From contig CBDCDZ010000004.1 in assembly GCA_965215565.1 (NCBI GenBank), positions 4,224,001 through 4,288,000 of the forward strand: 64,000 nucleotides of DNA, given 5' to 3'. The notes under the pieces are model-generated. The model was not told where the DNA came from, ran no database searches, and saw only the letters and a program-made list of their open reading frames with translations. The first letter of the stretch is position 1; the number at the start of each line of letters is the position of its first letter. The DNA is from Trueperaceae bacterium. GTDB lineage: Bacteria > Deinococcota > Deinococci > Deinococcales > Trueperaceae. A program made the position numbers and the translations under genes. Of the stretch, positions 1 through 64,000 are shown piece after piece.

Positions 1-249
1 CGCCCAGAGCGCATAGGTCCAGGCGCGTTGTTTGCGAAAGAGGTAGAAGAGTAGCCCCGCGATGAGTGAGAACTTGAGGTACTGATACAACTCCGCGAAG
101 CCGCGTTCGCGGTCAACCGTGAAACGGTTATAGAACGCGGATAGGTCTTCCGTGAAGAGGACGATAAGCAGAATGTGCAGTGCGATAAAGAGGAGGTCTA
201 AGCTGAGGAGAAAGCGCAAGGGTTTGAAGCGGTGCAAGACGTGAAGCAT
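1..249 (-). CDS. N-terminal part of a multi-pass membrane protein (runs off the window edge)
   Basis: Hand translation from ATG at 249: MLHVLHRFKPLRFLLSLDLLFIALHILLIVLFTEDLSAFYNRFTVDRERGFAELYQYLKF...; open to position 1, hydrophobic segments, AGAAAGG upstream. Confidence 0.7.
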   Translation of the reverse strand, partial: MLHVLHRFKPLRFLLSLDLLFIALHILLIVLFTEDLSAFYNRFTVDRERGFAELYQYLKFSLIAGLLFYLFRKQRAWTYALWA

Positions 250-450
250 GACGGCCTTTCTGGGAACAGTGCGTGAACGACATAGGTCAGCGGGCGAATC
301 AGCGAGGCGTGAAGCAGTGGGATTCATCCAAACCCTGCCTGACATTACCATGACAATTCCAAAGCAAAGCGGACGTAGAGACAATTAGGCAGGGCAACGC
401 CGCTCGAGTCGCCCCTTCCCCCGCCGCCGCTCTATCCCTTATGATGACCT

Positions 451-885
451 ATGGACAACCTCCGCGACGAAGTAGCCAGCGCAGATTCCAACGAGACGCC
501 TACCGCCAAGATGGAGCCCTCCACGTTGGGCGGCGTGCCCGGTATCGGCACCCTGCAAGTCGTGCGCGGTCAGAGGCGCGGCGATATTCTGGAAGTTTTA
601 GGAACCTGGCGGCTCAAAGATGACGACGAGAGGGACGTGAGCGGGCTCCACGAAAGGTTGGAGTCCAGCGAAACCGTCACCTACAAGGGCAAGCTCGACG
701 ACCCCGATGAGCCCGAGCGCAACGAAATCGAAGTCGAAGTCAACATCCTCTCCATCGAGACCTACACGTATGAGGGCGAAGAAGAGGGCAAGGCGGGACC
801 GGAGCGGACGCTCTACACCTACCGCTTGTCCGGTGAACTTCCCTACATGAGCGAAGAGGAAGATGCGCGGGGGAGTAAGCTCTGA
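451..885 (+). CDS. Hypothetical acidic protein, 144 aa
   Basis: TATGAT at 440-445 just before the ATG (leaderless pattern), typical codon usage, terminator downstream. Confidence 0.7.
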   Translation: MDNLRDEVASADSNETPTAKMEPSTLGGVPGIGTLQVVRGQRRGDILEVLGTWRLKDDDERDVSGLHERLESSETVTYKGKLDDPDEPERNEIEVEVNILSIETYTYEGEEEGKAGPERTLYTYRLSGELPYMSEEEDARGSKL

Positions 886-910
886 GTGCTCGCACGGAAA
901 AGAGAAACAG

Positions 911-952
911 AAAAAAGAAGAGGTCAGCTTTGCGGCTGACCTCTTCTTTTTT
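911..952. terminator. Bidirectional intrinsic terminator
   Basis: AAAAAAGAAGAGGTCAGC-TTTGCG-GCTGACCTCTTCTTTTTT perfect stem with A and T tracts, between convergent units. Confidence 0.85.
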
Positions 953-973
953 AGCAAGCTGAATTGAAAGGGC

Positions 974-1048
974 GCAGATAACATCCGCAACGTGAAAATC
1001 AAACATCGCTATTCAGACTGAGGGCGTTGGTGACCAGATGTTACCTGC
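974..1048 (+). repeat. ~75-bp inverted-repeat element, family A, copy 1
   Basis: GCAGATAACATC...GATGTTACCTGC, 75 bp, just beyond the tRNA-Leu 3' end. Confidence 0.8.
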
Positions 1049-1053
1049 TAGTA

Positions 1054-1138
1054 TGCCGAGAAGGGGACTTGAACCCCTACCTCCTCAACGGAGACTAGCC
1101 CCTCAAGCTAGCGCGTCTACCTATTCCGCCACCTCGGC
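1054..1138 (-). tRNA. tRNA-Leu(GAG)
   Basis: Reverse complement GCCGAGGTGGCGGAATAGGTAGACGCGCTAGCTTGAGGGGCTAG...GGTTCAAGTCCCCTTCTCGGCA; cloverleaf with long variable arm; CCA not encoded. Confidence 0.97.
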
Positions 1139-1222
1139 TTACTCGCTGTGCGTACTTGGAAACACAAAGCGTGCAAAAGCGATAATACTTGCTTTTTAGG
1201 GGGTGTGTCAAGCGTGGGGTTC

Positions 1223-1927
1223 TCAAGAGCACGCGCCGAGCACGCGCCAACCTCTTGCGTGAGCCACCGCTCCGAGTTCGGCGCTCGGATAGACGGCGAC
1301 AGCCTCTTCCGCCTGCGTCAACATCGGCACGTCCGCCTCGGTGTCGCCGTAAGCGACGCCCAGTGTGCGTCCGCTCAGCCAAGCGGTGAGCCTCTCCAAC
1401 TTCGCCTCGCCCATGTTGACCTCTCCAGTGAGACGCCCCGCCGCGACGTTAGCAGCGTTCATCTCTAGAGGTGTCCCGAGCGCTACCGCACCCAGCCGCG
1501 CCGCGAGCACCTCTAAGATAGGTTGGTAGACGCCCGACGCTAAGACGAGCGTGCGCCCCGCCTTTTTGTGACGCTCCAGCTCTGCGACGACGTCCGGGCG
1601 GCGCTTCGCCCACAGCTCGTGCTCGACAACCCAAGTTGCAACTTCGCCGAGCGTCGCCGCGTCCATGCCTGAGAAAAACTGCGCTAAGTCCTCTATCCAG
1701 CGCGTTTTATACGCCGCCTCATCCTTTACGCCCAGCTTCATGAGCGCGAAACCCGGCACTCGCGCCGCGAAGAAGCGGCGGTACGCGCCCCGCTGCTCAC
1801 GCTGCTGATAGTAGCGCCCGAGGGCTCGCCAAGTCTCGCCCGTGGTGAGCGTGCCCTCGACGTCTGAAACGACGATGACTTCGGATGTAGCTAGTGGCAT
1901 CTCACGCGCCCTCTCTACCCGATCCAC
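1223..1927 (-). CDS. HAD-superfamily hydrolase (IB, SerB/PSP-like)
   Basis: DVEGTLT motif I, LASG motif II, AYGDTEAD motif IV; start may be 1900. Confidence 0.85.
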   Translation of the reverse strand: MDRVERAREMPLATSEVIVVSDVEGTLTTGETWRALGRYYQQREQRGAYRRFFAARVPGFALMKLGVKDEAAYKTRWIEDLAQFFSGMDAATLGEVATWVVEHELWAKRRPDVVAELERHKKAGRTLVLASGVYQPILEVLAARLGAVALGTPLEMNAANVAAGRLTGEVNMGEAKLERLTAWLSGRTLGVAYGDTEADVPMLTQAEEAVAVYPSAELGAVAHARGWRVLGACS

Positions 1928-2349
1928 CTTGCTTCACCGACAGGCTCGAGCCTGCCGCGCACCGCTTCAGGAATAGGCGTCGCCTTCTTCTCCTGCAGAT
2001 TGACGAAGACACACGTCTGCGTCGCTTGAACCGCGAGCGCGTCGGCCACCTTGAATTCCGCCTCCAACATAAGGCTGCTGCGCCCCGCTTTGGCAACCCA
2101 CATTGCGCTACAGACCTCTTCTAACAAGGTGACGGAGCGCTTGTAGCTGACATTTGTCGCGGCGACGACGGGCACGACGCCCGTGCGCTCCATCTGCTCT
2201 AAAGGATAAACGTCTTCGAAAAGCTCCGAGCGCAAGTCCTCCAACCAGCGTACGTAGACGATGTTGCTGACGATGCCTGCCGAGTCGATATCGTAGGTGC
2301 GCACGGGGCGGATGAGTTCGGTGTAGAGGGGTTTATCGCCTTTATTCAT
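1915..2349 (-). CDS. Acyl-CoA thioesterase (4HBT/YbgC hotdog fold)
   Basis: VRTYDIDSAGIVSNIVYVRWLE motif; start set at MNKGD, which has a GGAG RBS. Confidence 0.88.
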   Translation of the reverse strand: MNKGDKPLYTELIRPVRTYDIDSAGIVSNIVYVRWLEDLRSELFEDVYPLEQMERTGVVPVVAATNVSYKRSVTLLEEVCSAMWVAKAGRSSLMLEAEFKVADALAVQATQTCVFVNLQEKKATPIPEAVRGRLEPVGEARWIG

Positions 2350-2449
2350 AAAATCTCCAGAGAGTAACGTAGCACGGCTCTGTAAAGTGCGTTGTCGGAC
2401 GTTGTTGAATTTGTCTTGGAGCATAGAAGGGAGAACAAAAACGGATAGC

Positions 2450-2523
2450 GGTTCTAAGTCGAATGCTGCCGCGCTCCTTCTACCGTCTCCATGTGATGAA
2501 CAAGGGGTTGAAACCCCTTGCTT
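2450..2523 (+). repeat. Dispersed repeat family B with REP/IS605-end-like hairpin
   Basis: GGTTCTAAGTCGAA...AACAAGGGGTTGAAACCCCTTGCTT; a homologous inverted copy lies at 5339-5417. Confidence 0.8.
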
Positions 2524-2581
2524 TTAGCAGTTCCACAACATATTGAGAGAGTTGAGCGTAGATCTCTGTCCGCAAGGACTA

Positions 2582-2610
2582 GCGTTACGGGCAGGCCGCC
2601 CTGCCGTTGC
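2582..2610 (+). repeat. 29-bp REP-like palindromic unit, family C
   Basis: GCGTTACGGGCAGGCCGCCCTGCCGTTGC; exact reverse complement at 40285-40313. Confidence 0.8.
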
Positions 2611-2654
2611 GGGATTTCATCCCTTGAAGTGCGTGCTAGTTACGTAGTTTTCAC

Positions 2655-2729
2655 GCAGTGAAACATCGTTTTACAAAGTGCGAGTGTTGCTTCACAAAAC
2701 TTCGTACACTCTGACTAGATGATACCTGC
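2655..2729 (+). repeat. Family A element, copy 2
   Basis: TCAC|GCAGTGAAACATC...AGATGATACCTGC|TA, 75 bp; left arm degenerate. Confidence 0.72.
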
Positions 2730-2905
2730 TATTTGATACCGGCATTACTTCAGCTAGAGCCACCCCCTAAAATGTTCCCTTCTCTGTATTTTGTCTTCTG
2801 TATGCTCCCTCCTTTCGTCCGCGTAACTGATACATGCCTTCAACTCTAAAGTGCCGCTTTCCTACCGCACCACCTATCCTCACTTCATCCGCTATGCTGG
2901 CACAC

Positions 2906-3568
2906 GTGACCAAAGAGCGTTATCAAAAAATCATGGCGGTCTTACGCAAGCGCCAGAGTGACCTCACCATCTTGGCGGAGAATGTCTACAAACCGCACAA
3001 CCTCTCAGCGATGATCCGTTCGTGTGACGCGGTAGGTGTCGGCACGGTGCACGCGCTTAACCCGACGGGAGGCGTGCCCACCTACAATGAGACGAGCGCG
3101 AGCGCGAACAAGTGGGTCAAAGTGCGCGTGCTGCCCTCTCTACAAGAGGTCAAGCGTGAACTTCACGGGATGCAATTTCTGGTGGCGCACCTCTCGGATG
3201 AAGCCGTGGACTACCGAGAGGTAGACTACACGAAGCCAACCTGCGTCCTCTTCGGCAACGAGAAAGAGGGGGTTTCAGAAGAAGCTGCCGCGCTCGCGGA
3301 CGCGCACCTCATCGTCCCGATGCTCGGTATGGTGCCCTCGCTGAACGTCTCGGTGGCGACGGCGGTGATCCTCTTCGAGGCGCAGCGGCAGCGCTTAGTG
3401 GCGGGGCTCTATGACGCGCCTGAGCTAAGTGACGAGGCGATGAACGCGCAGGCGTTTCGCTGGCTCTACCCGCGCCAAGCCGCGCTGTTAGAGGAGCAGG
3501 GTGAGCCTTTGCCTCAGTTGGACGAAGAGGGAAGTCCAGTCCAAAACACAGTGAGCGACCAGGCGTAG
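2906..3568 (+). CDS. trmH: tRNA (guanosine-18-2'-O)-methyltransferase, SPOUT family
   Basis: KPHNLSAMIRSCDAVG, LFGNEKEG and PMLGMVPSLNVSVA motifs; GTG start 7 nt after TATGCT (2893-2898). Confidence 0.93.
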   Translation: MTKERYQKIMAVLRKRQSDLTILAENVYKPHNLSAMIRSCDAVGVGTVHALNPTGGVPTYNETSASANKWVKVRVLPSLQEVKRELHGMQFLVAHLSDEAVDYREVDYTKPTCVLFGNEKEGVSEEAAALADAHLIVPMLGMVPSLNVSVATAVILFEAQRQRLVAGLYDAPELSDEAMNAQAFRWLYPRQAALLEEQGEPLPQLDEEGSPVQNTVSDQA

Positions 3569-3808
3569 TTGCCTGACGCAGCTTAGCCTTCTCGGGCGCT
3601 CGCGACGCAAAGAGCCTCATCGGAACGAAAACCGAAGATTTTTGATGATTTCTCCGAATACCCCCTCCGCTTGTGGCGGAGTTCATGAGTCGGCAATAGG
3701 GCATTGAGCGAGACCCGTGCAAGCTACGCAATTCCATATGAGGACCTCGAGCCGCTCGCTGCAACCTCGCATTGCATTTTGTTTCACAAACGCTTGCTAC
3801 ACTGAGGT

Positions 3809-4984
3809 ATGACTATCTCAGCTTGGAAAACGGCTATGCTTCTTGGCTTTTTACTCCTTTTAGCGGCGTGTGACTCCTCAGCGAACGCGCAAGTGAGCGG
3901 AGAGGTGGGGCTCGAGCCCGTCACCAGCAACCTCTCCCAGCCTACCGCCATCACCCACGCAGGCGACGGGTCAGGGCGGCTCTTCGTCACGCAGAAAGGG
4001 GGCGAGCTTGTGATTCTCGAGGGTGGGGAAGTTCTGTCTCAGCCTTTCCTAGACCTCAGCGACATGGTCACGACGAACAGCGAACGTGGGCTTTTAGACG
4101 CGGCGTTTCACCCGAACTACGAGGAGAACGGGCGCTTCTTCGTCCACTACTCGGACACGAACGGTGACACGGTGATTTCCGAATACAGCGTGTCTGATGA
4201 CCCTAACGTAGCGGACGCGGGCTCCGAGCGCGTGCTCCTCACCGCCGAGCAACCCTATTCGAACCACAACGGCGGTGAGTTAGCGTTCGGACCGGACGGC
4301 TACCTCTATATTGGGCTAGGTGACGGCGGCTCGGGCGGCGACCCGGAGAACAACGGTCAGGACTTGAGCACGCTTTTAGGCGCAATCTTGCGCATCGATG
4401 TTGACGCTGAGGGGGGCGACCCCTACAGCATTCCCGAAGACAATCCCTTTGTGAATGACGAAAACGCGAGACCAGAGATTTGGGCGTACGGGCTGCGTAA
4501 CCCGTGGCGCTTCTCCTTCGACCGCGAGACGGGCGACCTCTTCATCGGAGACGTGGGGCAGAATGCCTATGAGGAAATAGACTTTCAGAGCGCGAGCAGC
4601 GAGGGCGGCGAGAACTACGGTTGGAATCCCACCGAGGGGGCGCACTGCTACCTCTCCGGCTGCGCACTAGAACCTTACGTCCTGCCGATTTTGGAGTACA
4701 GCCACGCCTCGGGCGAGGGCAGCTCCGTCACGGGCGGCTACCGCTACCGGGGTGAGGCAACTCCGAGTTTGGAGGGCGTGTACCTCTTCGGCGACTTCGG
4801 CAGCGGCAACCTCTGGGGCGCGACTCAGGGCGAGGACGGCGCGTGGTCGAGCGAGAAGCTCCTAGAGACCGGGCGCAATCTCGTCGCTTTCGGCGAAGAT
4901 GAAGCGGGCGAGATTTATGTTGCGGACTTTTCGGGCACGCTTTACCGAATCACAGGGAGCGTAGATGCGGCGCAAGCAGATTGA
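3809..4984 (+). CDS. PQQ-dependent sugar dehydrogenase (glucose/sorbosone family) lipoprotein
   Basis: Lipobox LAAC; ERGLL, NHNGGELAFGPDGYLYIGLGDGG and GLRNPWRFSFD motifs. Confidence 0.92.
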   Translation: MTISAWKTAMLLGFLLLLAACDSSANAQVSGEVGLEPVTSNLSQPTAITHAGDGSGRLFVTQKGGELVILEGGEVLSQPFLDLSDMVTTNSERGLLDAAFHPNYEENGRFFVHYSDTNGDTVISEYSVSDDPNVADAGSERVLLTAEQPYSNHNGGELAFGPDGYLYIGLGDGGSGGDPENNGQDLSTLLGAILRIDVDAEGGDPYSIPEDNPFVNDENARPEIWAYGLRNPWRFSFDRETGDLFIGDVGQNAYEEIDFQSASSEGGENYGWNPTEGAHCYLSGCALEPYVLPILEYSHASGEGSSVTGGYRYRGEATPSLEGVYLFGDFGSGNLWGATQGEDGAWSSEKLLETGRNLVAFGEDEAGEIYVADFSGTLYRITGSVDAAQAD

Positions 4985-5063
4985 TAGTATTTTCATTTTG
5001 TAGGGATGGACGCCGAGGTTGCGGAAGAGGTGACAGCTCTGGTTCTCCCGGTTAAACTCTCCT

Positions 5064-5294
5064 ATGGCTGATAGCAGCGACATCAAACTGGGTGTTCCGC
5101 CCGCAACGAAACGTTACGATCTAACTGAAAGCATCGTCTGTGCGGCGCTCTCAAAAAATCCTGACCCGGCTGGACGTCCGGCGGCGTTAGAGAAGCTTTT
5201 AGGTAAGACGTTGGAAGAAGCGACGCAAGAAGAAGTGGCAGAAGTCACTATCAAATACGCTAAGCTCGTGAGGAGGGTTTTCGACGCGCTGTAA
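5064..5294 (+). CDS. Small hypothetical protein, 76 aa
   Basis: TAAACT 6 nt before the ATG; helical-looking sequence. Confidence 0.6.
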   Translation: MADSSDIKLGVPPATKRYDLTESIVCAALSKNPDPAGRPAALEKLLGKTLEEATQEEVAEVTIKYAKLVRRVFDAL

Positions 5295-5305
5295 TTCGCA
5301 GCTTG

Positions 5306-5417
5306 GGTGGTGGCTCTACTTGGAATGACGTCGGTACCAAAGCAAGGGGTTAAAACCCCTTGTTCTCACTACGTAGAGATAGCGAAGGGAGCACGTAGCA
5401 GCCTTCGACTTAGAACC
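5306..5417 (-). repeat. Repeat family B, copy 2
   Basis: Reverse complement GGTTCTAAGTCGAAGGCTGC...AACAAGGGGTTTTAACCCCTTGCTT...TCATTCCAAGTAGAGCCACCACC. Confidence 0.8.
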
Positions 5418-5458
5418 TCACGACTACTCAACGTCGTAAACAAAGCTAGGGATATACG

Positions 5459-5492
5459 AAAAAGCGCTCGAGTCTAAACTCGAGCGCTTTTT
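5459..5492. terminator. Intrinsic terminator downstream of cspA (bidirectional)
   Basis: AAAAAGCGCTCGAG-TCTAAA-CTCGAGCGCTTTTT. Confidence 0.85.
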
Positions 5493-5512
5493 GATTGCGA
5501 AGCTAAGAAAAC

Positions 5513-5749
5513 TTAGTAACGCTGACGCGAAGGAGCGGGCGCGGCGTTCGTCACGGTGACGTTTTTCGCCTGGAGGCCCTTTTGACCCTGCTCGACGTCG
5601 AACTCTACTTCGTCGCCTTCGTTGAGGCTACGGTAGCCGTTGCCGCCAATCGCTGAGAAGTGGCAGAAGACGTCGGCGCTGCCGTCGTCTTGCTCGATGA
5701 AGCCGAAGCCTTTTTCGTTGCTGAACCATTTCACTTTACCTGTTGCCAT
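5513..5749 (-). CDS. cspA: Cold-shock protein
   Basis: GKVKWF, KGFGFI (RNP1) and DVFCHFSAI (RNP2). Confidence 0.97.
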
Positions 5750-6018
5750 GTTTTACCTATCTTCCTAACTGACTAAGCTAAGGCTTAATCACTAAACACT
5801 TCTCGAGCTTGGGCTCGAGCTACGAAGAAGCCATGAAATTTGCTCTCTCGCAGTAACGCTAGTGTAAGCTATCCTCACAAAAAATACAAGCACCTATGAG
5901 CACCTCTTCATCGTAGCTTCACTCTTTCCTTATTGAAGTGAGGTATTTGCGGAGCGGAGCCTTTCCCAATGCAATACGGCGCATCCGAAAAAGAGCGCCC
6001 TTCTGCTATGATGAAGGG

Positions 6019-6705
6019 GTGGACACGCTCGTCATACGCGACTTAGGACGCTTAGATTACAGAGAGGCGTGGGGCGTGCAGCTCAGGGCGCACGCCGCCG
6101 TTGCGAGCGGCGACGCGCCGCCGACGCTTCTGCTAGTCGAACACCCGCCCGTCATCACCTTCGGTAAAAAGGGCGGACGCAGCAACCTCTTGGCGGACGA
6201 AGATTTTCTGGCGTCGCAGGGTTTCTCCCTCTACGACATCGAGCGCGGCGGCGACGTGACCTACCACGGACCGGGTCAGCTCGTGGGCTATCCGATTCTG
6301 CCGATCGGCAGAAAGGTGCGCAACTATCTGCGCAACTTAGAAGCGGTGATGGTGGGCGTCTTGGCGGACTATGGTTTGGAGAGCGAAGGCAGCCCCGGCT
6401 ACGCAGGCGTGTGGGTCGGTGACGAGAAGGTTGTGGCGATTGGCGTGGCGATCAAACGCAACGTCTCCTTTCACGGTTTCGCGCTGAACGTACACACAAA
6501 TTTGGAGCACTTTACCTACATCGTGCCCTGCGGCTTAGCGAACAAGGGCGTAACGAGCCTGTCGAAACTCACCGGGCGACACGTGCCGTTAGAAGAGGTC
6601 AAACCTAAGCTCATACGAGAATTTGAGAAGGTGTTCGGGGTACAAGTGCAGAATGTGGATTATCTAGCATCACCAAACTTGGATTATGCAGATATCATCT
6701 CATAA
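6019..6705 (+). CDS. lipB: Lipoyl(octanoyl) transferase
   Basis: EHPPVITFG, RGGDVTYHGPGQLVGYPI, HGFALN and IVPCG motifs; GTG 6 nt after TATGAT. Confidence 0.96.
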   Translation: MDTLVIRDLGRLDYREAWGVQLRAHAAVASGDAPPTLLLVEHPPVITFGKKGGRSNLLADEDFLASQGFSLYDIERGGDVTYHGPGQLVGYPILPIGRKVRNYLRNLEAVMVGVLADYGLESEGSPGYAGVWVGDEKVVAIGVAIKRNVSFHGFALNVHTNLEHFTYIVPCGLANKGVTSLSKLTGRHVPLEEVKPKLIREFEKVFGVQVQNVDYLASPNLDYADIIS

Positions 6706-6762
6706 CGTACGTGCTAGGCGATACTTTTCAACTGAGCGTATCAACGACCAGATGATACCTGC
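6688..6762 (+). repeat. Family A element, copy 3 (overlaps the lipB stop, abuts the lipA RBS)
   Basis: GCAGATATCATCT...AGATGATACCTGC, 75 bp. Confidence 0.85.
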
Positions 6763-6776
6763 AAGGAGGTTCTTTC

Positions 6777-7718
<942 letters not shown>

Positions 7719-7731
7719 AGAACGTCAAGTT

Positions 7732-7766
7732 AAGAAGAGGTGATAGCGCTATCACCTCTTCTTTTT
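7732..7766 (+). terminator. Intrinsic terminator between lipA and ppa
   Basis: AAGAAGAGGTGATAG/CTATCACCTCTTCTT stem followed by a T tract. Confidence 0.8.
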
Positions 7767-7833
7767 GCACGTAATTTTTTGTCGTGCCGGAACCCGACGC
7801 GCCAAAGATCGGGTAGAGGGCACGCGCTAAAGT

Positions 7834-8418
7834 CTAGCTCGCCGTCTCGACCTCTGGCTGCTCTTCTGGCGCAGCCGCGCCCTGATGGATGACCTCGTCA
7901 CTCGTCTCCTTAAAGGTCTCGATGCCGTCTTGGATGAGCTTGTGCATCTCTTTTTCGCCGCGCCAGCCGTCCACTTTGGTCTCTTTGCCCTCTAACTCCT
8001 TATAGATATTAAAGAAGTGCTCGATTTCGCGCAGACGGTGGCGCGAGATGCTGTCCAAATGGCGGTTGCCGTCGAAGCGGGGGTCGTCGGCGGGGACGGC
8101 TAGAAGCTTCTGGTCGCCGCCCTTCTCATCGCTCATCTCCAAGTAACCCAGGGGACGCACCTGTAGCACCGCGCCGGGGAAGGTTGGCGCGTTGACTAAA
8201 ACGATTACATCGATAGGATCGCCGTCTTCGGCTAAGGTGCTCGGGATAAAGCCGTAGTCGCCGGGGTAGTGGAGCGGGCTGTAGAGCACGCGGTCGAGCC
8301 TGAAGATGCCGTGCTCTGGGTCGTACTCGTACTTGTTCGCGCTGTTCATCGGCACTTCGATCACCGCTTGAATGATGTCGGGCGCTTTCTCGCCGACGGG
8401 TAGGTGGAATAAATTCAT
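7834..8418 (-). CDS. ppa: Family I inorganic pyrophosphatase
   Basis: YPGDYGFIPSTLAEDGDPIDV and DEKGGDQK motifs. Confidence 0.97.
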   Translation of the reverse strand: MNLFHLPVGEKAPDIIQAVIEVPMNSANKYEYDPEHGIFRLDRVLYSPLHYPGDYGFIPSTLAEDGDPIDVIVLVNAPTFPGAVLQVRPLGYLEMSDEKGGDQKLLAVPADDPRFDGNRHLDSISRHRLREIEHFFNIYKELEGKETKVDGWRGEKEMHKLIQDGIETFKETSDEVIHQGAAAPEEQPEVETAS

Positions 8419-8619
8419 GCGTGTTCCTTTCTAAATTCGTGTGAATGAGGGCGCTGCCGCATCGGGTTCAACTATACAGGTAAGATAGGAGTGCTTTTGT
8501 GACAGATAAGCGTTGTTATGCGAGACTAGAAGCTCGAGCACCTACTGACTCAGTGACGCGCTACATTTGAGCGACTCGGGGGTCTCCTCGAGAAGCGGTG
8601 AGCGCTGGCACTAGAAGAA

Positions 8620-9738
8620 CTAAAGAGGTTGGCTCGCGCTGCCCTCGAGCGGCACCGCTGCGCCTCGGCTCGTCAGGTGGGTGACGTCGCCGACTTGCGC
8701 CGCACATTCGGGGCCGGTCTGCACGATGAACGTCTGCCCGGTCTCGTCGGGCTCGGCGATGACGCGGCAGGTATAGGTGAGATCGTGACCCTTGAAGTCG
8801 CGGCTCACGATGCTCACGGGTATGCCCTGTTCGCTGAAGGTCAGGTCTTCGGGGCGCAAGGACAGGAGCACGCGCCCGGTGGCGGGTTGCGCCATCGGCA
8901 GCGTCCCTAAGAGGGTGTCCGCGACGCCTTCGCGCCCGGTAGCGCGCATCAGGTTAGTCGTGCCCAAAAAGTTAGCGACGAAGGCGGTGCGCGGGCGCAA
9001 GTAGACGTTTTCGGGTACGCCTAGCTGCTCTAAGTGCCCCGCCCTCATCACCGCGAGCCTGTCCGCGAAGGTCATCGCCTCTTCTTGATCGTGCGTAACG
9101 AGAATCGTCGTCGTCCCGGACGCCTCTAAGATGCGCCGCACCTCTTTGCGCGTCGAGCCGCGCAGCGCGGCGTCTAGGTTGCTGAAGGGCTCGTCCAACA
9201 AGATGATGTCGGGTGCGGGGGCGAGCGCCCGCGCTAACGCCACGCGCTGCTGCTGCCCGCCCGAGAGCTGGTGCGGATAGCGGCGGCTAAAGATGGTGAG
9301 ACCGACTAGGTCTAAAACCTCTTTCGCCCGCTCGAGGCGCGCCTTTCTAGGCAGACCTGTCAGACCGAACGCGACGTTTCGCAGTACGTCAAGGTGCGGA
9401 AAGAGCGCGTAGTCCTGAAAGACAAAGCCGATCTTGCGCCGCTCGGGTTGGAGCCATACGTCTGGTCCAGCTACCTCTACGCCCGCGACGCCGATGCGCC
9501 CCGCGTCCGGCACTTCGAAGCCCGCGATGAGGCGCAAAAGCGTCGTTTTACCGCAACCCGACGGTCCTAAAAGCGCCAAAATTTCGCCCTTTTCGACGCT
9601 CAGGTTGAAGTCGGCGACCGCCGGGTGCTTGGGGTCTTGATAGCTTTTGGTGAGGGCGTGGAGCGTCAGCGCGGCTTGCTCTTTGGGCGTTTCTGTCGGT
9701 AGCGGCGTATGAGAAGCGGTGGGCGCGACGTCTTTCAC
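8620..9738 (-). CDS. ABC transporter ATPase, FbpC/PotA-like with TOBE domain
   Basis: GPSGCGKTT, LSGGQQQRVALARAL, LLDEP; GTG 6 nt after TATAGT. Confidence 0.92.
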   Translation of the reverse strand: MKDVAPTASHTPLPTETPKEQAALTLHALTKSYQDPKHPAVADFNLSVEKGEILALLGPSGCGKTTLLRLIAGFEVPDAGRIGVAGVEVAGPDVWLQPERRKIGFVFQDYALFPHLDVLRNVAFGLTGLPRKARLERAKEVLDLVGLTIFSRRYPHQLSGGQQQRVALARALAPAPDIILLDEPFSNLDAALRGSTRKEVRRILEASGTTTILVTHDQEEAMTFADRLAVMRAGHLEQLGVPENVYLRPRTAFVANFLGTTNLMRATGREGVADTLLGTLPMAQPATGRVLLSLRPEDLTFSEQGIPVSIVSRDFKGHDLTYTCRVIAEPDETGQTFIVQTGPECAAQVGDVTHLTSRGAAVPLEGSASQPL

Positions 9739-9940
9739 AAGCGCACTATAACAGAAATCCTGAGTGTTTAGGTAGGGTATGGGCTCGAGCTTAGCAGGCA
9801 GACCCTACACCGAAATGGGCACAGTTCGCTTAGGAGACTTTCTCTGACTCGACCTTTTATGCAGCGTGTTCGCCTAGCCGCATCGGTAGTGGGTTCAGGG
9901 CGAACACCGATGGGTACGTCTTGCGCCGCTTCCGCGCGAT

Positions 9941-9993
9941 GAATAAGGGGTTCCTTTAACCTCTACATCATTCCAAATAGCGCCACTACCGCC
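9941..9993 (+). repeat. Degenerate partial copy of repeat family B
   Basis: GAATAAGGGG...TCATTCCAAATAGCGCCACTACC resembles the reverse complement of 5306-5330 plus the hairpin arm. Confidence 0.5.
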
Positions 9994-10000
9994 TCTAAAA

Positions 10001-10870
10001 CTACGCGGCTTTTCGAATGGTTGTCTCTGAAGCGGGGCGAACCTTGTTCTCTAGCAGTTGGAGCGAGGGGTCCGCGATCCACCCCTCGAGCCTGTCCACC
10101 CCTTCCGGCACGCCGTAGTTCTCCTGGCGCGCTGCCCACGCCGCCTGCACCGCGCAGAGCACCGCGTCGAGCGCGTCGCCCGTCGCGTCGTCCAAGAGGT
10201 ACGCGGCGAGCACGTCGCCTAGTTCCAAGCGGAGCCCGTATAAACCCCCGCGCATCTTCTCGACGACCTCTTGCCGCGCGCCTCTCATCCCTTCGGTCTG
10301 CTTCCGCTTAGTGTCGCTTTTATACCTCTGCTTGCCGATGAGCTGCCGCGTCACGAGTGCTGGGTAAACTTCTAGAACGGTCTGGTCACTCGGTGTTTCA
10401 CGGAGCGCCGGGATGTTGAGGTGCGTCCGCTGCAACCTCGGCGCGAGTTCGAAAAACATCTTGCCTACGGGCACGTAGTGAAGCGCCATCGGGCTCACCG
10501 CGCCCGCCAACTCGTCCGCGTAGCGGCGGTGGAGTTTATCGCCCTTGGGTTGCGCACTTGTGTAGCGTTTCAAGGTGCCCTCGAAGCCTCCCTTACCGAG
10601 CGCGGCTATCTCTTCGACGTACCCCGTCCACGTCGGGGACCAAGCGAGCGCGTCCACTAAACGGCGCGGCTGCGCGAAGGGCGCGTCGATGCCCATGACC
10701 CAGGGACCGGGACGCGCTAAGAGCGCCTCGAAGGTGCCGAAATCCACGAGCGGCTCGAGCCGCTCGGTACGGAGCACGTCGCCGCTGAGCTTCGCGTGAA
10801 CACACGTGATAGGCTTCGCGCGGCGCGGCGCGCTCGTAAAGTCGAGCCCGCAGATAGAGAGGTCATTCAC
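10001..10870 (-). CDS. DUF429-family protein (predicted RNase H-fold nuclease)
   Basis: GLDFTSAP, GIDAPF, LEVYPAL and DALDAVLCA motifs. Confidence 0.8.
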   Translation of the reverse strand: MNDLSICGLDFTSAPRRAKPITCVHAKLSGDVLRTERLEPLVDFGTFEALLARPGPWVMGIDAPFAQPRRLVDALAWSPTWTGYVEEIAALGKGGFEGTLKRYTSAQPKGDKLHRRYADELAGAVSPMALHYVPVGKMFFELAPRLQRTHLNIPALRETPSDQTVLEVYPALVTRQLIGKQRYKSDTKRKQTEGMRGARQEVVEKMRGGLYGLRLELGDVLAAYLLDDATGDALDAVLCAVQAAWAARQENYGVPEGVDRLEGWIADPSLQLLENKVRPASETTIRKAA

Positions 10871-11083
10871 CCTCTTAATGTACTTGAGAAAAGCCGCACG
10901 GCGCGTTGAAAACCCGTCATCCGTCGGCGCGCTCGTCCGTGCGTCAAGCGTAAATTTATGTATCAGTCTTTGCGTCCGTTTAGGTCTAAATTTTTAATCA
11001 TGACCCCATGTTATGAAAAGACCGGGGTAAAAAGGTTGGGGTGGAGAGATTGTGGGAGGCTCGGGTCAACGCTAGGAGTTGAG

Positions 11084-11269
11084 ATGGATGTAGGCGCGTT
11101 CGCAACGGTTGCGCTCGGTGTGTTGCTTTTCGGGTTGGTCTCGAGGCGCTTGCAGCGGGGCGTCGTCACGCCGCCGATGGCGTTCACGTGCCTCGGTTTG
11201 CTGCTTGGAGCGACGGGGCTGGTCGTGCTCGAGGAAGAGGTTGTACGGGACTCAGCGTCGCCCCACTGA
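11084..11269 (+). pseudogene. N-terminal fragment of a CPA1/NhaP-like cation:proton antiporter
   Basis: MDVGAFATVALGVLLFGLVSRRLQRGVVTPPMAFTCLGLLLG resembles NhaP N-termini; truncated after ~55 aa against the convergent gene. Confidence 0.6.
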
Positions 11270-11276
11270 CGTTTGC

Positions 11277-11840
11277 TCAGTCCGCCGCCACCGCCTGGTG
11301 GTCCACCACTTCACCCCGCGCGGGGTAATCCTTTTCCATCACGAAGTCGAGCGCTCCAAGCACCTGCGCGAAGTCGGGTCTGGCGAAGGGCATGGTCTGC
11401 ACTGCGCCGAAGTAAAGCGTTCCGTCAGGGCGAACTAGGTAGAGCGCGGGCTCGCTGAACATGTCGGGCTCGACGACGCCCGTAGAGGTTTTGCCGCGAC
11501 TCGTGGAGATATAGAGACCCCACTCGCGCGCTTTATCCAAATCTAAGTCATATGCCACGGTGAGGTTGTCGAGCTTCCACTGCGCTCTACTCTTCTCGGC
11601 GCGCTCTTGCACGTCGCTGCTCGCCACGATGACGTTCACGCCGCGCTTAGCGAACTCGTCCGCTTTGCTGTTCAGGTCGCGTAGGTATTTCCCGCAGATG
11701 GGGCAGTGTAGCCCCCTATAGAACACGATCATCGTGAAGTTCTCGCCCGCTTGTTCGCTCAGCGTCCAGGTGTCGCCGCTGACGGTGGGCAGGCTAAGGC
11801 TCGGGGTCTGTTGCCTCGGGTAGAGGGGTGTGAGGTCCAT
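11277..11840 (-). CDS. Peroxiredoxin-like (AhpC/TSA/redoxin) protein
   Basis: FYRGLHCPIC, FSEPALYLV and PFARP motifs; AAGGAG RBS. Confidence 0.9.
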   Translation of the reverse strand: MDLTPLYPRQQTPSLSLPTVSGDTWTLSEQAGENFTMIVFYRGLHCPICGKYLRDLNSKADEFAKRGVNVIVASSDVQERAEKSRAQWKLDNLTVAYDLDLDKAREWGLYISTSRGKTSTGVVEPDMFSEPALYLVRPDGTLYFGAVQTMPFARPDFAQVLGALDFVMEKDYPARGEVVDHQAVAAD

Positions 11841-12122
11841 GTCTTTCTCCTTTAGCTGAGGACTTGGGTTTGTCTTACCTTTACGGCTCCAAACTAGCGC
11901 GGAAGGACGTTGGAGGGATGTATCATGTAAAACGAAGCGGCGCTTCGACGTCTATGCGCTAGAGATGCTCGGGCTCGAGCGGAAGAACCGCGTCGCCGAC
12001 AACCTCTTGCTCTCGTCATTCGGTTTTTTCCTGATTTGCTGAAACGCTGACAACCTGACCTGCTGAGCTTTCCATGTCCTTTTGAGCACCACTTCTTCAT
12101 CTCTATTTCTTATGATAGAGGC

Positions 12123-12557
12123 GTGATTAAGAATAGGCGTGCATCATTCGACTACGAACTCCTCGGCTCCTACGAGGCGGGCTTGGCGCTGACGGGCAGT
12201 GAGGTGAAGTCCCTCAGGGCGGGCGGCGCAACCTTGGGCGAGGCGTTCGCCCGCTATAAAAATGGCGAGGTGTGGCTCGAGGGGATGCACATCCCCCCCT
12301 ATAAACAAGCGAGCTATAACAACCACGAGCCCTTGCGCAGCCGCAAGCTCCTCCTTAAAAAACGCGAAATCGCCGAGATTCAAAAGGGCTTGGAGCGCCA
12401 AGGTCTGACGCTCGTCCCGACGCGGCTCTACTTCAAGGACGGCTGGGCAAAGCTGGGTATCGCGCTTGCAAGGGGCAAGAAGCGCTACGACAAACGGCAA
12501 GACCAGGCGAAAAAGGACGCTAAGCGGCAGATCGAGCGGGCGCTCAAAGAGAGGTGA
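12123..12557 (+). CDS. smpB: SsrA-binding protein
   Basis: GLALTGSEVKSLR, RKLLLKKREI and GKKRYDKR motifs; GTG 6 nt after TATGAT. Confidence 0.97.
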   Translation: MIKNRRASFDYELLGSYEAGLALTGSEVKSLRAGGATLGEAFARYKNGEVWLEGMHIPPYKQASYNNHEPLRSRKLLLKKREIAEIQKGLERQGLTLVPTRLYFKDGWAKLGIALARGKKRYDKRQDQAKKDAKRQIERALKER

Positions 12558-13828
12558 CTAGGTGCGTCATTTTCGCACTGCTCGCGCTCAACCTCTTGAC
12601 GGCGAGCGCGGCGCAGCGGCTCGTCGTGAATGGGGTAGACATCGCGGCGTTCACGAACACGCTCGAGCCCGGCACCGCCTACGTCGCCGCCGAGCCCTTC
12701 GCGCGCGCAGTGGGGGCAACCTACCGCTACAGCGGCGAAAGGGTCAACTTCGAGCTGGCGGGACGTTTCGTCACCCTACCGATAAGCGACGGGGCGGGTG
12801 ACGCGCAGCTTCAGGAGGGGACGCCCTTTGTCCCCGTTAAAGAGACTGCGCAGCGGCTCGGCGGCGAGGTGGACTACCTCACGGCGGAGAAGCTGGTGGT
12901 AGTGGTGTTCCCAAGGGCGCAGCTGAGGAGCGTGCGAGCGCCCGACCTCTGGGGCAGCTACGAGCGCTTCGTGTTGCGTTTCAGCGCGCCTGTGGCAATA
13001 GAGGAGCGCTACGAGCCGTCTCTCAGCACGGTGCGCTTCCGCTTCGAGCGCACCGACGTGGCGCAGAAGCAGAACTTCGGCGGCGAGCGCTTCTCCGACG
13101 CGGCGCTCCTGCCGGGTGACGGCTACACGGACTTCACGCTGACGCTCACTCGCGGCAGCACCTACGAGATGTACACCGTGCCCAAGGGCGCGGGGACGGA
13201 AATAGTCGTGGATATCTTTTCGGAGGAAGAGGTTGAGGCGGAGGAAGCGGAAGACGAGCCGCCGCTCGTCATGCTGGACTCGAGCCCGAGCGACGTGGCT
13301 GTCGCCGCCGCCGAGAGGCTGCGCAGCGCCCTCCGGGAGCGCGGCTTAGACGCGCAGTTCACCCGCGCCGGGGGTGTGTCCGCCTCGCTCGACGCCCGCA
13401 CGAGGGCGGGCGTCGGCGCACCTCTTTTCGTCTCCGTCGGAGACGCGCCCTTAGAGGCAAGTCAGTTCAACCTTTACTACTTGGCGGGCGATGTGACAGC
13501 CGGCGGCGCAGGGCTGGACGCGGTCATCCGCCAGAGCGCCGCCGAGGTGAGCCGGGCGAACCCGCGCGAGCCCACCGCGCCGCAGCGTACGCTACAACGT
13601 TTAGCGCCCGACTTATCGCAAGGCGAACGGTACGCGGACGCGCTCAGCGAGCGCTTAGAGGCGCAGGGCTGGCGCGCAGCGCAGATTGGGGGCGCGCCGC
13701 TCTACTTGCTCTCAGGCGCGGCGGGGCGCGGGCTCATGCTCGAGCTTAGCGCTGCTGACCTCGCCTCGGACGCGCTGACGGATACGCTCGCCGACGCGCT
13801 CGAGACGCTGCTCGCAGCAAGTCCATGA
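12554..13828 (+). CDS. Secreted protein with stalk/AMIN-like N-terminus and a degenerate Amidase_3-like C-terminal domain
   Basis: Signal peptide; C-terminal VMLD...L..RG...FTR...SLDAR...FVSV...LMLEL pattern without the Zn-binding His residues. Confidence 0.65.
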   Translation: MTRCVIFALLALNLLTASAAQRLVVNGVDIAAFTNTLEPGTAYVAAEPFARAVGATYRYSGERVNFELAGRFVTLPISDGAGDAQLQEGTPFVPVKETAQRLGGEVDYLTAEKLVVVVFPRAQLRSVRAPDLWGSYERFVLRFSAPVAIEERYEPSLSTVRFRFERTDVAQKQNFGGERFSDAALLPGDGYTDFTLTLTRGSTYEMYTVPKGAGTEIVVDIFSEEEVEAEEAEDEPPLVMLDSSPSDVAVAAAERLRSALRERGLDAQFTRAGGVSASLDARTRAGVGAPLFVSVGDAPLEASQFNLYYLAGDVTAGGAGLDAVIRQSAAEVSRANPREPTAPQRTLQRLAPDLSQGERYADALSERLEAQGWRAAQIGGAPLYLLSGAAGRGLMLELSAADLASDALTDTLADALETLLAASP

Positions 13829-13903
13829 GTTATTGCGCCACATCTGAGGGCGTCCATTTCTATTCGCGTCCGTTTCCATTTGAGGCTGCGCCAACAGCCT
13901 CGG

Positions 13904-14437
13904 ATGAAAACGCTATCGGGTAACGTGTTTGCCGACGCCTTTACAACGCGCGCCACGCTGCCGACGCTCCTGGGCATCCTCGTCCTAATTTTAGGGCTCT
14001 ACGCCTTCTTCAGCGGACCTGCCGGTGATTCCGATTCGTCTCCTGACATTGTGACGACACCCGTCACGCAAGTCGGGCGCGTAGTGACGCTTGTGAACGC
14101 GGCGACAGGGGAGACGCGCACCGTGAGCGTACAGACACCGGACACGCCGAACGTTGTTCTAAAAGCTACCCTCGCTGAACTGCGCGCCTGGCTCAGCCCC
14201 GCCCTCTGGGTGGAACCGCTCGGTGCACCCACCGTGTTTCGCTTAGGGGAGCGAGCAGTCCTAGATTTTCCCCTGGAAGGCTCGCCTAACATCTCCGTGG
14301 GGAGAGAGCAGCAGCTTCTGACCTCCATTGAGCAGACCCTAGCGGAGCAGGACATCTCAGAAATGATCATTCTCACGAACGGGGAGAGCCGCCCGGTGTT
14401 TTTAGAGCACTTGGCGGTAGAGAGTAGACTCGAGTGA
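13904..14437 (+). CDS. GerMN-domain membrane-anchored protein
   Basis: N-terminal TM; AVLDF...EQQLLTSIEQTL...IILTNG...FLEHL pattern. Confidence 0.7.
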   Translation: MKTLSGNVFADAFTTRATLPTLLGILVLILGLYAFFSGPAGDSDSSPDIVTTPVTQVGRVVTLVNAATGETRTVSVQTPDTPNVVLKATLAELRAWLSPALWVEPLGAPTVFRLGERAVLDFPLEGSPNISVGREQQLLTSIEQTLAEQDISEMIILTNGESRPVFLEHLAVESRLE

Positions 14438-14438
14438 G

Positions 14439-14834
14439 CTAGCCTCCTCGTGCTATCAAAAACTGAATGGCTGCGAGCATCACGCCCACTGCTCCGATTG
14501 CACCCAAGATGACCGTCTGTGAGTGGCTGATTTTGCTCTTTAGGTCATTTCTGAATGTTTCGATCTTGTCATCGAGCTTGCCCATATCAGCACTGACATC
14601 GCTTTTAAGTTCACTCATATCGCCGCGCAGGTTCGTCTCGAGCGCCTCAATTTTGCGGTTCTGCTCGCTAAGGAGGTGCTGCGTCGAGGAGGCTATGGTT
14701 TGAATCGCCGCCGTATTCGCCTCAATAAACTTTTTTAAGTTTTCAAAGCGTTCACCGCGCTCGAGGACCTGTACGCTGCGTTTAAGGTCGTCCACCTCAT
14801 TCCTGAGCGCTTGATAGTCGGGATAGTCTGACAT
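14439..14834 (-). CDS. Coiled-coil protein with C-terminal TM anchor (DUF1640/CCDC90-like)
   Basis: Heptad-rich LRGDMSELKSDV...; C-terminal hydrophobic helix; AAGGAG RBS and TATAAT upstream. Confidence 0.65.
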   Translation of the reverse strand: MSDYPDYQALRNEVDDLKRSVQVLERGERFENLKKFIEANTAAIQTIASSTQHLLSEQNRKIEALETNLRGDMSELKSDVSADMGKLDDKIETFRNDLKSKISHSQTVILGAIGAVGVMLAAIQFLIARGG

Positions 14835-14856
14835 CGTTTCTCCTTGAACGATTATA

Positions 14857-14932
14857 GCAAGTATCATTTGGTTTGAGCCAGTCTCACGTTAGAGAACACC
14901 GATGAACACGCACATTCTTAAATGATGCTTGC
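14857..14932 (-). repeat. Family A element, copy 4 (reverse orientation)
   Basis: Reverse complement GCAAGCATCATTT...TGGCTCAAACCAAATGATACTTGC; 28 nt including the flank are identical to 42123-42150. Confidence 0.85.
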
Positions 14933-15079
14933 GCTATTCCAATTCAGTACTTCTGTGAACTGCTTTATAGCGCGTCGAAGCGTGGACGCTGCCGAGGTGT
15001 CCGCACGACAAAACGCAGTTGCCGATGAGATTCCGCTAGCAGAGCGCGTTGTAGCAGCGCATTTGCGAGGTTGGGTCAC

Positions 15080-15157
15080 GTAGGCATCATCTTTGTAACG
15101 TGCGAGTCAAGGGATGTTCTCTAAAATGAGTGCGTTTTCATATAGATGAAATCCTGC
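15080..15157 (+). repeat. Family A element, copy 5 (degenerate)
   Basis: GTAGGCATCATCT...AACGTGCGAGTC...AGATGAAATCCTGC; shares the GAGGTTGnGTCAC left flank with copy 6. Confidence 0.72.
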
Positions 15158-15211
15158 TAGCCTCACGGCTGAGACCTACTGATGGTCTTGCCTTTGGTGA
15201 GGTTGTGTCAC

Positions 15212-15287
15212 GCAGGTATCATCTATAAATGTGCGAGTTAGGGAATGTTTTCCAAAGTGAGCGCGTCCGTGACCAGATGCTACCTGC
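15212..15287 (+). repeat. Family A element, copy 6 (end overlaps the asnS stop)
   Basis: GCAGGTATCATCT...AGATGCTACCTGC, 76 bp. Confidence 0.85.
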
Positions 15288-16585
15288 TATGGATACATCC
15301 TCGTCAACATCCTCGGAAAAGGAATCACCTCTCGTAAATGGCTCACGCCCGTAATCCACGCTAAGGTCCGCTCCAAGCCCATCCCGAAGCCCGAATGCGG
15401 CACGCTGCCGTACTTACGCAAGTCCAAGTACCACGCGAACGCCTCCAAAGGAAGCCCGTGCTCCTCGATGCGCCCTTTCAAGAGGTCGTAGTCGTGGATG
15501 CGCTCGGAGCCGCCGATGAGTTCGCCGTAGCCCTCGGGCGCGATGAGGTCGTCGCACTTGACGCGGGTCGGGTCGCCGTCTAAGGGTTCCATGTAGAAGG
15601 CTTTCGTTTTAGTCGGCCAAGAATGCACGAAGACGGGGCGGTCAAAAGCGTCGCCTAAGATGGTCTCGTGCGGCGCGCCGAAGTCTTCGCCCCAAGCGAG
15701 TGTCTCGCCTTTGTCCTCGAGAATCTCCAAAGCTTCATCGTACGTCACCCTCGGAAAGCCGCCCTTCGCCGTCGCCTCTAAAACCGTCGTGTCGCGCTCC
15801 AACATCTCAAGCTCCGCCCTGCGGTTCTCCAGCACGCGCCCCACCAGATATGAAACGAAGTCCTCTTGCAGCGCTATGTTACCTTCGTGCTCCAAGTGCG
15901 CGACTTCGGGCTCCACCATCCAAAACTCCAAGAGGTGTTTTCTCGTCTTGGACTTCTCGGCGCGAAAGGTAGGACCAAAGGTGTAGACCTTGCCGAGTGC
16001 CAACGCGCCCGCTTCCGCGTAAAGCTGCCCCGACTGAGAGAGGTACGCCGTGTTCTCGCCGAAGAGGTCGATTTCGAAGAGGTTGGTGGTGCCTTCGACG
16101 GCGGTGGGCATGAAAAAGGGGGTGTCGAAGCGGATGAAGTCTCGCTCGTGAAAGAAGTCGTGGACGGCCCGCTCGAGTTCGTCCCTCACCCTCAAGATTG
16201 CCCAAGGTCGTTTGTGCCGCAAGTAGAGGTGGCGGCGGTCCATCAGGAATTCGACGCCGTGCTCTTTAGGCGTAATCGGGTACTCGTCGTCATTTTGGGC
16301 GGTGATTTGCAAATCCGTCACACCGAGTTCGACGCCTAAAGGGGAGCGCGTATCCTCGCGCACTTCGCCCGTGACCTCTACGCTCTGCTCCTGTACAAGA
16401 TCTTTTGACAGTGCAAAGACCTCTTCGGATACGTCCGCCTTGACGACGACGCCCTGCACGAAGCCCGAGCCGTCGCGAAGTTGCAAAAAAGCGATTTTGC
16501 CGCTGCTGCGCGAGTTGGTGAGCCAGCCTCTAACAGTGACGCTCTCGCCGATGTGATTTTTGAGTTGATTGATGGAGACGTTCAT
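15287..16585 (-). CDS. asnS: Asparagine--tRNA ligase
   Basis: OB-fold [39 protein letters not shown] and GFGMGLER motifs. Confidence 0.96.
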
Positions 16586-16627
16586 AGAGGAAAGTGTAAC
16601 AAGTGGAGACGCGGATTTGGTATTTCG

Positions 16628-17203
16628 CTAGAGTTCCCAAGTGGAGCTGTAAGTTCGGTCCGCTAGAAGTGCGCAAAGCTCGACTAGAACGGACATGCTT
16701 TTATCAATACGTTGTTTTTTCTCCTCGAGCAATGTGCCGTCCTGCCAGTGACGGTTATGCGCGTAGATGTGGTAAGGATTGATAATGCACTTGAAGTCGA
16801 GTATGAGCGACGTCGCCATCTCCCTGAACGCAGTGTAGCTGTGAGGCAAGCCGCCCGCACTGACAAACGTAATGACCTTGTCGAAGAGCGCACCTTCGAA
16901 TGATCCACCAGGAGGGGTAGAGCCGATGTACTCAACGTACTTTTTAAGCTCGGCGCTCATCCCCCAATTGTAGACCGGACTGCATAAGACGATACCGTCG
17001 CTTTCGCTCGTCGCGCGGTGAAGCTGACGGTAAACTTCGGTCTTATAAATTGTGCTGTTGTCGAAGTTGGGTATATCGAGGTGCGATAAATCCACAAACA
17101 CGGTCTTTATACCTCTCTCTTCGAGTACCTTCTGACACGCTCTTCCGAGTTCGCGACTGCGGCTTTCCTCGTCTAAACTGCTGCTCAGGACTAAAATTTG
17201 CAT
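16628..17203 (-). CDS. NADPH-dependent FMN reductase (SsuE/flavodoxin-like)
   Basis: SSSLDEESRS FMN loop and SPVYNWG motif; visibly lower GC than neighbours. Confidence 0.85.
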   Translation of the reverse strand: MQILVLSSSLDEESRSRELGRACQKVLEERGIKTVFVDLSHLDIPNFDNSTIYKTEVYRQLHRATSESDGIVLCSPVYNWGMSAELKKYVEYIGSTPPGGSFEGALFDKVITFVSAGGLPHSYTAFREMATSLILDFKCIINPYHIYAHNRHWQDGTLLEEKKQRIDKSMSVLVELCALLADRTYSSTWEL

Positions 17204-17353
17204 AGGCTAAATAAGCTCCAGTATCGCTAAACTTCATCAGCGAAAGCAGCGAGGTCATCTTCTGTAGCGAACCGAACATTAACCATAAACGACTCTATTT
17301 TAAGCCGATTACTATAGGTTTAGCACTTCCAGAACTTACTGAGACAGATTGCC

Positions 17354-17429
17354 GCAGATATCATCTCTGAAAGTGGGTGCTCATCAATGCTTTCTACAGT
17401 GAGAGTGTCTCAAACCAGATGATACCTGC
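17354..17429 (+). repeat. Family A element, copy 7
   Basis: GCAGATATCATCT...CTCAAACCAGATGATACCTGC|TA, 76 bp. Confidence 0.85.
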
Positions 17430-17879
17430 TAGTTTACGTGCCGTACCCCGAGCCTGCTAAACTTTCGGTAAAACATGGGGTCTTGCTCGCGCGAGGCTTC
17501 ACGCAACGCTTCAAAGCTAGCTTTTTCCTCCTCGAGATAAGCGTCAACCTCTTCTTAATGCGCTAAGTAGCGCGCGGTTGCGTCGTAGACCTCTTCAAGT
17601 ATCGGAACCGGAAAGGATTGCGCGACGCTTTCTGCGCTCTACCTTTGCTAGTAGACGTAGACGGTGGAGTTGAGCGAGACTCGAGTACCGACGAGTCGGT
17701 AGGTGCTGCTCACCTTTTCCGCATGAATACTGTTCTCTTGTAAAGAATACCTCAACTGCGCCGCCCTTACGCTGAAAGTTGCCGTTCAACTCGTACTTAG
17801 CGCCTGCCGGGAATCCAGGAACTTAACCGAGTAATGTCTCGCAACCCCACCTCACCGTTCTCTTTGCTACAATAGCAGC

Positions 17880-20099
17880 GTGAAAGTACTCCAGGGAATC
17901 TTCCTCGTCATCTTGAGCGTCGTTTTGGCTGTCGCGGCGCTCCTCACCGCCTCGGCGTTTAAGTGGGCGGAGGAGCTGCCGTCTATCGAAGAGGTCGAGA
18001 GCCTCAAGTTCACCGCCACCTCGCAGATTTTCGCCGCCAACGGTGAGCCTATCGGGGCTATTCTGCCCTACATCGGTGAAGACCGGGAGCTGACCAACCG
18101 CGTGAACGTGGCCTTGGACGAGGTCTCACCGGCGGTCATCTGGGCGGTCGTCGCTTCGGAAGATGACCAGTTCTTCGAGCACTACGGCTTCGACATTCCG
18201 GGCATCGCCAAGGCGACGTACCTAGAGTTCTTGGGCGACGGCGGGCGCGGTGGCTCGACGATTACGACGCAGGTCATCAAGAACACGCTGCTCAGAGGGA
18301 TGTCGGACGAGCGCTCGCTGGAGCGCAAAGCGAAAGAGATCATGCTGGCAACCGAATTAGAGCGCCGCTTAACCAAGCCCGAAATTTTGCAGCAGTACCT
18401 CAACTTGGTCTATTGGGGCGGCAACCTCTACGGCGTACACGCCGCCGCAAAAGCCTACTTCGACAAGGACCCTATCGAACTCAACCTAGCCGAGTCGCTC
18501 TACTTGGCGCGGCTCATCCCGACGCCCTCGGCGAACTACAGCGACTTCACCGCGACGAGGCGCGCGATGCGCGTCGTGCTCGACACTATGATTGAGCAGG
18601 GCGTCGTGAGCCGCGAGATTGCGGACCAGGCGTGGCGCTACCCCTTGGAGCCGACGGGCTGGCGCGTCGAATACGACGAGGTGGGTAACATCGTGGGTGA
18701 GCCGACGCGCACCGATGCGCAGCCGCGCATCGCCCGGAGCGTCTCGTCGAATTTGAACCCCTACGTCGCCTACGCCGTGCGCAACGAGACCTCGCAGCTT
18801 TTAGGGCAAAACCGGCTCTTCGGCGCGGGCGGGCTCAAGATTTACACCACCATCGACGTGCAGAAGCAGGAGGCGGCGAACCAGACCGCCGCAGACCCCA
18901 AAGGTAACCTGCCCCCCGGCGCGGAACTCGCTATCGTCAGCGTGGAGCCCTCCACTGGGCGCATCCTGGCGATGGTGGGCGGCACGCCGCAAAGCTCGGG
19001 CGACGACACCTTCAACCGCGCCACCGACGCGCGGCGTCAGCCGGGCAGCTCGTTTAAGCCGATCATCGTCGCCACCGCTATCGAGCAGGGTAACTATACG
19101 CAAGCGAGCGTCATCAGCGACGAAAAGACAGTCTTCAAGCAGCGCGGACGCCCCGACTGGGAGCCGAAAAACCACGACGACAAGTTTTTGGGCGTGAAAA
19201 CGTTGCGCTACCACCTCGACGTGTCGCGCAACATCCCTATAGCCAAACTCGTCGAGGCGGTCACGCCCGAAGAGGTCGTGGCGCGCGCCACCGAACTCGG
19301 CTACGAAAATTTGAAGCCCTATCCGTCTATTGCCCTGGGCTCCTTTGAAGTGACGCCGCTTCAGCACACGAGCGCGATCAGCGCCTTTGCGAACGGCGGC
19401 GTTCACGTCGAGCCACACCTCATCGCCAAAGTCACAGACGCCGAGGACAACGTGCTCTATGAGGCGGAGCCGCGCGAGGCGCGCGTCTGGAGCGAAGAGA
19501 CCGCCTACCTCATGCTCGACATGCTGCGCGGCAACGTGACAGACACCGCCCCCTACGGCTTCTCTAACCGCGCCACCATTGACGGACGCTGGGTAGGTGG
19601 TAAGACCGGCACCACGAACAGTGACCGCGACATCTGGTTTGTCGGCACTACGCCGGAGATGACCACGGCGGTGTGGATAGGGTACGACGACAACCGGAGC
19701 TTGGCTAAAGAGATGCCGGACGGCGAGAGCCTCAACAGCTCGCGTCAACCCGTACGCTTGTGGCAGTCCTACACGCAAGCCGCCCTCACGGGCACGCCCG
19801 CAGGGTCCTTTACGCCGCCCGAAAATGTCGTCTTTAGAAACATCAACTTAGCGACGGGTACCCCTTCGCCTAGCGGTACGCGCGTCGCCTTTGTGGAGAA
19901 CGCCCAACCAGGAGCGCGGGCGCAGCGCATCGGCAACCCCATCACCATCACCATCCCCGTAGACCGCCGCACCGAGACCCGCGCGAATGAGACCACGCCG
20001 CGTGACTTCATCTACTGGAAAGAGATTTCGCCTTCTGAGATCGAGCAGTACACGCAGCCTGCGCCCACCTCGAGCGACGATCTAGGTCAGACGCCGTAA
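17880..20099 (+). CDS. Class A penicillin-binding protein (transglycosylase-transpeptidase, PBP1A-like)
   Basis: SEDDQF, GGSTITTQ, RKAKE; SSFK, SRN and KTGT motifs; GTG 6 nt after TACAAT. Confidence 0.95.
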   Translation: MKVLQGIFLVILSVVLAVAALLTASAFKWAEELPSIEEVESLKFTATSQIFAANGEPIGAILPYIGEDRELTNRVNVALDEVSPAVIWAVVASEDDQFFEHYGFDIPGIAKATYLEFLGDGGRGGSTITTQVIKNTLLRGMSDERSLERKAKEIMLATELERRLTKPEILQQYLNLVYWGGNLYGVHAAAKAYFDKDPIELNLAESLYLARLIPTPSANYSDFTATRRAMRVVLDTMIEQGVVSREIADQAWRYPLEPTGWRVEYDEVGNIVGEPTRTDAQPRIARSVSSNLNPYVAYAVRNETSQLLGQNRLFGAGGLKIYTTIDVQKQEAANQTAADPKGNLPPGAELAIVSVEPSTGRILAMVGGTPQSSGDDTFNRATDARRQPGSSFKPIIVATAIEQGNYTQASVISDEKTVFKQRGRPDWEPKNHDDKFLGVKTLRYHLDVSRNIPIAKLVEAVTPEEVVARATELGYENLKPYPSIALGSFEVTPLQHTSAISAFANGGVHVEPHLIAKVTDAEDNVLYEAEPREARVWSEETAYLMLDMLRGNVTDTAPYGFSNRATIDGRWVGGKTGTTNSDRDIWFVGTTPEMTTAVWIGYDDNRSLAKEMPDGESLNSSRQPVRLWQSYTQAALTGTPAGSFTPPENVVFRNINLATGTPSPSGTRVAFVENAQPGARAQRIGNPITITIPVDRRTETRANETTPRDFIYWKEISPSEIEQYTQPAPTSSDDLGQTP

Positions 20100-20109
20100 G
20101 ACTGTAAGT

Positions 20110-21057
20110 TTGAGCGTGAATGAAACCCTCACCGCCGTACCCGGCTTGCGCGTCGGGCACTGGTCCGACGAGGTGGCGGCGACGGGCTGCACCGTCGTCC
20201 TCTGCCCGGACGAGGGCTGCGTCGCCTCGGGCGAGGTCTTAGGGAGCGCGCCAGGCTCGCGCGAGACCGCCCTGCTAGCGCCGGAGAAGAGCGCCATGCG
20301 CATTCACGCGGTGACGCTGGCGGGCGGCAGCGCCTTCGGCTTGGCAGCGGCGGACGGCGTGACGCGGTGGTTGGCTGAGCGAGGGGTAGGCTACGAAACC
20401 CCTTTCGCGAACGTGCCGCTCGTGCCGTCCGCTGTTATCTACGATCTCGGCGTGGGCGACGCTTCGGTGCGCCCGAGTGCGGAGGCGGGCTACCGCGCCG
20501 CGCAAGCGGCGAGCGACGCGCCCGTGCCGCTCGGACGAGCCGGCGTCGGCGTGGGCGCGACGTGCGGCAAGTACCTGGGCTTTGAAGGGGCGGAGTTTGG
20601 CGGCCTGGGCAGCGCGGCGGTGCGCGTCGGCGGCGCGACCGTCGCCGCGCTCAGCGTGTCGAACCCGGTAGGCGATATCGTGGACCCCGACACGGGCGAG
20701 GTGGTGGCGGGCGCGCGGTTAGAGGGGGGCTCGAGACCTGTCCCAGCGAAGCGGTTGGAGAATTTCTCGAGCGCTCTCCTCGGCACCAACACCACCCTCG
20801 TCGTCGTCGCCACAGACGCGCCCATCAGCAAAGCGAACGCCAAAGCCCTCGCGCAGAGCGCCCACATCGGTATCGCGCGCGTCACTCGTCCCTCACACAC
20901 CGTTCACGACGGCGACGCAGCTTTCGCGCTCAGCACCGGGGCGGGACCGCAGGTGCCCCTCATGCTCCTCTCCGTCGCCGTGCAAGAGGTCGTGGCGGCG
21001 TCTATCTTGGCTGGGGTGGAAGCGGTGAACAGTGAGTCAGAATTCAGAAAGAAGTAA
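20110..21057 (+). CDS. P1/S58 family peptidase (DmpA-like)
   Basis: GLRVGH, APGSRET, GGSAFGL, NTTL and HTVHDGD motifs. Confidence 0.92.
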   Translation: MSVNETLTAVPGLRVGHWSDEVAATGCTVVLCPDEGCVASGEVLGSAPGSRETALLAPEKSAMRIHAVTLAGGSAFGLAAADGVTRWLAERGVGYETPFANVPLVPSAVIYDLGVGDASVRPSAEAGYRAAQAASDAPVPLGRAGVGVGATCGKYLGFEGAEFGGLGSAAVRVGGATVAALSVSNPVGDIVDPDTGEVVAGARLEGGSRPVPAKRLENFSSALLGTNTTLVVVATDAPISKANAKALAQSAHIGIARVTRPSHTVHDGDAAFALSTGAGPQVPLMLLSVAVQEVVAASILAGVEAVNSESEFRKK

Positions 21058-21144
21058 GAATCAGGGAGCAAGGAAGGACGAGGCTCGTCCCTCCTGTCGC
21101 CCTCCCACTTCCTCTTCAAGCTTATTTTGTGCCAAGATAGCGCT

Positions 21145-21789
21145 ATGGCTGAGGTCGGTGTACTCGCGTTGCAAGGCGCGTTCCGCGAACATAGAAGAGC
21201 CTTGGAGCGTCTCGGCGCGGCGGTGCGAGAGGTGCGTTTGCCAGGTCATCTGACGGGGCTCTCCGGCGTCGTCATCCCTGGCGGCGAGTCCACCACAATG
21301 GCGAAGCTGATGTCAGCTTACGGGCTCGGCACCGCTCTAAAAGAGTTTTACGACCGGGGCGGCGCAGTTTGGGGCACGTGCGCAGGGGCCATCTCCGTCG
21401 CGACTGACATCGCAGGTCATCCCGAGCAACCCCGCTTAGGACTTTTGGAGATGAGCATCGCCCGCAACGCCTACGGGCGACAAGTCGCCTCGTTTGAAGC
21501 GGATATCAGTGTCGCGGGTTTTGCCGAACCTTTCCGCGCCCTCTTCATCCGCGCGCCGCGCATCATGAGCGTCGGTCAAGAGGTTGAGGTGTTAGCTGAA
21601 TACGGCAATGATCCGATTATGGTGCGTCACGACAGGCTCATGGCGACGGTTTTCCACCCCGAACTCTCCGGTGATGACCGTGTCCACGCTTATTTTTTAG
21701 AACATGTCCTCGTTCACGCTAGAACAGACGCTTCTAAAATAGACGCTTCTAAAACAGCCGGTGCGCCGCAAGGCGACCCAGCACAATAG
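21145..21789 (+). CDS. pdxT: PLP synthase glutaminase subunit
   Basis: GVLALQGAFREH, PGGEST, GTCAG, FIRAP and FHPE motifs. Confidence 0.95.
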   Translation: MAEVGVLALQGAFREHRRALERLGAAVREVRLPGHLTGLSGVVIPGGESTTMAKLMSAYGLGTALKEFYDRGGAVWGTCAGAISVATDIAGHPEQPRLGLLEMSIARNAYGRQVASFEADISVAGFAEPFRALFIRAPRIMSVGQEVEVLAEYGNDPIMVRHDRLMATVFHPELSGDDRVHAYFLEHVLVHARTDASKIDASKTAGAPQGDPAQ

Positions 21790-22114
21790 CCGCGAACCCC
21801 AAGAGCAGATTGCCGAAGAGGTACGCGCCCGCCCAGCCCCACTGCTCCTCCTGCACGAGCTTATAGCTGTCCAGTTCAAAGGTTGAAAACGTCGTAAACG
21901 AGCCGAGAAAGCCCGTGCCGATGGCGAGTTGCATTGTAGGGGAGAGGCCGGACGTGTTCGCGTGGAAGAGCAGCGACAACAAAAACGAGCCTGTGACGTT
22001 GACCAAGAGGGTGCTGAGGGGAAAGCCGGTGGCGAGCGTCCCCTGAACGAGCAACCCCACGAGATAGCGGCAGAGCGCCCCGAATGCGCCGCCTAGCATC
22101 ACGCCTATAATCAT
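21749..22114 (-). CDS. crcB: Fluoride efflux channel Fluc
   Basis: GGAFGALCRY and GFLGSFTTFSTF motifs. Confidence 0.95.
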   Translation of the reverse strand: MIIGVMLGGAFGALCRYLVGLLVQGTLATGFPLSTLLVNVTGSFLLSLLFHANTSGLSPTMQLAIGTGFLGSFTTFSTFELDSYKLVQEEQWGWAGAYLFGNLLLGFAAIVLGRLAAHRLF

Positions 22115-22231
22115 TATGAGATCAAGCTACCACGTGGACGGGCTTGTGAATCTGTGAAAATAAAGCTGTAGAGGATTGCTTTCGAGCCTACTGGATTCGA
22201 ACCGCGCCCGTGTCGAAGAGGAAAACATCCC

Positions 22232-22570
22232 CTACAAACAAGCTACCTCACGTTTGAACGAAAGGACGTAGAAAAGCGCTTCAGCGAGGGGCTGTGTGTA
22301 CTTAGGCTCGAGGCTCGCCGCGTCCACGTCGAACCAAAGCTGCGTCACGCCCTGCTGCAACGCCGCGCGCAAAAACTCCTCTTTCGCCCGAAAGTCCTCC
22401 AGAGTATGGACGCTGACCTCTTCGGGCAGGTTGTGTAGGTGCGCCGACGCGAGCGCGATGTCCCTAAAGACGAGCACGCTTTTGTGCCTTTCATGCAGCA
22501 TCACGAAGTCGAACGCGCTGCTGCTTGGGTTGCGTCCGAGGTAATAGAGGGAGTGGTCTAAAACTGCCAC
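22232..22570 (-). CDS. Hypothetical protein, ~112 aa
   Basis: GTG at 22570 lies 6 nt after TACGCT; globular-looking sequence. Confidence 0.65.
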   Translation of the reverse strand: MAVLDHSLYYLGRNPSSSAFDFVMLHERHKSVLVFRDIALASAHLHNLPEEVSVHTLEDFRAKEEFLRAALQQGVTQLWFDVDAASLEPKYTQPLAEALFYVLSFKREVACL

Positions 22571-22638
22571 CTCTTTAGCGTAGCAAAGTGGAGGGCGATT
22601 CTTCGGATGTGAGATACGAGGGCTAGCTCGAGCCCTAC

Positions 22639-22804
22639 TTGACCCCAGAACCCACCTCCTCGTATACTCCACACCATGACCCGCATTCCTCACGTGACGA
22701 ACGACGTACAGGTCCCGTCCACGTCTAGGGGTGCGCTCAGCTAGGCTGACGCTTTCACGCTTGTGCGCCCCGCCACCTCTTATGGTTGGCGGGGTTTTTC
22801 TTTT
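22639..22804 (+). promoter_or_regulatory. proS promoter and attenuator leader (leaderless uORF, antiterminator, terminator)
   Basis: TTGACC-18-TATACT; ATG 22676 to TAG 22744; GGGGTGCGC/GTGCGCCCC pairing; CCCCGCCA/TGGCGGGG stem followed by TTTTTCTTTT. Confidence 0.7.
22676..22744 (+). CDS. Putative leader peptide MTRIPHVTNDVQVPSTSRGALS (22 aa)
   Basis: ATG 7 nt after the -10 box; ends just before the terminator. Confidence 0.55.
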   Translation: MTRIPHVTNDVQVPSTSRGALS

Positions 22805-22834
22805 GGGCGCAGTTCAGCCAGAAAGAGGTGAACC

Positions 22835-24691
22835 ATGAGAATGAGTCAGCTTTTCTTCCGAACCTTGCGTGACACGCCCGCCGAGGCGGACACCGCCGGT
22901 CACAGTCTGCTGCTGCGCGGCGGGTTCGTCCAGCAGCTAGGCGCGGGGCTCTTCGACCTCTTACCACTCGGGCTCAGGGTGAAGCGGAAGGTTGAGGCGG
23001 TCATTCGCGAGGAGTTGGACGCGCTCGGCGCGCAAGAGGTCCTCTTTCCGCTCGTGCAGCCCGCCGACTTGTGGGAGCGCAGCGGGCGCTGGCGAGGCGT
23101 CGGCGGCGAGATGGCGCGCTTCACGGACCGGGCAGGGCGCGCGCTCTGCCTCGGCATGACGCACGAAGAGGTGGCGGCGGACGCGGCGCGTCACGCCGTG
23201 CGCAGCTACCGCCAACTCCCTGTCACGCTCTACCAGATAGGGACGAAGTTTCGCGATGAGCCCAGGGCGAGGGGCGGGCTCATCCGTTTGAGAGAATTCA
23301 CCATGAACGACGCTTATTCGTTCCACGCGGACGCGCAGAGTTTGGAGGTGATGTACCGGGAGATGTACGCCGCGTACAGGCGCATCTTCTCGCGCCTCGG
23401 TCTGAGCGTCGTCGCGGTGGAGAGCGACATGGGCATGATGGGTGGGGACTCGGATGGGGACGCGGAGGCGAGCGGCGCGCACGAGTTCATGGTGCTCACG
23501 CCTATAGGTGAGGACACGCTATTACTCTGCACCGAGTGTGACTACAAAGCGAACCGCCAGGTGGCGAGGTTTAGGAAGCCTAATGTGAACGCCGAAGAGG
23601 TCAAAGAGGTGGAACGCGTAGAGACACCCGGTACGAAGACGATCGAGGCGCTCGCTGACCTCTTGAACGTCCCTAAGTCGCGCACGGCTAAAGCGGTGTT
23701 TTTCGTCGCTGAACCCGCCGCTGAACCCATTGCTGAACCCGTTGCCGAATCAGAAGCGCAAGAGGAGGTCCGGGCGCGTTTCGTCTTCGCCCTGCTGCGC
23801 GGCGACATGACGCTTAGCGAGACGAAGCTCAGCGCTAAGCTAGGTGCACATATCGGCGCACACAGCTTGCGCCCCGCCACTGAAGAGGAGATTCGCTCCG
23901 TCGGGGCGGAGCCCGGTTACGCTTCACCTCTTAGTCTTACAGGGGACGTTCTACTCGTTGTAGACGACGCTGTGACTCTCTCTCCCAACCTCGTCGCCGG
24001 GGCGAACCGGGCGGGCTATCACCTCACGAACACGAATTACGGACGCGATTACAGCGCCGACCTCATCGCCGACATCGCGGCTGCGTCCGAGGGCGACGCT
24101 TGCCCTCGGTGCGGCGCGCAGATGGTAGCGCGGCGCGGCGTTGAGGTAGGCAACATCTTCAAACTAGGGACGAAGTACAGCGGGGCGTTGGGGGCTACCT
24201 ATCTGGACCGTGACGGCGCGGCGCACCCTCTCGTGATGGGGAGCTACGGCGTCGGCGTAGAGCGCACCCTCGCCTGCGTCGCTGAGTTGCACCGCGACGA
24301 CGCGGGTCTCTGCTGGACTGTGAGCACCGCGCCCTACCACGTGGCGCTCGTTTCGCTCGGCGGCGCGCGCTTCCCCGATGTAGCGGAAGCGGCTGAGGTG
24401 CTCTACGCGGACCTTGTGGCGGCAGGATTGGAGCCCCTCTTCGATGACAGAGACGCGAGCGCAGGCGTCAAGTTCGGCGACGCGGACCTGCTCGGGCTGC
24501 CTCTGCGGGTGACGGTAGGGCGTAGAGGGTTAGCCGAAGGCGTCGCCGAGGTCAAGGTGCGGCGCACGGGTGAAGTCGAGAAGGTGGCGCTGGCCTCTCT
24601 GGTGGAGACTCTCGAGACCAAACTCCGCGACCTCCAACGCGAAGAGACCCGTGAAGCGCATACTCCTCCTGTCCCTTTTCAGGTAGGCTAA
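22835..24691 (+). CDS. proS: Proline--tRNA ligase, bacterial type with INS editing domain
   Basis: MRMSQLF, LGMTHEE, KFRDEPRARGGLIRLREFTMND, GAN editing loop and EVGNIFKLG motifs. Confidence 0.96.
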   Translation: MRMSQLFFRTLRDTPAEADTAGHSLLLRGGFVQQLGAGLFDLLPLGLRVKRKVEAVIREELDALGAQEVLFPLVQPADLWERSGRWRGVGGEMARFTDRAGRALCLGMTHEEVAADAARHAVRSYRQLPVTLYQIGTKFRDEPRARGGLIRLREFTMNDAYSFHADAQSLEVMYREMYAAYRRIFSRLGLSVVAVESDMGMMGGDSDGDAEASGAHEFMVLTPIGEDTLLLCTECDYKANRQVARFRKPNVNAEEVKEVERVETPGTKTIEALADLLNVPKSRTAKAVFFVAEPAAEPIAEPVAESEAQEEVRARFVFALLRGDMTLSETKLSAKLGAHIGAHSLRPATEEEIRSVGAEPGYASPLSLTGDVLLVVDDAVTLSPNLVAGANRAGYHLTNTNYGRDYSADLIADIAAASEGDACPRCGAQMVARRGVEVGNIFKLGTKYSGALGATYLDRDGAAHPLVMGSYGVGVERTLACVAELHRDDAGLCWTVSTAPYHVALVSLGGARFPDVAEAAEVLYADLVAAGLEPLFDDRDASAGVKFGDADLLGLPLRVTVGRRGLAEGVAEVKVRRTGEVEKVALASLVETLETKLRDLQREETREAHTPPVPFQVG

Positions 24692-24695
24692 GCTC

Positions 24696-25973
24696 ATGCT
24701 GGACCTTAAATTCATCCGTGAAAACCCCGAAACCGTCCGCAAAGCGATTCGCGACAAGCAACTCGGCACGCAGCCCAAGCTGGACCAACTCCTCTTAGTG
24801 GATGAAGAGTACCGCCTCTTGCGCAGTGACTTAGAGAAGAAACAAGCCGAGCGCAACGCGAGTAGCAAAAAGATTGGTCAACTCAAGCGCAAAGGCGAAA
24901 ATGCCGACGACCTCATCCGGGGGATGGGCGAGCTGTCGGGTGAAGTCAAGAGCTTGGAGGAAAAGGAGCGGAGCTTACAGCACCAGTTGGAGGGGCTGAT
25001 GCTGGAGATTCCCAACATCCCCCATGAGAGCGTGCCCTATGGCGAAAGCGAGCACGATAACGTCGTGGTGCACGAACGCGGCGAGAAACCGAGCTTTGAC
25101 TTTTCGCCTAAACCGCACTGGGACCTCGCGACCGCGAGAGGCTGGATAGACTTTGAGGCGGGCGTCAAGACGACGGGCGCGGGCTTTCCCATCTTCAAAG
25201 GGGACGGCGCTAAACTCGTACGCGCGCTCAAGAACTACTTTTTGGACACGCTCGCCGAAAAAGGTTATACCGAGGTCACGCCGCCCGTCATGGTCAACGC
25301 CGAATCCGCCACCGCGACGGGACAGTTGCCCGACAAAGAGGGGCAGATGTATGAGGTTACGGACGGCTTCTACCTCATCCCGACCTCCGAGGTGCCCGTC
25401 ACGAACCTCTACCGGGGCGAAATTTTGGACGAAGCCGACTTGCCCCTCAAGCTCACCGCCTACACGCCGAATTTCCGCCGCGAGGCGGGCTCGTACGGTA
25501 AAGAGGTGCGCGGCGTGAACCGCGTCCATCAGTTCGACAAGGTGGAGATGGTGCAGTTCGTGACGCCTGAAACGAGCTATGAGGTCTTGGAGGCGATGAC
25601 CGAAATTTCTGAGGGCATCTTGGAGGCGCTAGACCTACCCTACCGCAGGCTCTCGATGTGCACGGGCGACATGGGCTTCACGCAGGCGAAGAAGTACGAC
25701 TTAGAGGTGTGGAGCGCGGGTCAAGCGCGCTGGCTCGAGGTCTCCTCCATCAGCAACCTCACCGACTTCCAGGCGCGGCGCATGTTGACGCGCTACCGCA
25801 CGGGCGGGGCGCAAGGCAAGAGTAAGCCCGAGCTGGTGCATACGCTCAACGGGAGCGCTCTGGCTTTTCCGCGCACGATTGCGGCGATTATGGAGAACTT
25901 TCAAAGCGAAGACGGAACGGTAAAGGTGCCGGAGCCGGTGCAAAAGTATTTTGGCAAGGAGACGCTGGAGTAG
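24696..25973 (+). CDS. serS: Serine--tRNA ligase
   Basis: MLDLKFIR, LIPTSEVP, FRREAGSYG, RVHQF and HTLNGSAL motifs. Confidence 0.97.
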   Translation: MLDLKFIRENPETVRKAIRDKQLGTQPKLDQLLLVDEEYRLLRSDLEKKQAERNASSKKIGQLKRKGENADDLIRGMGELSGEVKSLEEKERSLQHQLEGLMLEIPNIPHESVPYGESEHDNVVVHERGEKPSFDFSPKPHWDLATARGWIDFEAGVKTTGAGFPIFKGDGAKLVRALKNYFLDTLAEKGYTEVTPPVMVNAESATATGQLPDKEGQMYEVTDGFYLIPTSEVPVTNLYRGEILDEADLPLKLTAYTPNFRREAGSYGKEVRGVNRVHQFDKVEMVQFVTPETSYEVLEAMTEISEGILEALDLPYRRLSMCTGDMGFTQAKKYDLEVWSAGQARWLEVSSISNLTDFQARRMLTRYRTGGAQGKSKPELVHTLNGSALAFPRTIAAIMENFQSEDGTVKVPEPVQKYFGKETLE

Positions 25974-25995
25974 TAGGGTTGCCCATGCGCGACCT

Positions 25996-26029
25996 AGAGT
26001 AAGGGCGGGTTAAGACCCGCCCTTACTCT
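25996..26029. repeat. REP-like perfect hairpin or terminator between convergent genes
   Basis: AGAGTAAGGGCGGGT-TAAG-ACCCGCCCTTACTCT, 15-bp stem. Confidence 0.7.
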
Positions 26030-26066
26030 GCCAGAGAACTCTATCTACCTTTTGAGCGCCGTATTT

Positions 26067-26642
26067 CTAAGGATTCTCCGGCGCTACAGGCGTAATGTCT
26101 GCGGGTCTCTCGACTGGGACGACTGACTGTGAAGGAAAACGCTCGCGCAAATCCTCCACGACTTGCGCCATGAAGCGGTCCGCGCTCCGAGAGGTAGTGC
26201 CGTCCGGTCCGGTACTCGAGTACACCAGCGTCGCCCCCCGCTCTACTGGGCGCAGCACCGCGCTGACGACCGTGCGTTCCGGCTCTCTCGCCGGTACGGG
26301 CACGTATACGCGGAAGAAGGGACCGAAGAAGACGCCGTCCTCATCGCCCTGGTCCTCGTAACGTCGGCTGCGGAGCGTGACGGAACTGCGCGGGCTCCGC
26401 TCGTTTCTGACCGCCGTGATGAGCCCCGTGTCGCGGTCCGCTTCGACGATGGCAAACGTCAGGCGTGTTCCCCCCGAGCGCACGTACGTGCTCGTCATCT
26501 CCTGCAACGTCGCGTCGAAAAGCGCGTTGTAGCGGGCGCTAAAAAAGAGGGGTTCCTCGGGCGGCAGGGTGCTCGTGACGGGCGCACACGCGGCGAGAAT
26601 GACGAGTAGCGTAGAGAAGCTGAGGGCGCGAATTCCTTTCAT
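26067..26642 (-). CDS. Hypothetical lipoprotein
   Basis: Lipobox LAAC; AGGAGG RBS. Confidence 0.75.
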   Translation of the reverse strand: MKGIRALSFSTLLVILAACAPVTSTLPPEEPLFFSARYNALFDATLQEMTSTYVRSGGTRLTFAIVEADRDTGLITAVRNERSPRSSVTLRSRRYEDQGDEDGVFFGPFFRVYVPVPAREPERTVVSAVLRPVERGATLVYSSTGPDGTTSRSADRFMAQVVEDLRERFPSQSVVPVERPADITPVAPENP

Positions 26643-26741
26643 AACGTTCCTCCTAAACGGGTTAGTAGCCCATCATAACGCCGCAAGGAACCCTCTACGG
26701 TGAGGAAATCTCGCACTTTCATGAAGGTTTAGGTGTAAACA

Positions 26742-27050
26742 TTAAGCGTCCGCGTCCACCGTACGCGGCACTTTGAAGTAGCCCTCTTCCTCTTCGACGG
26801 CGAGCCTCAACGTGTCGGCTTGCTCCAGGCTAGGGCGCACGACGTCTTCGCGAAACACGTTGTGACTCGGCGTCGGGCGCACGAGTTCGCTCACGCCGTC
26901 CGTGTCCAGTTCGCGTATCTGCTCGAAGTAGTCCAAGATTGTGTTGAGGTCCTCTTTGAGGTGCTGGGTCTCTTCTGGGTCAATCTCTAAGCGGGCGAGC
27001 GTTTTGAGGTGCGCCATCTCCTCGTCGCTGATGATCGGTTTATTGGACAT
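26742..27050 (-). CDS. gatC: Asp/Glu-tRNA amidotransferase subunit C
   Basis: HLKTLARL, NVFRED and YFKVP motifs; ATG 6 nt after TACACT. Confidence 0.93.
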   Translation of the reverse strand: MSNKPIISDEEMAHLKTLARLEIDPEETQHLKEDLNTILDYFEQIRELDTDGVSELVRPTPSHNVFREDVVRPSLEQADTLRLAVEEEEGYFKVPRTVDADA

Positions 27051-27204
27051 GAGGTGAGTGTACCACGTGCTATCTCAGACTCTGCAGTCGGTTGATGAGT
27101 AGAATACAGAACGGAGAATAAAGCGTACGCCGCAGCCTACCTTCTACATTCTTGCTCGTCTCTCGAGGACGTTTGTCCTCACCTACTTGGAGTAGACTGT
27201 CCCT

Positions 27205-27615
27205 ATGAAACGCGGTCTCAGTCTTTTAGCCATCCTCTTTTTACTCCTTAGTTGCAACGCTCCATCAGAAGGAAGTGCACAGGCCCAAGAGGCGCAGGGC
27301 GAGTCGGGGAGCAGCCCCACCGCCGTGCGCACCGAGTTGGAGGGCGAGCCTGCGCTGGGCGAGGCTAAGGTGCGCGTCTATGTCTTGGAAAATAACGAAG
27401 GTGTCTCGGGCGCAACCGTCGAAGTCACAGGCGATATGACCCACGCAGGCATGGCTCCGGTCACGGCTACCGCGAAAGAGGTCGGCGCGGGGCTCTACGA
27501 GACTGAGGGCTTCGAGTTCACGATGGCGGGCGACTGGCTCCTCACCTCCGAAGTGGTGTATCCTGATGGGACCGAAGTGGAAGATACCACGGCGCTGAGC
27601 GTACCTGGACAGTAG
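27205..27615 (+). CDS. YtkA/FixH-like lipoprotein (putative copper chaperone)
   Basis: Lipobox LLSC; GDMTHAGMAP, GLY and FTMAGDW motifs; ATG 6 nt after TAGACT. Confidence 0.8.
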   Translation: MKRGLSLLAILFLLLSCNAPSEGSAQAQEAQGESGSSPTAVRTELEGEPALGEAKVRVYVLENNEGVSGATVEVTGDMTHAGMAPVTATAKEVGAGLYETEGFEFTMAGDWLLTSEVVYPDGTEVEDTTALSVPGQ

Positions 27616-27626
27616 TTTGACCTGAT

Positions 27627-27947
27627 ATGAGACCTTCGCAAGACATCCTGAGAACTGCCTGCCGCGCAGGTAGAGGGGCGTTCTTCGCGTTTCTGCTGAC
27701 CTCGGCGCTCTTCGCCTCGCCCTTTTTGGCGGCGCAGCAGGATTTCGGACATACGCACCCAGAAGGCACGCCGCCGCATGTCCACGGCGTCTCGAGCGTC
27801 TTAGGTCACACACTTGTTACACCTGTCGTCACCTCCGTAGCGGTCAGCTTCGCGGTTATCTTTGTCTTATCTCTTACCTACACCTCTTTAGTTCTAGCTC
27901 CCCCTAGAAACCCCGCTCACGGGGTTCGCGCGCCACCTTTTGCTTAG
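27627..27947 (+). CDS. Small membrane protein with His-rich motif and C-terminal RAPP (putative arrest/leader peptide)
   Basis: Signal/TM segment, GHTHPEGTPPHVH, second hydrophobic segment, ends in GVRAPPFA*. Confidence 0.75.
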   Translation: MRPSQDILRTACRAGRGAFFAFLLTSALFASPFLAAQQDFGHTHPEGTPPHVHGVSSVLGHTLVTPVVTSVAVSFAVIFVLSLTYTSLVLAPPRNPAHGVRAPPFA

Positions 27948-28127
27948 CGTTTGACAGAGTCACACCTCTTTTTTAGTTTTCCACCTCTTGTGGACGACTC
28001 GAGCAACTCGAGCCTGTTCATAGATGTTGAGCCAGTGGAATAAGGTGTGAGGCTAGTCCCCGAGCTTCTCTAAGCTCGACTATCTTTACTCACCTCTTCT
28101 AATTCTAAGCAGAAGGAGTTTCATTCG

Positions 28128-28592
28128 ATGAAACGCATTTTCTTCGCGCTGATTCTATGCGGCGCGGCTTTCGGGGTGGCGTCGGCGCACGCCTATCTCG
28201 AGACTTCAAACCCTGCGACGGGCGCAACCTTACAAGCTGCACCCGAGCAAATCGTCCTGAATTTCAGTGAGCCTTTGGAGCTGCGCTTCAGCACCTTCAA
28301 AGTCGCCCCTCTGGAAACGGACGCCGCCGACCCGCGTGAGATCAAACTTGCCGCTATGGACCTTGTGGAAGAGGTTGTGGGAACAGACGAGGTGCAGTTA
28401 GAGGTGGACGTGCTCACCTCGGAGCGCACCGCTAAAGAGGTTGTGCTCGGACTGCCCGACCTCGCACCTGGCACGTACGTCGTCATGTGGCGGCTCCTCT
28501 CCACCGACACGCACACCTCGGACGACTTCGTCACCTTCACCGTCTCACCTGACGCGAATACATCTAGCACGGATACGTCCGCAGGGAATTAG
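28128..28592 (+). CDS. copC: Copper-binding protein CopC
   Basis: Signal then HAYLETSNP; LNFSEP; PGTYVVMWRLLSTDTH. Confidence 0.88.
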   Translation: MKRIFFALILCGAAFGVASAHAYLETSNPATGATLQAAPEQIVLNFSEPLELRFSTFKVAPLETDAADPREIKLAAMDLVEEVVGTDEVQLEVDVLTSERTAKEVVLGLPDLAPGTYVVMWRLLSTDTHTSDDFVTFTVSPDANTSSTDTSAGN

Positions 28593-29536
28593 TGCTCGCG
28601 CTCGTCAAAGCGAGCTTGCTCTTGGGCGCGGTGCTGCTGATTGGCGCGGGCGTCTTCGGACGTTTCGTCGCGCCGGAGCTGCGCGAAGAGGTCCGAACGC
28701 CGCTCCGTTGGGGCGTTCTGACGGGTGCAGCCGTGCTCCTTATCGGGAGCGCAGTGGACGTGACGAAGACCGTGAATAACGCGCTTGGCAGGCACGACGC
28801 CGCGTTTTTGCTCGAGTACATGCGCTTCACGCGCCACGGCAACGCGGTGCTCGTGCGGCTCGGGCTCGTCGTCGTCGTCGCGTTTTTCACGCTCAGATGG
28901 GCAGCTCCGAACACCGCACCCTCGTTCGCGCGGCGAACCAATCACGCGCTCTACCTCGTCTCGAGCCTCGGCTTACTCGCTACCTTTAGCTGGACGAGTC
29001 ACGCGGCGACGATGGGCGGCACGCCCCCCTTGCTCGCGGACCTCGCGCACTTCGCGGCGGCGAGCGCGTGGTCCGGCGCAGTGCTCTACTTGGCGCTCGC
29101 GCCGGTGTGGGGGGAGGGGCAGCGGACGAAGTTGAACCGGGCGCTCGCTAGAGTGTCCGCGCTCGGCTTAGCGTGCGTCGCGCTTCTCTTCGTCACGGGC
29201 GGCTACACCTCTCTCATTCACCTGCAAAACCCCGAACGCTTCGCCCAGTCACCTTACGGTCAGGCGCTCATCTATAAGCTGCTGCTCGTCGCCGTTATTG
29301 TCGGGCTCGCAGCGTATAACCAGCTTTGGCTCCTGCCTGCTTCGCTCAAAGGAAAGCTTACGCGGCGCTTCAGACGGGTGATGAGGCTCGAGGCGCTGAC
29401 CCTCGTCGCCGTCTTTATCACCACGGGTGTTCTCACCACGAGCGCGGTGCCCCACGAACCCGGTGTTCAACCCACCGCATTAGAAAACCTCACGACCTTG
29501 CTGCGCTACTTAGGCGCATTCCTCAAAGGAGCTTGA
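28592..29536 (+). CDS. copD: CopD-family copper transport membrane protein
   Basis: SHAA, HFAAASAWSG and YGQALIYKLLLV...N motifs; multiple TMs. Confidence 0.88.
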   Translation: MLALVKASLLLGAVLLIGAGVFGRFVAPELREEVRTPLRWGVLTGAAVLLIGSAVDVTKTVNNALGRHDAAFLLEYMRFTRHGNAVLVRLGLVVVVAFFTLRWAAPNTAPSFARRTNHALYLVSSLGLLATFSWTSHAATMGGTPPLLADLAHFAAASAWSGAVLYLALAPVWGEGQRTKLNRALARVSALGLACVALLFVTGGYTSLIHLQNPERFAQSPYGQALIYKLLLVAVIVGLAAYNQLWLLPASLKGKLTRRFRRVMRLEALTLVAVFITTGVLTTSAVPHEPGVQPTALENLTTLLRYLGAFLKGA

Positions 29537-29537
29537 C

Positions 29538-29969
29538 ATGACTACCCTCGCTAAGCTCGCCCTGACCCTTCTTTTCGCCCTCGGTGCGCTCGCCTTCGCG
29601 CACGAAACTCGTACCCTCGAGGCTGGCGACGGCGCGCAGTACGACGTGACCGTAGGATTGCTTAACGAGCCTATTTACAACACGGTGCGTACGGGTGTTG
29701 ACCTCATCATCCGCATGACGGCAGATGAAACGCCTGTGGAGAACCTGGAGAGCAGCCTTCAAGCCGACATCACCTCACCAGACGGCTCGGTAACTCGCAC
29801 CCTCACGCTCAGACCGCAGTACAATAAACCCGGTTACTACACTGCCGACCTCATGCTCGCTGAGCCTGGCACCTATGACGTGCGCGTGTACGGTATTATC
29901 GGCGAAATGGAGGTGGACGAGACCTACCCGCGCGAAGTCGCCGACATCAGCGAGATTCGCTTCCCGTGA
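29538..29969 (+). CDS. Secreted Ig-like protein with predicted N-terminal His (putative Cu-binding)
   Basis: AFA|HETR; VGLLNEP; PGYYTA...PGTY. Confidence 0.7.
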   Translation: MTTLAKLALTLLFALGALAFAHETRTLEAGDGAQYDVTVGLLNEPIYNTVRTGVDLIIRMTADETPVENLESSLQADITSPDGSVTRTLTLRPQYNKPGYYTADLMLAEPGTYDVRVYGIIGEMEVDETYPREVADISEIRFP

Positions 29970-30418
29970 TGAAAAACGTTTTCACTCTTCTGCTCTTCCT
30001 CAGCGTTAGCGCGGGTTTTTCTCACGCCGACCTGAAGAGCGCCACGCCTGGAAAAAACGCTGTCATAACTAAATTGTCTGGCGAAATCGTACTTAACTAC
30101 ACCGAAGCGGTAGAGGTTCGTTTCAGCACCTTCAAGGTTTACCCGCTCGAGGTCACGGGCGACTTGAACGAGCCGCAAGAGCGTCTGCGCATCAACGCCG
30201 CCGCTGCTGCGCTCATGAGTGAGGCGCTGGACGCAGAAGAGGACGAAGCGAGCCGCGCTGATATAGGCGTGCTGACCGAAGCGAGAACGTCGGACACGGT
30301 GACGCTTGGGCTTGCTGAACTAGGGTCCGGTTTCTACGTCGTGGTGTGGCGTGTCCTTTCGGCGGACACGCACACCACGACAGGTTCCTTTGTGTTCGAG
30401 TACGCTCCGAACGGGTGA
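29966..30418 (+). CDS. copC: Second CopC paralogue
   Basis: GFS|HADLKSATP; RFSTFKV; YVVVWRVLSADTH. Confidence 0.85.
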   Translation: MMKNVFTLLLFLSVSAGFSHADLKSATPGKNAVITKLSGEIVLNYTEAVEVRFSTFKVYPLEVTGDLNEPQERLRINAAAAALMSEALDAEEDEASRADIGVLTEARTSDTVTLGLAELGSGFYVVVWRVLSADTHTTTGSFVFEYAPNG

Positions 30419-30499
30419 GCTTAGTGGCAGAACCTCTGCACATCTCCGCGCGGTCCAGTTCAAAATCTCATATAGAGAGGAAGATACCTGTGAACATAT

Positions 30500-31031
30500 T
30501 TACAGAGACGCGCTCACCACCTCCGAGCGGCTCGGCATGGACCTCTTCTTCAGTGAAAAGACCGAGTGCCACCACTGTCACGGCGGCTTCAACTTCACGC
30601 ACTCGGTCAAGCACCAGAACAACGCGCAGTTCGTGGAGAAGTCCTTTCACAACACCGGGCTCTACAACGTGGACGGTCAGGGCGCGTACCCGACGGGCAA
30701 TACGGGCGTGTTCGAGGTCACGGGCAAGCGCGAGGACCTGGGCAAGTTTCGCGCCCCGTCCCTGCGCAACGTCGAACTCACTGCGCCTTACTTCCACGAC
30801 GGCAGCGCCCAAACCTTGGAAGAGGTGGTGCGCTCCTACGAGGCGGGCGGGCGGCTTTTGGAGTCTGGCGACTTTGTAGGTGACGGGCGCGCGAACCCCA
30901 ACAAGAGCGGCTTTGTACGCGGCTTTTCATTGAACGACGAGGAACGGCAGGACTTGGTGAACTTTTTGAAAGCGTTGACGGACGAAGATTTCATCACGGA
31001 CGAGCGCTTCAGTGACCCCTTCGCGGAGTGA
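30500..31031 (+). pseudogene. C-terminal half of an MbnH-like di-heme cytochrome c peroxidase/MauG-family enzyme
   Basis: GMDLFFSEKTECHHCHGGFNF, FHNTGLYN, FRAPSLRNVELTAPYFHDGS; only one CxxCH, no signal peptide, no good start; left boundary approximate. Confidence 0.8.
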
Positions 31032-31039
31032 GGTGTGAT

Positions 31040-31072
31040 GGGGAGAGGGGAGCAATTTGCTCCCCATCTCCC
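31040..31072 (+). terminator. Stem-loop after the copper operon
   Basis: GGGAGAGGGGAGCAA/TTGCTCCCCATCTCCC; weak U tail. Confidence 0.5.
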
Positions 31073-31133
31073 TCTTCCCTCGAGCGTAGCCACAACCGTT
31101 ACCCCTCACCTTGCGATTCGGTAAGGTTTTCCT

Positions 31134-32273
31134 ATGGACACACCTCAGTTTGAAGCATCTGAAACTACGCCGACGATGAGCTACGCGAGAGCCCGCCTCT
31201 ACCTGGGTATTAGCTGTGTCGGCATGTGGACTGTGGTCTCAGCGCTGGCACTCCTTTTCCGCCTACCTGGACGCATCTTGTCCGAGAGTACGCTTTGGTC
31301 TCTCGCAGACGTCACGCAACTCGTGAGCGTCATCTTGCTCTACGCTTTTTTACAGGGGGCTTTTGACCTCTTCGGCGGCTTCGTCTTGCCGAAAGAATAC
31401 GGGCGCTACACGCCTACCTTGTCCGGCTTCTTGCTGCACTGGTTTCGCGGTGCGGCGCTGCACGGCGCACTCTTACTCCTCGTTGGTTTAATCCTCTTAG
31501 GGAGCGCGCGGCTCGGCGGTATTTGGCTAGCACTACTCGTCTTTTTGCTTTTGAACGTCGGCTTGATCTATGGACAAGGTCTGTTAGCGCGTCTCATCGG
31601 CGGACTCGGCGTTCGGCGGGAAGAGGATTACGCACTTCTACAGTCTCCTTATCCCCACCTCACGGGCGGCGTCGCGGGTTTCGACGCGGTGGTTCTCGTT
31701 CCGAAGAGGTGGCACGATATCTTTGATTCTGAAACCTTCAACCTCTTGGTAAAGCGCAAGCAAGAACTGATTAGAAGAGGCTCGAGGCGCTACGGTCTTT
31801 TCGCCGCCCTTCTCTGGAACACGCTCGGGTTCGTTTTAGCGTACATCGCAGCAGGTGGCACAGCGAGCGTCGCGGGCTTGGTCAGTTTCAGCCTCTGGTC
31901 CACGCTCTGGGCGTTCTTAGGCGTGCTTGTCTTACCGACGCTCTCGCGGCGGGCAGTGTTTCAAGGAGATGTGCTGGCGGTCTCGAGTGGTCAAGAAGCT
32001 AGGCTTCTCACGGACGCTCTCAAAACCCTAGACCGCGACCAAGATGACGAATTTAGACGCGGACAAGCCGTCGAGACGGTTTTTCACCCTATCCCTTCAG
32101 TGGCGCGGCGTATTGAAAAGTTGGAGACGAGGGACGCGCCCCCCAACCTAGCAACCTGGCACGTCGCGCGAACGGCGCTCTACCTCTCGTGGGCGAATGT
32201 GAGTCTGCTCTCGAGGGCGGTCCACTGCAACATCGGCAGACCGGAAGTGTGGGTGTTTTTGCCGAGTGACTAA
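31134..32273 (+). CDS. Multi-pass membrane protein with M48 (Ste24/HtpX)-like C-terminus but no HExxH
   Basis: Several TMs; D...L..LD..Q...FHPIPSVARRIEKL; C-terminal HCNIGRPE; ATG 6 nt after TAAGGT. Confidence 0.65.
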   Translation: MDTPQFEASETTPTMSYARARLYLGISCVGMWTVVSALALLFRLPGRILSESTLWSLADVTQLVSVILLYAFLQGAFDLFGGFVLPKEYGRYTPTLSGFLLHWFRGAALHGALLLLVGLILLGSARLGGIWLALLVFLLLNVGLIYGQGLLARLIGGLGVRREEDYALLQSPYPHLTGGVAGFDAVVLVPKRWHDIFDSETFNLLVKRKQELIRRGSRRYGLFAALLWNTLGFVLAYIAAGGTASVAGLVSFSLWSTLWAFLGVLVLPTLSRRAVFQGDVLAVSSGQEARLLTDALKTLDRDQDDEFRRGQAVETVFHPIPSVARRIEKLETRDAPPNLATWHVARTALYLSWANVSLLSRAVHCNIGRPEVWVFLPSD

Positions 32274-32344
32274 AGAGGTCAGACGTGCGGGACGTTTGCA
32301 ACTGGCTCGCCCTGACGCGCAGCCCTAAAGTTAAGGAAGTAATT

Positions 32345-33898
32345 ATGGACGCGACTCAACACACACGCGCTCAGCGCACTTCACCAGGTCATAAACCGAT
32401 CGTCGAGCAGCCTAGAGGCTTCGACCTCTTCGCGCTCCCCGGTCTGCGCCGCTTCATCCGCTGGAAATACGCCCGCTTCGTCTTTCAACTCCCACTCCTG
32501 ATCCTCGCCGTGTTCGTTATCTGGGACGGCTTCGCCGGGCGGCAGGTTGCCCCGCGCAATATCGCCACGACGACGGTGTGGCTCCACTACCGAGGTTTAG
32601 TCGTGATCGCGCTGGCGCTCATCGGCAACGCCTTTTGCGCCGCTTGCCCCCTGATGCTCACTAGAGGTGCGACGAAGCGGTTGGAGCGCTTTTTGCCGCG
32701 CAAGTTGAGCTTTCCCAAGCCGCTCAAAAATAAAGTCCTCGTCACCGTTCTCCTCTTGTTCTTTTTCTTCTCCTACGAATACTTCGACCTCTGGGCGAGC
32801 CCTTGGCTGACCGCCTGGCTCGTCATCGCTTACTTCGGCGGCGCATTGGCTGTGGATACCCTCTTCCCGGCGGGAACCTTCTGCCGCTACGTGTGCCCCT
32901 TGGGGAACTTCAACTTCGCCTATTCGTCCGCCTCTCCGACGCAGATTACGGCGGTGGACCACGACATCTGTCGGAGCTGCGAGCACAAGCCGTGTCTGCA
33001 CGGACGCGACACCTACGAGACGAAATCAGCGCAGGATAAGAAGGGACACGTCGCCGCCTTCATCCCCCTCACCGACATCGTCCACGCGAACGGCACCGGG
33101 CACTTCCCCGGCTGCGAGACGGACCTCTTCGTGCCGACGATGCAATCGAACATGGACTGCACGAACTGCTTCAACTGCGTGCGTGCGTGCCCTTACGACA
33201 ACGTCGCCCTGACCGTGCGGCAACCAGGCTGGGAGTGGACGCGCGCACCTTGGAAAACGCGGGGGCGGCTGCCGCTCATGGTCATGGGCGTCTTGCTGAC
33301 CTTTTGGGGACTCTTAAACGCCGTGGCGATGACCGGACCTTACTTCAGCTTGGCGCAGTGGACAGCGCGCACGTTCAACACGCAAAACGAAGCCTTGCTG
33401 CTCGGTACGTTCTTTCTCGTGACGACGCTTGCAGGACTCCTCATCATGGGCGGCGTCGCCTACCTTGCAGACCTCTTAGGGCAGGGGAGAGCGAGCATCA
33501 AAGATTCGTTCCTACGCTGGGGTTACGTCACTGTGGCGCTCGGCTTCGGCTTTTGGGGGGCGCACTACCTCTTTCACTTCATGACGGGGGCTCTTAGCAT
33601 CGTGCCGGTGTTTCAAAACTTTTTTGAGGCGCGGGGCTTGCCCGTTGACCCCGACTGGCGGCTCGCGCAGATTATCCCGACTGACTGGCTCTTCCCGGTG
33701 GGCGCGGCGATCACGCTCTTCTACAGCTTTCTAGCGGTCTATGTAACCGTGCGTATCGCGCTTAGAGACTTCGGGCGGCGCGGCGTTTTGGCGATGTGGC
33801 CGCCGCTTCTGTTCGTGCTCCTCTTCGCGGCGGTGGCGCTTACCGTTTTAGGCGAGCCGATGGAGATGCGCGGGACGATCTTAGGACCGAGCTTCTAG
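32345..33898 (+). CDS. Membrane 4Fe-4S polyferredoxin (NapH/MauN/YccM-like)
   Basis: FCAACP, FCRYVCPLG, CRSCEHKPC and CTNCFNCVRACP motifs; many TMs. Confidence 0.85.
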   Translation: MDATQHTRAQRTSPGHKPIVEQPRGFDLFALPGLRRFIRWKYARFVFQLPLLILAVFVIWDGFAGRQVAPRNIATTTVWLHYRGLVVIALALIGNAFCAACPLMLTRGATKRLERFLPRKLSFPKPLKNKVLVTVLLLFFFFSYEYFDLWASPWLTAWLVIAYFGGALAVDTLFPAGTFCRYVCPLGNFNFAYSSASPTQITAVDHDICRSCEHKPCLHGRDTYETKSAQDKKGHVAAFIPLTDIVHANGTGHFPGCETDLFVPTMQSNMDCTNCFNCVRACPYDNVALTVRQPGWEWTRAPWKTRGRLPLMVMGVLLTFWGLLNAVAMTGPYFSLAQWTARTFNTQNEALLLGTFFLVTTLAGLLIMGGVAYLADLLGQGRASIKDSFLRWGYVTVALGFGFWGAHYLFHFMTGALSIVPVFQNFFEARGLPVDPDWRLAQIIPTDWLFPVGAAITLFYSFLAVYVTVRIALRDFGRRGVLAMWPPLLFVLLFAAVALTVLGEPMEMRGTILGPSF

Positions 33899-33945
33899 CG
33901 CTAATTTTCATAGCGAGAGGAGGGAGAAGGTGCCATGTTGAGCGC

Positions 33946-34011
33946 GTGGCGGGCTTCCTCAAAACAGTTCTTTTTACCGGGCTCATGCTCCTCTTGGGCG
34001 CGGGCGTCTGA
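33946..34011 (+). pseudogene. Remnant resembling the CopD N-terminus
   Basis: VAGFLKTVLFTGLMLLLGAGV* versus local CopD LALVKASLLLGAVLLIGAGVF. Confidence 0.4.
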
Positions 34012-34114
34012 GCACTCGCACGGCGCGGCTCGAGCCAAACGAAAGCAGCGCCGCTAAGCCGTAGGACAAACACCCCTTATCTGTGGAGGGTAGACGCTGA
34101 TAGGATGACCTAGC

Positions 34115-34816
34115 ATGGTTTTTCTCGATGCTCAACCCATTAAGTCCGCCCTTCTATCTTTAGGACTGCTCAACGCGGTGCTCTCTCCTTTCGCCGCCGC
34201 TCAAGACCTCCCGGAATGCCGCTACGACAATCTAGAAACGCGCTACCAGGACCTGTCTCAGTGGCGCATTACCCTGCTCGACGCGCTTTACAAACTGCCC
34301 GAAAGCTACGCACCGCAAGACCTCGTTTCGGTGGAAGAGGCGGGGCTCGACTCCGAGCACCGAGTGCGCGCCTTTGTTATCCCTGACCTGCGGGCGCTCG
34401 TACAAGCGGCGAAGGACGCCGGGCATCCTCTCGCGGTTCAGTCGGCGTACCGCTCGTATACGTATCAGGTTGGCACCTTCAACTACTGGGCTCAACAAAG
34501 AGGTCGCGAGGAGGCGCTTAAAGTTAGCGCGCGGGCGGGGCACTCCGAACATCAACTCGGCACCGCGCTCGACTTTCGCAGCGCGGACGGACCGGCCGCC
34601 TGGGACTTAGAGGACTGGGCGCAGACGCCCGCCGGCGCGTGGCTGGAGGAGAACGCTCCGCACTACGGCTTCGTGATGAGCTACCCGCAAGGGGCGGAGG
34701 CAGTAGTCTGCTACACCTACGAGCCCTGGCACTACCGCTACATGGGGCGAGAGGTGGCTGAAGCAGTGCGCGAGAGCGGTTTGACCCTGCGCGAGTGGTT
34801 GTGGCGGCAGCAATAG
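34115..34816 (+). CDS. M15B D,D-carboxypeptidase (VanY-like)
   Basis: SAYRS, SEHQLGTALD and YEPWHYRY motifs. Confidence 0.92.
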   Translation: MVFLDAQPIKSALLSLGLLNAVLSPFAAAQDLPECRYDNLETRYQDLSQWRITLLDALYKLPESYAPQDLVSVEEAGLDSEHRVRAFVIPDLRALVQAAKDAGHPLAVQSAYRSYTYQVGTFNYWAQQRGREEALKVSARAGHSEHQLGTALDFRSADGPAAWDLEDWAQTPAGAWLEENAPHYGFVMSYPQGAEAVVCYTYEPWHYRYMGREVAEAVRESGLTLREWLWRQQ

Positions 34817-34872
34817 AGTTGCGACGTTATTCGGTACGGTCTTATGCCCCGAGCGCGGCGTTATGCTGAGCT

Positions 34873-35436
34873 ATGCGTAACTTCAGACCTTACCTTTTCG
34901 CGCTCTCGCTGCTCGTCGTCGGTTTAGTCGGCGTCGCCCTCGCTCACGCGACGCTCGTGCTAGGCGTCGTCTCGAGCACGCCTACCGCCCCCCAGCCCGG
35001 CGAAGACTTCACGCTCAACCTGACCCTGGAAGACCCCACAGGCGTTCCCGTCGAAGACGCCGTCGTCTTCGCCGAATTTCGCCCGCCCGGAGCCCCTTTG
35101 GAGAGTGAGCCCGTGCGTGACGTGCGCTTAGAAGAGCTTTCTGCAGGTGCTTACAGCGCGGCGCTCAGCCTGCCGAACGCGGGCAAATGGAACCTCTTCT
35201 TGCGCGATCAGACCTTTCGTCAAGAGGAAGCCACCGCCAGCTTGACGTTTGGCGTCGGTGTCGCCGGGGCTGCTCTGCAGTCTTTCGTGTTTCCGCCTAC
35301 CGCGACGGGGCCCGCGAACATCTGGACGTGGCTGGGTTGGCTCATCGGCTTGCCGGTCATCGCCGCGGTCATCGTCACCGTGCTCGTTCTAACCGGTGAC
35401 AAGAAAGAGCCGCAGGGCGTGACCAACAAAACGTGA
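34873..35436 (+). CDS. YtkA/FixH-like secreted protein with N-terminal His and C-terminal TM anchor
   Basis: ALA|HATL; DPTGVPVEDA; GAYSA...GKW; C-terminal TM. Confidence 0.65.
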   Translation: MRNFRPYLFALSLLVVGLVGVALAHATLVLGVVSSTPTAPQPGEDFTLNLTLEDPTGVPVEDAVVFAEFRPPGAPLESEPVRDVRLEELSAGAYSAALSLPNAGKWNLFLRDQTFRQEEATASLTFGVGVAGAALQSFVFPPTATGPANIWTWLGWLIGLPVIAAVIVTVLVLTGDKKEPQGVTNKT

Positions 35437-35475
35437 TAGATTCTCCCCTGTGAACGTTCGGGTTGTGATAGTTCA

Positions 35476-36207
35476 GTGAGCCTCCTCGAGCAGACTTCCG
35501 GCACTCTCGTCAACGTTTTAACGGTTCTCGTCGGCTCAGGTCTGGGGCTCTTGCTGCGCGGACGCTTGCCGCAGCGCATCGTGGGCGTGGTGATGCAGGC
35601 CATCGGTTTGACAACGCTCCTCATCGGCATTTTGAATGCGATGGACCTGACCCGCGTGGAGACGCCGCCCGGCATCATCGTAGGCTTGATCGCGCTGGCG
35701 CTAGGCGGCGCGTTAGGGGAGTGGTGGGGGCTCGAGGAGTCTCTGGAGGGCGTCGGCGAACGCCTCAAGGCGCGCTTTCAAGGGCAAGGACGCTTCACCG
35801 AAGGCTTCGTCGCTGCGAGTCTTCTCTTCTGCGTCGGACCCTTGACGCTTATCGGTAGCATCCAAAACGGTCTCGCTGGTGACGCCTCGTTTTTACTGCT
35901 CAAATCTACGCTGGACGGGTTCGCGTCGCTAGCACTCTCTGCAACCTTTGGCTTCGGCGTCATCTTTTCTATCATCGTCATTGCTGTCTATCAAGGCGCG
36001 CTCTCGCTCGGCGCGGGGCTATTCGCCAACCTCATCGCGGACCCGAGTACGGACCCGCGCGTGCTGCTCGTAAACGGCGTCGGGGGGCTTATGATCATGG
36101 GTTTAGGCTTCGGACTTTTGGAGATCAAAAAGCTGCGCGTAGCGAGTCTGCTGCCTGCGCTGGTGCTGGTGGTGGTGCTCTACTACGTGGGGTTGCTTTT
36201 TTACTAG
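35476..36207 (+). CDS. DUF554 (YdfK-like) membrane protein
   Basis: GTLVN, GFVAASLLFCVGPL and KSTLDG motifs. Confidence 0.9.
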   Translation: MSLLEQTSGTLVNVLTVLVGSGLGLLLRGRLPQRIVGVVMQAIGLTTLLIGILNAMDLTRVETPPGIIVGLIALALGGALGEWWGLEESLEGVGERLKARFQGQGRFTEGFVAASLLFCVGPLTLIGSIQNGLAGDASFLLLKSTLDGFASLALSATFGFGVIFSIIVIAVYQGALSLGAGLFANLIADPSTDPRVLLVNGVGGLMIMGLGFGLLEIKKLRVASLLPALVLVVVLYYVGLLFY

Positions 36208-36218
36208 CTTGCAACCTC

Positions 36219-36430
36219 TTATACGGCTTCCGGGTGAATCCACTACAAAATGCATTCGCAGGATGGCGTTACTCACCGGAATCCGTCGCTGTTTCTACTC
36301 GCTAGAGAGCCATCAGCAGGGCGTATCATGCCGTCAGCACTACCCATTGCGTCTATGATCAGATGCTACCTGCTGCTGAAGGCTCTTTGCTCGGGTTAAT
36401 TCTTTTAGGAATTAACCGGAAAGGGTATTA
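36219..36430 (+). mobile_element. MITE-like non-autonomous repeat, family D, copy 1
   Basis: TTATACGGCTTCCGG...CCGGAATCCGT...ACCGGAAAGGGTATTA; collinear with 40057-40387. Confidence 0.7.
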
Positions 36431-38080
36431 CACCCCCGCCGCCCCAAACGCCGCCTTCACGATGTCCTGCGCTTCATCTTGCAACTTTTTAAGGTGCGCT
36501 TCGCCCTTGAAGCTCTCCGCGTAAATCTTGTAGATATCCTCTGTTCCCGACGGACGCGCCGCAAACCAACCGTTCTCCGTTACGACTTTAAGCCCGCCAA
36601 TCGCCGCACCGTTGCCGGGTGCCTTGGTGAGCTTGTCCTCAATCGCTTCACCCGCGAGTTCGTCCGCCTCGATCTGCTCGGGCGAGAGGCTTTTCAAGAC
36701 AGCTTTTTGCTCGTCCGTCGCGGGCGCGTCGATGCGCTCATAGACAGGTGAGCCGAACTGCTCTTTTAAGTCCTCGTAGTGCTCCGCCGGGTCGCGTCCC
36801 GTCTTCGCGGTAATTTCCGCCGCCAAGAGGTCCATGATGATGCCGTCTTTGTCCGTGGTCCAGACCGTCCCGTCCTGCCGCAAAAAGGACGCCCCCGCGC
36901 TCTCCTCGCCGCCAAAGCCGTAGGAGCCGTCAACGAGACCGTCCACGAACCACTTGAAGCCAACCGGAACCTCCGCTAGCGGACGCCCCAAGTGCGACGC
37001 CACGCGGTCGATCATTGAACTCGAGACCAACGTCTTACCCACCGCCGCGTCCTCTTTCCACTCTGGGCGGTTCTGGAAGAGGTACCACACCGACACCGCC
37101 AAGAAGTGGTTCGGATTCATCAGCCCTGCGCTCTTCGTGACGATGCCGTGCCTGTCGAAGTCGGGGTCGTTTCCAAACGCAACGTCGAACTTGTCTTTGA
37201 GGTCAATCAAACCCGCCATCGCATAAGGAGACGAGCAGTCCATGCGGATTTTGCCATCTTTATCCACCGCCATAAAGGAGAAGGTCGGGTCCACGTGGCG
37301 GTTGACCACTTCAAGGTGGAGCCCGTAGCGCTCCGCAATCGGCTCCCAATACGCGACGCCTGCCCCACCCATCGGGTCCACGCCGATTTTGAGCCCGGCG
37401 TCCGCAATCGCCTTCATATCTACGACGTTCTCTAAGTCGTTTACGTAAGGCGTGATGTAGTCGTACTCGTGGACGCACGCGCTCTGCATCGCCTTTTGGT
37501 AGGGAAGTCGCAAAACCTCTTTCATGCCGGTCTGCAAGATGCCGTTCGCCCGCGCTTCGATGCTGCTCGTGATATCGTTGCCCGCCGGTCCACCCGAGGG
37601 AGGGTTGTACTTAAAGCCGCCGTCCGTCGGGGGATTGTGCGAGGGTGTAATGACCACGCCGTCCGCCAGCCCCTCCGTGCGGTCCTTGTTGTAGGTCAAA
37701 ATGGCGTGCGAAATCACCGGGGTTGGAGTGTAGCCCAAACCCGCTTGAATCATAGTTTCTACGCCATTTGCCGCGAAGACCTGAAGCGCCGTCGAGAGCG
37801 CCGCTTCTGAAAGCGCGTGCGTGTCCATGCCCACATAAAGAGGTCCTGTGACACCCTGCGCCTGCCGATGCTCGCAGAGCGCTTGACAAACCGCTAAGAT
37901 GTGCTCCTCGTTAAACGAGTTTTCCAGCGACGAGCCCCGGTGCCCTGAGGTGCCGAAAGAGACCCGCTCGGCGTCGTTATTTGGGTTGGGGTGGCGGGTG
38001 TAATACGACGCGATGAGGCGGGGGATATTGGTGAGGAGTTCGGTCGGGGCTTTTTTGCCTGCGTAGTCGGTTGGGTTCAT
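36428..38080 (-). CDS. pgm: Phosphoglucomutase
   Basis: [26 protein letters not shown] and RPSGTE motifs; ATG 38080 with GGAGG RBS. Confidence 0.97.
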
Positions 38081-38166
38081 GATTGTCCTCCCTTTTGGTT
38101 GAGCATAGCGGTTGGAGGGGAGGTTGGAAAGGGAGGTGGGGTGAAGTTTTGGCTCGAGCCTTGGCC

Positions 38167-39039
38167 TCATCTCAATGCTATAAGCCCTTTGCGTACCTCT
38201 TCATGAATACGGCTCGTATCAAAACGTGTAATATCCGCAATCTGGTACTGCTGACTTAGCCACTCGAATACGTGATAAGCCACGTAATACCCAGCTCGCA
38301 TCGGTATCTCGTCGGTTGTATAGCTTAGATTGATGCCAAAATAACGCTCGTTTATTCTTTTTTCAGTGCTAGCCATATCATCAAGGATGTGCCGAAGAAG
38401 GTATGAATGATTTTTTCTACACTGTTCTAACCACTTGCTCACAGGTTGTCCCTCGAGCGTGACCTCTTTACCTGTCCACAGCATTCGCGCTTCACTCAGA
38501 CCTGGTGTGGAAGACATAGCAACCTTTATAGCGAGACCTTCCATGACGAGTCTCGTGGCAACGGTTAAAGGTTGAGAGGCTACATTGCTCAGTGCCCGGT
38601 GAAAGACATGAGTGGTTTCGTGCACCGCTGTTGAAAGAAGGGAGCGTCGGTCCGAAAACATCTCGAGGGCGTAGAAGCAAATAGGCGTTTCGTCCAGCGT
38701 TTCAGCCCAAGCATTAGCGGTAAAACGTCCCACAAAAGCGATGTGGTGCGTTGAAACATCTGGTGCGTCTAAGCAAGTAGCACAAGCATTATTAGCCTCT
38801 TCTAAGACAGTTTGAATCTCGTCGGTAAGCGTTCTAATAGTCTCGGCAACCGTCGCCAAACGTTTCAGCGACACCTCTAGCGTATCGGACGATGGAAAAA
38901 GCTGTTCGTAGTAAGCGATCACTTCTTCATGGGGCTGCGCGTACAGTTCGCGCCATAAGGTTTCTTGAACATGAACATTTTGACCTTTTGCGGCGTTCCA
39001 GAAGTCAGCAAATGCGTAACCTAGGTTGGTAAGTTTCAC
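38167..39039 (-). CDS. Putative Zn-dependent protease (DUF2268-like)
   Basis: HETTH, EGLA and RAGYY motifs; lower GC. Confidence 0.75.
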
Positions 39040-39130
39040 AAGTCCACCTTACTTTCCGTAAAGGTTGGTATCTAGACCTTATACCTCTTACATCCTTGCC
39101 CCACCCCACAAAAACGCCTATCATAAACCT

Positions 39131-39388
39131 ATGACGATAGAACTCACCCGTGAGCAAGAAACCCTCGTGCGAGACCTCGTAGAGTCGGGGCGCTACGAAT
39201 CTGTAGAGGCGTTTATCGAAGCGGCGATTACAGTAGCGTACAGCGAGACGGAGCGCTTCGCGCAGTGGGCGCATGAGCGTCACGAGCAAGCAGCGGAGGA
39301 TGTGGCAGCGGACCGCGTCGTGAGCGTGCCCAAAGGCAAGATGGCGGCGACACTGGCGCAGCACCGTAACGGTTTGCTACCAGACTAG
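39131..39388 (+). CDS. ParD-like (RHH) antitoxin
   Basis: MTIELTREQETLVRDLVESGRYES; ATG 6 nt after TATCAT. Confidence 0.8.
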   Translation: MTIELTREQETLVRDLVESGRYESVEAFIEAAITVAYSETERFAQWAHERHEQAAEDVAADRVVSVPKGKMAATLAQHRNGLLPD

Positions 39389-39397
39389 CGCTGTTCT

Positions 39398-39691
39398 GTG
39401 GAGATTCGTTTTACGCTTCGGGCGCTGACTGACCTTGACGAGATACACAGTTACATCGCTCGAGACAACCAAGAGCGAGCAGACCGTCTCGTCGAAGCGC
39501 TCAGAGACGCCCTCGACGTCCTCACGGTTTTTCCAGAGAGCGGCAGTACCCGCGCCAATCTCCCCGAGGGTCTGCGGGTATTCGTTTATCGCAACTACTT
39601 GACGATTTACAGCATAGGGGATGACGCTATTCTCATTGAAGGTATCACCGAAGGGCACCGCGACATCGGCGGACTGTTCTCGGATAGCTGA
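39398..39691 (+). CDS. RelE/ParE-family toxin
   Basis: FTLRALTDLDEIHSYIARDN...PESG...GLRVF...YLTIY. Confidence 0.88.
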   Translation: MEIRFTLRALTDLDEIHSYIARDNQERADRLVEALRDALDVLTVFPESGSTRANLPEGLRVFVYRNYLTIYSIGDDAILIEGITEGHRDIGGLFSDS

Positions 39692-39711
39692 CGTTTTAGT
39701 GAATGATGACC

Positions 39712-39912
39712 TTATTCGGGCTTGGTAAAATCGAGTAAGGGTTCATCGAAGTCTTCCGCTATCGTCATCGCGCCCTTGTGCATATCGAGGATGAGCGGCT
39801 GTTCATGAGGTGAAGCTGTTTTTTGAAGCGACAACGCATACTCATATACTTTTGTCTGCAACTCGAGCGGCAACGTTTCGACAAGGGTAAGTAAACTGTC
39901 TTCAAGGTTATC
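39712..39912 (-). pseudogene. DUF2281-like antitoxin without an in-frame start (not in ORF track)
   Basis: Hand translation DNLEDSLLTLVETLPLELQTKVYEYALSLQK...MHKGAMTIAEDFDEPLLDFTKPE*. Confidence 0.7.
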
Positions 39913-40056
39913 GTAGCAGGCTGATAAAACTGAGAAAAATAGTCGCTTGCGTCGTCAGGCGGAGTCCGGGACTTTGCTCGCCCTATCACAAAGATTTCCG
40001 ATCAACTCTTGAGGGTTGACCGGAAAAGATGTCGGTTACTTCTAGCTTATCCTCAG

Positions 40057-40387
40057 TTATACGGGTTCCGGTTGATTACTGCATAAACTCTTGCAGAGTT
40101 TCTTCCGTGCTCACCGGAATCCGTACTTGTTTCTACTCGCTGGAGAGTCCTCAACTGCTAGCGGGAGCGAACTAGCCCCAACGGCTAGCGGGAGCGGTCC
40201 ACGCGACGCGGGCTTTGCCCGTTCTAGGGTCCACGCGACTGCGTATCATGCCGTTATAAAAGCTCATTGCTTCTATTTGAAGATGCAACGGCAGGGCGGC
40301 CTGCCCGTAACGCCACCTCCAGTTGAGGACTCCTTGCTCGGGATTAAATACGCGACTTTATCGCGTATTTTACCGGAAAGGGTATTA
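40057..40387 (+). mobile_element. MITE-like repeat family D, copy 2 (with internal insertions)
   Basis: TTATACGGGTTCCGG...CCGGAATCCGT...ACCGGAAAGGGTATTA; contains the family C unit at 40285-40313. Confidence 0.7.
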
Positions 40388-41569
40388 CTTCTGTCTCACC
40401 CTTACATAATCGATCTCAAACGCATTCGGAAACGTCGTTACGCGGGTGGGCGGCTTGCCCCAACTGCGCTCACTCGAAACCGCTAGGTTGAAGATCAGGT
40501 TCATCGGCTCGTCGGGTATCGCGGCCTTGTCCGTGACGCGGTAGCGGAGTTTGCCGTCTACGTACCACTCGAGCCTGTCAGAAAGCCACACCAGCTTGTA
40601 GTCGTGCCAGCCTTTATCGAGCCCCCTGATATCAGCGTTCGCGCCGTACTGCTTATGCTTTCCTCTGTCATGCCAGTGGACGTGAAACTCCGCTGTGGTG
40701 GGGCGCTCCATGACGAGTTCTAGGATGTCGATTTCGTTCGTCCACCGGCCGGTCTTAGGCAGCAACCAAGCGGCGGGGAACATGCCGACCGTGTTGCCCT
40801 GGGGCAACTTGGCTCGAAAGGTGACTTCACCATACTTGAAGTTGAAGGTCTCGTCTGAGGAGATGACGCCACCCGTAAGGTCGAACGCACCTCTGTACCG
40901 GGTCCATACGCGCTCGTTGTCGGCGACCAGACCAACGCGACCGTTCTTTACAATGACGTTCTCCGCTCTGAACCACTGGGTGTTGCCCTGAAAACCCGCG
41001 CGTCCGCCGTCGGGGTCCTCGCTCCAGTGAAACTGGGTGCGCCACTTGCGCTTATCCAAGCGTGAACCGTCGAAGCCGTCGTAGAACACGGTGCGCCAAC
41101 CCTTGGAGGCTTCGTCGCCATCCGAAGGTCGCTCACCTGAGGGAGTGACCTTAAAGCGCACTATCTCCTGCAAACTCGTGTAGCTTTTGCTACCTCTTAG
41201 GACGCGGTAGTAGCAGCGCACCTTGACGCTGTAGTCGCCCGCTGACGAACCCTTGAAACCCGCGCTGCCGCCGTAGTCGTAGGGCGTCACGTCCTCCCTG
41301 TTGACGTAGGCGTTCTTCTCATCCCAAAAGAGACACTTGTAGGGTTTTTTGCCCTTGTAGAGAACGTCCTGGGCGCGGCTGAAGATGCGGTACGTCGTGT
41401 TGGGTTTCAAGGTCGCCCCGGCGAGCGGCTTAGCGTCCGAGCGGTCTCGGTTGGGCGAGTAGAATAAGGCGCTGTCGAACGAAGGAACCGCCTGAGACTC
41501 CAGGGTCGGGGGTTCGCTCACATTACAAGCGGCGAGGAGTAAAACGAGCATGAGGGGGACTTTACGCAT
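40385..41569 (-). CDS. GH16 glycoside hydrolase lipoprotein with an extra N-terminal domain
   Basis: Lipobox LAAC; FYDGFDG; catalytic EIDILE; IDYVRV. Confidence 0.88.
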   Translation of the reverse strand: MRKVPLMLVLLLAACNVSEPPTLESQAVPSFDSALFYSPNRDRSDAKPLAGATLKPNTTYRIFSRAQDVLYKGKKPYKCLFWDEKNAYVNREDVTPYDYGGSAGFKGSSAGDYSVKVRCYYRVLRGSKSYTSLQEIVRFKVTPSGERPSDGDEASKGWRTVFYDGFDGSRLDKRKWRTQFHWSEDPDGGRAGFQGNTQWFRAENVIVKNGRVGLVADNERVWTRYRGAFDLTGGVISSDETFNFKYGEVTFRAKLPQGNTVGMFPAAWLLPKTGRWTNEIDILELVMERPTTAEFHVHWHDRGKHKQYGANADIRGLDKGWHDYKLVWLSDRLEWYVDGKLRYRVTDKAAIPDEPMNLIFNLAVSSERSWGKPPTRVTTFPNAFEIDYVRVRQK

Positions 41570-42070
41570 AAAACCTCCGGTGAGACGCCCCACGGCACAA
41601 CATGATGGGACCAAAACCTTTTTGATGAGATTAAAAAGGTCGTGCGTCTTCGCTGATTTGAGTGGTTGATGTACCCGTAACGACTGGAGATAACTACGCT
41701 GTTAGGCGCAGGTGACGCTCAACTCACTGCGGCAGCGTAACGAGAGGAGGGGCTAGGCTGCGGTGAATTTTTCTACCTAGTTTTTGCGGGTGGGCTGAAC
41801 TGTCGTGTTACTTTCCCAGAGCACCGTCGCGTTCTGAGAGAGAAAAACACCGTCCTACACGACTATCGTAGGCAAAGCTAACGACGTCAGAACCGTGCAT
41901 TCGAAATTTTTCACATCTTACTTTTTGAACGTGCCATATCAGACTGAAAAGGGGTGTCACGATGTGGTCGCGAAGCTCGCCGCGTTGCTCCCACTGGACG
42001 AAGTGAAGGCGTCCGAAGTTACGCTCCTTCATGTATATAGCAATTAACGTAAACACTGAGCTTGAATCAC

Positions 42071-42146
42071 GCAAATATCATTCCCGAATGCGCGTGCTAG
42101 ACTGTGTTTTCCCCTTCCAGATTGGCTCAAACCAAATGATACTTGC
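42071..42146 (+). repeat. Family A element, copy 8
   Basis: TCAC|GCAAATATCATT...AATGATACTTGC|TA, 76 bp. Confidence 0.85.
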
Positions 42147-42153
42147 TATACTC

Positions 42154-42351
42154 CTACAAAAAGCTCAAGATTCTTCTCACGATAAGCGTGGTGAAAAAGA
42201 GTGAGGCGAGCGTGAGTAAAAGTCCTAGCGCGACCCTGCGCCGTTTAGAGTTTAGTTTGCCCGTGTGCCTGAGGTACTCGAGCAAGGTAAACCCAAGCAG
42301 AACGAGCGCCACTGCGAGCGCGACGTCTGTTGGGGGTGCGCCTTCAGGCAT
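42154..42351 (-). CDS. Small two-TM membrane protein
   Basis: Two hydrophobic helices; 3 nt after the upstream gene. Confidence 0.65.
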   Translation of the reverse strand: MPEGAPPTDVALAVALVLLGFTLLEYLRHTGKLNSKRRRVALGLLLTLASLFFTTLIVRRILSFL

Positions 42352-42354
42352 ATG

Positions 42355-42702
42355 TCACGACTCTGGTACGTATTCGGGCGCTCTATCGCCACGCAGGAGC
42401 CGCAGCGCTGTGCCTGGCACGCTCAAGGCGAACAAAAACCAGAAGTTGGCTTCCAGAGGCCAGAGTCCTAAGAGGACCGTGACTTCCGCAGTGAGCGTGA
42501 CCAGCACGAGGCTGAGCGCCACGCTCAGCACAAAGTCGCTTACGGCGTCCAGGTGAAAAACGCTCAGCAGCGCCGCGCCCGGACAGAGCAGCAAGAAGAC
42601 TGCTGTCGCCACCGGACGCACAGAAAAAGGCGGCAGGGTGAGCTGACTTACGCCAGCGAGCAGCGTGATGAAGAGTAGGCTCAGCGCCCAGAGGGTCTTC
42701 AC
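42355..42702 (-). CDS. Small multi-TM membrane protein
   Basis: LLCPGAA motif; overlaps the upstream stop (GTGA). Confidence 0.7.
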   Translation of the reverse strand: MKTLWALSLLFITLLAGVSQLTLPPFSVRPVATAVFLLLCPGAALLSVFHLDAVSDFVLSVALSLVLVTLTAEVTVLLGLWPLEANFWFLFALSVPGTALRLLRGDRAPEYVPES

Positions 42703-44606
42703 GGCTGCGCTCCGGTAGCCAGGGGGCTCAGGGTGAAGACCACCGCGTCTTCGTTCTCAAAAAAGACCTCGAAATCTGGGGAGTCGCGGAGCGCACGCTC
42801 GATGCGCCCCAACGACCCCGGCGGCAGCTCACCCAGCGCGTCTATGTCCGCGCGTTGACCGCGCGTCAAGATGAGGTAGGCGTCCGTGTAGACGCTGCCG
42901 CTCATCCAGGTTTTCATCTCTGCGGCGGGCTGCGCCAGGATGCGCTCGCGCGACGCTAGAGGCTCTCGAGCTAGGGGGACGTGGATGTAGTCTTCGTAAT
43001 GGGTGAATCTCGAGGGGTAGTTGGGCGACCCCTCCACGATGAGCGAGCCTGGGGGGGCGGCGCGGTACATCGTCTGCGCCGCTTCGACCTCTTCCGGTGA
43101 GAAGTAGAACTGTTGCTCCTTGCCGTAATAGGCAACTGTAAAGCCCGCGAGCAGCAGGGCGCTTAGGAGGACGACAGCGGCACTCCGCCACCAAGACATG
43201 TGTGATTCGGGCTGTGCGTTTCGTAGAACGTCCTGTAAAGCAGCTTCATCCTCAGCAAAGAATAAAGACGCCACCCACAGCCCCATAAAAGGCAGCGCGA
43301 AGAGATACACGCGGAATAGGACTTCGCCGCCGTAGGCGTTGCCCGCGAGCACTAAAAAGGGAGCCCCGGTCAGCGCGATGAGCCCCCAATCCGAGCGAGC
43401 ACGCCACCTGAACACGTGACGCGCTACGCCGAGAAATGCCAGCCCCCACACACCAAGGGTCAGCGCGCGACCTGCCAGCGAAACGAGCCGCTGCGCCGGG
43501 CTTATCTCGCTGAGGTTAATGAGCGTACCCTCGATGTTCTCTGAAAGTTGACCGAACGACGAAACCAGGTCTGCGATCTCGGTTCGAAAATAAGGCGTTG
43601 CGCCGTAAACGACCCAGGTCGCGGTCATGACCGCCATGAGCGCGGGTAGACCCAAGGCCCGGTTGCGCGTAAAGAGGATCAGCGCACCTAAACTCAAGAC
43701 GGTGAAGATAGGGGTCAGTTGGTGAGAGGTCGCGATCACCGCGAAGAGCCCTATGAGAAACAGCAGCGCCGCTGCAACCGTAGACTTAGGTGTAGCGGCG
43801 CGGCGCGGTGCGTCCGGCGCGTCACGTACGGCGAACCACCGCGCCGCCACGCCGAGCGCGACGAGGTGAAAAAAGAGCGCAAAGGCTTGCGGTGAGAAGT
43901 AGTCCTGGCCGACCCAACTGGTGATAGTGACGAACCAGAGCGCCAGCCAAACGCGGCGCGGCGAACGTACAAGCGCCCCGAAGAGCACGTAGAGCGCCCC
44001 GAGGTTCAAGAGGTTGAAGAATACAGGAGCCCAGGCTGCGGCACGCGCTACAAGGAGGGCGTTGTCGAGACCAGCAACTCGAAAGAAGAGCGCAACCGAG
44101 GCGAAGAAGCCGGGCCAGTTGTGATAGACGTTCAACGTGTCAATGGTCCGGTCAACCGTACCGTAGCGCAAGATGTAGTCCACGATGCCCACGTGCTTCC
44201 AGGCCCACGAGTAGCGGAGCGTGTCGTAGACCAGCGCGGGCGTGCCGTGCACGATCAGGATGAAGAGCACGAGATGCGAGCCGAGCAACCACCCCGTGAG
44301 GCGCGGCGCGCTGAGCGTCAGCGAAAAACTGAGCGTGAGCACTGCGAGCGAGAGGTAAAACTGCACGGGCAAGATAGACAGAAGCCCGAAGTCGCTTATG
44401 AGGTCGGGATTGAGGGGAAGCGCGAAGTACCATAGTAGCGCCGCGAGCCCGAGGCCAGCGCAGGACAAGCGGGTGCGCCGCGTCGAACGCTGAGGTGAGT
44501 GCTCGGGCGCTACTTGCGGGTGTGCTGGTTGACGCTCCGACCTCTCGCTGGCGTGGTGTTCGAATCTATCCACCACCACGCGGACCTCTCGCGAGCGGCG
44601 GGTCAC
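42699..44606 (-). CDS. Large polytopic membrane protein, GT-C/Wzy-like polymerase candidate
   Basis: More than 10 TMs; YSWAWKHVG, YHNWPGFF, GQDYFSPQ and SHQLTP motifs; GTG overlaps the flippase stop. Confidence 0.65.
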   Translation of the reverse strand: MTRRSREVRVVVDRFEHHASERSERQPAHPQVAPEHSPQRSTRRTRLSCAGLGLAALLWYFALPLNPDLISDFGLLSILPVQFYLSLAVLTLSFSLTLSAPRLTGWLLGSHLVLFILIVHGTPALVYDTLRYSWAWKHVGIVDYILRYGTVDRTIDTLNVYHNWPGFFASVALFFRVAGLDNALLVARAAAWAPVFFNLLNLGALYVLFGALVRSPRRVWLALWFVTITSWVGQDYFSPQAFALFFHLVALGVAARWFAVRDAPDAPRRAATPKSTVAAALLFLIGLFAVIATSHQLTPIFTVLSLGALILFTRNRALGLPALMAVMTATWVVYGATPYFRTEIADLVSSFGQLSENIEGTLINLSEISPAQRLVSLAGRALTLGVWGLAFLGVARHVFRWRARSDWGLIALTGAPFLVLAGNAYGGEVLFRVYLFALPFMGLWVASLFFAEDEAALQDVLRNAQPESHMSWWRSAAVVLLSALLLAGFTVAYYGKEQQFYFSPEEVEAAQTMYRAAPPGSLIVEGSPNYPSRFTHYEDYIHVPLAREPLASRERILAQPAAEMKTWMSGSVYTDAYLILTRGQRADIDALGELPPGSLGRIERALRDSPDFEVFFENEDAVVFTLSPLATGAQP

Positions 44607-45931
44607 GCGCGTACGCTCCGGGCGCGGCGCAAGCGGGTGGCGAGGAGCACGCCCATGACTACGCTCTGCGCGAGCAGCCAGGCCCAGCCTACCCCCGTGA
44701 CGCCGTAGCGACCGAGCAGGGCGCTGGAAAACCCTAAAACCAGCAGGCATAAGCCGCTATTCACCCAAAAGATAGCCGCGATGTCGCGTTTGACCCGCGC
44801 CACGCTGATGTAGGTGGAGACCACCACAAAGGGCAGCGCTGAGAGGCTTAAAAGCCTCAGCAGCGTGACGCTTTCAGCGGCGTAGGCGTCGCCGTAGAGC
44901 TGTAAGAGGTAGGGCGCAAGGAGGACGATGAGTGCGACGACGGGCACCATCAGTCCGAGGGTCTGCCGGAGGGTCTGCACACTGTAAGCGCTCAGTTTCG
45001 TCTCGTCTCTCGAGCCCTCTGTCACTAGCGACATCCCCATGTTAAGGCTCACTAGGTAGAGGGTGTCGGCAATCGTCCAAGCTAGATAGAAGTAGGCGCT
45101 CGAGGCCGCCCCGACCCGCTCTAAGATGATGAGCGGCAGCAGGTCAACGGTCCCTATCCAGACGAGCGAACTGAGGTAGTCGCCCGCCACGAAGCGGATG
45201 ATGCCCCTGGGCGTCACTGGGTTGCTCCTTGGTAGACGCTCCTCTGCGCTTTCCAGGTTTGTATCCCTCGGGTTGATACTCCCTATGTTCTGCGTGCTCG
45301 AGCGCACGTGCGCGGGGATGAGACGAAAGAAGATAAGGGCGTTCATCGGGATGATGAGCACCCAGAGCGGAAGGGTCCAAGAGACGAAGACGCCCTGCTG
45401 CGGGAACACGCCGACCAAGAGCACGAGGAGACCGATCTTCGCCGCCGAATAAAAGACGTTTTCTAAAGGCACCCACTTGGACTGCCGCAAACCGATGAGC
45501 ACGCCGTCTTGCAGGACGAAAAGGCACCAGCTCACCGTTGCGAAGACGAACCAGAGCGCTGCGCTGGGACTCTTGAGTGTGCTCAGGCTGGGGGTCCAGA
45601 GATCGAGCCCCCACAAGAAGACCACGCTGCCGCACACCGCCATCGTAATACTCACCGCGTAAGCGCTGAGGATAAGACGCGCCGTGCTGCGCCCGGCTGA
45701 AGGGACAAAGCGGTTTAGCGCGTGGACCAAATTGAACTGCGACACGTTCGCTAAAAAGAACATTGCCGCGAGCGTCGCTGAGCCGAGCCCAACGGCCTCC
45801 GCCGAGTAGAGTCGCGCCGCCGCAATCCAGTAGCCCACACCCAGCACTGAGGTCGCGCCCGAGCTGAGCACCAGCGCGTAGCCGTTCAGTGCCAGCGGCG
45901 CCCTGAGTTGTTCAAACCATCTAGCAACCAT
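44603..45931 (-). CDS. Wzx-like polysaccharide flippase (MATE-like)
   Basis: SVLGVGYWIAAARLYSAEAVG; ~12 TMs; YGVTGVGWAW. Confidence 0.85.
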   Translation of the reverse strand: MVARWFEQLRAPLALNGYALVLSSGATSVLGVGYWIAAARLYSAEAVGLGSATLAAMFFLANVSQFNLVHALNRFVPSAGRSTARLILSAYAVSITMAVCGSVVFLWGLDLWTPSLSTLKSPSAALWFVFATVSWCLFVLQDGVLIGLRQSKWVPLENVFYSAAKIGLLVLLVGVFPQQGVFVSWTLPLWVLIIPMNALIFFRLIPAHVRSSTQNIGSINPRDTNLESAEERLPRSNPVTPRGIIRFVAGDYLSSLVWIGTVDLLPLIILERVGAASSAYFYLAWTIADTLYLVSLNMGMSLVTEGSRDETKLSAYSVQTLRQTLGLMVPVVALIVLLAPYLLQLYGDAYAAESVTLLRLLSLSALPFVVVSTYISVARVKRDIAAIFWVNSGLCLLVLGFSSALLGRYGVTGVGWAWLLAQSVVMGVLLATRLRRARSVRA

Positions 45932-46036
45932 AGTGATCCTCGAGCCCCGTTCGCTGGCTCATCGACGTGCATCCTTTCGTGCTCTTTATACCCTTAGGCG
46001 CACCGCGCTTCGCTCGTCGGCTGCGTTTGCACCATC

Positions 46037-46939
46037 TCAGTCGCGCATCCACACCCGGACATAGTCGATCTCAAAGCTGCTTGGAAAGGGCGTATCCGCG
46101 TTCGGGCTGCCCGGCCAATCGCCGCCCACCGCTAAGTTCGCGATGAGGTACATGGGTTCGTCGGGAACGTACGCCTTGTCGCCCGCGAAGTGCGCCCGCT
46201 TGGTCCCGTTGATATACCAGGTGACGCCCTGAGGTTGCCAATCAACCGCAAACACCTGCCAGCCCGTGAGCGGCTCGGGGCTCCTCCAACTGTGGTCGGC
46301 TCGCTGGTAGTCCCCCTGCTCGTCCAAAAAGTGAAAATTCATGTGCGCGTTTCTAGGGTTGTGACCGAGCACTTCCATGATGTCTATTTCGGGGCGGGCG
46401 TCGTGATCAACCGGCAGCAGCCACAGCGCGGGCCATAGCCCACGACCTGAGGGCATGTTGGCCTTCACCTCGACGTAGACGTGCTTGAAGGTCGCTCTCG
46501 GCTCGGCGCTAAGGTCGTGGGTATCCCGACCCGTCGTGATCATCCCCGATGTGTAGTCGTACGTCTCTCCCCTCGAGTTTTCATTTGAGACGCGCACGCG
46601 CTCCTCTTGCGCCCTCAAGACGAGGTTGCCTCCCTCAACGGTGACGTTCTCGGGCCTGTACCACTGTAATTCGTTGTTGCCCTCGTTGGTGCACCCCTCG
46701 TTATCCCAAGCGTCGTCCCACCAGTAGCAGGTGGTCCACTTGTCCGTATCGAGCGCGTCGCCCTCGAACTCGTCGGAGAAGACGAGAGTCCATTGACCCG
46801 ACTGGCCCAAAGGTGCGGCTGGACCTGGTGTCTCTGAGGGCTGGACGTCTGAAGGCTGATGTTCGGCTCCATAACCGTAGCCAAACCCAAACAGCCCAAA
46901 GAGCATTAAAAGGAAGAAGTACGTGCGGGACATGCTCAA
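46037..46939 (-). CDS. Secreted GH16 glycoside hydrolase
   Basis: WTLVFSDEF, YTSG, GLWPALW, EIDIME and IDYVRVW motifs. Confidence 0.92.
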   Translation of the reverse strand: MSMSRTYFFLLMLFGLFGFGYGYGAEHQPSDVQPSETPGPAAPLGQSGQWTLVFSDEFEGDALDTDKWTTCYWWDDAWDNEGCTNEGNNELQWYRPENVTVEGGNLVLRAQEERVRVSNENSRGETYDYTSGMITTGRDTHDLSAEPRATFKHVYVEVKANMPSGRGLWPALWLLPVDHDARPEIDIMEVLGHNPRNAHMNFHFLDEQGDYQRADHSWRSPEPLTGWQVFAVDWQPQGVTWYINGTKRAHFAGDKAYVPDEPMYLIANLAVGGDWPGSPNADTPFPSSFEIDYVRVWMRD

Positions 46940-46941
46940 GT

Positions 46942-48051
46942 TTACCCCGAGGGGTCCTTGAAGCCTATCGCCCGCTTGACACCCTCTCGCAACGCGCGGT
47001 CCGCTTTGGTAAGCGGCAGACGCTCCAAGCGGTACTCGTGATGTTCGTACGCACGCGCCCCAAAGCGTTCCTTAAAGTTGGACAAGTTTTCCGACCAGGC
47101 CGATTCACCCATGTGGTAATAGCGGCAGCCCGCCTCGCACGCCTCTTGAATCGCTACGGATTGCAGCAGGTCGTTCGCATTCACGGGTCCTGCCAGCTCT
47201 TTGTCCATCGCTCCCCGGATGTAGTCCGCGTTGTTTTTACCCAGCAGGACAATCGTCGCGGCGACAGGCTGTCCTTCAAACCAAGCGACCCGCACGCGGC
47301 AGGCGTCGCCTAAGACGCGGGCCATGTCGTCAAACTTGCGCTCCGGGTCGCGCGACGAGGTGCGCAGGTGCGAGAGCCAGCGCGGTTCGTTCTGTTGCAG
47401 CGCCCAGCGGTCCACCGAGCGGCGCAAGAGGTCGTAGAAGACGGGGATGAGCTTGCTGCTCCCACACTCGACCACCACGCCCAACTTCTGCGCCTTGCGC
47501 ACCTTGTTGCGAGTTTTGGACAAAAAGCGCTCGCGCCACACCTTATCGAAACCACCCGCTAGGTCGAGGACGTGTTCGCGGCGCGGCACTGCGGTGACGC
47601 CCTCGGGCAGCGCGTCACGCCACAGGTCGCGGCGCAGCGGATTGGGCGAGAGGTTCAGGCTGAGAAAGGAGCGTTTTGCAAGGTCAGCGAACACGGCTCG
47701 CAGCTCTTCGGGGCGAGGTTCGCGCCGCGCCAGCACATCGCCGATACCCCAAGCGTACGGCCACGACGCCTGCACCGCGAGCGGTCCCGGCAGACCTTTA
47801 CGCTTGACGATAGGCATGAGGAGCTGCTGGCCGTCTGCAAACTCGTAGAGGCGGCTCGCGTCCTCGTAGCCGCCGCCCGCGAGGAGGCACTCGAGCCAGT
47901 CAGGGGTTTGCGTCAGGAGCGACTCGGGGTCACGCTCGTACAGTTCTTGCCAGAGCGCTCGAGGCGCGGGCGTGACGACGTCGGTGAGGGTGGCAACCTC
48001 TCCGCTAGACGGCGCGTAGGGACGAAAAGGATTGAGTACGTTCGAATTCAT
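46942..48051 (-). CDS. GNAT-family transferase (FemAB/CelD-like)
   Basis: KTRNKVRKAQKLGV; ANDLLQ...AC...YHMGES...FKERFGA. Confidence 0.85.
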   Translation of the reverse strand: MNSNVLNPFRPYAPSSGEVATLTDVVTPAPRALWQELYERDPESLLTQTPDWLECLLAGGGYEDASRLYEFADGQQLLMPIVKRKGLPGPLAVQASWPYAWGIGDVLARREPRPEELRAVFADLAKRSFLSLNLSPNPLRRDLWRDALPEGVTAVPRREHVLDLAGGFDKVWRERFLSKTRNKVRKAQKLGVVVECGSSKLIPVFYDLLRRSVDRWALQQNEPRWLSHLRTSSRDPERKFDDMARVLGDACRVRVAWFEGQPVAATIVLLGKNNADYIRGAMDKELAGPVNANDLLQSVAIQEACEAGCRYYHMGESAWSENLSNFKERFGARAYEHHEYRLERLPLTKADRALREGVKRAIGFKDPSG

Positions 48052-48944
48052 GAAGGCTCATTTCCGTCTGAAGGAGACTGTCTTGGTGTCTGATGTGGGC
48101 TGGCGCTCAGCACGCGCTTGGCGCGGCGCACCAAGCGCCACCCTTTCGTGCGCCACGCCTCACCGCGCGGCGCAACGCGCAAATCGTCGCCTCTGAGGAG
48201 CGCTCCAAAGGTGGCGAGGTCGGCGTCGGCGAACACGATGAGGCGAGCGAGCGCGAAAGGGTCGTCGTGGGGGGCGCTCAGCGCGTGCTTGACCGCGCAA
48301 GCTGACGTGAAGCCGAGGTTTTGAACGAGCGCTTTAAGCGCCGGGCTGTGGTAGCCGTGCGGGTAGGCGAAGCTCGAGATAGCCCCCAGGTGCGCCTCTA
48401 GCGCCCCTTTCGAGCCTGCAATTTCCGCTTTCGCGTCGCCCCAACTGAGCGTGTCAAGCTGCGGATGCGTGCGCGTATGTGCGCCGCACTCAACGCCGCG
48501 TCCGGGCAGTTCGCTGATCTGCTGCCAACTCAGCATCGGTCGGTCGCCTTCACCCTCGGCGGCCAGCCAACGGCTCGTCTGACCGACGTAGTCCGTCGTG
48601 ATATAGAGCGTTGCGGGACAGTCGTAGCGCTCCAGCAGGGGTAGCGCGTCCGTGTAGAAGTCGGCGAAGCCGTCATCGAAGGTGATAGCGACGGGGCGCT
48701 CGGGCAGCCGCGCTCCAGCTATGAGGTGTGCGAGTTGCGACACGCTCAGAGGTGTATAGCCGTTCTCGCGCAAATGACGCAGATGGGACGCAAACAGTGC
48801 GGGGGACACGGCCCAGGGTGCAAAGCGCGGCGAGGTGTGCTCCGAAATACTGTGGTAGAGCAAGATAGGTACCGTCTTAGGGGCGTTACCGGTGTTGCGA
48901 ATTTCATGACGTCCGCCTTGATGGGCGGGGTGAACGCGCGTCAC
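48048..48944 (-). CDS. Polysaccharide deacetylase (CE4)
   Basis: PILLYH, ITFDDG, HTRTHP and FAYPHG motifs. Confidence 0.92.
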   Translation of the reverse strand: MTRVHPAHQGGRHEIRNTGNAPKTVPILLYHSISEHTSPRFAPWAVSPALFASHLRHLRENGYTPLSVSQLAHLIAGARLPERPVAITFDDGFADFYTDALPLLERYDCPATLYITTDYVGQTSRWLAAEGEGDRPMLSWQQISELPGRGVECGAHTRTHPQLDTLSWGDAKAEIAGSKGALEAHLGAISSFAYPHGYHSPALKALVQNLGFTSACAVKHALSAPHDDPFALARLIVFADADLATFGALLRGDDLRVAPRGEAWRTKGWRLVRRAKRVLSASPHQTPRQSPSDGNEPS

Positions 48945-51343
48945 GGTGAACCCCTAAAGCGTGAGCTAGATTGCGCCACAGGATGCGCCACGGAGTGCGC
49001 CCCCGTAGTGAAGTCCGTCGTGCGGTCCCCAACGGGGTTTGGGGTGAGGCGTGTGTGACGCGAATGCCAGCGGCTGCGCAGATACGCGAGAGGACCGACG
49101 AGCATCCCTCGGCGCTCGAGCCCGTTCAGCTCTTTCGGATAGTCGCCGCGCTTCTTGACATTTTTCGGTGAGGTTGGGCTCAGCGTGTAGAGGATAGCGC
49201 GGGGCACGAGGGGGAGAACGTGAAGGAGGCGCTTAGGCTTGTCCAAGAGGGTCTTGGTCAAGAACGCGGTCAAACCGACGCCGTAGCCGTACGCCTGCCG
49301 CTGCAATCCAGCGTAGTCGCGGCGGTGATGGTGATGTACGATGGCCTCGGGCTGATACACGAGCGCATAGCCGAGGTTCACGGTGTCGAAAAAGGCGGCT
49401 AAGTCGTCGCCGCCGACCCCTCGGCTGCCCGCGCCGAGCGCGGGGTCGAAGCCGCCTAGCTCGAGCAGCGCCTCGCGCCGAAAGGCCATGTTTGCGCCCG
49501 AGCCGAAGACCCCGGCGGTATAGGGGTAGAGGGGGCTCCGGGGGCGGTGACGGTTCAGGTCGAAGACGCGCCGCTCAAAACCCTTGCTAAAGCCGCCGTA
49601 CTGCTCGAGCCAGACCTGCGCGGGCGTTTCCAGCTCTGCTGGCGTGATCATGCCCGTGACGCAGCCGACCTCTGCCCCGACTTCTACCCCAACCTCTGCG
49701 GCGTCAAAGCCAGCGACGAGTGCGCTGAGCCAGTTTTTGTCCACTCTCACGTCGTCGTCGGTGAACGCGAGGAGGCTCCCTTGCGCTTCGGTGAGACCTC
49801 GGTTGTGCGCGGTGGCGAGGCCAGGCGTATTTTCGCGCACGTAGTGAACCTCGGGATAGTGGTGCTGGAGCAGTTCAAACGTCGCCGCGTCTTTAGGCGC
49901 GTTGTCCACTACGATCACCTCATAGTGGGGATAGTCGAGTGCGGCGAGCGAATCCAAGCAGAGTGCGAGGCTCTGCGGGCGGTTGTGGGTCGCGATGATC
50001 ACGCTGACGAAGGGCGTATCTGGCGCGCCTGTTGGATTCGCGCCTCGTCCGGGGAGTGCAGGGGACACCCCTGCGGCGCTCAAGCGAACCTCCGTTTGCG
50101 TTTCTGAGCTAAACTCAGCCGTTATTGCGCCGCCGAGTTCAGCCCAAATGAGCGTCGCTAGCGCCTGGGCGCTCACGCCGGAGCCGAGGGCAACCTCGAG
50201 CAACCCTAGAGGCTTGCCGCGCAAGCGCACTAAGAGGAACGCCCTTTCGTAACGCTCACCCGACGCGGTCCGCGCCCGGCTCAACGTGGGCAACGGCTCG
50301 CTCAACTCTAGCTCTAAAACCTGTGTGGGTCCGGGGGTCGCTCGCACCTCTTCGCCTGAATGTCGCTCAGACAAAGGAGCACGTCTAAGCGTGGCGTTGA
50401 GACGGCCCACAAAGTATCCCGCCGAAGTGATCCCTAATCCCAAAAGGATTGCAGCCGCGCTCGCTAACCCCACCGAGTCAGGATTCGAATCGCGGTGACG
50501 CCCTAAGAAACGTTTTGAGAAGGCCAGCACGCCCCGCTTCACGCCCTCGGGCAAGGTTTTAAGCGTGTAGTCGCGCTCCGTTGCCAAAGCGTCTTGCGCC
50601 CCGACCAAACGCGCCACCCGCGCCTTCGAGCGCCCTTCAGCGTAGCAGCGCCTCATAAAGTAGCGGAGCGTGGTGCGCTCCTCACTTACGCGATGTGAGA
50701 CGCGGGCGCTAGGGTTGTAGAGGAGCGTCCCCGGAAGCTGCTGCTGAATACGGATACACAGCTCCGTCTCCTCGCACCCCTCTGGCAGGGTGCCGACGCG
50801 CCCCATCTCGGTGCGAAACGTACCGACGCGCTCCAAAACGTGACGCCGAAACGACATGTTGCACCCGATGAAGTTTCGCACGGGTGCGGCCTCTTGCGGC
50901 GTGCCCGTGTGCGAGCACCCCACCACCCATAAGAATTCGTTAGGAAACCAAGCCGGCTTGCGCTGAGGCCATAGAGGAAGCGCCGCACCGCCCACACCGA
51001 GAATCGAGGGGTCTAGGTAGCTCGCAGCAAGGTGCGCTAACCAGTCTGGTGCGGCCACCGCGTCGTCGTCCAAAAACGCGGTGACGTCGCCCTGGGCGGC
51101 GGCGGTCCCGCTGTTTCTCGCGTCGGATAGCCCTCTTACCCCCCGATTCTCGAGGATGACGAGCCCAGCATGTTCCCACGTTTCGCGTGCTCGGGCTAGG
51201 AGAGCCTTGTTGTGGTCGATCACCAAGATGATCTCGTAGGCGGGTAACGTCTGCGCTTCGACGGACGCTATCGCGGCGCTGAGGTGGGACCAGCGGGCTT
51301 CCGTATACGCGCAGAGGACGACTGAGAATGACGGCGGCGTCAC
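48941..51343 (-). CDS. Tandem double-domain GT2 glycosyltransferase
   Basis: Two GT-A domains (FLDDD and FTDDD; GCNMSFRR and GANMAFRR) joined by an intervening domain. Confidence 0.92.
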   Translation of the reverse strand: MTPPSFSVVLCAYTEARWSHLSAAIASVEAQTLPAYEIILVIDHNKALLARARETWEHAGLVILENRGVRGLSDARNSGTAAAQGDVTAFLDDDAVAAPDWLAHLAASYLDPSILGVGGAALPLWPQRKPAWFPNEFLWVVGCSHTGTPQEAAPVRNFIGCNMSFRRHVLERVGTFRTEMGRVGTLPEGCEETELCIRIQQQLPGTLLYNPSARVSHRVSEERTTLRYFMRRCYAEGRSKARVARLVGAQDALATERDYTLKTLPEGVKRGVLAFSKRFLGRHRDSNPDSVGLASAAAILLGLGITSAGYFVGRLNATLRRAPLSERHSGEEVRATPGPTQVLELELSEPLPTLSRARTASGERYERAFLLVRLRGKPLGLLEVALGSGVSAQALATLIWAELGGAITAEFSSETQTEVRLSAAGVSPALPGRGANPTGAPDTPFVSVIIATHNRPQSLALCLDSLAALDYPHYEVIVVDNAPKDAATFELLQHHYPEVHYVRENTPGLATAHNRGLTEAQGSLLAFTDDDVRVDKNWLSALVAGFDAAEVGVEVGAEVGCVTGMITPAELETPAQVWLEQYGGFSKGFERRVFDLNRHRPRSPLYPYTAGVFGSGANMAFRREALLELGGFDPALGAGSRGVGGDDLAAFFDTVNLGYALVYQPEAIVHHHHRRDYAGLQRQAYGYGVGLTAFLTKTLLDKPKRLLHVLPLVPRAILYTLSPTSPKNVKKRGDYPKELNGLERRGMLVGPLAYLRSRWHSRHTRLTPNPVGDRTTDFTTGAHSVAHPVAQSSSRFRGSP

Positions 51344-52177
51344 CTAGCCCGATTCTCCGGACGCAACCCGGCCCGCCCCGTGAGCGTTGACGCGGTGGCC
51401 CTGACCTGCCCGGTTGCGGTAGGGCTGGTTGCCTAAAGGCCGCTGCTCGAGCCGCTGTGAGGGTTGCGGTCTGAGCCGTTCGCGCACGATCGTGCGCAAC
51501 ACTCTAAACCCGTCGGCAAAGGTGCGCAGGTTGCTCGAGCCGTGGAGCCGCTCCGCTTCGAAACTCGGCAACTCGACGATGCGGCAGCCGACACGGAGCG
51601 CTCTGATATTAAGCATCGTCTCGATCTCGAAGCCTGTCCCGTCAAGTTCCAAAAGCGGGACGACGTCAGCCCAAAATGCACAGTAGCCGTAGCAGAGGTC
51701 GGTGAACTTGCCCCCGAAAAGGAGCTTGACTAAAACGGTGAAAAACCCGTTGCCGAGCGAGCGTAGTGCCGAGATATCGTCGGTGCCTGCCCCCTGCATA
51801 AAGCGCGACCCTTTCGCAAAATCAGCGCCGTCGCGCAAGTAGCGCACGAACAGCCCCATCTCTTCGGGTTCAGTCGAGCCGTCCGCGTCCATCATCACGA
51901 TGATGTCGCCCTTCGCTGCGGCAAAACCGGCTCGCAGCGCCGCACCTTTGCCGCGCTGCGACGCCAAGAGCACGGTCACGTCACCGCGCAGCTCAGCCGC
52001 TAATTCCGCCGTGCCGTCCGTTGAATGTCCGTCAACGACGATGACCTCTTTGACCCACACCGGGATGCGTGAGAAGACGAGAGGGATATTGTCCACCTCG
52101 TTGAGCGTAGGGATGATAACGCTCACACTAGGGCGCTTAGGCCTGGTGACTTGAGTCAAATTACTGATATGTACCAA
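51344..52177 (-). CDS. GT2 glycosyltransferase, DPM-synthase-like
   Basis: SVIIPTLNE, VVDGHSTDGT, GKGAAL, MDADGS and FEIE motifs. Confidence 0.92.
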   Translation of the reverse strand: MVHISNLTQVTRPKRPSVSVIIPTLNEVDNIPLVFSRIPVWVKEVIVVDGHSTDGTAELAAELRGDVTVLLASQRGKGAALRAGFAAAKGDIIVMMDADGSTEPEEMGLFVRYLRDGADFAKGSRFMQGAGTDDISALRSLGNGFFTVLVKLLFGGKFTDLCYGYCAFWADVVPLLELDGTGFEIETMLNIRALRVGCRIVELPSFEAERLHGSSNLRTFADGFRVLRTIVRERLRPQPSQRLEQRPLGNQPYRNRAGQGHRVNAHGAGRVASGESG

Positions 52178-52611
52178 CTCCTCTAACTTTGTTCAACCAA
52201 AACTTCCTCTAACACGCTGTACCCGTAAGTTCAGTAAAGAGGATAAGAGGTCACACATAGCGTGATATAGAAATCAAACGCTCATACGCTCCCCTGTGTG
52301 AGAAATTTTACATCTTTCACACAAGTGAGAATGCTAACATTAACAATTCATTAAATTGCAACTGTAGAATGTTGACATTTAATTCAGAACATGAATTACG
52401 GATAATTTTTAGGTTAAGCGTCGCTTTAGTGAGGGCGTCTCTCAATGCGGTGAGGCTTCGGCGCATTTCAGCCTGCGAAACAGTCTTTACCTGAGGTCTA
52501 CGCGCTCTTTTCGGCTCAGTCTCAAAGCACCTGACGAAGCAGCATCTTACGAGGCTACGTAAACGCTATGTCAACGAAACTTTGCGAAGCGCGCTGTGAA
52601 ATCTGTCGAGC

Positions 52612-52640
52612 TTGCCTAACGAGCGTTCGTTTGCTATAGT
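52612..52640 (+). promoter_or_regulatory. paa promoter with PaaR-type operator
   Basis: TTGCCT-17-TATAGT; CTAACGAGCGTTCG (52616-52629) fits the Thermus PaaR consensus CNAACGNNCGTTNG as I recall it. Confidence 0.75.
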
Positions 52641-52647
52641 ATTCTCA

Positions 52648-53217
52648 ATGGACAGGCGCACTGAAATCCTCACCACGGCGGGCAACTTGTTCCGCGAGCG
52701 CGGCTACCACGCCACCTCGATGCGGGATATCGCGGGCGCGTTAGAGCTGCGCGGCAGCAGCCTGTACGCGCATATTGGCTCAAAAGAGGAGATGCTGCGC
52801 GAGATTGTAGATCATGCGGCGGATGCGTTTCTGACGCAGGCGAACCGCGTGGACGGTTCACTCACCCCTGACGAGAGGTTAAAGGCGCTCATTCGCGGAC
52901 ACCTAGAGGTTATCGCCCGAGAGTTGCCCCGCGCCACCGTCTTCTTTCACGAGTGGAAGTTTCTTTCGGACGAGTACAAGACGCAGATCACTGAGCGCCG
53001 CGACGCTTACGAGTGTCACTTCCGCAAGGCGGTGGAGGAGGGCGTGCGCGAGGGCGTATTCAGCGTCAAAGACCCCAAGCTCGCCACCTTATTCGTGCTC
53101 TCGTCTCTAAACTGGACCTACCAGTGGTTCCGCGAGGGCGGCACGCTTAGCTTAGACGAATTGACTGAGAAATATACGACGCTTATTTTCGACGCACTTA
53201 ACGCAGAAAAGTCCTGA
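52648..53217 (+). CDS. paaR: TetR-family regulator of phenylacetate catabolism
   Basis: TetR HTH (GYHATSMRDIA...SLYAHIGSKE); first gene of the paa operon. Confidence 0.8.
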   Translation: MDRRTEILTTAGNLFRERGYHATSMRDIAGALELRGSSLYAHIGSKEEMLREIVDHAADAFLTQANRVDGSLTPDERLKALIRGHLEVIARELPRATVFFHEWKFLSDEYKTQITERRDAYECHFRKAVEEGVREGVFSVKDPKLATLFVLSSLNWTYQWFREGGTLSLDELTEKYTTLIFDALNAEKS

Positions 53218-53232
53218 TAGAGGAGGACGTAT

Positions 53233-54216
53233 ATGGCACCCGTAGCCACCCAAGTTCCCGTACAAAGCCGAGTAGACCTCACGCCTGAGCAGACTGAAGA
53301 GGTCAAGCTCGAGGCGTTCGAAGCCCGCATTGCTAAGGGCGAAAAAATCGAACCGGGCGATTGGATGCCCGAGGGCTACCGCAAGCAGCTCATCCGTATG
53401 ATCAGCCAGCACGCGCACAGCGAAATCGTGGGGATGTTGCCCGAGGGCGAGTGGATTACTAAAGCGCCCTCCTTACAGCGTAAGATGATCCTTTTAGCCA
53501 AGGTGCAAGACGAAGCCGGGCACGGGCAGTACCTCTACCATGCGGCGGAGACTTTAGGCGCGACTCGAGAAGAAATGGTGGACGCGCTCCTCACAGGTAA
53601 AGCGAAATACTCCTCGATTTTCAACTATCCCTCGCTAACCTGGGCAGACGTCGGCATGATCGGCTGGCTCGTGGACGGCGCGGCGATCAAGAACCAAACC
53701 ATGTTGGCGCGGTGCTCATATGGTCCTTACTCCCGCGCGATGGTGCGCATCTGCACCGAGGAGACCTTTCACCACAAACAGGGCAAAGAGATGGTCATCA
53801 AGTACGCGCAAGGCACGCCCAAGCAGCGCGAGATGGCGCAAGACGCCCTCAACCGCTGGTGGTGGCCCTCCATGATGATGCTGGGTCCGCACGACTCGGA
53901 CTCACCGAACACACCGCAGCTTAAAAAGTGGGGCGTCAAAACGAAGACGAACGACGAGGTGCGCCAGGAGTTCTTGAACGAGCACGCGCCGGAACTGCTC
54001 GAGGCTGGCTTAGAGATTCCTGACCCTGACCTCCGTTTCGATGAGGAGACGGGCAACTGGCAGCACGGACCCATCGACTGGGACGAGTTCTGGCGCGTCG
54101 TCAAAGGTGGTGGCGCGTGCAACGAGCAGCGCTTAGGCGCACGCCAAAAGGCGCACGACGAGGGCGCGTGGGTGCGCGAGGCGATGGCGGCGTATGCGGA
54201 GAAGCAACTCAGCTAG
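53233..54216 (+). CDS. paaA: Phenylacetyl-CoA epoxidase subunit A
   Basis: [22 protein letters not shown] and EETFH motifs. Confidence 0.96.
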
Positions 54217-54363
54217 TCAGCGGGTCAGGGGAACCAAAGCCTAAAGCCCAGTCAAGCTGGTTGCGCAGTACAGTCGCATACACTTCCGCTAGCCAAAGGG
54301 AATAAACGATGCTGACTCGCTGAAACGCTTCCTTTAATTCCATCTCGGTTTGGACGAGTACAC

Positions 54364-54930
54364 ATGAGTTCTGAGCAACCCAAAACAAGCGATACTCAAT
54401 GTCCCCGCTGGGAGGTCTTTAAGCAAGACACGCCCAAAAAGCCGCATCAAGCGGTGGGCACAGTTCACGCTGCGGACCCCGAGCACGCCCTTTTAACAGC
54501 GAGAAACGTCTTTGCGAGGCGTCCAAAGGCGGTCAGTATGTGGGTGGTGCCCGCAAGGGACATCTTTTCGGTGACGGCGGAAGAGTTAGAGGAGAGACCC
54601 GCTATACTTTCGTCTGAGGAAAGCGGTGAGCCGCAAACCTATCTCATCTGCCGCAAGACGAGCCACCGTCCGTCGCTGACGTTCGTAGATTACGTGGGAG
54701 AACTCGAGGCTTCCACCCCGCAAGCCGCACTGAAAAAAGCGGTCGAGACCTTTACCGACGAAGACGCCCTAGTCTGGTGGGCCTTCCCCAAAGCGTCAGT
54801 TGCCAGAAGCCGCGACGAGGACGCCGAGAGCTGGTTTGAGCCTGCGAAGGACAAAACGTACAAACAGCAATCCGAGTACGGCATGACGAGCGCGAAGAAA
54901 CGTAAAAAGGAGCGAGAAAAAACATCGTGA
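54364..54930 (+). CDS. paaB: Phenylacetyl-CoA epoxidase subunit B (duplicated domain)
   Basis: WEVF...[16 protein letters not shown]...SMWVV, followed by a second similar repeat. Confidence 0.88.
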
Positions 54931-55676
54931 AACAAGAGGTCAAAACCGCGCTCATCCGCAAACTCACTGCCCTGGCCGACGATGAACTCATCCTCGCCCA
55001 CCGCAACAGCGAGTGGACGGGGCACGCGCCGATTTTAGAAGAGGACATCGCGCTAGCGAACATCGCGCAAGATGAGTTAGGACATGCGACGCTCTGGTAC
55101 GGGCTCTTGGAACCTCTTGATGGGAAGGGCGCGGACACGCTCGTCTACACAAGAGGTCTGGATGAATGGTGCAACGTCCAATTCGTCGAGCTTCCTAAGG
55201 GCGACTGGGCGTTTACGATGCTGCGGCAGTACCTCTTCGACGTATACGAACAGCTCTACTTGAAGAGGTTGACGGAAAGCTCGTACGAACCTCTCACCCA
55301 CGTCGTCCAAAAGATGCTCCGTGAGGAGCGCTTTCACGTGCAGCATACGCACGCTTGGGTGAAGCGGCTAGGGCTCGGCACGGAGGAGTCGAACACGCGG
55401 ATGCAGCGGGCGCTAGACGAGCTTTGGGGCTACGCGCAGGGGCTTTTTGTGCCGTTAGAAGATGAGCATGTTTTAGTTGAAGCGGATATTTTTCCGATTT
55501 TAGAAGAGGTCAAAGAGGCTTGGGTGGCGCACATGAAGCAACATTTAGAAGCCGCCGACCTCTCGATACCAGATGAGGGGACGCCGCCCCCGAGAGACAC
55601 CCACACCCAACACCTGGGGCCCCTTTTGAGTGAGTTGCAAGAGGTGGCGCGGCTCGAGCCGGAAGGGACGTGGTAG
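54927..55676 (+). CDS. paaC: Phenylacetyl-CoA epoxidase subunit C
   Basis: [38 protein letters not shown]. Confidence 0.95.
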
Positions 55677-55678
55677 GT

Positions 55679-56173
55679 ATGCTGACTCTACCGTCAGAGC
55701 GCGAGATTTGGAACGCCTTGGAAGAGGTCAAAGACCCGGAAATTCCCGTTGTGTCCGTTGTAGAAATGGGCATCGTTCGCAGTGTTGACTTAAAAGATGA
55801 GCGCGTCACGGTTGAAATGACCCCGACCTTTTCCGGCTGTCCCGCGTTGCGCGTGATGCAAGGCGACATCGAGGCGAAGTTGCGTGAAATCGGCTTTGAG
55901 AACGTGGAAGTAAGAACCGTCCTCTCACCGCCTTGGAGCACGGACTGGATTACGGAAGAGGCGAAGGCGAAGCTGCACGAATTTGGCATAGCGCCGCCCG
56001 CGCCCGTGGGGGAGGATGAGGGGTTGATTCAGTTGGAGACCTCGTCCGTCTCCTGCCCGCGCTGCGGCTCGTTCGACACGTCCACAAAGAATACTTTCGG
56101 TCCTACGCTCTGCAAGTCGATTCACGTGTGTAACACCTGCAAGGAACCCTTCGAGGCATTTAAGTCGCTGTAA
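55679..56173 (+). CDS. paaD: Phenylacetyl-CoA epoxidase subunit D
   Basis: DPEIPVVS, TPTFSGCPA, CPRCGS, FGPTLCK and CKEPF motifs. Confidence 0.94.
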   Translation: MLTLPSEREIWNALEEVKDPEIPVVSVVEMGIVRSVDLKDERVTVEMTPTFSGCPALRVMQGDIEAKLREIGFENVEVRTVLSPPWSTDWITEEAKAKLHEFGIAPPAPVGEDEGLIQLETSSVSCPRCGSFDTSTKNTFGPTLCKSIHVCNTCKEPFEAFKSL

Positions 56174-56361
56174 ACTTTGACAAGAGGGAAATGACCCGGC
56201 AACGGCGTGACGCGGTAGGAATTCGCGCATCTTTATAGCAATTCCATGAGTCATTGCTACACAACTGATAGCGTTTATTTCTATTCGCATCCGCTCACAC
56301 TTGAAGCTGCTACAGCAGCTTCAAGTGGAAACGCTATTAGAACCTGCTATCATGATGCGTT

Positions 56362-57546
56362 ATGAAACCTCTTGAAAACCTGCGTGTTTTAGACCTCTCG
56401 CGCGTCCTGAGCGGACCCTACTGCACAATGGTCTTGGCGGACTTAGGCGCGGACGTCATCAAAGTCGAGCGTCCTGGCACGGGCGACGACACGCGGGGCT
56501 GGGTGCCACCTTCTGTCGGCGGCGAGTCGGCGTACTTCTTGTCTATCAACCGCAACAAGCGCAGCATCACCTTGGACTTAGGGACCGACGAGGGCAAAGA
56601 GGTCGTGTACCGCCTCGCGAAATGGGCGGACGTCGTGGTGGAGAACTTTCGCCCCGGCACGGCGAATAAGCTGGGCGTCGGCTACGAAACGTTGAGCGAA
56701 CTGAATCCGCGCCTCATCTACTGCGCGATTTCCGGCTTTGGGCAAACCGGGCCCTACCGTGACAGACCGGGATACGACATCATCGCGCTGGCGATGGGCG
56801 GGCTCATGAGCGTGACGGGTTACCCCGAGTTGCCCCCGGTGCGCTTCGGCGTCGCAATCGCCGATCTCGGCGCGGCGATGTGGAGCGTCATCGGGGTTTT
56901 GGCGGCGCTTAGAGCGAGAGAGGAGACGGGCAGGGGGCAGTACATCGACACCTCTCTCTTTGAAGGACAGCTCTCGTGGCTGACCTACATGGCGAGCAAC
57001 TACTTCGCCACCGGGGAAAACCCCGAGCGCCGCGGCTCGGCCCACCCCTCTATCGTGCCTTATCAAGCTTTTGAAACCAGCGATAGCACCATCATTATCG
57101 CTGTAGGTAACGATAGCTTATGGCGGAAGTTTGTGGGCGCGCTCGGTTTGGAAGGGTGGGGCGACGCGCCCGCCTACCGCACGAATGAGGGGCGCGTGGC
57201 GCACCGTAAAGAAATTGTGGAAAAGCTGAGTGAGGTGTTCAAGGAAAAGACCACGGACGAGTGGTTGGCGCGTTTGGACGAAGCAGGTGTGCCCGCCTCG
57301 CCGGTTCAGAGTGTGGAAGAGGTCGTGAATGACCCTCACGCGGCGGCGCGGGATATGTTCGTGAAGGTGCAACACCCCACCGCTGGCGAGGTCACGGTGA
57401 CGGGCATCCCCGTCAAGTTCTCCGAGACGCCGGGCGCGGTCACCACGCCGCCACCGACGCTCGGACAGCACAGCGAAGAGGTGCTGCGTGAACTCGGTTT
57501 TGGGCAGGAGGACATCGCTGCGCTGAGGGCGAAAGGTGTGGTGTGA
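56362..57546 (+). CDS. Family III CoA-transferase (CaiB/BaiF)
   Basis: LDLSRVLSGPYCT, NRNKRS, ENFRPG and PPPTLGQH motifs. Confidence 0.95.
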   Translation: MKPLENLRVLDLSRVLSGPYCTMVLADLGADVIKVERPGTGDDTRGWVPPSVGGESAYFLSINRNKRSITLDLGTDEGKEVVYRLAKWADVVVENFRPGTANKLGVGYETLSELNPRLIYCAISGFGQTGPYRDRPGYDIIALAMGGLMSVTGYPELPPVRFGVAIADLGAAMWSVIGVLAALRAREETGRGQYIDTSLFEGQLSWLTYMASNYFATGENPERRGSAHPSIVPYQAFETSDSTIIIAVGNDSLWRKFVGALGLEGWGDAPAYRTNEGRVAHRKEIVEKLSEVFKEKTTDEWLARLDEAGVPASPVQSVEEVVNDPHAAARDMFVKVQHPTAGEVTVTGIPVKFSETPGAVTTPPPTLGQHSEEVLRELGFGQEDIAALRAKGVV

Positions 57547-57938
57547 GTTAGACTGTTACTGTAGAAATTACAAATTGTATCGAGGCTACACAAAGCTTGC
57601 TTTGTACTCTCTATCAACGCTCTGAATAGTTTACACCTGTCCTCTTGGCTGAATTTTTCGTCAGGCGCTGTCCACTTCGGCGGCGCGTGCAACGTTTCAG
57701 TGTGAACCAAGTTTGCAAAGAACAAAGGCGCGTCGTTCCCTTTAAGGCAAGTATGCGAAATCGAACGTACAGGTTGATTCGCTTTTCTCGCGTCTGGCGG
57801 CGCTGTGACACCGTGCCTGTGTTGAAGGGGTATAACGTGTACAGTTCCTTTCTTAACATGGACAAGCTCTAACGACGTACTAAGCGGTTGGCGCGAAACC
57901 ATGTTTACTCGCACATCCGCTGACAAGCTGTGAAATGC

Positions 57939-58283
57939 TCAAGGTATGTAGTAAACGAGCCCTCTAAAATCTTCCGCTTTGCCGCAGGTAATAACAAGCT
58001 CGAGTTCCTCCAGCACACTACCGATAGAGAGGTGCCGCGTTAGCATGATCACACCGGGAACCGGCAAACCTGCCCCTATACGCTCGTAGGTGAGGTCAGT
58101 GAGCGTAGCTTTGTCTCTCGAGAGGACAATGCGACCTTCTGAAGCGGCGAACGCTAACACCTCTTCGTCTGGTGCACCGGTTAGCCCTGCGTCTACAACG
58201 CGCAGAACATCTACCTCTGGGTATTTGCGCTGCAACTGCCGCACCACCGCGAGAGAAATGTGCTCATCAACTAAAAACCGCAA
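57939..58283 (-). CDS. DUF5615 PIN-like toxin
   Basis: RFLVDEHI...GAPDEEVL...GRIVLSRD. Confidence 0.85.
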   Translation of the reverse strand: MRFLVDEHISLAVVRQLQRKYPEVDVLRVVDAGLTGAPDEEVLAFAASEGRIVLSRDKATLTDLTYERIGAGLPVPGVIMLTRHLSIGSVLEELELVITCGKAEDFRGLVYYIP

Positions 58284-58604
58284 TTAAGAGCGCCGCGCTA
58301 AAAGCTTAGCTCTGAGCGTTCGCGATGTTTCATCTACACCGTACCGTGCTCGCGCCGCTGCTGCGCGTTCATCTTGCTTTGCTACGTAAGCGTCTACGCT
58401 CTCCTGATCACGCAGATAGTACGCGATAACGGCGTAAACACTGGCTAGACTTAACGAAGGATAGGCGAGCGCAATCTCCTCGGGACTCGCACCTTGGTTG
58501 AAATCTCCAACGATGATCTCTAAGGGAACGCGCGTTCCTGTAACTAAGAATGAGCCGTGTCTGTCCGGCGTGAGAGGCGTCTGCTGCGGCGAAGGCGTAA
58601 TCAT
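58284..58604 (-). CDS. DUF433 antitoxin
   Basis: GTRVPLE...GASPEEIALAYPSLSLASVYAVIAYY; ATG 7 nt after TATACT. Confidence 0.88.
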   Translation of the reverse strand: MITPSPQQTPLTPDRHGSFLVTGTRVPLEIIVGDFNQGASPEEIALAYPSLSLASVYAVIAYYLRDQESVDAYVAKQDERAAAARARYGVDETSRTLRAKLLARRS

Positions 58605-58671
58605 AGTGCCTAGTATAGCGCATAGTGTCGTCTCATCCTTCGCTGATGCTAATGCTTATTTAGCAAAAGAG

Positions 58672-58702
58672 AACCGGAGTAGCTGCTTTGACTACTCCGG
58701 TT
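58672..58702 (-). terminator. Terminator of the tRNA operon
   Basis: AACCGGAGTAG/CTACTCCGGTT stem with an adjacent A tract (U tract on the minus strand). Confidence 0.75.
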
Positions 58703-58729
58703 ACTACGTCTCTAACGCTCTTTTTGAAG

Positions 58730-58802
58730 TGGGCGATGACGGGCTCGAACCGCCGACATCCTCCTTGTAAGGGAGGCGCTCTTCCAACTGAGCTAATCGC
58801 CC
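58730..58802 (-). tRNA. tRNA-Val(TAC)
   Basis: Reverse complement GGGCGATTAGCTCAGTTGGAAGAGCGCCTCCCTTACAAGGAGG...GGTTCGAGCCCGTCATCGCCCA. Confidence 0.97.
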
Positions 58803-59022
58803 AAGAACCTTCAGTAGCAGGTATCATCTGGTTCAACCAGTGATACCTTTGCGAAGGAGAGAGGTATCATCTATCAATACCTAGGGGTTATCGTCTACTA
58901 AGAACCTTCAGTGGTTGGTATCATCAACTAATAGATGCTACCAGTCGTAACCTGCTCGGCTTGAAGTTGTTTCTGCTACCTCTCGAGAAAAAAGCTGGTA
59001 TCACCTTACAACAGTGATACCA
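58803..59022. repeat. Four short GGTATCA...ATACC-type hairpins in the tRNA spacer, related to family A ends
   Basis: AAGAACCTTCAGT duplicated (58803, 58900); GGTATCA at ~58820, 58863, 58917 and 58997, each followed by a complementary arm. Confidence 0.6.
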
Positions 59023-59038
59023 ATCCTTTTTCGACTGC

Positions 59039-59113
59039 TGGTGACCCCTACGGGGTTCGAACCCGTGCCGCAACCTTGAAAGGGTTGTGACCTAACCGCT
59101 AGTCGAAGGGGCC
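59039..59113 (-). tRNA. tRNA-Glu(TTC)
   Basis: Reverse complement GGCCCCTTCGACTAGCGGTTAGGTCACAACCCTTTCAAGG...GGGGTCACCA. Confidence 0.97.
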
Positions 59114-59117
59114 ATAT

Positions 59118-59193
<76 letters not shown>

Positions 59194-59440
59194 AACAGCT
59201 TTAGCAGTATATGGGGTGCGTCCACCTTGTGTCAAGCTGTGACGCTGCAAAAAGGGCGTGCCACAGCAATACTCGGGGTTTTTGAGATATTACACAGACT
59301 TTGGCTTGAAGCGTTGCAGGCGTTCTATCTCCAAAAGCGTGTGTCCGTCAGCGTTTTCCCTCTATATGGCGTTTGTGATTAGATGTCCTCAGATGCTGAG
59401 GTTCTTAACCTGCTGTGCTCAAAGCTTACGAAAGAACCTG

Positions 59441-59977
59441 CTAACGCTTTTTGCGCCGCCGCTTCTTCCACATGTGGTCAGGCTGGATGCCGTCCGCTAA
59501 GAGGTGGAGCCACTGCGAGAGGTAGTAGCCTGCGAGCGCGCCAACCGTTAACTCTTGCCAATTCTCGCGCAGCGCAAGTCGGATGCGAAAGGTGTAGCCG
59601 AAGTAGGGTGAGAGCGCCGACACGCCCCACCCTAGTGCGAGCGCCACGAGCGCCATGTAGAGAAGGCGTGTCAATGGGCCGATGAGCCAAGAGTGCGAGA
59701 GCCCCCGGTGGCTGAAGAGCTTGCCGTAAGGAACCCAGAGGAGTCCTAAAAGACCCCAGTTGCTCTTCGCGCGTACGTGGTTCTCCGCTAAGTCTAGGTC
59801 AGGCGTGACGAGGTAGGTACCCGTAAAGTACGCCGCTGTAAAGACGCCGACGGTTTCAGGAGCTAGGAGCACGTCGTATTCGGCGGTGTAGCCTTGCGAC
59901 TGTGCAATAGCGTAGCCGCTCACGAGGAGACCGAAGGCGGTTAAGTTGATGGCTTCGTGCGTGCGTCCGCTGGGCAT
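59441..59977 (-). CDS. DUF2227 putative metal-binding membrane protein
   Basis: MPSGRTH, PDLD, WVPY...HRGLSH and HLLAD motifs. Confidence 0.88.
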   Translation of the reverse strand: MPSGRTHEAINLTAFGLLVSGYAIAQSQGYTAEYDVLLAPETVGVFTAAYFTGTYLVTPDLDLAENHVRAKSNWGLLGLLWVPYGKLFSHRGLSHSWLIGPLTRLLYMALVALALGWGVSALSPYFGYTFRIRLALRENWQELTVGALAGYYLSQWLHLLADGIQPDHMWKKRRRKKR

Positions 59978-60308
59978 CTATTTATCGTAACGGGCGAGGG
60001 GTGAGAAAGCCGTGAGGCAGTTCGCGCGGGAACATGAGGTGAGTTTTGAGTTCGGCGCTAAGGGATCGTAGGGTATATAAGTCCGATTTTCGAAACGTCG
60101 CCCGCTGCAATCATCCCAAAACTGAGCGTTCCTCTGACGTTGCAGATGCTCAGCTTTAAGCACGCTGAGTGTGCTTATCCATAATAGGACGTAAACTCGG
60201 GTTGACTCGCGAAGGTTTCCCCTATGTGTTTGCAGGAACCAAAGAATGAAGGTGCGCCTCACACCCAATCTGGTATAGTATCTCCAAACCACCTTGAAGG
60301 AGGAATAT

Positions 60309-61283
60309 ATGCGCTTGCGGTTCACTATGTTTTCTATTGCGCTTTCGCTTTTAGTCGCTATGAGCGGCGCGTTCGCCCAAGGAAGTCTGTCCATCGCGAC
60401 GGGCGGCACGGGCGGCGTCTACTACCCTTACGGCGGCGGCTTAGCCGAGTTGGTCAACAAGTATCTCGACGGTTACGACGCGGTGGCGGAGGTCACAGGG
60501 GCGTCCGTCGAGAACGTCGGGCTGGTCTTTCGGGGCGACTCGGACATGGCGTTAGCCCTCGCCGACACGGTGCTCGCGGCGTATGAGGGCACCGGCGACT
60601 TCGAAGGGCGACAGATTGAGAATTTGCGTGCCCTAAGCTCCATCTACCCGAACGCCGTGCAGATCGTGACGCTCGCGGACTCGGGCATCACCTCTTTAGC
60701 GGACCTAGAGGGTATGCGCGTCTCCGTCGGTGCACCGGGCAGTGGCACCGAACTCTCCGCTGAGACAATCCTAAACGCCAACGGCATCACCTATGACGAC
60801 ATCGACGAGCGCCGCTTAAACTTCAACGAGACCGCGAACGCGCTGCGCGACGGTCAGATTGACGCGGGCTTCTGGAGCGTCGGACCGCCCACGAGTTCGA
60901 TTCTCGACCTGGCGACAACCCGTGATGTCACAATTATCTCCCTCTCCGAAGAGGAGATTAGCGCTGCGCAAGAGGAAGAGCCCGTCTTTGCGTCCTACAC
61001 ACTGCCCGCTGGCACCTATCCGGGTCAAGACGAGGACGTGACGACGATCAGCACGCCGAACGTCTTGATCGTCAACGCGGACATGGACGAAGAGTTGGCC
61101 TACCAGATGACCCAAGCGATGTACGACCACGTGGACGAACTCATCGCGATTCACCCAGCGGCGAACAATACAACGGTGGAGTTTAGCTTGAACGCGACGC
61201 CGATTCCCTTTCACCCCGGCGCGGCGCGCTACTACCAGGAGACAGGGCAAGAGGTGCCGCAAGAGTTGATGCCGCCAGGCTAG
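60309..61283 (+). CDS. TAXI-family TRAP substrate-binding protein
   Basis: IATGGTGGVYYPYG, TGASVEN, VGAPGSGT and PFHPGA motifs. Confidence 0.95.
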   Translation: MRLRFTMFSIALSLLVAMSGAFAQGSLSIATGGTGGVYYPYGGGLAELVNKYLDGYDAVAEVTGASVENVGLVFRGDSDMALALADTVLAAYEGTGDFEGRQIENLRALSSIYPNAVQIVTLADSGITSLADLEGMRVSVGAPGSGTELSAETILNANGITYDDIDERRLNFNETANALRDGQIDAGFWSVGPPTSSILDLATTRDVTIISLSEEEISAAQEEEPVFASYTLPAGTYPGQDEDVTTISTPNVLIVNADMDEELAYQMTQAMYDHVDELIAIHPAANNTTVEFSLNATPIPFHPGAARYYQETGQEVPQELMPPG

Positions 61284-61784
61284 ATGAAGCGTGATAGATT
61301 AGGGATGATATCGAGGAAGAGTGTTCTGCTCTTCCTCTTTGCGGTTTTCAGTTTAACGCTGGCTGCGCCCTATCTCGAGGTCATTCAACAAGAGGTCACG
61401 CCGCAAGGGACAACTCAAGGAACTACCCTCTTACAACTCGACCTAGCAGAAGACGCCACTTGGCACCTTGTATGGAACCACTCCGTCACTGGTATTACAG
61501 TCAGCGATTACTACGCTTACGAGGAGGGACAGATGATGCTGACCGATTCTCATACGCCTTCTTTCGACGCGGGGCTAGGGCATATTCCGGGGCGGGGACG
61601 TTTAGAGTCCGACGACGCGCACGGCTACTGGATAAGAGATATCGACGAACCTGTGATCGGTAACGCTTATGCGCTTAGAGTCGGCTCCGAAGAGGTGGAC
61701 CACCGCATCGTTCACGCCGGGCAAACCTATTCACTGAGTGACCTAGCGGCAGGCGAGCGCGTGACGATAAGGATCAAGCCGTGA
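61284..61784 (+). CDS. DUF1850 TAXI-associated protein
   Basis: WNHSV and FDAGLG motifs; lies between the TAXI SBP and the permease. Confidence 0.8.
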   Translation: MKRDRLGMISRKSVLLFLFAVFSLTLAAPYLEVIQQEVTPQGTTQGTTLLQLDLAEDATWHLVWNHSVTGITVSDYYAYEEGQMMLTDSHTPSFDAGLGHIPGRGRLESDDAHGYWIRDIDEPVIGNAYALRVGSEEVDHRIVHAGQTYSLSDLAAGERVTIRIKP

Positions 61785-63895
61785 GCGTTCAAGATACCCC
61801 TACACGCCAGCCTAAAGTTATTTTACTTGTCATTTCTGCAGTGGCGGTTGGTCTCTCCCTCTTCCAGCTCTACACCTCGGGCTTCGTCGCCCTCAACCTC
61901 TTCTATCAGCGCGGCATCCACTTGGCGCTTATTTTAGTGTTGGCATTCTTGCTCTTCCCGGTTTTCGGCAAGGAGCGCAAGCGCGGCATTTTGGGCTGGC
62001 TCATTGACGGCGTATTTATCCTCGGAAGTGCCTACTCGGGCTTCTATCTCGTTTACTATCTGGACGATATCATCAACCGGGCGGGCTTCTGGACGCAGAC
62101 CGATATCATCGTCGGGGTGGTTGCGGTGGTCACGCTTTTAGAGGCGAGCCGCCGCGTCATCGGGCTTTTTATTACGGTTATCGGGCTTATTTTCATCCTC
62201 TACGCGATGGCGGGACCGAGGGGGACGGTTCCCTTTTTAGGTAACTTTTTACCCGGCATTCTGGAGCATAGAGGCTACCGTGTAGACCGCATCGTCGCGC
62301 AACTCTATCTAGGTCAAGAGGGCATCTACGGCGTGCCGCTGGGCGTCGCGGCGACGTTCGTCTTTATCTTCGTGCTCTTCGGTGCGTTTTTGGAGGTCAC
62401 GGGCGGCGGCAAGTTCTTTATCGACTTGGCGTACGCGGCGGCGGGGCGGCAGCGCGGCGGACCGGCGAAGGCGGCGGTGGTGGCGTCGGCGTTCATGGGC
62501 TCGATTTCGGGCAGCGCCATCGCGAACGTCGTGACGAGCGGTTCGTTCACCATTCCTCTCATGAAGCAGCTCGGTTATAAACCCGAGCAAGCCGGTGGCG
62601 TGGAGGCGGCGGCGAGTACGGGCGGGCAGATCATGCCGCCCATCATGGGTGCGGGTGCGTTTCTGATTGCCGAGTATACGGGTTTGCCCTACCTCGACAT
62701 CGTCAAGCTGAGCATTTTACCCGCGATTCTCTACTTCACAACGGTCTACCTCTTCGTGGACATCATTGCGGCGAAGCGGGGGATGAAAGGCATCAAGGAC
62801 GAGAACCTGCCGAGCGTGCGCAGCGTCTTCAAAGAGGGCTGGCACTTCCTTATTCCACTCGCGGCGCTCATCTACTTCCTCTTTCTGAACATCTCACCGA
62901 GCTTGGTGGGCTTTATCGCCATCGTCGCCATTGTTGTAGTGTCGGTGGCGCGGGCGTTGGTGCGCTACTTCTATACCCAGCCGTCGGGTGAACAAGAAGA
63001 GGTTGAGGGGATGGGGCTGCTCGAGCGCCAAACCTCTAACGAAATCGGCGACGCCCTCATTCGAAGAGGGGAGCGTTTAGAAGAGGGTGAAGAGGCGGCG
63101 TCGGGTTCCTCCAAGTCGATGCTGAGTCAGCTCCTAATTGGGTTGGGCAAGTTCTTCGAGGCGATGGAAGTCGGCGCGAGAAACGCCGTGCCCGTCAGCG
63201 TCGCGTGCGCGATTGCGGGCGTCGTGGTTGGCGTGATCGGCTTGACCGGGCTCGGGCTCAAATTTTCCTCCCTGATGCTCTCGTTTTCGAACGGCAACCT
63301 CTTGTTGGCGCTCCTCTTGCTCGCTATCGCTTCGCTCGTCCTCGGTTTAGGCTTGCCCGTCACCGCAAGCTACATCGTCTTAGCGGTGCTCGCCGCGCCC
63401 GCTTTGCAAAACGAATTCGGCGTGCCGCTCATCATCGCGCACTTGGTCATCTTCTGGTACTCGCAAGACTCGAACGTGACGCCACCTGTCGCGCTCGCTG
63501 CGTTTGCGGCGGCAGGTATTGCCAACAGCGACCCGATGAAGACGGGCGTCGAGGCGTGGAAGTTCGCGAAGGGGCTCTACCTCATCCCGCTCTTCATGGT
63601 CTTTAACCCGGAGATTGTTACAGGCGGTCCGGTTCTCGTCGTCGCGTGGAACGTCATCACGGCGTTCGCGGCACTCGGGGCGTTTGCGGCGGCGCTAGAA
63701 GGCTACATGTTCACGAAGATGTATCTGGTCTCGAGGCTCCTCGTTACGGCGGGTTTAGTCGGTATCTTCTGGCCGAACTTGCTTTATGAAGCCATCGGTT
63801 TCGGGCTGATTCTCGTGGTTTTGGCGATTAACTTTTTTAAGATGCGTCAGGAGGAAGGGGTGCAGGGCGAGGCGCAGGCGGCGAGTTCGGACTAA
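61781..63895 (+). CDS. TAXI-TRAP fused permease (DctQM)
   Basis: GGPAKAAV, SGSAIANV, ASTGGQIMPPIMGAGAF and TPPVALAAF motifs. Confidence 0.95.
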   Translation: MSVQDTPTRQPKVILLVISAVAVGLSLFQLYTSGFVALNLFYQRGIHLALILVLAFLLFPVFGKERKRGILGWLIDGVFILGSAYSGFYLVYYLDDIINRAGFWTQTDIIVGVVAVVTLLEASRRVIGLFITVIGLIFILYAMAGPRGTVPFLGNFLPGILEHRGYRVDRIVAQLYLGQEGIYGVPLGVAATFVFIFVLFGAFLEVTGGGKFFIDLAYAAAGRQRGGPAKAAVVASAFMGSISGSAIANVVTSGSFTIPLMKQLGYKPEQAGGVEAAASTGGQIMPPIMGAGAFLIAEYTGLPYLDIVKLSILPAILYFTTVYLFVDIIAAKRGMKGIKDENLPSVRSVFKEGWHFLIPLAALIYFLFLNISPSLVGFIAIVAIVVVSVARALVRYFYTQPSGEQEEVEGMGLLERQTSNEIGDALIRRGERLEEGEEAASGSSKSMLSQLLIGLGKFFEAMEVGARNAVPVSVACAIAGVVVGVIGLTGLGLKFSSLMLSFSNGNLLLALLLLAIASLVLGLGLPVTASYIVLAVLAAPALQNEFGVPLIIAHLVIFWYSQDSNVTPPVALAAFAAAGIANSDPMKTGVEAWKFAKGLYLIPLFMVFNPEIVTGGPVLVVAWNVITAFAALGAFAAALEGYMFTKMYLVSRLLVTAGLVGIFWPNLLYEAIGFGLILVVLAINFFKMRQEEGVQGEAQAASSD

Positions 63896-64000
63896 TTACC
63901 TCTTCTGCAATGCCCGCAACCGCGCCGTAGCCTCTTCAGCCGTGATCTCGCCCTTCTCCAAGAGCCCAATCACATTAGCCCGTTCGCCCCTAACCTCTTC
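63896..64000 (-). CDS. C-terminal end of a protein with a SHOCT-like tail (DUF2089-like), partial
   Basis: EEVRGERANVIGLLEKGEITAEEATARLRALQKR*. Confidence 0.65.
   Translation of the reverse strand, partial: EEVRGERANVIGLLEKGEITAEEATARLRALQKR

Follow-up and report, generated by a model that had tools for sequence, protein, structure and literature searches.

Leader ORF and gene context

Does a small histidine-rich ORF that ends in RAPP control the copper genes behind it by arresting its own ribosome, and is copper the signal? The question was raised by a 106-aa ORF in the window, a stretch of 64,000 nucleotides from a Trueperaceae bacterium (contig CBDCDZ010000004.1), for which the original prediction had proposed a metal-sensing arrest leader heading a copC-copD operon. 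The annotated features, in window coordinates, were as follows.

27205–27615, + strand: YtkA-like exported protein with a lipoprotein-type N-terminus (Pfam YtkA, 7.6e-13), ending 11 nt before the leader
27627–27947, + strand: leader ORF, 106 aa, member of the four-His/RAPP family, ending GVRAPPFA and stop
27675–27734, + strand: N-terminal hydrophobic segment (about residues 17–36) after Arg-rich residues, a signal peptide or signal anchor
27750–27785, + strand: four-His motif H42-x-H44-x6-H51-x-H53, putative metal site
27813–27896, + strand: second hydrophobic stretch (about residues 63–90) within the fixed-length spacer, TM character not conserved
27927–27938, + strand: RAPP codons, putative arrest site with Pro103 in the P site and Pro104 in the A site, by analogy with CruR
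28128–28592, + strand: copC (Pfam CopC, 1e-19)
28592–29536, + strand: copD (Pfam CopD, 5.7e-18), its start overlapping the copC stop
29538–29969, + strand: small exported Ig-like protein with weak YtkA similarity (E 0.005), downstream in 18/60 loci
29966–30418, + strand: second copC (Pfam CopC, 1.9e-15)
30504–30982 (region 30351–31031), + strand: 3' remnant of an MbnH-like di-haem peroxidase (tblastn with the protein of congener G001, residues 202–361 only, in two frames)

The ORF boundaries, the His cluster (GHTHPEGTPPHVH, residues 41–53), the terminal GVRAPPFA, the position of RAPP and the 180 nt between the leader end and the copC ATG at 28128 were all confirmed, as was the identity of copC and copD. 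The leader has one Cys and no CxxC, as had been stated, and this copy does have both hydrophobic stretches (Kyte-Doolittle maxima of 1.90 and 2.43 over 19 residues). It has the traits of the RAPP-leader class, being small, exported or membrane-bound, with RAPP close to its C-terminus and a co-oriented gene downstream. Across the six frames of the genome, 25 HxH-x6-HxH patterns were counted, and in this one only does R[AGSD]PP follow 44–48 residues on. No Pfam or NCBIfam family matched the leader above cut-off.

The predicted structure contained a helix at residues 5–35 and was confident for residues 1–60 and less so for the spacer (pLDDT about 96 for residues 31–50, 91 for 51–60 and 62–75 for the second hydrophobic stretch). 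With this model, Foldseek returned nothing below E 0.001, and the top match of the VIA fold search, at Z 4.0, was to unrelated helices. If Pro103 occupies the P site, 50–61 residues separate the His from the catalytic centre, compared with 13–40 for the second hydrophobic stretch. As the ribosome tunnel holds 30–40 residues, a stalled chain would have its His loop outside the ribosome, whereas most of the second stretch would still be within it.

That the leader heads the operon is less certain than proposed: copC-copD is directly downstream, but the end of ytkA precedes the leader by 11 nt in the same orientation, so the leader may not be the first gene. The same upstream neighbour was found in 25/66 family loci. 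TAnnnT hexamers lie 6 and 8 bases ahead of the ytkA and leader start codons (27193–27207 and 27613–27629), and no Shine-Dalgarno sequence was evident there. Leaderless starts are common in Deinococcota, and with these hexamers the leader may therefore have its own start; a search for a sigma-70-type promoter at the leader found none.

Beyond the MbnH-like remnant lie a membrane protein and then a 4Fe-4S membrane protein. The latter (32285–33898) is polytopic with weak NapH/MauN similarity, and it was downstream in 14/60 loci, often as the first gene. By tblastn, mbnP and the 5' half of mbnH had no match in this genome and were present in the congeners G001 and G002. Copper genes (CopC, CopD, MbnH-like, NosL, MbnP) were found within 1.5–2.5 kb downstream at 40 of 60 loci (33 with CopC/CopD/MbnH-like, 6 with NosL, 1 with MbnP); a further 12 had solely the 4Fe-4S membrane protein and 8 had none of these. 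Among the 60 first-downstream genes scanned, there was no multicopper oxidase, efflux pump or HupE/UreJ. In Bacillus, YcnJ, with CopC, CopD and YtkA domains, supports oxidases under copper limitation via copper import (PMC13344008), and the downstream genes here (CopC, CopD, YtkA, MbnP/H, NosL) would likewise serve copper supply.

Other cargo was also recorded. NosL-family genes take the place of copC after the leader, which then often ends in RDPP, in two genera (L065, L073, L077, L080, L081, L093). Exported, mostly His-rich proteins of 190–310 aa without a Pfam family often follow the leader (L038, L042, L052, L057, L067, L068, L071, L072), and some leaders precede DsrE or a periplasmic binding protein.

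Conservation and range of the family

The starting set was 30 copC loci from relatives, gathered without using the leader sequence. Upstream of copC, 7 of them (the window's own included) had a His-type RAPP-like ORF and 8 had a CxxC-type ORF; L009, among the CxxC loci, comes from the unpublished genome G035, and none of the conclusions depends on this locus alone. A profile built from the 7 His-type ORFs had matches in 58/128 Trueperaceae genomes, 44/79 of those of high quality, and in 24/36 genera. The same profile, run across the phylum, matched in 50/101 other Trueperaceae genomes and at 2 weak places (E 9e-4 and 3e-3) among 197 non-Trueperaceae genomes. To judge from sequence, the family is not convincingly found outside Trueperaceae among the genomes searched. 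Within Trueperaceae the His type is the usual form, and the copC clusters of other Deinococcota carry the CxxC type. The proposal of a His-type leader in Deinococcota thus holds at the level of the family Trueperaceae, and a phylum-wide family was ruled out in the genomes searched.

The conservation check suggested with the original prediction came out in its favour. Of 66 strong places, 63 parsed as HxH...HxH, a spacer of 44–47 residues and R[AGSD]PP; 2 were cut by contig ends and 1 had degenerate His. The arrest word in the 63 parsed copies was RAPP in 44, RDPP in 8, RGPP in 6 and RSPP in 5, all four being variants reported to permit arrest (PMC12992588). Among 1.84 billion representatives there were 118 matches: the spacer was 44–48 residues in 110 and 41 in one, and 7 were unparsed (4 with the His motif and no RxPP, 2 with altered His spacing, 1 spurious repeat protein). 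H42, H44, H51, R101, P103 and P104 were invariant in 102 aligned sequences, and H53 was kept in at least 90%. The tail after the arrest motif was at most 10 residues in 97/111, and CxxC was rare (1/118 representatives, 2/63 genome copies). The first hydrophobic segment was present in 103/110 relatives. The second had been put forward as an added TM, a view that did not survive the comparison: it reached KD 1.6 in 52/111 representatives and 32/63 genome copies, and it would be mostly within the tunnel at the stall. The spacer looks like a ruler, fixed in length and free in sequence.

As a control for circularity, a model of the N-terminal half, in which RAPP is unscored, was run; it was built from members first found with the full profile. 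It returned the same 66 places and one more, also ending in RAPP, with 4 weak matches besides. A pattern search across named genomes gave one close relative only. ESM Atlas features scored 0.96 to clusters with sparse Methylomirabilota labels, a feature score and not a sequence alignment. One member, P0133, is named Truepera radiovictrix by its source; the genome accession that we take to be that of T. radiovictrix was scored 0/0/0 in the Fig. 4E table.

Codon use at the putative P-site Pro was tabulated separately. CCA was found in 27/64 His-type and 8/11 CxxC-type leaders. Elsewhere in these leaders it makes up 48/524 Pro codons, and in this genome it encodes 14% of the Pro residues that open a Pro-Pro pair. 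The genus-averaged share of CCA at this Pro (27933–27935 in the window) was 0.32.

Predicted helix over the copC Shine-Dalgarno sequence

Folding of 27900–28160 predicted a structure more stable than that of shuffled sequences (z = -4.35, 0/200 shuffles as good), with the following parts.

27936–27947, + strand: helix 5' arm, the codons of Pro104, Phe, Ala and stop (pair probabilities 0.98–1.0)
27948–28104, + strand: intergenic RNA between the two arms, predicted to fold into a long nested hairpin and a small one at 28061–28078
28105–28118, + strand: predicted 3' arm (28105–28116) overlapping the copC Shine-Dalgarno sequence (28111–28118)

The 12-bp helix begins exactly at the A-site codon and is predicted to cover 6/8 bases of the copC Shine-Dalgarno sequence with a probability of about 1. 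The helix is also predicted in congener G001, where U-A replaces one U-G pair, as are the nested hairpins (z = -3.46); the comparison is of two congeners with a single one-sided change and is not true covariation. With a 30-base ribosome footprint blocked, opening the copC start region is predicted to cost 8.8 instead of 14.7 kcal/mol, and 0/200 footprint shuffles equalled this. With the footprint in place, the Shine-Dalgarno sequence re-pairs in other helices (unpaired probability at most 0.26 over 28112–28120), so the predicted opening is only partial. Because the stop codon is part of the helix, a ribosome terminating normally would open it for a short time too.

Opening gain was scored at 44/64 loci, excluding 3 without downstream DNA, 10 whose start was uncertain or which had an insertion or unrelated gene, and 7 with gaps above 260 nt. 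The gain was at least 2 kcal/mol at 17 loci, at least 3 at 15 and below 2 at 27; one locus had a loss of at least 2. In shuffled replicates, 4–12 loci gained at least 2 and 1–7 gained at least 3 kcal/mol, with the reservation that kin among the 44 loci are not independent. The modelled opening signal across the family exceeds the null, at about a third of loci and among kin that are not independent. Opening-type helices are built from different sequences in several genera. In G025, which has two leaders, neither had a clear opening gain (0–1.1 kcal/mol).

Two other candidates were set aside. An intrinsic terminator at the 28061–28078 hairpin was rejected for its weak T tail, such sites numbering 4 against 4.1 in shuffles. 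The ranking of cognate against non-cognate duplexes (mean rank 0.35) was discarded as helix evidence, being confounded by shared GC content.

Comparison with known leaders

CruR (Bp2923) of Bordetella pertussis belongs to Pfam DUF2946 (PF11162) and carries CxxC and RAPP 45 residues apart; its export signal is dispensable, a few homologues occur in Deinococcus, and CopC and MbnP/H are among the downstream genes (PMC9426467). Arrest of CruR, with a toeprint, has been reported (PMC12992588). The leader here shares with CruR an export signal, a metal motif at a fixed distance from a C-terminal RAPP, a long intergenic region and downstream copper-uptake genes. It differs in having four His in place of CxxC, and CruR works by way of Rho. 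A DUF2946 gene opens its operon, whereas the four-His leader is often behind ytkA.

Membership of DUF2946 was rejected, the leader having no PF11162 match and no CxxC. Among 102 members one matched PF11162 at E 0.069, and one His-type copy matched DUF2946 at E 0.003, below cut-off. DUF2946 was above cut-off in 4/128 Trueperaceae genomes, all of one genus, and in this genome there was none. The HMM comparison that had been suggested gave a mixed answer, with no family match but an hhalign alignment of the four-His and DUF2946-type profiles at 23% probability over 55 columns, in which the His loop was aligned to the H-CxxC region. CxxC/DUF2946 leaders of other Deinococcota and of genus g24 occupy the same place before copC clusters, match PF11162 and have a spacer of 41–43; the His before their CxxC lies 45–47 residues from the Arg, like H53 here, but their ligands are Cys. 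The cluster order in G025 and G150 is ytkA, His-type leader, 4Fe-4S protein, CxxC-type leader, Ig-like protein, copC and copD.

CutF of Rhodobacter capsulatus opens an anti-Shine-Dalgarno stem (PMC9973294); copper induces its stalling, and its export signal is needed (bioRxiv 10.1101/2025.02.05.636593). The likeness to CutF lies in a putative exported nascent sensor, a stall that here is predicted to open, in part, a stem over the downstream Shine-Dalgarno sequence, and the existence of His-only versions. CutF itself differs in using CxxxC and PPP, in being copper-induced and in serving a detoxifying oxidase. CutF-like clusters 14 and 17 are His-only (PMC9973294) but stand ahead of HupE/UreJ (Ni/Co) genes, not CopC/CopD.

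RAPP/RGPP uORFs are enriched before copper genes, 133 and 75 RAPP uORFs being listed before CopC-annotated genes, and seven Streptomyces leaders arrest in vitro, one of them with a predicted 3His+Met site (PMC12992588). SLIV_16130 and SLIV_18480 of Streptomyces lividans resemble the leader in a RAPP-type motif, which in the Streptomyces proteins arrests in vitro, in metal-related downstream genes and in a His-containing predicted site; SLIV_18480 differs in its four TM segments and 3His+Met site, and SLIV_16130 uses Cys and His. ApdA, ApdP and SecM use a RAPP/RAGP arrest that pulling force releases and a stall that exposes a downstream start, as proposed for the leader here; their targets are sec/yidC genes, and they lack a metal motif. 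The CruR/CutF-like design that was proposed is borne out by the export signal, the fixed-spacing metal motif, the RAPP end and the copper-handling context, and by analogy the leader likely works like CruR and CutF without belonging to DUF2946.

Mechanism and alternatives

RAPP arrest requires upstream sequence context. The leader peptide, with its hydrophobic N-terminus, would be targeted co-translationally, and by analogy with CruR and the Streptomyces leaders the ribosome would arrest at RAPP while the His site is empty, with Pro103 and Pro104 in the P and A sites. The stalled ribosome would cover 27936–27947 and so free the copC Shine-Dalgarno region in the folding model, the stall being the ON state. 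Folding of the His loop, driven by copper near or beyond the translocon, would pull the chain and end the arrest; the released ribosome would terminate three codons on, the helix would close and copC-copD translation would go off. Given a cargo of copper supply genes (CopC, CopD, YtkA, MbnP/H, NosL), the genes should be ON in low copper and OFF in high copper, as with CruR.

That the ORF is an arrest leader acting in cis is the part held with most confidence. It would be very surprising if it were instead a plain operon gene for a small His-rich protein, membrane-bound or secreted, that binds copper and works in trans, with RAPP incidental. Its place close behind ytkA, like an operon gene (25/66 loci), and the N-terminal 55 residues, predicted with high confidence, would suit such a protein, but the spacer is free in sequence and fixed in length, the leader gene is followed by a long structured gap, and RAPP-type words are otherwise excluded from proteomes (PMC12992588). 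That the stall turns copC on is, from the folding model, very probable. Less likely than this, though the most credible of the alternatives, is an arrest that acts mainly via Rho-dependent termination, as in CruR, with the helix secondary or reflecting plain translational coupling. By raw count, C exceeds G at 27800–27960 (C 24–28 and G 12–16 per 78 nt), the genome has a Rho_N match and most family loci have no clear helix gain; set against this is a predicted 12-bp helix whose 5' end coincides with the A-site codon and which the congener retains.

Copper is probably the ligand of the His site. An arrest leader that reads another signal, with copper irrelevant or secondary, was considered improbable; its His site would bind Zn, Ni or Co, or it would gauge secretion capacity as SecM and ApdP do. 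His-only CutF-like leaders precede the Ni/Co genes HupE/UreJ, so His alone does not imply copper (PMC9973294); some members stand ahead of His-rich proteins, DsrE or a periplasmic binding protein, and genus g24, with a His-type and a CxxC-type leader in one cluster, suggests that the two are not redundant. The 40/60 loci with copper genes speak for copper, secretion monitoring would not need four invariant His, and in most Trueperaceae genomes the four-His leader is the sole leader found at the copper cluster. The same leader could also work in the direction of CutF, copper prolonging the stall and turning the genes ON, and CopC and CopD were first named as resistance genes. A stall that opens a Shine-Dalgarno helix is indeed a CutF-type switch (PMC9973294), but the downstream genes are of supply or chaperone type (CopC, CopD, MbnP, NosL, YtkA), and a scan of 60 first-downstream genes met neither a multicopper oxidase nor an efflux pump; this direction was rated marginally lower still than a signal other than copper.

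The chain as a whole, in which a RAPP stall opens the copC helix and copper at the four His releases the stall and turns the uptake genes off, is the reading we favour with some reserve. A bolder and doubtful extension would have the four-His loop arise independently as a sensor without Cys, folding around periplasmic Cu(II) on the nascent chain and so pulling the ribosome off RAPP, with the His and CxxC leaders in the genus of G025 and G150 forming a two-input stalling gate for two copper states or two metals.

Significance

His-only RAPP/CutF-like leaders have been published, as have RAPP leaders ahead of copC (PMC9973294, PMC12992588), and the claim of novelty is narrowed accordingly by clusters 14 and 17 of the former and SLIV_18480 of the latter. 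The four-His Trueperaceae family itself was not described in the literature searched or among the uORF entries listed in PMC12992588, whose uORF list and supplements were partly readable and may hold an entry; 12 family motif strings gave no member among those listed entries. The family adds an unnamed compact group to the metal-sensing arrest leaders, and no new kind of regulation is established by it. Its design is clean: four His, a spacer of fixed length and free sequence, and a predicted anti-Shine-Dalgarno helix that starts from the A-site codon. Copper control has been shown for two such leaders only, both Cys-based and of opposite directions. A Cys-free member in a cultured host (P0133, Truepera radiovictrix) would allow metal-driven force on a nascent chain to be tested, and would also allow asking whether ligand type sets metal choice and direction.

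Leaders in series and a natural insertion

At L100 and L102 (G025 and G150), a His-type and a CxxC/DUF2946-type leader stand in series with the 4Fe-4S gene between them. On the minus strand of L100, a 12-codon ORF with a strong Shine-Dalgarno sequence lies between the His-type leader and the 4Fe-4S gene and overlaps the next start (ATGA). This ORF could relay translation to the 4Fe-4S gene; no opening gain was predicted for it.

In G002 (L097:2586–4300), a DDE transposase gene is inserted right behind the RAPP codons, so that the leader tail is extended and copC lies about 1.4 kb off. Part of the helix 3' arm persists ahead of copC, and the insertion represents a natural uncoupled allele.
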